This document shows positions 1 to 31,611 of a stretch of 31,611 bases of DNA, in pieces. Numbering within the stretch: the first letter of the stretch is position 1; every line of letters starts with the position of its first letter. Under the pieces are notes generated by a model. That model saw nothing but the letters and a program-made list of their open reading frames with translations. It searched no databases and was not told the origin of the DNA. This DNA comes from a virus (taxonomy: Duplodnaviria > Caudoviricetes). Both the position numbers and the translations under genes were made by a program. The DNA lies in IMG/VR virus record IMGVR_UViG_3300031519_011018, positions 1 through 31,611 of that record; one strand, written 5' to 3'.

Positions 1-324
1 CTTCTTCATCTGAATAGCAAAGCTAGTGATGTTATCTAAGTTGATTGGAAAATCAAACAGTGACTTCATATAGCCAAGCTCCTGATCTGTAGCTATATGT
101 TCCTCTACTCCTAGCTGTTTAGCAGATGACAAGATTGCAGGAAGGTCTGCCTTCTGGTCATTCTTGATGATGGTATCAATACATTTAAATAATATTTGAT
201 TATTCGAGTCGCCAAATGAGTCTACAGTAATCAACTCGGCTACACGAACCCAAGCATCTATATCATGCTGAAACAATGCGGACAGTACCGCTCTTTCTGC
301 ACCAACGTCATATAACTCTGACAT
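1..324 (-). CDS. dnaB: Replicative DnaB-like helicase, N-terminal domain (runs off the window start; absent from the ORF track)
   Basis: Manual translation from ATG at 324: MSELYDVGAERAVLSALFQHDIDAWVRVAELITVDSFGDSNNQILFKCIDTII. This matches the DnaB N-terminal pattern (AERAVL...F....Q.IF..I). The frame stays open to position 1. Confidence 0.8.
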   Translation of the reverse strand, partial: MSELYDVGAERAVLSALFQHDIDAWVRVAELITVDSFGDSNNQILFKCIDTIIKNDQKADLPAILSSAKQLGVEEHIATDQELGYMKSLFDFPINLDNITSFAIQMKK

Positions 325-325
325 A

Positions 326-781
326 TTATCTCCCGCAACATTTCGAACATCGGTGGAATTCACCATGAATAAACTTTTTGACAATCTTCTCGCTCTTGCC
401 GCAAACGCTACACTTGACACTTACTGTCTCTACTGGCTTACGTCGCCTCTGTGTTGGCGTAAACTCTGGCGTGTCCGTATCTGAGGCTTTGCATCCGCCA
501 CTGTCTACAAACTCATTCTTACCGCTGGCTCTCACCGCTGTCTTTTTCTTGGGGGAAGTACCCATTGCGAATTCATCAGATGGTGCATTCTTTTCTCTTT
601 CTTCTTCAAGCTCTTTCTTAATAAATGGAGGCATAGTAGTTGTCCACTTTGGATTCATATCTATGTCTTCTTCTGGAGTTTCATCTTCCGCTACTGGGGG
701 TGTACCACTGTCCTGCAATGCTGCCATGAACATTGCTTTTTGTTGGTCGGACAGAGACCTCATGAAGTCATCCATACTCAT
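326..781 (-). CDS. Hypothetical protein with acidic low-complexity N-terminus and C-terminal Zn-ribbon
   Basis: CSVC...CSKC at the C-terminus; tightly coupled to the neighbouring genes. Confidence 0.7.
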   Translation of the reverse strand: MSMDDFMRSLSDQQKAMFMAALQDSGTPPVAEDETPEEDIDMNPKWTTTMPPFIKKELEEEREKNAPSDEFAMGTSPKKKTAVRASGKNEFVDSGGCKASDTDTPEFTPTQRRRKPVETVSVKCSVCGKSEKIVKKFIHGEFHRCSKCCGR

Positions 782-1311
782 GTTCGTTTACCTTTCTCTA
801 ATAAGATTGTGCTTTTCTGTTTTAGTTCCCAGACTTTACCATTCAGGCTGGATAGTCGTGCTTCCGCAACTACTAGCATCCTATTGACTCTTGAGACAAA
901 GTTATTATCAGCTATAAGCTGGTACCGTCTCTGCTCATGCTTCTGGTATTGACCGAATGATTCTCGGTGTCTCTGCACCAATGTTTCGATCTGGTCATTG
1001 CACCAGTTTGTGATAATTTGGTAACGATTGTACTCATCCTGAAGATATGTTGCATACCCCTGTAGCATATATGCGTAATTAAACAATTCAGCCTGAGGCA
1101 ACGCCTTGAGTTCTGATAAAGACATATTTGCTGCCTCAATGTACTCACCGTGAAAGCTAGAGTAATTACTGTTGCTATCATTGATGTATGTGTCTAGCTT
1201 ATCCAGATGTTTTGCAAGCATTTCTGCTGCTGGATTCTCGATACCTTCTGGGGTATGATCTAGTTCTTCTTTAATTGATTCTGCTGACAATTTGATCTCT
1301 CCAAACTTCAT
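778..1311 (-). CDS. Helical/coiled-coil hypothetical protein (possible UvsY-like recombination mediator)
   Basis: Heptad-rich helical sequence two genes downstream of recA. The start may be internal (ATG at 1221). Confidence 0.55.
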   Translation of the reverse strand: MKFGEIKLSAESIKEELDHTPEGIENPAAEMLAKHLDKLDTYINDSNSNYSSFHGEYIEAANMSLSELKALPQAELFNYAYMLQGYATYLQDEYNRYQIITNWCNDQIETLVQRHRESFGQYQKHEQRRYQLIADNNFVSRVNRMLVVAEARLSSLNGKVWELKQKSTILLEKGKRT

Positions 1312-1702
1312 CGGGGTCTGAGTATTTTAGTTCTACGACTGATATACCATTCATCTCGCACCAATCTATTTTATCCTCATCTCGACCTTTTGACAAGATA
1401 AAATTTGCTTTTGATCTATGAAAAAATTCACAGTACTCATAATGCTGTTGTCCATGGACTTCTATGGCTTTCATGAGATTGGGAATAAAAAAGTCAATAT
1501 ATAAAACACCTTTCTTGTGCGATGCCGTACTACCCGGCAGTTTTACTTCTTCAAGGATACGATAACTATGATATATTTCGTTGAGTAATTCTCTTGCTCT
1601 AATATGAAACTTTGACCTTTTACGGGTGTCATTGGCTTTTATGTCGTATTTAGTCAGATTCCACGTATATTCTCGTCCATTGAATCCTCTCACTTTCATC
1701 AT
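1271..1702 (-). CDS. PD-(D/E)xK endonuclease, Vsr/DUF559-like
   Basis: YIDFFIP...AIEVHGQQH...RDEDK motif. Confidence 0.8.
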   Translation of the reverse strand: MMKVRGFNGREYTWNLTKYDIKANDTRKRSKFHIRARELLNEIYHSYRILEEVKLPGSTASHKKGVLYIDFFIPNLMKAIEVHGQQHYEYCEFFHRSKANFILSKGRDEDKIDWCEMNGISVVELKYSDPDEVWRDQIVSRIN

Positions 1703-2817
1703 ACAAAGAGTTCCCTAACTTGTTCGTATATAAACTGAACCACATCTGGATTCTGACTGAGAAAATCACACGTGTTGTTAGCACCTTGAAACTTGAAGAA
1801 CTTCTCAACTGCTTCTGCGTCAGTAGCATCAATCTCATTCTCTTGTAGCAACTTAGCCACTGCCGGATGTTCTACATCATTCACTGCACATTGTATAGTA
1901 TACCAAGCACCGGCTGTCTTAATGAGTCTAAATTCACAAGCAGCCTGAACTACTTCTTGTGTCTCGTCGAGACCAATGCCGTAACGAATCCAGCTAGCGG
2001 CTGTTGAGTTGGGCGTACCTCCAGCATTAGATGTTTTGATCTTCCAGTTTGCGATCTGTCCTACGTGAGGCCCAGTGTCTTTCGGTACTTGCCATCGACC
2101 TACGTGGGTGATGACCATGTTGGTGCCAGCCTGATACTGTAGCATGTTTCCACAGTCTGCCATCTTCGCTGGTGCATAGGGAGAACCACCGCTGTTAGCG
2201 ATATTATGCGTCACTGCGATGAGTATAGTTTTATTCTTCATCAGAGAGCCACTGATTCGTTTAAAAAACATGGACAGTAGCCGAGGCAGTGCATTTCGCA
2301 CACCTGTACGTACTTCACCGTCTAATTCTACGGATGGTACCATATTAGATAGTGAATCACATATAATAAGACAACCGGGATCATTATTGACGTAATACTC
2401 TATAATATTAAGGAAATCTTCTGCTGATAATATACGATCATCTGTAGACTCTACTATTAATATATCATCTGAACTTAATCCTTTAATACCCTCAAAATTT
2501 TGCCGTGATAGTCGTCCCTCTGTATTAACATATATAATACGTTTATCTAGTCTTTGGCATTTCGCCGCAAAGTGCAAAGCTGTTGTAGTCTTGCCTGACT
2601 TGGGGTCTCCTGTCATAACTACGACAGAGCCTTCCCTGAGTCCACCGCCCAAGGCCATATCTAGAGATGGGGACACTCCGATAGTGTTTAGACTATTAAT
2701 AGCAGCTAAAACTTCCGTACCAGTGCGTACAACGCTGCCATATTTACCTACTATTGCACTGCTCACAAGATCATCTGTAAATTTAGGTGCTGCTTTTACC
2801 TTCTTGGGTCGTCCCAT
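1699..2817 (-). CDS. recA: RecA/UvsX-like recombinase
   Basis: SLDMALGGGL, Walker A GDPKSGKTT, YVNTEG, Walker B IICDSL, C-terminal AGAWY. Confidence 0.92.
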   Translation of the reverse strand: MGRPKKVKAAPKFTDDLVSSAIVGKYGSVVRTGTEVLAAINSLNTIGVSPSLDMALGGGLREGSVVVMTGDPKSGKTTTALHFAAKCQRLDKRIIYVNTEGRLSRQNFEGIKGLSSDDILIVESTDDRILSAEDFLNIIEYYVNNDPGCLIICDSLSNMVPSVELDGEVRTGVRNALPRLLSMFFKRISGSLMKNKTILIAVTHNIANSGGSPYAPAKMADCGNMLQYQAGTNMVITHVGRWQVPKDTGPHVGQIANWKIKTSNAGGTPNSTAASWIRYGIGLDETQEVVQAACEFRLIKTAGAWYTIQCAVNDVEHPAVAKLLQENEIDATDAEAVEKFFKFQGANNTCDFLSQNPDVVQFIYEQVRELFV

Positions 2818-3332
2818 TATAATTTCCTCAAATTGTTAAGTGTTGATTTCTTTTTACTGTATGATTGTGTGCGTCTGGTCTTGACGTCTTTCTTTTCTTC
2901 CGTTGCGTCTAGGTTGACTTCTGTCTTTTTGGCCTTGTTTTGCTCCTCCTTATTATAGCTCTCAATGGCATTTAAAGCAACCTCATTTATTGCCATTCCA
3001 CCAAATACTTTGGCATACTTACCAATATAATATATCTTATCAAAATACTTGGAATTGATAGCACCTATAATAGTCTTTTCATCATATTTCTTTAATAATG
3101 TATTACAAGCACGAACCTGCCTCAAGAATGCATAATGAAGTGGCTCGCCCTTGCTCCAGAACTTGTAGGGAGGCTTAGGCTTACGGAAAGCATCTTGATA
3201 CCGCAGTATTAAATACTCTGCTATGTACGCAGCGAAAGTACAATGCTCACCAGTCGTTTGGTGCTTATACTTGTGACTCTCTGACCATTTAGTCTGATAT
3301 TCACTGTGAAATAATTTAGGCTTGTCCGCCAT
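2817..3332 (-). CDS. Hypothetical phage protein
   Basis: 171-aa ORF overlapping both neighbours; basic C-terminus. Confidence 0.7.
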   Translation of the reverse strand: MADKPKLFHSEYQTKWSESHKYKHQTTGEHCTFAAYIAEYLILRYQDAFRKPKPPYKFWSKGEPLHYAFLRQVRACNTLLKKYDEKTIIGAINSKYFDKIYYIGKYAKVFGGMAINEVALNAIESYNKEEQNKAKKTEVNLDATEEKKDVKTRRTQSYSKKKSTLNNLRKL

Positions 3333-3750
3333 TATATATTAGTGCCTCTGGGAAACATTCTGCTATGTCGCTCTCTTCGGTAGAATCTTCTACGATTGCT
3401 GGCACATGCCACCTTGTCTTGGTTACGACATGTCCATCATAAGTTCCAACGGTATAATAATGTAAAGTAGAACCACCAAACTGTGCCTGTACTGATCGTA
3501 CAAGGTATACAGCTACGCTACCCGAAACATCGATTGGTACCTCGTGAGTTCTAAAGCGTAAGCCAACTTCAACAATGTCTACGTGTAACTTTTCTACCTC
3601 ATCTTTTAGAGTGAGCCATTGACTATACTCCTTAAGATATATAACACGTCCGTTGCTGAAAACTACTTTTATCCATATACCTTTTCGACCGCCCTTTTGG
3701 TATGCGGCAGCCCAACCTTCTTCGCCCTGAATATATTTATCAAGAACCAC
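3316..3750 (-). CDS. Hypothetical phage protein
   Basis: 144-aa ORF with GTG start preceded by AAGGAG. Confidence 0.7.
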   Translation of the reverse strand: MVLDKYIQGEEGWAAAYQKGGRKGIWIKVVFSNGRVIYLKEYSQWLTLKDEVEKLHVDIVEVGLRFRTHEVPIDVSGSVAVYLVRSVQAQFGGSTLHYYTVGTYDGHVVTKTRWHVPAIVEDSTEESDIAECFPEALIYNGGQA

Positions 3751-3755
3751 CTTGA

Positions 3756-4055
3756 CTACTCCTTATGAATTGGTGAAGTACACATGTCGTGAGAAGCTGG
3801 TAACTTGCGTGTCTTGGTAGCATCTGACGCCATCGATGCAGCCTCTGTCATAACTGCTGTGCCTTTGCCTGTCTGAATGTTTTGTCCAGCCAAAGACTGA
3901 CTCTCTGTTTTAATTGGATTATCAGTCAAATACTTTTGTACGATTTTCAATCCTCGATTCAAAGAATCAGCAATTTCTTGATCTGACATAGATGATCGAT
4001 TGCCATCAATGAAATATGTTTCTACTCTACTTAATTTGCCTCGTTTAGTTGACAT
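3756..4055 (-). CDS. Small HTH-like protein
   Basis: MSDQEIADSLNRGLKIVQKYL resembles a helix-turn-helix. Confidence 0.6.
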   Translation of the reverse strand: MSTKRGKLSRVETYFIDGNRSSMSDQEIADSLNRGLKIVQKYLTDNPIKTESQSLAGQNIQTGKGTAVMTEAASMASDATKTRKLPASHDMCTSPIHKE

Positions 4056-4389
4056 TTAAAAAAGTCCTTTCCGCTGCTATGAAATGTGATTTGTTGCTAG
4101 TCTTTAGATATTTTGTGTAATGATTAAATGCCTCTGGATTTGTAGACTTGAGTTGAATGTTCAAGGACACTTCTCTATTAGAATATCCACCGATTGGATC
4201 GTACAGAGAACCCAGATACGTAGCTACTAGAAATCGAGTCTTGCTAGAATCACCCAAGTCGTAATCTAGCTCTTTTGCGACCACTGTGCCACGTTTAGTT
4301 TTATGTGTCCGCTCGCCATCTTTAGCGTGTAGTTCTTTTCTCTCAGACTCAACGTCTGTTCTGCAATTATGCAGATGTTGTTTCTTCAT
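4045..4389 (-). CDS. Hypothetical phage protein
   Basis: 114-aa ORF with AAGGA RBS. Confidence 0.7.
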   Translation of the reverse strand: MKKQHLHNCRTDVESERKELHAKDGERTHKTKRGTVVAKELDYDLGDSSKTRFLVATYLGSLYDPIGGYSNREVSLNIQLKSTNPEAFNHYTKYLKTSNKSHFIAAERTFLNVN

Positions 4390-4410
4390 CTGTTATCCTT
4401 TCCTGAATAT

Positions 4411-4449
4411 GAAATATGAGGCACCATTGGGTTACAACAGTGCCTCATA
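4411..4449 (-). terminator. Stem-loop after phoH (terminator or mRNA stabiliser)
   Basis: UAUGAGGCACUGUUG-UAACC-CAAUGGUGCCUCAUA, a 15-bp stem including G-U pairs, followed by a short UUUC. Confidence 0.6.
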
Positions 4450-4460
4450 CTCATTATAGC

Positions 4461-5168
4461 CTAATCTTCAAGTGCTGACAACACTTTTCCAATTATTCCG
4501 TTCCTTTGAATGTCTTCATACCCTAAAATGGATGTGCCAATGCCTTCAATGTCGCGTAATTTCTCCATGCAGCCATATAAGCCGCTATGTGAACGAACAT
4601 CTGTCTGCTTAGCGTCACCGTTAATAATGACGGTAGAATGATTACCCATTCTGGTAATAAACATTTTGATCTGCTCTACTGTGCAGTTCTGAGCTTCGTC
4701 AAGAATCATTATAGCATCATGATATGTAGAGCCACGCATGGTCTCTAGAGGCTCGAATCGAATCCTCTTCTGGTTATAATATAAACCAAACTTATCTCTA
4801 CCAAGGAAGTGTCTTAAATTTTCTTCCATTGGTGCTAGATATGGCTTGATTTTGTCCGCCAGTTCGCCGGGAAGAGAACCAATGTCTTTTCCAGTACAAA
4901 CTAGAGGACGAGTAACTATGACTTGATCGACACCATCTCTGAGAAGTCTACTCGCAGCAACACCGGCAGCGATAAATGATTTGCCAGTTCCTGATGGACC
5001 TATGCAAAAAGTGATGTCGTTACTCAGAATTGATCTAATGTAATCTTTCTGGTTGGGGGTTTTTGCTACTAGAACATTTGGTTTTGGTGGGTTACGTTCT
5101 TCCTGTCGTCTCTGACGACAAGCAGTTTTCTTTTTCGTTTTCGTTTTTTTATTTGCCGCTACTCCCAA
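4461..5168 (-). CDS. phoH: PhoH-like ATPase
   Basis: GPSGTGKS, IGSLPG, MRGST, ILDEAQN, GDAKQTD, DIQRN. Start codon uncertain (TTG). Confidence 0.95.
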   Translation of the reverse strand: MGVAANKKTKTKKKTACRQRRQEERNPPKPNVLVAKTPNQKDYIRSILSNDITFCIGPSGTGKSFIAAGVAASRLLRDGVDQVIVTRPLVCTGKDIGSLPGELADKIKPYLAPMEENLRHFLGRDKFGLYYNQKRIRFEPLETMRGSTYHDAIMILDEAQNCTVEQIKMFITRMGNHSTVIINGDAKQTDVRSHSGLYGCMEKLRDIEGIGTSILGYEDIQRNGIIGKVLSALED

Positions 5169-5577
5169 AGCCCTTACCTCCGCGTTGGGAAGCCCCTAAG
5201 CTGTTTCTCACAGTGAGTGTCACCTTGGGCACTTCTTGGAAAAGAATCTGAGCGATCCTGTCGCCCATGCTAATCTCTAAATCTTCAATTGAAGTATTCA
5301 AGAGACAGACTTTAATCTCTCCGAGGTAGCCAGAATCTATGACTCCGGCTAACACATCAATCCCACTTCTGACAGAGAGTCCAGACCTAGGCCAAATGAG
5401 GCCAGTTAGCCCTTCCTCCATACCAAAAGCGATTCCTGTTTTAACAACTCTGCGTTCTCCTGATATAATGACCACACTCTCAGAAGAGTATAAATCGTAT
5501 CCGGCATCTGCTTCGTGTGCTTGCGTAGGAACCTTTGCTTGTTCGTTTAAAAGTTTTACGTTAATATTGTAGCTCAT
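5149..5577 (-). CDS. dut: Trimeric dUTPase
   Basis: All five motifs present: AGYDL, PRSGL, GVIDSGYLGE, GDRIAQ, RGGKGFGSSG. Confidence 0.97.
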   Translation of the reverse strand: MSYNINVKLLNEQAKVPTQAHEADAGYDLYSSESVVIISGERRVVKTGIAFGMEEGLTGLIWPRSGLSVRSGIDVLAGVIDSGYLGEIKVCLLNTSIEDLEISMGDRIAQILFQEVPKVTLTVRNSLGASQRGGKGFGSSGK

Positions 5578-6644
5578 AGTAAATCACCAAAGTCTGTGTC
5601 TCCAAGGTCGTTGGTGGTTGCACCAATTTTGTAAGATGTTATTTCATGCTCTTGCGGAGCCACTTGTACTGCTTCACTTCTCATCCATGGGTCTGTCCAT
5701 CCAGCGATAGGATTTTTACATCCAGACTGATATGGTAGACCAATCGCCTTGCGACGACTCATGCACAACCAATCAACATACTGACTAAGAACTTTCTCGT
5801 TCAGTCCAATGATTGATCCATCTTTGAATAAGTATTCTGCCCAAGCTTTCTCTTCTCTTGCGGCACTTTCAAACATCTCACACGCCTCTTCTTCACATTC
5901 TTTGGCAATTTTATCAAAGCCTTCTTCTGGTGAATTCCTGAGAATCTTAATGATCTCTTGAGTATTGTATAAATGCAGTGCTTCATCTCGTTTGATGAGC
6001 TTGATGATATCTGCATTCCCCACCATCTTTTTATTTTCAGCAAAGGCAAACGCACATACGAATGAAACGTAGAACCTAACTGCTTCAAGTATATTAATAG
6101 TAACGAGTGTTAAATATATTTGTTTCTTGAGAGCCTTGGTCGATGTAGCAGCCTTGGTCATCTCTGATAGTTTGTTATACTCTTTTATAACTACTTTGGC
6201 ACGTTTAAGTATTTCCTTATCTTCAAAACAACTATCTAGAACTTCGCCGGGTTCATTATAAACATTCTTAATAATGTAAGTATAACTGTAGCTGTGTATC
6301 TGCTCAAAGAACTGCCATGCATTCATTGATGCTTCTAGCTCTGGATTAGACACAAACTGCGTTAGACTGGGGACGCCGCGACAAATCACGGAGTCTAGCA
6401 AGGTTTGATATTTCAGATTGGACGTGAAGATAAACTTTTCGTTCTCTTCCATTAGACCTTTGTAGTCATTACGATCTTTCGTTAGACTGATCTCTTCGGG
6501 CCTCCAAAACATTTCCATCTGTTTTTTATACAGATCAAAGAATACTGGGTACTTAAATTTGTCGTACCGCTGTAGGCCCAAGTTTTCGCCCAAGAATAAA
6601 GGTTGTTGTTGATGGTCAACATTCTTGATATTTAATATTGTCAT
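5574..6644 (-). CDS. nrdB: Class Ia ribonucleotide reductase beta subunit
   Basis: FWRPEEI, LLDSV, EQIHSYSY (radical Tyr), LEAVRF, RDEALH, VAPQEHEITSY. Confidence 0.97.
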   Translation of the reverse strand: MTILNIKNVDHQQQPLFLGENLGLQRYDKFKYPVFFDLYKKQMEMFWRPEEISLTKDRNDYKGLMEENEKFIFTSNLKYQTLLDSVICRGVPSLTQFVSNPELEASMNAWQFFEQIHSYSYTYIIKNVYNEPGEVLDSCFEDKEILKRAKVVIKEYNKLSEMTKAATSTKALKKQIYLTLVTINILEAVRFYVSFVCAFAFAENKKMVGNADIIKLIKRDEALHLYNTQEIIKILRNSPEEGFDKIAKECEEEACEMFESAAREEKAWAEYLFKDGSIIGLNEKVLSQYVDWLCMSRRKAIGLPYQSGCKNPIAGWTDPWMRSEAVQVAPQEHEITSYKIGATTNDLGDTDFGDLL

Positions 6645-6683
6645 TAAGTATAATTCTCCTCTAAAATAATATACACAGTATGG

Positions 6684-8924
6684 TCAAATACTACACGAAC
6701 CACCGACACAACCATCCTCTTCACCACTATCTTTGTTATGCTCTTGGTCTCCATCTGGGCTATTAGCGTAATAAAAGTTCTTTAATCCGTATTTATATCC
6801 TTTGATCTGGTCTTTAATAAGAGTAGATAATGGTATATTACCATCTTCATAATGAGCATAGTTATAATATAAATTAATACTCATACTCATATCTACAAAT
6901 TTTTGTATTACGGCACCAATATTAAGTAATGCATCATTGTTCTTTAAATCCCACGCTATCGTGTAATAACTTTTCCGCGTACTATAGTTTGGCACCAGTT
7001 GCTTCAAAACGCCATTCTTAGCCTTCTTGTAGGAAAGTAGATTCCTGACAGGTTCTATTCCATTTGTGCTGTTCTGGATGACGCTAGAGGACTCACAGGG
7101 CATGATTGCAGACAGGGTAGAGTGTCTCATCCCATGCTCTTTGATTCGACCCCTGAGAGCCTCCCAGTCCATATTATACTCTGGCTTTACCAGTGTGTCA
7201 ACAGTCTTTTTATACCAATCAATGGGAAGAAGCCCTTGTGCGTACTTAGTATCATCAAACTTTGCACATGGGCCTAACTCCTCTGCCAAATCGACAGACG
7301 CTTCTATGAGGTAGTATTGAATCTTCTCCATCATGTCATGGACTAGCTTTAAAGCCTCTGGGTCCGTATAAAGTGTCTTGTTTTTAGCTAGCCAGCCTGC
7401 TAGATTGGTTACTCCAATCCCAAGAGACCTTCTGTTTTTGGTGAAATTTTCTCCTGCTGGCACAGGGTAATCTTGATAATCAATTACTGCTTCAAGAGTT
7501 TTTACAGCCATTTGGCAAGCGTTGGCAATATCCTTGTCCGTCTTTAGCTCCAGCAGATTTAGTGCGGACAAGATGCAGATACCAATTTCTCCATCTTTGT
7601 CGTCTATGTCACTAATGGGCTGAGTCGGATGAATGATCTCTTGACACAGGTTTGACATGTGAACGGGAATGTCCCATGAGCCATGTTCGTTTGCGTTGTC
7701 AATATTCATTGAATATATCCTGCCGGTCTCAAGTCTCTCCTTAGCGTAAATCTCTGCTAGCTTACGTGCCGGGATTTTCCTTTTCATTCTAATGCTACGG
7801 GAGTTCTCGTACTTGATATAAAGTTTTTCAAACTCCTCATTGTCTCCAAACGCATCGTACAGTCCTTGTGCTTCTGCTGGACTGAATAATGTAATGTCTT
7901 CATTTTTAATTAATCGTTCGTAGAATAGCTTGCAGAATTGTATAGAGTAATCCAATTTTCGAACACGATTATCGTCAGTGCCAGCATTATTCTTGAGTAC
8001 CAACACGTCTTCAATCTCAAGATGCCAGAATGGCACATGTACAGTAGCTGATCCTCCACGTATACCGTTTTGACTTGTCGCCTTGACTGCTGACTCAAAG
8101 ATTTTAAGATATGGAATCAGTCCAGTGTGTACAACTTCGCCACCTCTAATTGAGGAGTTGATAGGTCTAACTCTCCCGATGTTGAGTCCAATGCCAGCAC
8201 GACGTGCCGTGTACTTACCAACAGCATGTACGCTGGCAAATATCGAAGCCAAGTCATCTTCTACGTCAACCAGTACGCAACTTGCAAACTGTTTAATTTT
8301 AGTTCTGACTCCAGCCATGATTGGCGTTGGCAGGTTTACCTTGAAGGTAGAGAAGCACTCGTAAGCATTGATTACATCTTGCTTGTCTTTAAACAAGGAT
8401 AGAGCGATAGACATGTAAGCAAACTGTGGAGTCTCGTACATTTGATGAGTGATACGGTTCTTCACTAGATATTTGTCTACCATCTGCTGTAGTCCAGCAT
8501 AAGTAAATAAATAATCTCGATCATGTTTAATATGTTTATCAAACTCTTTGAGTTGAGATTTATTCCACTTAGTCTTCAATGCTCTATCGTATACTCCGTC
8601 GTCTATATTATTATATATATGCTCATGTAGCGGAGGTGGCTGATCGTGATTTTCCCAAAGGTCTTTACGTAAAGACATATTCAAGAGTCGAGAAGCTACA
8701 TACTGATAGTTAGGATGACTTGTAGACACCAGATCATTAGCCGACTTGATAAGAATTTGATGAATTTCTTCAGTTCCTATTTTGTCTCGTAACGAAAGGT
8801 GTGCGTTCATCTCGATATCAGAAAGAGATACTCCGTTAATTCCTTCTATGGCCCACTCAACAACTTTATGAATCTTTTCTACACAATAATCTTCGAGATT
8901 TCCATCTCTCTTGGAGACCTGCAT
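6684..8924 (-). CDS. nrdA: Class Ia ribonucleotide reductase alpha subunit with ATP-cone
   Basis: VSKRDG ATP-cone, FASCVL, SNLCQEI, GICILS, FYY and C-terminal CVGGSC. Start placed at ATG 8924 after a GAGGTG RBS. No intein or intron seen. Confidence 0.97.
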   Translation of the reverse strand: MQVSKRDGNLEDYCVEKIHKVVEWAIEGINGVSLSDIEMNAHLSLRDKIGTEEIHQILIKSANDLVSTSHPNYQYVASRLLNMSLRKDLWENHDQPPPLHEHIYNNIDDGVYDRALKTKWNKSQLKEFDKHIKHDRDYLFTYAGLQQMVDKYLVKNRITHQMYETPQFAYMSIALSLFKDKQDVINAYECFSTFKVNLPTPIMAGVRTKIKQFASCVLVDVEDDLASIFASVHAVGKYTARRAGIGLNIGRVRPINSSIRGGEVVHTGLIPYLKIFESAVKATSQNGIRGGSATVHVPFWHLEIEDVLVLKNNAGTDDNRVRKLDYSIQFCKLFYERLIKNEDITLFSPAEAQGLYDAFGDNEEFEKLYIKYENSRSIRMKRKIPARKLAEIYAKERLETGRIYSMNIDNANEHGSWDIPVHMSNLCQEIIHPTQPISDIDDKDGEIGICILSALNLLELKTDKDIANACQMAVKTLEAVIDYQDYPVPAGENFTKNRRSLGIGVTNLAGWLAKNKTLYTDPEALKLVHDMMEKIQYYLIEASVDLAEELGPCAKFDDTKYAQGLLPIDWYKKTVDTLVKPEYNMDWEALRGRIKEHGMRHSTLSAIMPCESSSVIQNSTNGIEPVRNLLSYKKAKNGVLKQLVPNYSTRKSYYTIAWDLKNNDALLNIGAVIQKFVDMSMSINLYYNYAHYEDGNIPLSTLIKDQIKGYKYGLKNFYYANSPDGDQEHNKDSGEEDGCVGGSCSI

Positions 8925-8969
8925 TGTACACCTCACCTAGGGAATTTATGAAAATGGGGGAAAATAAAC

Positions 8970-9611
8970 TTAATTATTTATCATTCTGTCTATTACTCGT
9001 TCTACTATCCATTTAATAATATATGGTAATAATAGATTTATGAGTAAAATAGCTATGATAGAGCCGCTCACTTCTGACTTCATTTGCTGCTTAGTGAACT
9101 TATAACACTCTTTTTTCAGCTTTCTGACGTCGCTGCTGGATGCACCAGCAAAATCAGTGCCGCCTTCTAGTGCCAGTGTAGTCCAAGCCTGAGCATATTG
9201 CAAAGCCTTCTCTGCTAATCTACGAGACTCTTCGTCTTCAAAATTAGCATCTATCTCATAATGAAGACTTGTGTCAGGAGATAGTATTTCGTACTGGCTG
9301 GAGAGCGGTGGTGCCCCAAAGACTTTAGTGTCATCGTCTATGTTAAAGTTGATGTCTGGAAAATTCTTTAGTTTAATTGTGCCTGAGCCATCTACGTCTA
9401 CATACACTTCTTCCAACTCTACTGAGAAAGTAATAATCTTTACAACACTTAGAGTTGGCCTATTCTGATTAAAAACTAATTGAACTGGTCCCTGTCCAGA
9501 GTAGAGCATAGCATTTAAAGGTGCTACACACTTAACGTTATATCCCTTAACGTCTAAGCCATTTTTTTGAAAAGCCTTATTAATTTGGCTTGTTATTTCC
9601 AGTACGTCCAT
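8970..9611 (-). CDS. Hypothetical protein with C-terminal membrane anchor
   Basis: GSIIAILLINLLLPYIIKWIV at the C-terminus. Confidence 0.7.
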   Translation of the reverse strand: MDVLEITSQINKAFQKNGLDVKGYNVKCVAPLNAMLYSGQGPVQLVFNQNRPTLSVVKIITFSVELEEVYVDVDGSGTIKLKNFPDINFNIDDDTKVFGAPPLSSQYEILSPDTSLHYEIDANFEDEESRRLAEKALQYAQAWTTLALEGGTDFAGASSSDVRKLKKECYKFTKQQMKSEVSGSIIAILLINLLLPYIIKWIVERVIDRMINN

Positions 9612-9642
9612 TGTTATTGTATTCCCTTGAGCAAATTGTTTA

Positions 9643-10101
9643 TTAATTAACGAGTGACCACGCCAAGCCAGAGAATAAATTACTTAGTCCTGTTTTTTCT
9701 TTTGAACTAAGCATATGCTCGGTGTTTCCTGTGACGTTAAAAATTTCTGAAGTTAGTCCTTCGTCAAATCCTTCGTACTTTCCTTCTAGTCTACCCTTAA
9801 ACACAAGGGTCGCTGAATGTACAATGAGATCATTCACCTGTTGTAGGGTAATGGTATCATAACTTTCAATCCTACTTGATAGCTCCAAAAAGTATAGAGC
9901 TATTTCAAGTTGGTCTTCTTCGTTGTCCACTGACGAGGAAACAGGCTCGACAACTACTTTGATCGCTTCCGATGGCTCAGTAATAGAAATGCTAGGCACT
10001 TCTGGTTCTGGCTTAGGGGTTGGCGAATCTAGCAAATCGAAAATCCCATTACCAAACACTCCATATGAAATTAGGAGGATAGCAATAATGTTCTTAATCA
10101 T
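9643..10101 (-). CDS. Signal-anchored/secreted protein with Pro-rich linker
   Basis: MIKNIIAILLISYGVFG, then PTPKPEPEVP, then a helical domain. Confidence 0.7.
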   Translation of the reverse strand: MIKNIIAILLISYGVFGNGIFDLLDSPTPKPEPEVPSISITEPSEAIKVVVEPVSSSVDNEEDQLEIALYFLELSSRIESYDTITLQQVNDLIVHSATLVFKGRLEGKYEGFDEGLTSEIFNVTGNTEHMLSSKEKTGLSNLFSGLAWSLVN

Positions 10102-10456
10102 TTGTTGTTACCTCCACTACTTTCTTTACTACTTCAACTTTTTCGTCAACTGTCCGGTCATTTAATAATGGGAACACGCCATCGATAGCTGAAACTGCTT
10201 TTGGTAAACCGTAATCTGCACACTCTGTGCGGAGTTGGTGCCAAAGATCAATAATATGTAAGAATTGTTCCTCTTCTGTAACTACTGGCTCCACCACAAC
10301 TGGTTTGTTAGGATTAACAGGTGTAGGTGTAGGTGTAGGCTTTTTAATAAACGATAGTAGTCTTCCGACTACGCCTGTCACATCTCCGTATGATGACACT
10401 AAAATCAATACGCCAACGGCGATTGCTCCAATTCGTAACATTGTTTCTGTTTCCAT
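10094..10456 (-). CDS. Membrane protein with N-terminal TM helix and Pro/Thr linker
   Basis: IGAIAVGVLILV followed by KPTPTPTPVNPNKP. Confidence 0.7.
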   Translation of the reverse strand: METETMLRIGAIAVGVLILVSSYGDVTGVVGRLLSFIKKPTPTPTPVNPNKPVVVEPVVTEEEQFLHIIDLWHQLRTECADYGLPKAVSAIDGVFPLLNDRTVDEKVEVVKKVVEVTTND

Positions 10457-10815
10457 TACTTATCATTCCTTTCGTATAATAGTTCACCATCGACTATTAG
10501 TTCATTTGGTGTTGTTGATTGGCCTTTGCCGTGATACGGACAGGGTGTTGTGTGACCATCACCGTGAGTGATTATTCCAGTACCCTTGCATATACATTTT
10601 GAGACATCTGGATTTGGTCCATCTGGCACAATGACATCGGGGTTCTTTTTGAGTATCGCCATTTCAGAAAGATCGAAAGCTTCCGAAATAACAATTTGCA
10701 TTTGTTCTACGCTAGCACCGTGCATGTCCAAGACATCTGTTACGACAGGTTCTTGTTTAGCACATCCAGCAATAGAAACGCATAGCAAAGCTCCGAAAAC
10801 TACTAAGTTACGCAT
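10456..10815 (-). CDS. Lipoprotein with Cys/His motif
   Basis: Lipobox IAGC at residue 18; C-terminal CICKGTGIITHGDGHTTPCPYH. Confidence 0.75.
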   Translation of the reverse strand: MRNLVVFGALLCVSIAGCAKQEPVVTDVLDMHGASVEQMQIVISEAFDLSEMAILKKNPDVIVPDGPNPDVSKCICKGTGIITHGDGHTTPCPYHGKGQSTTPNELIVDGELLYERNDK

Positions 10816-10848
10816 ATTATTCTCCAGTTAATAAAGTTTTCCTATACT

Positions 10849-10854
10849 ATTATA
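10849..10854 (-). promoter_or_regulatory. -10 element (TATAAT) upstream of the lipoprotein gene
   Basis: GGATATAATAG in an intergenic gap; no good -35 seen. Confidence 0.45.
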
Positions 10855-10892
10855 TCCATATGTACGACAAAAGACATATAAAAATATTCTAT

Positions 10893-11006
10893 TTAAGTAA
10901 GTGAGTATGTAGTTACTCCAGTATTATCTATAACACGTTTTCTGGTATAGCCATCAGTGTCTGTGACTATTTCAGCCTTGAGTGTTGCCGGAGTTGGGTC
11001 AGGCAA
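10893..11006 (-). CDS. Possible 37-aa small protein (not in the ORF track)
   Basis: TTG start gives MPDPTPATLKAEIVTDTDGYTRKRVIDNTGVTTYSLT. It fills the gap between genes. The frame is open further upstream, so the start is uncertain. Confidence 0.45.
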   Translation of the reverse strand: MPDPTPATLKAEIVTDTDGYTRKRVIDNTGVTTYSLT

Positions 11007-11076
11007 TATCCATAAGTCTGCATCTTCTGGACTAACATTATAATTTATGTTTATTGATACGGATTAACTTATGATA

Positions 11077-11292
11077 TTATGGATTGCCACCGTCTACGCT
11101 TGGTCCATTAAATCGTGCTGTCAATCGAGCCTCTTGTGCAAAATAATCAACAGCTTTAACTCTATCAGTTAATGGCTCTGGATTGTATGTATGCACTGTA
11201 CCCGCACTGAAAACTACACAACTGCCTGAAATACCACTTTCAATATCGGCATTTGCATTAGTCATTACGTCTGTAGTAGATACTTTTGCCAT
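11077..11292 (-). CDS. Small virion-like protein
   Basis: AGGAG RBS; MA- start; Ser/Thr/Gly-rich; N-terminus resembles 11328..11525. Confidence 0.65.
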   Translation of the reverse strand: MAKVSTTDVMTNANADIESGISGSCVVFSAGTVHTYNPEPLTDRVKAVDYFAQEARLTARFNGPSVDGGNP

Positions 11293-11327
11293 GTTAAAAA
11301 TTCTCCTGTAAAAATTCTAGTAAAAAG

Positions 11328-11525
11328 TTATGAGTCTGTCCTATTCTGAAATCTTTTCCCGTATTTATCTTCAAGTTTAATATAATTTATAGATACTAAT
11401 GTTGTATCAATAGTTTGCGTGGATGAAAAATAGTTTCCTCCTGTAGCTACTGTCACGGCACCGCCACCTGAAGACTTTAGTGAGGCACTTGCACTGGTTA
11501 TAATATCCACTGTAGATGTAGCCAT
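11328..11525 (-). CDS. Small virion-like protein
   Basis: GGAGG RBS; N-terminus MATSTVDIITSASASLKSSGGG. Confidence 0.65.
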   Translation of the reverse strand: MATSTVDIITSASASLKSSGGGAVTVATGGNYFSSTQTIDTTLVSINYIKLEDKYGKRFQNRTDS

Positions 11526-11529
11526 GTAT

Positions 11530-12138
11530 TTATACCTCCCTCAGTAGTAGTGTATATAAAACGCTTATTAATCGCCATAAAGCAAAAATTGCTACGAACA
11601 CCATAGTGATGTTCATCTTGGTGTGCAACCTTCCCTCCGCTTCCTTGGCTCGTTTCTCCTCTAGCTTATCTACTGCCTGCATAGCAAACAGGTGATCTTC
11701 AATCTGCTGGACTACTTCTCTAATGTCGGAGTCTTCATGTTCATTAAGTAATCCATGCTGAAGCATACCCATGGGTTTTACTCTAATGATATACCCATTA
11801 ATTATTTCAAGATATCCATGAGACCTAGGATCAATTCTTAATTCATTCTGCTTTTTGTCTAGTTCTCTTTGGATGTAATTAGTAGTTAATACTGTATGAT
11901 GGGCATCCGTTTCTTGCTTTGGGCTATCAATAAACCTTTCATCTATTGCTGTTTTAATAAGGTCATCGATTCTAAGCTTAACTATGTCGCTGCTAACTTC
12001 CGTAGCAACAAACTCTTCCATCTGTTTCAATGGAACAGCTTCCGACTCTTCGGTAGCACGTCTATTAAGTTTAATTGACGCTACATCATAGACAGAATTA
12101 TTATTCATGTCCAATCCGTTATAAATTTTCTTTCTCAT
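11530..12138 (-). CDS. Protein with fibre/adhesin-like N-terminal motifs and C-terminal TM helix
   Basis: LDMNNNSVYDVA...EAVPLKQM and LDKKQNEL motifs; C-terminal ITMVFVAIFALWRLISVLYTLLL. Confidence 0.6.
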   Translation of the reverse strand: MRKKIYNGLDMNNNSVYDVASIKLNRRATEESEAVPLKQMEEFVATEVSSDIVKLRIDDLIKTAIDERFIDSPKQETDAHHTVLTTNYIQRELDKKQNELRIDPRSHGYLEIINGYIIRVKPMGMLQHGLLNEHEDSDIREVVQQIEDHLFAMQAVDKLEEKRAKEAEGRLHTKMNITMVFVAIFALWRLISVLYTLLLREV

Positions 12139-12160
12139 TGAACCCCTCCCAAGCAGTGAA

Positions 12161-13081
12161 TCAAAATACTTTATTCAAATTGAATTCAACTTTTCTAGAT
12201 GGAAATCCATCTACATCACTAAACGCCCAAGAACCATTTCCCGATAGCATTCCCCGTGCGTCTTTTTCTCTAATCCAGAATGATCCATCAGGTTGATCAA
12301 AACGTTTAGGCCCACTGTTAAATACGCCCCAAGAATTTTGAACTAAGAACAAAGTTTCATCGTAGACTTCACGTGAGTCGTCCATCGCCACCCATGCCAT
12401 TGCGTGATTCCAGCCCCCGCTACGACGGGCTATCCCATGTTTGTCTCGACGTGAGGAAAATCCATAACCGCTACAGACACTTAAAGCATACCCATTCGCA
12501 ATTGCGTCACGGGCTTCGTCTATCGTCTTGACCAGACTGATAGTAGTGACTTGATGCTTCTTGCCTTCGTTTTTTACGTCTGTGGGTACGCCACCTCGGC
12601 CCCATCGTGATCCAGTGGAACTGTTGTACTTGGTGAAATCAACAAACCCATAATCTTTTCTCAATAAGATGCCACCATTTTGATGGACAAATCGTGCTGC
12701 ACCAGAACAAGACATCCCTTGTCCGCCATGTCCACGTGATCCGTAGATAGCTTCTGTTGCACTTCTTGTCTGCCAGCTTTCTGCTTCGCCACCAATGATT
12801 TCATGCACTCTAGTAACATCAACAGCGTTACGTGTAGAATGCGAGACACAATCTCCCGTGGTTTGTTTTTCGTGATATCCAAATGTTGGATCAACTTTTT
12901 GTATACCTTTATAAAGTAATACTGTTTTACCTTCTCCAGTGCCGTAAAGATCGTATGCTGCTGCACCAAATAATGGATGTGGCAACTCTCCGAGCAACTT
13001 GTCTGTGTCCTCTGGATCACACCATGCTCCCATTAATCCGTCTTTGTAAGCGTTGAGAATATCCCTTGGCGTTGTGAACAT
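12161..13081 (-). CDS. Papain-like (clan CA, C1-like) cysteine peptidase
   Basis: QTTGDCVSH (oxyanion Q and catalytic C), NHAM (His), QNSWG (Asn), GSFW. No signal peptide. Confidence 0.88.
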   Translation of the reverse strand: MFTTPRDILNAYKDGLMGAWCDPEDTDKLLGELPHPLFGAAAYDLYGTGEGKTVLLYKGIQKVDPTFGYHEKQTTGDCVSHSTRNAVDVTRVHEIIGGEAESWQTRSATEAIYGSRGHGGQGMSCSGAARFVHQNGGILLRKDYGFVDFTKYNSSTGSRWGRGGVPTDVKNEGKKHQVTTISLVKTIDEARDAIANGYALSVCSGYGFSSRRDKHGIARRSGGWNHAMAWVAMDDSREVYDETLFLVQNSWGVFNSGPKRFDQPDGSFWIREKDARGMLSGNGSWAFSDVDGFPSRKVEFNLNKVF

Positions 13082-13183
13082 ATTAAACTCCTATTTCCTA
13101 TTATTAAATAATGTGCGGGTATGGATAGGGTTTTTGTATATACCAGACCCTAAACTGGTGGATTATCCTTACTCTTTTTTACT

Positions 13184-13420
13184 TTACTCTTCGACTTCGA
13201 TTACTTCAACTTTGTCTTTCTTGTTATCATTGATCCACTGGATGGCTGAATTCAAAGCCACTGTGACAATTGGAACAAGAAGTAGACCCATATTACCAAG
13301 ATCAAGACCGGCAAGGTTCTCACCGACGTAAGTAAGTGCTGCTGCACTACCTACTAACAGTGCGTTGAATGCTAAAGTCTTAACGTCGTCTTTGTCTAAA
13401 TTAAATCGTGCTGATGCCAT
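13184..13420 (-). CDS. Holin-like small membrane protein
   Basis: 78 aa, two hydrophobic segments and a charged C-terminal tail; lies directly upstream of the peptidase. Confidence 0.6.
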   Translation of the reverse strand: MASARFNLDKDDVKTLAFNALLVGSAAALTYVGENLAGLDLGNMGLLLVPIVTVALNSAIQWINDNKKDKVEVIEVEE

Positions 13421-13430
13421 TGTTAGTACC

Positions 13431-14039
13431 TCAATTTGTAGTTAGTAAAATGCTCATTAAAAATCCATCGTTCTGATCGTCGGATATTCTCAGGGGATGG
13501 CCCTGCATCCTGATTGGACGTCCATTGCTTAATCTCGTCTGTCTAACGAAAGTGCGATTCATGTCCAAACAAGACTTAAATTGATCTAGGGTTTCTTGCT
13601 GATCATTTTCTTTTAATAGAGAAATCCAGTCAAATCCTTTGATTAGACTAGTGTTCAGCGAATCTACTGTTTCTAAATCATAAAACATATTGTTACCCCA
13701 TATCAATTTACCACTTTTGTCAGTCTCAAACATAGCAATATCAGCATAATTCAATGCTGCTTTGCAACGTTCTTTGATGACTCGTTGACTAATTTGGACA
13801 TCGACAAGGTTTTGTCTTATTGTCTTGACGGTATCCTTAATAGTCCTACCTCCATGTGCTGTTATTTCGTCTTGTAATTCTTTAATTGCTTCCATTGCTG
13901 CTTCTTGACGTTTCAATAAATTAGTTAAAGGTTTTACAACTTTGATCCAAAACCATCCGGCCAAGGGAATTAATACTCCCGTTACTACTGTGCCAGTGAT
14001 AGTGATCAGTTCTTCTAAATATTTCAAATCAAAATTCAC
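13431..14039 (-). CDS. Membrane-anchored PAS-domain protein
   Basis: TM helix, then a coiled coil with ITAHGGRTIKDTV, then a PAS pattern: IAMFETDKSGKLIWGNNMF...GFDWISLL..NDQQET...F...RL. Start placed at GTG 14039 after AGGAGG. Confidence 0.8.
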   Translation of the reverse strand: MNFDLKYLEELITITGTVVTGVLIPLAGWFWIKVVKPLTNLLKRQEAAMEAIKELQDEITAHGGRTIKDTVKTIRQNLVDVQISQRVIKERCKAALNYADIAMFETDKSGKLIWGNNMFYDLETVDSLNTSLIKGFDWISLLKENDQQETLDQFKSCLDMNRTFVRQTRLSNGRPIRMQGHPLRISDDQNDGFLMSILLTTN

Positions 14040-14062
14040 TGATTTCCTCCTCACTGAATTGT

Positions 14063-14115
14063 AGGCTTAGGAGCCTGACGCCAAGCCCATCCACGAAGAG
14101 ATGAGCCTGACGCCA
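14063..14115 (-). promoter_or_regulatory. Tandem RNA hairpins / 13-bp direct repeat upstream of the PAS gene
   Basis: 15-bp stem (14100-14114 with 14077-14091, four G-U pairs) plus a 5-bp hairpin at 14063-14076. GAGCCTGACGCCA occurs at 14071 and 14103. Confidence 0.6.
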
Positions 14116-14137
14116 CGAATCCACTTGACACATACTG

Positions 14138-14632
14138 CTATTCTGCCGAGTCCTGAGCTTTATAGGCATTCGTTACTGGCTTTTTGCCACCAGCCATGAA
14201 TACCAATTCGCCGGGAACTGCACGCGAAGGAGTAGCCGCCTCGTCGTTACCAAAATCAACTAAGTTTCCAGCTGCATCTCTTGTGCTACTGAGTTCGTTG
14301 ATGCCGTCAAAGCTGTCGGAATTGTAGTTCCCACCTACAGATAACACTGATGACGATACGCCATTGATGTTCTCTGCGTTTGGTCCTGCCATTGCCAACA
14401 AGAAATCTGCACCTTTAGCGGGAGTGAATGCAAATGTGCCACTAGTATTAGCTTTTACTACTTTGGCTGCATCTTCAATCATTTTTGATCCCGTAACTGG
14501 ATTTCCCATGGCTACGTCAGCAACAGACAATGCTTTAGTAACGGGGCTGTCTGGGCCTTTACCGTTTGCTTTTATGAGCGATCCGCCATCGTTGACAACT
14601 GGGCTACCGCTTACTGGCTTAGAAACTGCCAT
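14138..14632 (-). CDS. Probable virion structural protein
   Basis: MA- start, Gly/Ala/Ser/Asn-rich, GAGGT RBS, own promoter and 3' hairpin. Confidence 0.6.
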   Translation of the reverse strand: MAVSKPVSGSPVVNDGGSLIKANGKGPDSPVTKALSVADVAMGNPVTGSKMIEDAAKVVKANTSGTFAFTPAKGADFLLAMAGPNAENINGVSSSVLSVGGNYNSDSFDGINELSSTRDAAGNLVDFGNDEAATPSRAVPGELVFMAGGKKPVTNAYKAQDSAE

Positions 14633-14705
14633 AATATATACCTCATTTTAAAAAACTTTATGTTAGACCTATATTGTCCTTGTAAAGTTCCTGTTGTCCT
14701 ACTCT

Positions 14706-14714
14706 ATTATACAC
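14706..14714 (-). promoter_or_regulatory. GTGTATAAT promoter motif lacking a -35
   Basis: Same 9-mer at 19898-19906 and 30938-30946; variant at 6668-6676. Confidence 0.55.
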
Positions 14715-14726
14715 GTAAAACAACCC

Positions 14727-14773
14727 TAAAAAAAACAAAAAACCCCCTCACTAAGCTAGTTGGTGAGAGGGTT
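14727..14773 (-). terminator. Rho-independent terminator after the sigma gene
   Basis: AACCCUCUCAC...GUGAGGGGGUU followed by a long U tract. Confidence 0.85.
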
Positions 14774-14797
14774 CTTCGCGTCGTTGGTAGACAGGAA

Positions 14798-15286
14798 TCA
14801 GAGATATCTACGTTCAATGACTCTAGACATCCTTTTAATTTTCTTCCGTACAGTCTCACGGCTGACTGAGCGAGAGGCAGATATCTCAGATATGGTGGCT
14901 CCTGCCGCACGTTCCCTGAGCATCTCTGGATCAGATGAATGATTTATCTCATCTTGTAGGTCTACCATCTCAAAATCGCCTCTGTCAGATTCTGCCAAAT
15001 TATTATGCATCATCTGTCGCGTATATCTGGTGTGCCGCTTTTGGAACTTGGAAGCCTTGACGCATTCGATAAATACGCCTTTAAACAAATACGTAGTAAA
15101 CTTGACGTTAAATTCTGGCTTAAAAGTCTCTAGCGAGTGCCACAATCCGTGCAGTTTACAGATTTCTAGGGAGTCTTCATCTAGAGTCTGGCGGAACTGA
15201 CGGGTGGCTTTTTGCATTACCATCTGGTAATCTCGGTTGCCTAGTGCTAATTCGATCTGGGTATTCATTGCTTTGCTGTTCATCAT
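14798..15286 (-). CDS. Phage-encoded short sigma70-family factor
   Basis: Region 2-like GLWHSLETFKPEFNVKFTTYL; region 4 HTH TISEISASRSVSRETVRKKIKR. Confidence 0.85.
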   Translation of the reverse strand: MMNSKAMNTQIELALGNRDYQMVMQKATRQFRQTLDEDSLEICKLHGLWHSLETFKPEFNVKFTTYLFKGVFIECVKASKFQKRHTRYTRQMMHNNLAESDRGDFEMVDLQDEINHSSDPEMLRERAAGATISEISASRSVSRETVRKKIKRMSRVIERRYL

Positions 15287-15288
15287 GC

Positions 15289-15729
15289 TTAATCTTCCTC
15301 TTCCTTATGTAATATAGTTTTTGAAATATGTTTACGTACACTCTTGAATTCAAACATTTTGCCTATACCGACGAAAAACCGATATCTGCTAATGATTTTT
15401 AGTACCTCAATTCCGGGGGTGGAATCGAGTGTTTCCATGATATCTGGAGTAATGTCGAAGTTACAGTGACCAATCCAGCAGTCGTAGTTCTCTAACATAG
15501 CCATATCTTGAATCATTTGATCTGATATTGGTAGGCTACTAACTGTTCCTAGCTGTTGCTCTGCGTCGTAACGCTCATCTTCTGACATGGTTCCATCATC
15601 ATCTATAAGTTCACGTGCTATCTTATTACTTAAATTATCCAGTAACGTATTAAGCATTGGTGAATTGATTTGTTTTTCTAGCAAATCTTGGTATGTTTGC
15701 CAGCCTATCTTGCGTTCTTCTACTATCAT
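15289..15729 (-). CDS. Hypothetical phage protein
   Basis: Start placed at ATG 15729 after AAGGAGG; globular-looking C-terminus (CWIGHCNFDIT...SRYRFFVGIGKMF). Confidence 0.7.
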   Translation of the reverse strand: MIVEERKIGWQTYQDLLEKQINSPMLNTLLDNLSNKIARELIDDDGTMSEDERYDAEQQLGTVSSLPISDQMIQDMAMLENYDCWIGHCNFDITPDIMETLDSTPGIEVLKIISRYRFFVGIGKMFEFKSVRKHISKTILHKEEED

Positions 15730-15752
15730 CTTGGACCTCCTTAGTCCATTCA

Positions 15753-16133
15753 TTATAGCATATCTGATGGTCGAATGCAAGGCTTTTGTGGTTTTTTATT
15801 TGCGATACAAATCTGCACATTCTTATCTAACGGCACTTGACCAGCAATTTTTTCGTATACTGAAACAAGTGCGTCTTCCTGCTCATCATTTATGAAGTGA
15901 TTTCCGATCATTTCCAGTGTTTTCATGTAACAATTATCTTTAGATAATATCTGTAATACTTTAGACAGACCGTCTATGGACTCTTTATTATAATCAAATA
16001 TTTCTACATCCACTTGTACTTTGCCATCTACTCCGACAAAATAAGTTATTCCTGCTACTTTTGATTCGTCGAAGTATTCAGTTGCTTCTTCTTGCTCTAC
16101 GCTGTCCGTGTTTTTTAAAAAGTTATTTAGCAT
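15753..16133 (-). CDS. Hypothetical phage protein
   Basis: Start placed at ATG 16133, overlapping the glycosyltransferase stop region. Confidence 0.65.
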   Translation of the reverse strand: MLNNFLKNTDSVEQEEATEYFDESKVAGITYFVGVDGKVQVDVEIFDYNKESIDGLSKVLQILSKDNCYMKTLEMIGNHFINDEQEDALVSVYEKIAGQVPLDKNVQICIANKKPQKPCIRPSDML

Positions 16134-17193
16134 GTCTAAGTATTTCCTTTGCTGTTCTATTCCACGTGAAGTTGTTGGCTGTCTCAATTCCCGCCACGTT
16201 GACTTTCGTCCTTCCCGATTGTTTGTCATTGTGAAATGACCTCATGCGAGATATTAAATTATATTGTGAGTCTGAATCAAAATGTGCCCACTCACCCTTT
16301 TTACCGTCAAACCATATTCCATCATAAGCTTTCTCTGTGTCGTTAATAGGTATAAGCATTGAATTTTCTTCATTGCAAAATTCTGTATGGGCAGAGTAGT
16401 CTGTAGTTATAACGTGTTTGCCGCAAGCCATAAGCTCTAAAAGTTCTAAGTTCCAGCCTTCTGCTCTAGATGGAAACACTCCACAGTCTACCTTACTCAT
16501 TATATTATACACTTCTTGGTGAGTTCCCACTCTGTCTATGAACCTGACTTTATGTCCTATTTCTAGATTCCTGTACAAGTTCTTCCATTCTTCTGTCTGC
16601 TCTTTACTTAAGAATGGATTATCACACATCAGCCATAACTCTACGTTATCTACGGTTCTAAATGCAGAGTCAAAAGCCTGAGCCAATATGTCATGACCCT
16701 TGCGTTTCTCCCACTTTCCGCAATTAAAAAATATAGTTGTGTTGTCTTTCGTTTTTGCGTTTTGCGACGGTCGAAACAAATTGGTATCAACTCCGAGTGG
16801 AACAACAGATACCCTGTCTTCTTCTAGTCCTAGCTCTTGATGAATGATGTGCTTCGCCCAGTGCGAACAGACGAATAGCTTGTCTGTACTTTTAAGATGG
16901 TGTGCTTCTAATTCGCTGAAAGCATCCAGTTCAAATATTGGAAAGCCTATTCTTGTGCCTTTACCGACAAACTGTGCCATATCATGCTGATGCCATATTC
17001 TCAAACATGGTGCGTTCACGTCAAACATTTGAGCCATCAACATCGCATGAGCCACTGTATCGTGGTCCTCTTGAGTAAATACTGAAGGCTTGCCCATAGG
17101 CCAATAAGCTACTTGTGGACTTAACTTTTTAAGAATATTTAATGTAGTATAACCATAGCCTAAATTATTAACTGGCCCTATAATATTAATCAT
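16123..17193 (-). CDS. Glycosyltransferase family 4 (GT-B)
   Basis: VPLGVD, GKWEKRKG, and FPSRAEGWNLELLELMACG (EX7E motif). Confidence 0.92.
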   Translation of the reverse strand: MINIIGPVNNLGYGYTTLNILKKLSPQVAYWPMGKPSVFTQEDHDTVAHAMLMAQMFDVNAPCLRIWHQHDMAQFVGKGTRIGFPIFELDAFSELEAHHLKSTDKLFVCSHWAKHIIHQELGLEEDRVSVVPLGVDTNLFRPSQNAKTKDNTTIFFNCGKWEKRKGHDILAQAFDSAFRTVDNVELWLMCDNPFLSKEQTEEWKNLYRNLEIGHKVRFIDRVGTHQEVYNIMSKVDCGVFPSRAEGWNLELLELMACGKHVITTDYSAHTEFCNEENSMLIPINDTEKAYDGIWFDGKKGEWAHFDSDSQYNLISRMRSFHNDKQSGRTKVNVAGIETANNFTWNRTAKEILRHAK

Positions 17194-17211
17194 GCATATT
17201 CCTATTGTGTT

Positions 17212-17763
17212 TTATCCTGTAATGCTATCTTCAAAAAAGAACCATCTTTTTAAGTCATACGGCCTGTGATCTTCATTAATCATCCGAAGATGTTCTAGGA
17301 CTTCATCCATATTAGAGAAAATATGTCTATGAGGCAGCATAAAAAATAGCCAGTTTGGTGCGTTTTCTTTGCCTTGAACACAGTTGACCAATACTGGTTT
17401 CTTTTGCCTGTTTGCTGTAACGATTTCTTCGTATGTTCCACAGGCATGAACGTCTGTATCAATCTGTGCGATTATAAAATCAGATATGTCCACGCATCTA
17501 AGGTCTGCGTTTCTAATTACTGCAAACTCTTTCTTGAGCCTGTCATACTGACCTGTTGCCTTGTACTCATGAATGACAGATAAAGTCTCATCTGTTTCTT
17601 TTACTGAATGTACGGGTTTCTGGCATGGGTTAATTACTTTGACGCCCATATCGTGCAGAGGTTTTGTGACACGGTGTCGCCACTGTGAGCCTCTGTCTGC
17701 TACGCGATCCATTGCACCCACAAGGTAGGTTCGCATTCCATTTAAATTGTTTTTTGTTTCCAT
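17212..17763 (-). CDS. Nucleoside 2-deoxyribosyltransferase-like protein
   Basis: YLVGAM, INP, DLRCVDISD, GTYEEI, KKPV. Confidence 0.75.
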   Translation of the reverse strand: METKNNLNGMRTYLVGAMDRVADRGSQWRHRVTKPLHDMGVKVINPCQKPVHSVKETDETLSVIHEYKATGQYDRLKKEFAVIRNADLRCVDISDFIIAQIDTDVHACGTYEEIVTANRQKKPVLVNCVQGKENAPNWLFFMLPHRHIFSNMDEVLEHLRMINEDHRPYDLKRWFFFEDSITG

Positions 17764-17778
17764 GATTATACTCCTTGC

Positions 17779-17820
17779 AAAATTAGGGGCAGTCTACCCA
17801 TCAACAAAGTAGACCGCCCC
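17779..17820 (-). terminator. Rho-independent terminator after ssb
   Basis: GGGGCGGUCUAC...GUAGACUGCCCC-UAAUUUU. Confidence 0.75.
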
Positions 17821-17847
17821 CGTTTCGCCTCAGAAAGGGTGTAGGAA

Positions 17848-18198
17848 TTAGTCCTTATCGAATGGAGTGTTGTCTTCTTCACTCTTACCTTCGGACTTTG
17901 GACCCAACTCGATGTTATCTGCCATTACACAGACAGAGCTACGTGTCGTTCCATTGTCGTCTTCGTAATCATCGATCTTTAATTTTCCTTGTACTCCTAC
18001 CAACCTTCCTTTCTTCAGGTGTTCGGTGAGAATCTCTGCTGTCTTACCAAAGGTAAGGACATTAAGAAACAAGGTACTATCATTACGACGGTCATTGACT
18101 GCCAGACGAAACTTCGCCATTGGAGTACCTTTCTTGGTTGTGAGAAAATCGGCATCTTTTGTCAATCGACCACAACCTAACCATGAATTAATATTCAT
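17848..18198 (-). CDS. ssb: Single-stranded DNA-binding protein
   Basis: GRLTKDA, FRLAV, LKKGRLVGVQGKL, acidic tail EEDNTPF. Confidence 0.95.
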   Translation of the reverse strand: MNINSWLGCGRLTKDADFLTTKKGTPMAKFRLAVNDRRNDSTLFLNVLTFGKTAEILTEHLKKGRLVGVQGKLKIDDYEDDNGTTRSSVCVMADNIELGPKSEGKSEEDNTPFDKD

Positions 18199-18217
18199 AT
18201 TTTATCTGCTCCTAAAG

Positions 18218-18394
18218 TTAAACATTGCTATTGGATGAAGGCGTAATTGTATTGTCAACTAACCTAGAGCCTTCTTCTAGGATTTCGTTGAGGCGTTGAA
18301 CCTCTGAGGCAATCTGCTGCGATTGCTGCATTAGCTCATTGATTCGTGTTCGTATAGTTTCTAAGTGTGCTGACGCTAAATCAATCAATTCCAT
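18218..18394 (-). CDS. Small coiled-coil protein
   Basis: ATG at 18394 coupled to the upstream stop (TAATG). Confidence 0.6.
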   Translation of the reverse strand: MELIDLASAHLETIRTRINELMQQSQQIASEVQRLNEILEEGSRLVDNTITPSSNSNV

Positions 18395-18612
18395 TATAAA
18401 TTTCCTTCCGTTGTAAAATAAGATAGTACTTGTTTGTGAGTCCAACTTTCTGTGTAATTACCATCCGTGCAAAGGTAGGCAATGTCTACATAGTCCTTAT
18501 AGGCCTGTGCTAGAAGAGTAACGATTAGATTTACTTCTCCTTTGTCAATGGCCTTATTAATTAGTTCTTCCATCTGTAGCGTATCTACTTCTTTGGGTTT
18601 CACTTCACACAC
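18394..18612 (-). CDS. Hypothetical protein
   Basis: 72-aa ORF coupled to both neighbours. Confidence 0.6.
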   Translation of the reverse strand: MCEVKPKEVDTLQMEELINKAIDKGEVNLIVTLLAQAYKDYVDIAYLCTDGNYTESWTHKQVLSYFTTEGNL

Positions 18613-19042
18613 CTATGATTTCTAATTGAACTGATGCTTCTTCAAACATCTCTCTTGCATTCCTAAAATCATTATACCACTTGAGCTGTACATTTGACAA
18701 CTTTTTAGTGATTATTTTTTTAATGCCGCTCTGTATGATAGCCGCTGCACATTGTGAACAGGGCTGGAATGGGTGAGTATATAAAGTACACCCTTTTACA
18801 GACGCATTAGCGAACATCAATGCGTTCATCTCGGCGTGTATGATGTTCATGTACTTTGTGCCTCTCTGATTCAGTCTATCGTTATCCTCTATTCCGCGAG
18901 GAAAACCGTTAAACCCAACAGAAACTACAAAGTTCTCGGGTGACACTATGACTGCACCAACTTGCGTAGAGGGGTCTTTAGACCACTTGGACACAAGCTC
19001 TGCCATGTCTAAGTATCTACTGTGCCAGTTTGTCGTATTCAT
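18605..19042 (-). CDS. dCMP deaminase
   Basis: SKDPSTQVGAVI, GFNGFPRG, HAEMNA, PCSQC. Confidence 0.95.
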   Translation of the reverse strand: MNTTNWHSRYLDMAELVSKWSKDPSTQVGAVIVSPENFVVSVGFNGFPRGIEDNDRLNQRGTKYMNIIHAEMNALMFANASVKGCTLYTHPFQPCSQCAAAIIQSGIKKIITKKLSNVQLKWYNDFRNAREMFEEASVQLEIIGV

Positions 19043-19178
19043 ACCAAAGTAGTCCTGTATTAGCTAGTGCATAAGCGAACCACATCAGGGCGTGAGGTAA
19101 ATCTCCGCCCTTGATGCAGAATGCCGTGGTCCATAAATAACAAAGTGTCGAAATTATAATTGCCGGTATTGTCATCAT
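19017..19178 (-). CDS. Small two-TM membrane protein
   Basis: Start placed at ATG 19178 after AAGGA; hydrophobic throughout. Confidence 0.6.
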   Translation of the reverse strand: MMTIPAIIISTLCYLWTTAFCIKGGDLPHALMWFAYALANTGLLWYEYDKLAQ

Positions 19179-19207
19179 ATATTGTCCTTCCTTTTTCCTT
19201 AGTCCTA

Positions 19208-19309
19208 TTATACTACGATGCCTGCGGAACATTCGCAATCACAACAGTCTACATTCCCTGTGAGTAATAATTTAGATTCTAGTTGCTCCACTATTAATTG
19301 TTGATGCAT
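19208..19309 (-). CDS. 33-aa Cys-rich peptide with LEPR-XLL-like leader (not in the ORF track)
   Basis: MHQQLIVEQLESKLLLTGNVDCCDCECSAGIVV; AAGGGA upstream; overlaps the end of the upstream gene, which carries the same leader motif. Confidence 0.65.
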   Translation of the reverse strand: MHQQLIVEQLESKLLLTGNVDCCDCECSAGIVV

Positions 19310-19892
19310 TGGGATGTTCCCTTAAAGTTTGCGTGATAAAGAACCAGTGATCAGCTGCTGGCTGAACGCTTTCTACGCCTTCCTTTAAGAATCCTACCGC
19401 ATTATCCGCACCAACTAGTGATGTACTGTCCTGAGATACGAGCATCATGAATACTTGACTTGATCTATCGTATAGTTCATTGTATTGGTCTGAGTATACA
19501 TAATTTTGTAGCTGCCATACCTCAGTGCGGGCAGTATAGCCACCGTCATCTGTACTCACTACCAAGTCTCTGGCTTCTCTTACAGTGATTTCCCCATCGC
19601 TAGCAAACGCAGAGAACATTGCATGTAGTCCATCGTCCCATATATTATCCCGATTAATGAAGCCCTCTGCTGGTATTGGGTGCTGCTCCTCCAGTTGTTG
19701 TACTGGTGTGTTGTTAATGACCTCGCTGAGTAGAACACTTTCGCCATCCACTACAAATCCAACATCCTGTACCGGAGTCCTAGATAGGACTGGTGGCGGG
19801 ACATACGTTAAATGTGCTGGGATTGCGGGACCAAATACTGCGTCTGCGTCTAATGCTACTCTGGTCTCAAGTTGTTCTAATTTCAGCTTCAT
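19272..19892 (-). CDS. Planctomycete-extracellular (LEPR-XLL) motif protein
   Basis: N-terminal LKLEQLETRVAL. The C-terminal ~120 aa resemble, from recall, the region preceding the catalytic domain of bacterial calpain-like proteases. Confidence 0.75.
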   Translation of the reverse strand: MKLKLEQLETRVALDADAVFGPAIPAHLTYVPPPVLSRTPVQDVGFVVDGESVLLSEVINNTPVQQLEEQHPIPAEGFINRDNIWDDGLHAMFSAFASDGEITVREARDLVVSTDDGGYTARTEVWQLQNYVYSDQYNELYDRSSQVFMMLVSQDSTSLVGADNAVGFLKEGVESVQPAADHWFFITQTLREHPNASTINSGATRI

Positions 19893-19955
19893 AATATATT
19901 ATACACTATTTTCTTTTACTAGGGTTAAGTTTTCTGAATCAATCTCACTATAGTC

Positions 19956-19984
19956 AGTATACCACAATTTACCATCCATGTCAA
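19956..19984 (-). promoter_or_regulatory. sigma70-type promoter
   Basis: TTGACA-17 bp-TATACT with TGn extension. Confidence 0.8.
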
Positions 19985-20014
19985 GGGGTACAGCAAAACT
20001 TGTTGACATTAAAA

Positions 20015-20671
20015 TCATCTTAGCCACCAGTCTAATTGAGGGTCATATGAGTCGCCTAGTTTATTAGGGTGATCCATTTCTAAGGGATATACCCGTGTAT
20101 CTGGCTGATTAGGCGTAGTTAGGCAGTCTTTTCTGACATACGTTAATTCAAGTACAGCAGGAACCCCATACATTTCTGTTCTAATGTGATTATTCATATG
20201 TAAGTGTATGAGTCCATGTGTTTCATTTAAATGGCTTAGAGCGGCCCTCCAAGCTTCATAAAAGGGTGCCATGTGCAGATGTATCTCTATGATCAATTGG
20301 GTTACAGAAGACAAGTCTGGCTTAGCCACTAGGACTTTTAACTCATGTCCTTCTATGTCCATTTGTAATACAGAGTTAGTATATAAAGTAAGATCGTTCA
20401 TATTTGTTATATACTTTAATATAAAATTGACATTATCATTCTTATCTGCTAGGTCACATCTGCCCCCGCCATCATATATATCGATTTTAGCATTTGGATT
20501 GATCTTCAAGTATGCCTCTTCAAAAGTCGTCTCGTTTTGGCATCCCACAGATACTAGCCTATCAGTGAAAAGAGAAGGGTCAGCGACGTAGCCGCCATCT
20601 CTATCAGGCGTACCAACTCTGACCTTATTCTCATGATAAACTGGCATTAATAAGTCTTGAAGTGAGTCCAT
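20015..20671 (-). CDS. FkbM-like SAM-dependent methyltransferase
   Basis: RVG...DGGY, SVGCQNETTFE, LQMDIEGHE, QLIIEIH, HLHMNN, LELTY. Start placed at ATG 20671 after AAGGA. Confidence 0.8.
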   Translation of the reverse strand: MDSLQDLLMPVYHENKVRVGTPDRDGGYVADPSLFTDRLVSVGCQNETTFEEAYLKINPNAKIDIYDGGGRCDLADKNDNVNFILKYITNMNDLTLYTNSVLQMDIEGHELKVLVAKPDLSSVTQLIIEIHLHMAPFYEAWRAALSHLNETHGLIHLHMNNHIRTEMYGVPAVLELTYVRKDCLTTPNQPDTRVYPLEMDHPNKLGDSYDPQLDWWLR

Positions 20672-20744
20672 GTTATTCCTTGCTTTCGTTGTATTGGGGA
20701 GTTTTGATGTTATCCTAGAACTCCCATAAACTAGGGGGTGAGGG

Positions 20745-21620
20745 TTATGCTGTTGCGTACTGTTTCTTCCGCTTGAGGAGGGAGTTAACTCGCTCAATCT
20801 TAGCACCAACCTCTTCAACCCATTCTTTATTACGTTTCTGGGTATTGATATAGTCCAGATCGGTTCTGTTCATGTGAACAACCGAGGTGTAAACATCTTC
20901 AAACTCAGAAACAACTTCGTACCGACACGCTCGTAGTTTTTGACATCGAACATCGTTAGGTACACTAATCACATCTGCCGGATTTACTTTGCAGATCATC
21001 AAGCGATTGCTGCCGCCTTCGTCATCGTCACCGCTATCGCCATCGATGCCGCCATACTGTTTGGCATAGTCGATGGCACCGACATGCAAACCAGCAGAAC
21101 AATGTTTTTCTCTATTGCTGTCTACTGCTGCTCTCGGCATCTCACATACGCTACCGACACTGTTGTCAATCTTGCCTGTGTAAATATCAGTGTAGTCAGA
21201 CTTCACTGCTTTGTATGCCAAGAAACAACCATCGGCAGTGATAGGCATTTGCTTGTGACCCATGAAATCAAACAACTCAACGATAGCATTGTCAGATGGA
21301 TTGTCCGACATGTTATCTAAAAAGTTAAGCATTGGCTCAAATGGAAAACCTTGATCCATCATGTTAAGCATCGTGTCCGTAAACATCTCTGGCATGGCGT
21401 TGCCATCCCAAGACAACTGACCATTTTCAACTCCGATGTATCCTTCGCTAAAATCTTGAACAGCTGAGACAACATCATAGGCAGCCTCAAAAAATTCATT
21501 CTGCCCATTCTCAAGATAATGAACCAGTTTCTTATATCGTGGATGAGCCTTGCCAAAACTATATGTTGCTCCTCCGATAGTCGCAATCGCATTGCCGTCA
21601 TGTCCAATTAAATACTTCAT
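20745..21620 (-). CDS. rIIB: RIIB-like protein
   Basis: FLDNMSDNPS, PITADGCFLAYKAV, CSAGLHVG, KVNPADVISVP, KLRACRYEVV. Start placed at ATG 21620 after AGGAG. Confidence 0.9.
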   Translation of the reverse strand: MKYLIGHDGNAIATIGGATYSFGKAHPRYKKLVHYLENGQNEFFEAAYDVVSAVQDFSEGYIGVENGQLSWDGNAMPEMFTDTMLNMMDQGFPFEPMLNFLDNMSDNPSDNAIVELFDFMGHKQMPITADGCFLAYKAVKSDYTDIYTGKIDNSVGSVCEMPRAAVDSNREKHCSAGLHVGAIDYAKQYGGIDGDSGDDDEGGSNRLMICKVNPADVISVPNDVRCQKLRACRYEVVSEFEDVYTSVVHMNRTDLDYINTQKRNKEWVEEVGAKIERVNSLLKRKKQYATA

Positions 21621-21656
21621 ACTAAAACTCCTATTGTTAATCGTTACCATCTATAT

Positions 21657-21685
21657 ATTATATCCTTAAGCTACTACTTTGTCAA
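21657..21685 (-). promoter_or_regulatory. sigma70-type promoter for rIIB inside the rIIA 3' end
   Basis: TTGACA-17 bp-TATAAT, perfect consensus. Confidence 0.85.
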
Positions 21686-23744
21686 CTTCTTTTTTGAGAT
21701 AATCCAAAACTATCGCTTTGTCGTCCGCATGGCGGAACCATCGTGGAGCAAACTTGAGCATAGGTGCTGACTTATCAAGCATCTCGTCCAATTCTACCCT
21801 TGGCTTGCCGTAGTTGGTGGGCCAGCCACCGCGTGATCCTAGAAACGGTCGGAATATTGACTGTAGGTCAGTGAACTCCTCGATCTTCGTTGGATTGGTT
21901 TCGGTTGCTTTGAGTGCGTTGGCGATCTCACCGATCTCGCCTGTTGGCTCCCAATTCACATCCTGCATCAGTTCCAGAACTCTACTTGATTCTTGAAAGT
22001 CTTTAGCGTCGAGCATAACCGAAATGTTCTCACCCATTTCTTGCACCAGCGTCTTTGCAGAACTTGTGTAGTCATGGATGCGTGTCCAGTTTGGATTGGT
22101 GTCGATCTTACGTTGGCGACATTTGCTTGCGGTCACAAAGTATACTGTTTGATCTTCGCCAATAATGTCGTGATCGTACAATGCCTTAAGAATCTTCTTG
22201 ACTCCGTAAGCACCACGCTTAGTCACTCCACATCCCATGTCAAAGATTTCTTTGTTCTTGAGGATATAGATGCAATCAGTTTCCTTACGCATGTCGATGC
22301 GACGACTCTGGATGTCTTCAGACTCTACGTCATAGTAATCAACTTCCGTCTGTCCTGCTCGACCACCACCCGATGAAGCACGTGTGACCTTTGGTAGATC
22401 AGATGTTTTAATGAATCTGTCGTATGGCATGTCACCCATATCTGATTGAAACTGAGACAATACATTATCTCCTACTACGATGAACGTTTCTGTATCGTAG
22501 CCATACTCTTGCTTCAAGCCTTTTAAGTATGCTGCTAATCGACCCATGCCACCCTTGCAGTCAAAGTGTACAAACTTTGTGCTTGTTTTTAGATTGACAT
22601 AGCTGACTATCTTGGTCTTACTTTCACCTCTCCATCGACTGTTGGTCTTTTTCTTGACTTCGCAATCTAGTTCAACCTGATTACTAATGAACCTGTCGAA
22701 CAACGTCCGGTGTTTCCAAGTTACGGTATCAAGTTGTGAGATGATAGTGTCGATTGAACTGCACTGTTCGCATAGCTTGAGGTATGTTTCTCGTGCTTCG
22801 AACAGCGTATCACAGTTGGTGATCTTGTCTTGGATCAACTCTTCGATGTCGGTCATAACTTGTTTGACTAAGCTAGTGATCTTATCCTTAGTAGCTTGAT
22901 TCATAGATAGACTCTCTCGACTGGGAGTAATGTCTACATCTCCGATGTCAACATGAAGTGTGAGGCCTTCGGAATCGTCAAGAAACTTTACTACTTCGCT
23001 ATCATCAAGATCGCTAGACGTGAAACTGTATGCAATCTGTCCCATGACAACTCGTTTAGTGTAGCTGGTGTCAAATTCCCACCCCTCGCCTTTAAGCACT
23101 ACATCTGCTTTATTGTCGATGATCAATTCATCTTCAGGGACGTTTAAAAATCTTGGTGCCACATTAAAGTGTTGGTATATATTACTCATTTCATGCTTGA
23201 ATTTGCCAAGGTCTGAAACATTGACGTTAAGTTTAACTTCCATGCCGTCAGGTTCTTGGGTGTCCGTTGTGTCAAGCAATGCAAATGATGGTGTGCCATC
23301 AGTTCCTTTGTGTGCTGCGTAAACACGCTGTGTGCCATTCTGATACGCAATGACAGTGAATGCATCAGAGTATGAGAATGGAGATTTGCTACCCAAACCA
23401 AGGCAACCAACTGAGTCGTTACTATTATTCTTGGTAGACCGAAAGTACGTAGTGTATAAGGTCATGCATTCTTCGTGGGTCATGCCATTGCCATAGTCAC
23501 GAATAGAAAATTCTGGAGTAAAACGAGATGGAACATGCACGTCGAACATTAGCTTAGGCGTACCTGCCTCAACGTGAGCATCGTATGCATTGGTAGATAG
23601 TTCTCGCACTACCGCTTTAATCTTGTTGGAATACAAACCGTCAGACAAAATCATAAACGCTTTGGCTGATGCTTCAATAGAAAAGTTGTTCTCTTCAAAT
23701 TCCCCGGACTTTACTACGTTCTTTTGAGCTTGGTGAAGTTTCAA
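21666..23744 (-). CDS. rIIA: RIIA-like protein (N-terminal GHKL ATPase fold)
   Basis: LYSNKIKAVVRELSTNAYDAH, IRDYGNGM, STK, GCLGLGSKSPFSY, PSRESLS. Confidence 0.92.
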   Translation of the reverse strand: MKLHQAQKNVVKSGEFEENNFSIEASAKAFMILSDGLYSNKIKAVVRELSTNAYDAHVEAGTPKLMFDVHVPSRFTPEFSIRDYGNGMTHEECMTLYTTYFRSTKNNSNDSVGCLGLGSKSPFSYSDAFTVIAYQNGTQRVYAAHKGTDGTPSFALLDTTDTQEPDGMEVKLNVNVSDLGKFKHEMSNIYQHFNVAPRFLNVPEDELIIDNKADVVLKGEGWEFDTSYTKRVVMGQIAYSFTSSDLDDSEVVKFLDDSEGLTLHVDIGDVDITPSRESLSMNQATKDKITSLVKQVMTDIEELIQDKITNCDTLFEARETYLKLCEQCSSIDTIISQLDTVTWKHRTLFDRFISNQVELDCEVKKKTNSRWRGESKTKIVSYVNLKTSTKFVHFDCKGGMGRLAAYLKGLKQEYGYDTETFIVVGDNVLSQFQSDMGDMPYDRFIKTSDLPKVTRASSGGGRAGQTEVDYYDVESEDIQSRRIDMRKETDCIYILKNKEIFDMGCGVTKRGAYGVKKILKALYDHDIIGEDQTVYFVTASKCRQRKIDTNPNWTRIHDYTSSAKTLVQEMGENISVMLDAKDFQESSRVLELMQDVNWEPTGEIGEIANALKATETNPTKIEEFTDLQSIFRPFLGSRGGWPTNYGKPRVELDEMLDKSAPMLKFAPRWFRHADDKAIVLDYLKKEVDKVVA

Positions 23745-23788
23745 GTGCTGTCTCCTGATTAAATGCTAATGTTGCTGAGTATACTAGT

Positions 23789-23816
23789 ATTATACAGGAT
23801 ATTTTTATGTTGTCAA
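23789..23816 (-). promoter_or_regulatory. sigma70-type promoter for rIIA
   Basis: TTGACA-16 bp-TATAAT. Confidence 0.8.
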
Positions 23817-23818
23817 GC

Positions 23819-24136
23819 CTAAAATGATCTTTCTAAAGTTAGATTGCAGGTAAATGGCTCAATATATAGTGAGTCTTGTGGGTCTGAGTTTACCCACTCA
23901 TCCCACTCTGACATTACTTGTTGTATATTATCAGCATCTTCATAGGTATATTTCAGAAAATCAGCATAATCATAAACAGATATAAATACGCCAGCACTAC
24001 AAATGTCTATTTCATCCGGGCATTTGTTCGTAACCCTTGCAATAGCTAATTGTAAAGGATTGTATCTTTCTTGGACCATAGCGTTATCTATGTCGTCGTC
24101 AGTTACTTCTATGCTATACTTGTCTCTATGTAACAT
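23819..24136 (-). CDS. Acidic hypothetical protein
   Basis: 105-aa ORF with its own promoter and AAGGA RBS. Confidence 0.7.
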   Translation of the reverse strand: MLHRDKYSIEVTDDDIDNAMVQERYNPLQLAIARVTNKCPDEIDICSAGVFISVYDYADFLKYTYEDADNIQQVMSEWDEWVNSDPQDSLYIEPFTCNLTLERSF

Positions 24137-24170
24137 TTGGTTTCTTCCTTATATTTGAGTCGGCTAATAT

Positions 24171-24199
24171 ATTATAGCCACATATTAGTATTTTGACAA
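24171..24199 (-). promoter_or_regulatory. sigma70-type promoter
   Basis: TTGTCA-17 bp-TATAAT. Confidence 0.7.
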
Positions 24200-24200
24200 T

Positions 24201-25028
24201 TTATTCTGTATATAACAGTGCTTTATTAATTTCTCTCGTCAATTTATAAAAATTAGTTAGTTGATCAGCAGTTTTAATTATCCAGTCTCTGTACACTGAT
24301 ATCCTAGTGGAGCCTGAATAACAGTGATACCCTCCGTTTAACATATTCTTACTGCCATTATTCTTGACATTTGTAGTAATGACTGAATGAATTCCTGCTA
24401 ACTTGCCATCAACAAACATGCCGCCTCCACTGTCCCCCGGCGAGACTATGCATTCTAGACTGGTGTTTGTTTTGCTAGTCGATCTACTAGGAGATACCAT
24501 TAGCATGTCTCTATCTGTTCCCTCTATGATATTCGATCCAGCTAACCTGATTTTTTTAGTGTGCGATTGATGACCAGATTTAAATGAACCACTTCTACCC
24601 CATCCTGCTATGCTACATACTTTTCCCACTTCGTCTTTGTTTTCGTATAGCTTGACATAAAATTCTAGAGGTATTTCTTTCTCTACATAACATACTGCTA
24701 TGTCTCCGAACCCATATTTCTTTTGAGTGTATGATGATGGACATACCGCAGCTTTTATTGGATATGACTTCGCTCCGATCACTACTCTGCTATCTTCTAC
24801 GTCGGCCATTACGTGTGCCGCAGTAACTACGATGTGCGGAGATATTACTACTCCAGAAGCACATGTGTTGTACTTAGTGTCTCTCACTATAGCACATATC
24901 CTCACTACGCAACTGTGCTTAGAGCCGTATGTTTGATATTTGGTTTTAGATACATCACCTCTATACGTTATAGCCAATGACACATTGGTCATAAGTACTA
25001 AGAGTGTCAACGCTTTGATAGTGTTCAT
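24201..25028 (-). CDS. Secreted trypsin-like (S1) serine protease
   Basis: Signal peptide ending VSLA; catalytic triad motifs TAAH, GDIA, GDSGG. Confidence 0.92.
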   Translation of the reverse strand: MNTIKALTLLVLMTNVSLAITYRGDVSKTKYQTYGSKHSCVVRICAIVRDTKYNTCASGVVISPHIVVTAAHVMADVEDSRVVIGAKSYPIKAAVCPSSYTQKKYGFGDIAVCYVEKEIPLEFYVKLYENKDEVGKVCSIAGWGRSGSFKSGHQSHTKKIRLAGSNIIEGTDRDMLMVSPSRSTSKTNTSLECIVSPGDSGGGMFVDGKLAGIHSVITTNVKNNGSKNMLNGGYHCYSGSTRISVYRDWIIKTADQLTNFYKLTREINKALLYTE

Positions 25029-25029
25029 C

Positions 25030-25398
25030 TCAGTCCTCCAGTCTCCTTAGTTCTTCTTCTAGTTTATTAAAATTTGTGTGGTTCAGTACGCTATATCTTC
25101 TTTGATTGGTGTTGTGGGTGTGTTCCATGTGGCAGTTGTGACACATTACCTTACATTTTTTAATTTCATCTAATAATTCATCTACAGAATACTTTGCTGA
25201 GTACAATCTGTACATTCCACCGGCTTGAGTTCGTTTTGCACCACCGTTCTTCGTTATGTCCGACTTCTCATACTCTGGCTGATGGTCAAAGCACAACGCG
25301 GAAGGATGTTTATTGTACCCGCATATGTGGCAACCGACAGTGAGTTTATAATGATCTACCAACTCATGTCTGGCTAGTTTAATCTTTTTTTTGTTCAT
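25030..25398 (-). CDS. HNH endonuclease-like protein
   Basis: CHICG...FDH...EIKKCKVMCHNCH. Start placed at ATG 25398. Confidence 0.75.
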   Translation of the reverse strand: MNKKKIKLARHELVDHYKLTVGCHICGYNKHPSALCFDHQPEYEKSDITKNGGAKRTQAGGMYRLYSAKYSVDELLDEIKKCKVMCHNCHMEHTHNTNQRRYSVLNHTNFNKLEEELRRLED

Positions 25399-25798
25399 TA
25401 GCGTACTTTTTGATGAGAGTTTCAGCATTGCCGCTATTTCCCCGTGCTACTTCTTTGCCATCAATAAAAACTATAATAGTTGGTACACCCCTGAATTTAT
25501 ATTTTCTGGCATACTTGCTAAAGTTTGAATCGCTGCTACAATCAGCTATAGTGAGATACTTGAATAGATTCTTACTTTTGAGTCTTGACTTCAGCCTTTG
25601 GCAGGGACCACACCACGTGGCAGTGAACATGGTAATGACAGGTTTTGGCTTAGGTTTCTTTTTAGGAGGCTCTGGCTTTGGGGGAGGCTCTGGCTTTGCG
25701 GGTTCAGGATGTATGACATCCATCTCACAAGGAAATGAGTGACACACACTCGACCATGTTGCGAGGAGTATGGCTTTTAAAAATGTTATACGTTTCAT
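25379..25798 (-). CDS. Exported thioredoxin-like protein with Pro-rich linker
   Basis: Leader MKRITFLKAILLA; PEPAKPEPPPKPEPP linker; WCGPC; GVPT cis-Pro loop. Confidence 0.88.
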   Translation of the reverse strand: MKRITFLKAILLATWSSVCHSFPCEMDVIHPEPAKPEPPPKPEPPKKKPKPKPVITMFTATWCGPCQRLKSRLKSKNLFKYLTIADCSSDSNFSKYARKYKFRGVPTIIVFIDGKEVARGNSGNAETLIKKYANEQKKD

Positions 25799-26049
25799 TG
25801 ATCTGTACTCTGTATTAGAAACATCGTGTTACCGTAATTATCTGTCACGCACATCTCTCCTAGTTCATTGTCATGACTCAATGGTCTCACCTCTACATTA
25901 TTTTGAGGAGAGTATAAAGTCATCACATGAGACAAGGGGGATGGAGGATGTATGTCAAATTCTATCATTCCTCCTGTCGCCCTAACCTCAGAAACTGATA
26001 TGACTAAATTAGACTTAGGAGTTCCAAATTTTAATACTTTGTTGCTCAT
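25795..26049 (-). CDS. Hypothetical protein (probably leaderless)
   Basis: TATAAT lies 6 nt before ATG 26049. Confidence 0.6.
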   Translation of the reverse strand: MSNKVLKFGTPKSNLVISVSEVRATGGMIEFDIHPPSPLSHVMTLYSPQNNVEVRPLSHDNELGEMCVTDNYGNTMFLIQSTDQ

Positions 26050-26092
26050 ACTATTATTATAACCCTGAGAGGGTAAATTAACCATTTATTTT

Positions 26093-26506
26093 TTATCTTC
26101 GTCTAAACCATGGAGTCCTAGACTTATAGTTATATGTCCTTTTTGGGGTGCCTTGACCGCCCTCATTACCAAGGGGTAAATAACCATTGTGGACATTGTT
26201 ATGTATCTTCTTCAGTTCATCTTGAGAGAACTTAGATAAGTCTAGATCAACTTTGTGAAATTCTTTCAGATGTTTTTCCATGTATTGCCTAGAAGGATTC
26301 CATTTACCATTGAAATTCCATCGTGTACCCGGCATCTTATATACAGTACACTTGGATTCTTCTGGTTTAATTTCTTCTAGTTTATCATCGCCGTCGTCAT
26401 ACTGTAGATTCCATTTAAACGGAAATGCCATTACTGGTGTGCATACAGCTTTAACAAACGCCCCAAGCGTTAAAATCGTTAAAAATGCTTTTCTGCTTAG
26501 TTTCAT
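26093..26506 (-). CDS. Exported protein with Tat-like leader and four-His motif
   Basis: SRKAFL plus hydrophobic stretch plus VMA; HLKEFH...ELKKIHNNVH. Confidence 0.7.
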   Translation of the reverse strand: MKLSRKAFLTILTLGAFVKAVCTPVMAFPFKWNLQYDDGDDKLEEIKPEESKCTVYKMPGTRWNFNGKWNPSRQYMEKHLKEFHKVDLDLSKFSQDELKKIHNNVHNGYLPLGNEGGQGTPKRTYNYKSRTPWFRRR

Positions 26507-28416
26507 TATTCCACCGTTACGCTCTTTGCTAGGTTTCTAGGTTGATCAACGTTATTACCTAATATAAGTGCTGTCTCGTAAGCTAGTATCTGTGTCACTA
26601 CGCCATTTATAATAGGTGATAAGTATTTATTGGATTGTGGTACTAATATCTGTATACCTTTAAAATGTTCTTGTTCTTTATCTGTTATTAATACAACTGG
26701 ACCACCTCTGGATTGTATCTCAAATATATTATTACGCAACTTATCTGATTGATCATCATTATTCCATATTGCAACTGTTGGCGTTTGTTCGTCTATCAGT
26801 GCCAGTGGTCCGTGTTTCAATTCAGCTGCTGAATATCCCTCGGCGTGGATGTATGCTAACTCTTTAAGTTTTAATGCTCCCTCTTTAGCAATAGGATAAT
26901 TGTATCCACGTCCGATGAAGATGCAGCTATCAGCTTTCGAGATGGCCCATGCTGCTTCTTTGATCTTGTTTCTAATCTTCTTGGTGTTGATTATTTTGTC
27001 CACCTTCTTTGGTAGCTTGGCTATCTCTTCTGGAAGTTCTTGCCACCAGCCAAGATTTCTATCATCGTCCCAGCTATTGCTCTTTCTGCACTGCTTCTCG
27101 TTGAGCCAAACAGCCAGCATAAGAAGTGTAATAACTTGATTGGTGAACGTCTTGGTGGATGCTACGCCAACCTCTATGCCAGCACGAGTGTAGATGCCTT
27201 TCCAAGTATCATTAGCTAGTGTTGAACCAACATTATTAACAATGCCGAGACTATTCCAGTTACCATTATCTTTAATGTGATTGTGAGCCTCTAATACGTC
27301 AGCTGTTTCACCAGACTGAGAAATCAGAATATACATTTCTTTGTTCTCTTTTAAGACTAGTGGGTTTCTATAACGAAACTCTGCCGCCTGCTCCGATACA
27401 GTTTTGATGTGTCCTATCTCTTCGATGTATCTTTGACCAAGCTCCGCTGCGTGTAGACTGCTACCGCATCCTAAGATGTTAATGAAGTCTGGAAGATTAT
27501 TGTGCCTGCTTAAAGACTTATCTAAGCCACCTAAGCTAATTGCGTTATCGTGTATTCTACCTCTTAAAAGATTTTCTATGCATCGTGGCTGTTCGTGAAT
27601 TTCTTTTTCCATGAATGTGTCGAAGTCGCCCTTGTTTGGTGTCTCATGCTCATAGCTAGCACGTCGAATGGGGTCTTCGAGGCCGTCCATGTCTTCAGGA
27701 GTATCGCCGAGCTTTACTACTGTTCCACTGTAAGATATATGGCAACCATGAGCCTTGGTGATGCCGGGTGTTCTCTCTCCATTAGTAAAGCATAAACCGT
27801 ATGAGTATGCATAGAACCCATCGTACTCGCCGTTGTAGTCATCGTCATCTTTGTTTGGCTTCTCTACACAGAACCAATTTAATGCTACACCTCTCTGTAT
27901 GGCATAGAAATCATTATCTTTTCTTGTATCTAAAACGATAGCCGCAATACCACCACGTGTAACCATGAGTGCTTGCTTAATTGCTTGATCTAAAGTGGTA
28001 TGTCTTTTCCTAGCGAAGTGTGAAATCACATTTATAAATACTTCTGTGTCCGTTTCGCTTTGCAGTGAAATATTCCGACAGTACTCATCTCGTAGTTCTT
28101 CGAAATTTTCTATGATGCCATTGCATACTATGGCGTATCGACCCGTAGAATCGAAGTGTGGGTGAGAATTTTCTTCTGTTGCCTTACCGTGAGTAGCCCA
28201 TCGTGTGTGACCAATAAAGGCTTTTACTGGCTCATCTTCTACATTCATGGACATCATCAGTTTATCAACGTTGCCTTTGGACTTGTGCGTTACTACTTGA
28301 CCGCTTTCCGTAATGGCGATGAAACCAGAACTATCATAACCTCTGTACTCAAGTGCTTTGAGTGCCAGTACGTTACCGTAAACTGTTCCGCGATTTGTTG
28401 CGATGATTCCGCACAT
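26506..28416 (-). CDS. glmS: Glutamine-fructose-6-phosphate aminotransferase
   Basis: MCGI, EYRGYDS, GHTRWATHG, NGIIEN, SQSGETAD, ASTK, EGALKLKE, ELKHGP, PRNLAKSVTVE. Confidence 0.97.
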   Translation of the reverse strand: MCGIIATNRGTVYGNVLALKALEYRGYDSSGFIAITESGQVVTHKSKGNVDKLMMSMNVEDEPVKAFIGHTRWATHGKATEENSHPHFDSTGRYAIVCNGIIENFEELRDEYCRNISLQSETDTEVFINVISHFARKRHTTLDQAIKQALMVTRGGIAAIVLDTRKDNDFYAIQRGVALNWFCVEKPNKDDDDYNGEYDGFYAYSYGLCFTNGERTPGITKAHGCHISYSGTVVKLGDTPEDMDGLEDPIRRASYEHETPNKGDFDTFMEKEIHEQPRCIENLLRGRIHDNAISLGGLDKSLSRHNNLPDFINILGCGSSLHAAELGQRYIEEIGHIKTVSEQAAEFRYRNPLVLKENKEMYILISQSGETADVLEAHNHIKDNGNWNSLGIVNNVGSTLANDTWKGIYTRAGIEVGVASTKTFTNQVITLLMLAVWLNEKQCRKSNSWDDDRNLGWWQELPEEIAKLPKKVDKIINTKKIRNKIKEAAWAISKADSCIFIGRGYNYPIAKEGALKLKELAYIHAEGYSAAELKHGPLALIDEQTPTVAIWNNDDQSDKLRNNIFEIQSRGGPVVLITDKEQEHFKGIQILVPQSNKYLSPIINGVVTQILAYETALILGNNVDQPRNLAKSVTVE

Positions 28417-28422
28417 TATTTA

Positions 28423-28854
28423 TTACTCGTCTTCGTCAAATAGTTTCTTGTGTTCGGGAGGCATGTTTTTCAAGGCAGGAACGCTAAATAGCATTGTGTC
28501 TTGAGCGTCATCCCAGTACATTTCTAGTGTACCACTTGCGGCTGCTATTGTCAAGTCATAACCTATAATATGCTCATGAATTCTCAAGCAAACTTCGTCA
28601 AGTTCATCGTGGCTTACAGTATAGGTTTTTCCGTCTTTTGTGCCTAGTTCCTTGATGTAATTTTTAATTTGACGAACAGAGATTAGTTTCTTTAATTCTT
28701 CAAACTCGAAGCCGCTCTCTTGTGCTACCAATTTTCCAATGTGCTTAGCGAATTTCGTTGGCGAAGTGATATAATATCTCTCCTTGCTTTCCGCGTCGTA
28801 CTCATTGTGTTCGTCGTCATCGCTTGGTTTGAAATTAAAATCGTCGTACATCAT
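28423..28854 (-). CDS. Hypothetical protein
   Basis: 143-aa ORF with AAGGAG RBS. Confidence 0.7.
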   Translation of the reverse strand: MMYDDFNFKPSDDDEHNEYDAESKERYYITSPTKFAKHIGKLVAQESGFEFEELKKLISVRQIKNYIKELGTKDGKTYTVSHDELDEVCLRIHEHIIGYDLTIAAASGTLEMYWDDAQDTMLFSVPALKNMPPEHKKLFDEDE

Positions 28855-28863
28855 TCACTCCTT

Positions 28864-29079
28864 TTAGTAACAGTCATCGCCTTCAATTTCGTAAAGTATT
28901 TCTTTGTACTCTCTAACAAATTCCACTATGCTCTCCGGGGGAAACCCATGTGCTACCATGACTTCTATTTGATATATCATATCTGAAGCCTGATTGAATA
29001 TTACAGACCTACATCCATCTGTCATACGAGACAACAGTATGTCGTAGAATTCAGTAATTTCTTTCTTGTCTTCATTCAT
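28864..29079 (-). CDS. Hypothetical protein
   Basis: 71 aa; ATGA overlap with the upstream gene. Confidence 0.65.
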   Translation of the reverse strand: MNEDKKEITEFYDILLSRMTDGCRSVIFNQASDMIYQIEVMVAHGFPPESIVEFVREYKEILYEIEGDDCY

Positions 29080-29384
29080 CTGCTGGAGTCTCGCTCATAT
29101 TTAATATACTCTGGAACGTCACCATTCTGATAAATTTTGGCGTCTTCGTATCCTGCTGCTGCTCTCCTGTATAACTCTTGCTTCACGTTTTCTAACACGC
29201 CTGTCATAACGCATATGTCTCTGTAGGATACTGATTCCATAAGCCCCGTAATAATTCTTGTTATTGCATAGTTTATTGGACCGGCTCTATCCAAGTTGGT
29301 TTCGCCAGCATCTTCTAATGCATCCAGCATATAATGTACTGCTTCATCTAAATCAAACCTGCTATCTGGATCAATATACGGCAT
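29076..29384 (-). CDS. Conserved-type phage hypothetical protein
   Basis: MPYI...INYAITRI...GVLENVKQELYRR...YEDAKI..NGDV, a pattern I recall from many phages. Confidence 0.7.
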   Translation of the reverse strand: MPYIDPDSRFDLDEAVHYMLDALEDAGETNLDRAGPINYAITRIITGLMESVSYRDICVMTGVLENVKQELYRRAAAGYEDAKIYQNGDVPEYIKYERDSSR

Positions 29385-29385
29385 C

Positions 29386-29574
29386 CTAATCTCCTAAGTC
29401 TCTTGGGTAATAAAACTTTTCTATCCTGTCCTTGGCACACTCGTCACATAAACTTTCGAATCCTACTCCTGTAACAACTATCTTTGTTGCTTCATTTAAG
29501 CATTGTGCTGGGTAAACATCTCCTTTGGCCCAATCAATGTACAACGCATTTTTATTTTGGCATGTGTCACTCAT
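29386..29574 (-). CDS. Small Cys-containing protein
   Basis: Four Cys including CDEC. Confidence 0.6.
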   Translation of the reverse strand: MSDTCQNKNALYIDWAKGDVYPAQCLNEATKIVVTGVGFESLCDECAKDRIEKFYYPRDLGD

Positions 29575-29577
29575 GAT

Positions 29578-29826
29578 TTACTTCTGCTTCTTGTGCCACG
29601 AAAATAATCCATTGAGCCACTGTTTTCTTTTTGTACAGTTACACTCTTTCAATCCAAAAAAATCTTTGAATCTCTGTTCCGTAATACCTACCTTGAGAAG
29701 CGTAGCCTCAACAACATCGCCTAAGCCCTCTTTATCGGAAGGTACCTTGTAGCTGTTTGCTTTGATACCTTGCTTCTCTAATTCTGAAATGACTTTATTC
29801 ATATCTGTTCTCACGTCTTGTTTCAT
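29578..29826 (-). CDS. Small phage protein with GLGD...CNCxxR motif
   Basis: GLGDVVEA...CNCTKRKQWLN, a motif I recall as common in aquatic phages. Confidence 0.7.
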   Translation of the reverse strand: MKQDVRTDMNKVISELEKQGIKANSYKVPSDKEGLGDVVEATLLKVGITEQRFKDFFGLKECNCTKRKQWLNGLFSWHKKQK

Positions 29827-30224
29827 GACTCGTATCCTTTTGCTTCAAGAAAGAAATATTTTCCCACGGTGTGTACCGCTGGATCAATTTGATCTAACAT
29901 TAAATCTGCTTTATCGTTATTAACACAGAAAAATAAATAATCGATGCTTCCATCTGGGAAGTGACATTGTATAAATTTATTTATATCCATCGCTCTTCCC
30001 ACTCTAAATTCCTGTCGTTTGTTTTGTTTTCCGTTAGGTACAATGCTCACGTTCTCTAATGAAAATGTATGAGGTTGAGATTGTGCCTTTTCAAATACAT
30101 ATGCTATCTTTGATGCTCTCTCTTCGGCTATCGCTATCCTAGAGATTAACCACTCCGTCTGATTTAACCAGTCCATCGTCTTCTGAAGTGCTGGGTAAGC
30201 AGAGCCAATGATCATGATGTTCAT
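29823..30224 (-). CDS. Hypothetical protein
   Basis: 133 aa; GGAG RBS; ATGA overlap. Confidence 0.65.
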   Translation of the reverse strand: MNIMIIGSAYPALQKTMDWLNQTEWLISRIAIAEERASKIAYVFEKAQSQPHTFSLENVSIVPNGKQNKRQEFRVGRAMDINKFIQCHFPDGSIDYLFFCVNNDKADLMLDQIDPAVHTVGKYFFLEAKGYES

Positions 30225-30229
30225 AGTAT

Positions 30230-30481
30230 TTACTCCTCCTGCTCTTGCAGTCTTCGTCTATCTGATATCGCCCTCCAATTAGCCTTATATCGTTTTCCTG
30301 CTGTATAATTTTCTATATTCCTGAGTAAACGTACTTTAAAAGATGGTATGATCCCATGTATAATAAGCATTACTCCATACAATATAATACACGCACCCCC
30401 CGTAACGGCAAAGACTAAATGCTGCCAGTAAGACATGCGATTCTCTTCTAAATGCTCTTCCCAAGTTTGTTTTCCGTACAT
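30230..30481 (-). CDS. Small membrane protein
   Basis: HLEENRMSYWQHLVFA, a TM segment, then IHGIIP. Confidence 0.7.
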   Translation of the reverse strand: MYGKQTWEEHLEENRMSYWQHLVFAVTGGACIILYGVMLIIHGIIPSFKVRLLRNIENYTAGKRYKANWRAISDRRRLQEQEE

Positions 30482-30774
30482 TCTTTCTCCTCCAATGATA
30501 ATATAATGCTGCCTATTACAGTAGGGTTTACTTCTTCTTGCTCTCTGAATGTATCATGTAGGGCATCCCAATAATGTTTTTCGTTGCGATGCTGTTTGTA
30601 TAGCCTGAACGCTTCTGGTAACGCTGTGACGGCTTCTTGTAGTTGATAATTAACACGCTCAGTGGCCTGTCGATTGATTTGTTTCTTGGGAGCCAAAATT
30701 GATAATCCACAACATATTATAGCCACGAGTAGCACATATTGCACAATCCATTTTAAGTTATTTTTGTTGTCCAC
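30448..30774 (-). CDS. Membrane-anchored hypothetical protein
   Basis: N-terminal TM helix WIVQYVLLVAIICCGLSIL; GTG start. Confidence 0.65.
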   Translation of the reverse strand: MDNKNNLKWIVQYVLLVAIICCGLSILAPKKQINRQATERVNYQLQEAVTALPEAFRLYKQHRNEKHYWDALHDTFREQEEVNPTVIGSIILSLEEKECTENKLGKSI

Positions 30775-30811
30775 GTTCGACCTTGCTTGTTTGGGTAAGA
30801 CTACTTGATGT

Positions 30812-30932
30812 AAAAATAGGGGCGACCCACCCTAATATTAAGCTACCGCTGAGTTACGGCCCGGTTCCCGCATCGCTGTAGGTCCGGTACCTCTCGCTTA
30901 ATACTACTCATAGGGTGGTCGTCGCCCCGATG
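30812..30932 (-). ncRNA. Candidate ~120-nt structured RNA of unknown family
   Basis: Nested stems GGGGCGAC/GUCGCCCC, CCACCCU/AGGGUGG, AGUAUUAAGC/GCUUAAUAUU, CCGG/CCGG; U tract at the 3' end; directly follows a consensus promoter; GC-rich island in AT-rich DNA. Confidence 0.7.
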
Positions 30933-30937
30933 TAGAT

Positions 30938-30966
30938 ATTATACACCACTAATCGTTATGGGTCAA
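30938..30966 (-). promoter_or_regulatory. sigma70-type promoter driving the structured RNA
   Basis: TTGACC-17 bp-TATAAT. Confidence 0.8.
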
Positions 30967-31166
30967 TACCAATTCTTAATTATATTAGCAACAATAAATA
31001 GATTAGTGACAATGGCTTGCGTAACCAACAAAGTTCTGATGAACGCAATGCCGTCACTCTGCCTATCCGTCGTTCCAGATTTTTCTCCTAATGCTTTGCA
31101 CCAGATTTTCCAATAATGCATATCAGTAAGAATGTACCGTCCATTCTGTCTCCGTGATGTGATCAA
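30963..31166 (-). CDS. Small membrane protein
   Basis: WKIWCKALGEK followed by a hydrophobic C-terminus. The true start may be the internal Met. Confidence 0.6.
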   Translation of the reverse strand: MITSRRQNGRYILTDMHYWKIWCKALGEKSGTTDRQSDGIAFIRTLLVTQAIVTNLFIVANIIKNWY

Positions 31167-31611
31167 TCTGTAACTCTTTCGCCACTTTACGGCCTTCTGA
31201 TGTCATTGCTGTTTCAAACATGTCCTGTGATTCAAACATAACATATAATGTATCTAAGTCTACATCATATCCAGATATACGATTGTTTTTAAACATTCTC
31301 ATGGAAAACAGTGGAAGCTCCTTTAGCTTGATGCCTCCATGATTGCATACGACTCCAAGTATCAGGCTTGCTATTGCCTCTTCGGAGCAATAACCCTCGT
31401 CGTCCATTAGGTCATTAATTTTATCGGATATCTCGCCAATAGCACTGGATTTACTCACGATGGCTCTGTCACGCTCCTCTTCTGTGAAGACCGCATCTTC
31501 ATGCAACTCGTCAGCAATAAGTTTTCTGATGGCCTTGTGACATGTACATTTAGCGACCAAATCGCTTAGTTCAATTGCTATAGCTTTTTCACTGAAAATA
31601 TCCTGACCCAT
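31123..31611 (-). CDS. Hypothetical protein (start at the window edge, may be partial)
   Basis: 162-aa open frame. Confidence 0.65.
   Translation of the reverse strand: MGQDIFSEKAIAIELSDLVAKCTCHKAIRKLIADELHEDAVFTEEERDRAIVSKSSAIGEISDKINDLMDDEGYCSEEAIASLILGVVCNHGGIKLKELPLFSMRMFKNNRISGYDVDLDTLYVMFESQDMFETAMTSEGRKVAKELQIDHITETEWTVHSY

Follow-up and report, generated by a model that had tools for sequence, protein, structure and literature searches.

The window, that is, the whole stretch of 31,611 nucleotides analysed here, carries a block of 11 ORFs that all lie on the minus strand and follow the order listed in the original prediction (Table 1). At the curated Pfam cut-off, none of the 11 products gave a match, and the sole PHROG match in the block, for the protein encoded at 11530-12138, was weak and to a family of unknown function. 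Hydrophobic segments were called by a Kyte-Doolittle scan, which found none in the two small paralogues (ORFs 11328-11525 and 11077-11292) and recovered the two that had been proposed for the protein at 13184-13420. Conservation of the block with its protease gene was examined across 59 non-redundant loci. The block is kept in relatives, and its genes cluster together far more than chance would predict, so the expected conservation of the neighbourhood was borne out. The three genes directly after the protease (11077-12138) form a variable cargo slot and are not part of the system.

Table 1. Features of the gene block and its upstream region, in transcription order.
Feature	Position	Strand	Remarks
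Promoter-like motif GTGTATAAT with spaced GGA triplets	14670..14714	-	Conserved; heads the operon
Gly/Ala/Thr-rich soluble protein	14138..14632	-	No hydrophobic segment; in both phage clades; outside the protease core
Single-TM coiled-coil PAS protein, accessory	13431..14039	-	One hydrophobic segment, residues 11-27
Two-TM holin-like protein, 78 aa (putative holin)	13184..13420	-	Two hydrophobic segments
Papain-family C1A xylellain-like cysteine protease, 306 aa	12161..13081	-	No hydrophobic segment; no signal peptide
Rare C-terminally anchored protein, variable cargo slot	11530..12138	-	One C-terminal hydrophobic segment
Two small paralogous soluble proteins, 65 and 71 aa	11077..11525	-	One subclade only
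Exported Cys-rich protein, lipoprotein in the window	10456..10815	-	One N-terminal hydrophobic segment with lipobox
Single-TM Pro-linker protein, 120 aa	10094..10456	-	One N-terminal hydrophobic segment, then Pro linker
Membrane-anchored protein, 152 aa, predicted five-helix fold	9643..10101	-	One N-terminal hydrophobic segment, then Pro linker
C-terminally anchored protein, 213 aa, subclade-specific	8970..9611	-	One C-terminal hydrophobic segment

The promoter-like motif was found in 40 of 41 non-redundant regions upstream of the first gene family, in none of 60 regions upstream of the protease, and in 0 to 7 of the 14 to 51 regions upstream of each of ten other families. In the relative G001, 8 of the 15 copies located near gene starts lead plus-strand genes of the morphogenesis region; since nrd genes are also preceded by the motif, it is not exclusively late. 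No clear copy was seen ahead of the protease in the clade that lacks the PAS gene, and in large phages the block sits among replication genes. General scans stayed close to chance for both sigma-70 promoters (24 versus 16.8) and terminators (5 versus 4.0). The family of the first gene (14138-14632) is present in 51 of 81 loci, lies 4-6 kb away from the protease in other clades, and matches no Pfam or PHROG family. Its product had been described as virion-like, a label that lacks database backing; the one relevant fact is its position downstream of a motif common to morphogenesis genes.

According to its sequence and structural model, the product of 12161-13081 is a papain-family C1A protease of the xylellain-like type, with predicted proteolytic activity. 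The residues Q73, C78, H226, and N249, the last of which opens an NSWG motif (N249-S250-W251-G252), were invariant in 40 of 40 sequences, and the model (pLDDT 80.8) adopts a two-lobed papain fold. Its best Foldseek match was 3ois (E 2.5e-10), followed by cathepsins; 249 matches were returned at E<=0.001, and the top rows were all C1A. Together with the absence of a signal peptide, these data support the earlier call of a cytoplasmic papain-like protease. Distant homologues match Pfam Peptidase_C1 below, or barely above, the cut-off, one of them with an additional weak C39_2 match, and PDB sequence searches with the protease and its alignment gave no match. The protein also comprises an N-terminal extension of approximately 70 residues, a putative prosegment, and a predicted C-terminal docking tail. 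The family is large: at 50% identity, 1236 of its clusters reach E<=1e-30. Among 32 long homologues, three are fused to thioredoxin and none carries a peptidoglycan-binding domain. Searches of annotated phage genomes with the protease, the PAS protein of the window, and two holin-like proteins gave no match, and two other queries gave chance matches only.

Exactly one of two unrelated two-TM holin-like genes was found near the protease in 56 of the 59 loci. The 78-aa family of the window occurs in 34 of them and a 58-aa gene in 22 others, never together, and no homology between the two was detected. A planctomycete chromosome also encodes a homologue of the 78-aa protein (E 9e-11), three genes upstream of its protease gene. 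Small size, two TM segments, and an enzyme-adjacent position all fit a holin, yet neither family matches any holin family. A 77-aa two-TM gene located upstream in G367 was also considered as a holin and set aside, as no family match confirmed the resemblance.

The PAS protein likely starts at a GTG codon at 14039, preceded by GAGGAGG, and its Atlas entry begins at the same position. The Atlas assigns it at 0.99 to a viral cluster in which 31% of members contain PAS, and PAS-family Pfam matches, all weak, were obtained for six of seven homologues scanned (E 2e-4 to 0.06), which agrees with the original domain call. Lysine or arginine residues follow the TM segment in 16 of 18 cases and precede it in none, and the C-terminus is therefore likely cytoplasmic. 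The protein has no output domain, and its N-terminal half shares a motif and phrog_1009 matches with small TM proteins encoded beside holins and endolysins in other phages. Its gene is found near the protease, adjoining the holin-like and protease genes, in 33 of the 59 loci. It is missing near the protease in the other 26 and from a relative that is 88% complete, had no match in any prophage locus examined, and is not homologous to the TM-coiled-coil gene found in its place. A TM-PAS homologue in an unrelated phage of 173 kb neighbours a ribonucleotide reductase, and no protease lies within 2.5 kb of it. Because the gene is missing from these 26 loci and from the prophage loci, PAS cannot be the general gate, and the comparison does not support the proposed sensor gating. 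We consider the PAS protein an optional addition in one clade, where it may have a timing role.

The 152-aa protein encoded at 9643-10101, whose family is present in 41 of the 59 loci, is predicted to be a docking partner of the protease tail. Modelled together, the partner and the C-terminal tail of the protease scored 0.83, compared to 0.00 for the best of three controls; of 157 solved complexes, 116 attain the mark applied to this score, as do 2 of 215 mismatched pairs. Complex runs agreed in at least 71% of contacts, with a partner pLDDT of at least 86. The partner itself was modelled as a compact five-helix bundle (pLDDT 93) for which Foldseek returned nothing at E<=0.001 from PDB or BFVD, and its Atlas entry is blank. 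Kinship with Cas11/Cmr5-like bundles was rejected, as the best VIA Z of 7.0 (rmsd 3.3-3.6 A over 96-99 residues) corresponds to helical-bundle background. Its helical domain is likely periplasmic, although by charge an outward topology is favoured in only 17 cases, against 8, of 33. In the prophage loci L123, L125, L126, and L373-L376, the partner gene lies directly upstream of the protease, and in L125 it encodes a lipoprotein form. The PKD-Pro-helix proteins encoded ahead of the protease in some prophages are possible homologues of the partner, although the similarity is weak (E 0.22). The 38 loci that share one tail type group into a single branch of the partner tree and fall on two branches of the protease tree; tail-partner co-evolution was nevertheless dropped, as a single clade was not rejected by an AU test on 22 of the 63 rows (p 0.198).

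The exported Cys-rich protein contains the motif CxCxGxGxxxxGDGHxTxCPxH, and its family is found near the protease in 42 of the 59 loci. Three of 42 homologues carry a thioredoxin fusion, and in L053, L060, L108, L109, and L111 the protein is fused to a member of the 152-aa partner family. The family of the 120-aa protein (10094-10456) occurs in 40 of the 59 loci; lysine or arginine follows its TM segment in 38 of 41 cases, which by the positive-inside rule places its domain likely in the cytoplasm. These features undo the two-component spanin analogy. The Cys-rich protein is not an o-spanin, since a lipobox is present in just 2 of 42 homologues and the usual form is signal- or TM-anchored; the 120-aa protein likely faces the cytoplasm; and the 152-aa protein is a predicted helical bundle rather than a long periplasmic coiled coil. 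The earlier full model, in which PAS gates the holin, the protease acts as the endolysin, and a two-component spanin completes the set, is consequently very unlikely in our judgment. It accounts for the adjoining PAS, holin-like, and protease genes and for the PAS-less relatives of the N-terminal half beside holins and endolysins, but not for the clade and prophages that lack PAS, the TM-PAS homologue beside ribonucleotide reductase, the scarcity of lipoboxes, or the partner fold. Only six homologues were found for 11530-12138, which is similar at its N-terminus to a long, fibre-like ORF of L147 (E 5e-9), and genes of 1000-1650 aa occupy its slot in relatives. The 65- and 71-aa paralogues (mutual phmmer E of about 0.01) and the 8970-9611 family are each present in 7 of the 59 loci, and the latter shows no homology to f23, a TM gene of other clades.

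No lysozyme or amidase is recognisable in the block, as originally noted, or among the 55 window ORFs scanned against Pfam and PHROGs. The search for a canonical endolysin elsewhere covered three large relatives of 135-167 kb (G001 to G003). No endolysin, holin, or spanin family was found in G001 (167 kb, rated 100% complete), for which 148 of 241 ORFs were scanned on Pfam and 95 on PHROGs, or among 114 further ORFs of G002 and G003. Likewise, the scanned prophage ORFs of G200 and G367 contained no endolysin family. Since Pfam and PHROGs miss the protease too, and most ORFs of these phages have no match, a divergent endolysin could be hidden in these genomes.

Protease homologues were detected in 130 of 401 genomes of the planctomycete class of G200, compared to 2 of 381 in the Bacteroidota class of G008, although a phylum-level search, at odds with this count, returned 6 of 401 genomes with a homologue. 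Eleven of 20 sampled planctomycete copies lie beside phage head or packaging genes: nine are upstream of terminase or portal genes (three of them close kin of G200) and two are among head and tail genes. Two copies are near integrases. The pre-terminase or pre-head position also occurs in G200, G367, and G393. The proposed planctomycete link is thus strengthened. An N-terminal hydrophobic anchor is present in 11 of the 20 copies, which points to an extracytoplasmic target. The same anchors, and the exported partner, suit the cell envelope better than the capsid, and several prophages with the module encode separate S49/Clp-type head proteases, as G001 does a Clp-type protease. We therefore find it improbable that the protease serves virion assembly or entry, be it in maturation or as a virion-borne envelope cutter with the membrane proteins as scaffolds, even though its operon shares a promoter motif with morphogenesis genes, fibre-like genes are inserted directly after it, and two copies sit among head and tail genes.

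Four of the 20 planctomycete copies stand alone in a host locus, flanked by a dehydrogenase gene and a Ser/Thr kinase gene, and a solo copy was also found in one Bacteroidota-phylum chromosome (G578). These copies indicate that the enzyme also works outside phages. Such genes would fit a module for host envelope remodelling (receptor shedding, superinfection exclusion, or destruction of periplasmic defence proteins), with lysis carried out by an unrecognised gene, as would the lack of wall-binding fusions, the many ORFs still unannotated in relatives, and the numerous surface-glycan enzymes that relatives encode. This explanation is less easily reconciled with a protease just ahead of terminase in unrelated prophages, a holin-like gene in 56 of the 59 loci, and the absence of an alternative lysis candidate in the small prophages scanned; we regard it as unlikely, if the strongest of the competing explanations.

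On balance, the block is probably a late, protease-based host-lysis module of a planctomycete-infecting phage, with the protease in the role of the endolysin. This reading draws on the C1A catalytic set and fold, the single two-TM gene in 56 of the 59 loci, and the lack of an endolysin family in G001 to G003, as well as on the class enrichment, prophage position, N-terminal anchors, predicted complex, and thioredoxin fusions. Against it count the absence of a holin-family match for either two-TM family and of peptidoglycan-binding fusions, the chance of a hidden divergent endolysin, the solo host copies, the two copies among head and tail genes, the replication-gene setting in the large phages, the PAS-less clade with no clear motif ahead of the protease, the kinship of three pre-terminase copies with G200, the discordant phylum-level count, and the slight charge signal for the partner's topology. 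The lysis cassette first proposed is supported by the conserved block, the enrichment in a planctomycete class, the frequent place of the protease ahead of terminase in prophages, and the lack of canonical lysis genes in three large relatives; its sensor gating, its spanin analogy, and its inclusion of the genes at 11077-12138 are not supported. Transcription of the operon would start at the motif common to morphogenesis genes, presumably late. The protease, without a signal peptide, is likely latent behind its 70-residue extension, as its xylellain and procathepsin match suggests. The two-TM protein would likely open the inner membrane as a holin; alternatively, many prophage copies bear their own N-terminal anchor. 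Once in the periplasm, the protease is predicted to bind the five-helix protein through its 12 C-terminal residues, at a distance from the active site, and docking would keep the enzyme at the envelope. The Cys-rich protein and an exported thioredoxin, seen as fusions, likely keep the catalytic cysteine reduced. The protease would then cut a putative component that bears load in the envelope; a protein or tether is a likelier substrate than glycan. A bolder proposal, which we hold only tentatively, is that phages and prophages of the whole planctomycete class exit without a peptidoglycan hydrolase: a papain protease, holin-released or self-anchored, would dock through its tail onto a periplasmic adaptor that belongs to no known family, be switched on by a phage thioredoxin system, and cut the protein tethers of the envelope, with a cytoplasmic PAS protein added as a timer in one phage clade.

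Tailed phages are thought to require an endolysin that cuts peptidoglycan. A protease family filling the lysis slot in planctomycete prophages would represent a different exit route, and its substrate would reveal the load-bearing part of the planctomycete envelope, a question long open. As a third of the genomes sampled in one class carry a copy, the module can be tested in lysogens that are in culture, and specific mutants can be designed from the predicted tail-adaptor interface. A literature search, in which subscription journals and bioRxiv supplements were thinly covered, found no published account of the module.

Among known systems, the protease is closest to xylellain, the Xylella fastidiosa C1A peptidase (PDB 3OIS), and other short bacterial C1A peptidases, with which it shares the papain fold, the Gln/Cys/His/Asn set, an N-terminal extension, and the lack of a signal peptide. 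Xylellain-type peptidases have been acquired by Myoviridae and Siphoviridae (PMC10380794); the available portion of that report gives no function for them in phages. The window protease differs from xylellain in sequence and structure (19% identity, TM-score of about 0.5), in its predicted tail for docking a membrane partner, and in its conserved neighbourhood of membrane genes. Endolysin domains of the CHAP, NlpC-P60, and C39-like types also use Cys-His catalysis on a papain-like core in lysis, whereas the window protease has no Pfam or PHROG match to them. In T4, lysis is controlled by the holin T and the antiholin RI, and the periplasmic domain of T is GAF-like. The block likewise has a small sensor-type fold on a single-TM protein close to its putative lysis genes, but this PAS domain likely lies in the cytoplasm, and one clade lacks it. 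Finally, the lambda lysis cassette, S-R-Rz/Rz1, is located upstream of terminase. The block resembles such holin-endolysin-spanin cassettes in running from a small two-TM gene to a signal-less hydrolase and then to membrane or exported genes, in its pre-terminase slot in prophages, and in the existence of both cytoplasmic and anchored enzyme forms. It departs from them in that the enzyme is a C1A protease rather than a glycosidase, amidase, or known peptidoglycan peptidase, and in that it has a dedicated anchored partner and thioredoxin links and no spanin pair.

The window is a 31.6-kb piece of a large phage genome, and its minus-strand genes include those for RecA, PhoH, NrdAB, rIIA/B, a glycosyltransferase, and GlmS. 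All eleven ORFs of the module predicted to be a lysis cassette are present, and their claimed order and hydrophobic segments were borne out; none matched a named PHROG family, and none reached the curated cut-off of any Pfam family. Located 11 kb upstream of the module are genes for a trypsin-like protease, whose N terminus is signal-like, and for an exported Pro-linker thioredoxin, perhaps a second envelope protease and the redox partner. Trypsin-like proteins are also encoded by the related genomes G002 and G003.

Features of the module and its surroundings (positions in the window)
Feature	Position	Strand
152-aa anchored partner	9643-10101	-
120-aa TM protein	10094-10456	-
Cys-rich exported protein	10456-10815	-
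Three genes in the post-protease slot	11077-12138	-
Protease (306 aa)	12161-13081	-
2-TM holin-like protein (78 aa)	13184-13420	-
PAS gene	13431-14039	-
Sigma-like gene	14798-15286	
GTGTATA motif copies, ahead of several genes	14714, 19906, 30946, 6676	-
rIIA/rIIB-like pair	20745-23744	-
Trypsin-like protease and exported thioredoxin	24201-25798	-
GlmS-like gene	26506-28416	-

The protease has 1752 relatives at E<=0.001, and residues Q73, C78, H226, and N249 are unchanged across 40 aligned sequences, none of which contains a hydrophobic segment. The best structural match to its AlphaFold model (pLDDT 80.8) is xylellain (E 2.5e-10, TM 0.52), followed by cathepsins and cathepsin zymogens. The protein is a C1A peptidase, and the ~70 residues that stand ahead of its catalytic motif would form a prosegment. 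A CHAP or NlpC/P60 domain was rejected as its identity on the same structural matches. With a wider profile the family extends to 2260 clusters (50% identity), and 1236 of these score E<=1e-30. Among 32 long homologues, three are fused to thioredoxin and none to a peptidoglycan-binding domain. Seven contain intein or LAGLIDADG domains (P0248, P0251, P0252, P0254, P0309, P0313, and P0316), and many other homologues of ~680 aa align in two stretches.

Conservation of the gene neighborhood was assessed in large phages. Starting from 169 protease loci, the window's among them, we dropped those at least 95% identical and were left with 103; the 59 whose flanks reached at least 1.5 kb on the upstream side and 3 kb on the downstream side were retained, and genes were counted over a span running from -2.6 to +4.2 kb relative to the protease. 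Of the downstream trio, the Cys-rich exported protein was found in 42 loci, the anchored partner in 41, and the 120-aa TM protein in 40; the window's 2-TM gene occurred in 34 and the PAS gene in 33. An unrelated 58-aa 2-TM gene occurred in 22 loci, never together with the window-type gene, and only three loci had neither in range. The predicted neighborhood is conserved, with 2-TM genes and the downstream trio flanking the protease. Loci without the trio in range belong mostly to the window's subclade, where genes of 1000 to 1650 aa are inserted after the protease and the trio lies at +5 to +9 kb wherever the locus is long enough. The window's three genes in this insertion slot are cargo.

In the model of the partner (pLDDT 93), a TM helix is followed by a Pro linker and then five helices; structure searches returned no significant match for this fold. 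Co-folded with the protease, the partner scored 0.83, whereas none of three controls exceeded 0.00; of 157 solved complexes, 116 attain this mark, as do 2 of 215 mismatched pairs (only rough counts, own alignments used). The runs share at least 71% of contacts, with partner pLDDT of at least 86, and the predicted interface lies mainly between protease residues 295-306 and partner residues 86-129, which supports binding of the partner to the protease tail. A tree test of co-variation between tail and partner gave a p value of 0.198. Because C78 and H226 are absent from the listed interface contacts, the modeled interface suggests tethering, not inhibition. The partner is likely exported, as indicated by a lipoprotein form in locus L125 and the charge rule (17 versus 8 of 33); the signal-less protease would therefore have to cross the inner membrane to reach it, and such a crossing would be a task for a holin. 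Fusions join the Cys-rich protein to the partner in five loci and to thioredoxin in 3 of its 42 homologues; thioredoxin and Cys-rich proteins would keep the catalytic cysteine of the protease reduced.

The PAS domain identification holds, and the domain is likely cytoplasmic. The gene was found solely alongside the window-type 2-TM gene. Gating of the module by this sensor, as originally predicted, is unsupported: in L268 a TM-PAS homologue adjoins ribonucleotide reductase with no protease nearby, PAS was matched in none of the prophage loci examined, and the gene is absent from the 88% complete relative G003. The PAS protein is an accessory to the module. In a search built on a common motif, its N-terminal half resembled abundant 65-aa TM proteins, and both match phrog_1009. 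Such small single-TM proteins, marked by an ExxxNGGxS[LIM]KD motif (L227-L347), are very common, on an estimated ~3400 stretches. Among 30 of their neighbors chosen by hand from 37 loci, endolysin families were found in four loci and a holin family in one, which loosely ties the PAS gene to lysis regions; seven neighbors match phrog_32486, an unnamed candidate endolysin.

The GTGTATA motif and GGA repeats stand at the operon head in 40 of 41 relatives. In G001-G003 the motif precedes morphogenesis-region genes and also nrd genes; late expression of the module is plausible for the window's clade. A sigma-like gene lies directly upstream of the module, and its product may read the motif.

A canonical endolysin elsewhere in the genome was sought in these relatives, and none was found in the scanned ORFs. 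In G001 (167 kb, rated complete), no family of endolysins, holins, or spanins was matched by the 148 longest of its 241 ORFs on Pfam or 95 on PHROGs, where rIIB was the sole match within the lysis class. Together G002 and G003 encode 259 ORFs of 100 aa or more, 142 of which have G001 homologues; of the remainder, all but the three longest (114 ORFs) were scanned, with no endolysin match. Taken by itself this absence carries little weight, because the libraries also miss the protease and the ORF caller can skip genes at stretch borders.

The wide profile matched 130 of 401 genomes in the planctomycete class of G200 and 2 of 381 in the Bacteroidota class of G008, one being G008's own module-bearing contig; at phylum level the counts were 6/401 and 2/401, the former at odds with the class-level figure. 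In G200 and G367, an anchored helical or PKD-Pro-helix gene is followed by the protease, a thioredoxin-like gene, and terminase, portal, and capsid genes. In G393, read from sequence, the protease lies between replication-like and head genes. A gene row in G280 begins with a window-type 2-TM homologue (E 9e-11), continues with a TM gene and the partner in lipoprotein form, and ends with the protease. Twenty copies on long contigs were picked to span the score range, and 78 of 108 long neighbors were scanned. Terminase lay downstream in eight (three being close kin of G200) and portal in one; two copies sat among head/tail genes, two near integrases, four in a host locus without partner, and three were unclear. 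An N-terminal hydrophobic stretch was present in 11 of the 20 proteases and a partner-like neighbor in eight loci, four of these only through a weakly linked PKD-helix profile. At a conserved host locus (L378, L379, L382, and L384), a signal-less copy has a dehydrogenase gene on one side and a Ser/Thr kinase gene on the other, and no partner gene was matched there. A solo copy (L145:18299-19234) on the G578 chromosome, from the phylum of G008, is flanked by genes that, going by their sequence, are short-chain dehydrogenase-like and agmatine deiminase-like.

The window has no host marker of its own. DUF1501 is a planctomycete-enriched family, and G001 (L083-L084) carries three such genes along with many glycosyl-, sulfo-, and methyltransferase genes. 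From the planctomycete protease homologues and the DUF1501 genes of relatives, we infer a planctomycete host. Phage-group contigs L106, L107, L108, L109, L111, and L128 were binned into SAR202, Flavobacteriales, Asgard, and Dehalococcoidia MAGs, likely by contamination.

Xylellain-type peptidases occur in tailed phages, with no role stated in the part of the source available (PMC10380794), and we found no published description of the module in a literature of incomplete coverage. Of the original prediction, the likeness to a lysis cassette is retained, and PAS gating and spanin membership are not. It seems somewhat probable that the module functions in the manner of a holin-endolysin cassette, using a C1A protease and a predicted docking partner. 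It belongs neither to the canonical holin-endolysin cassettes nor to the spanin families.
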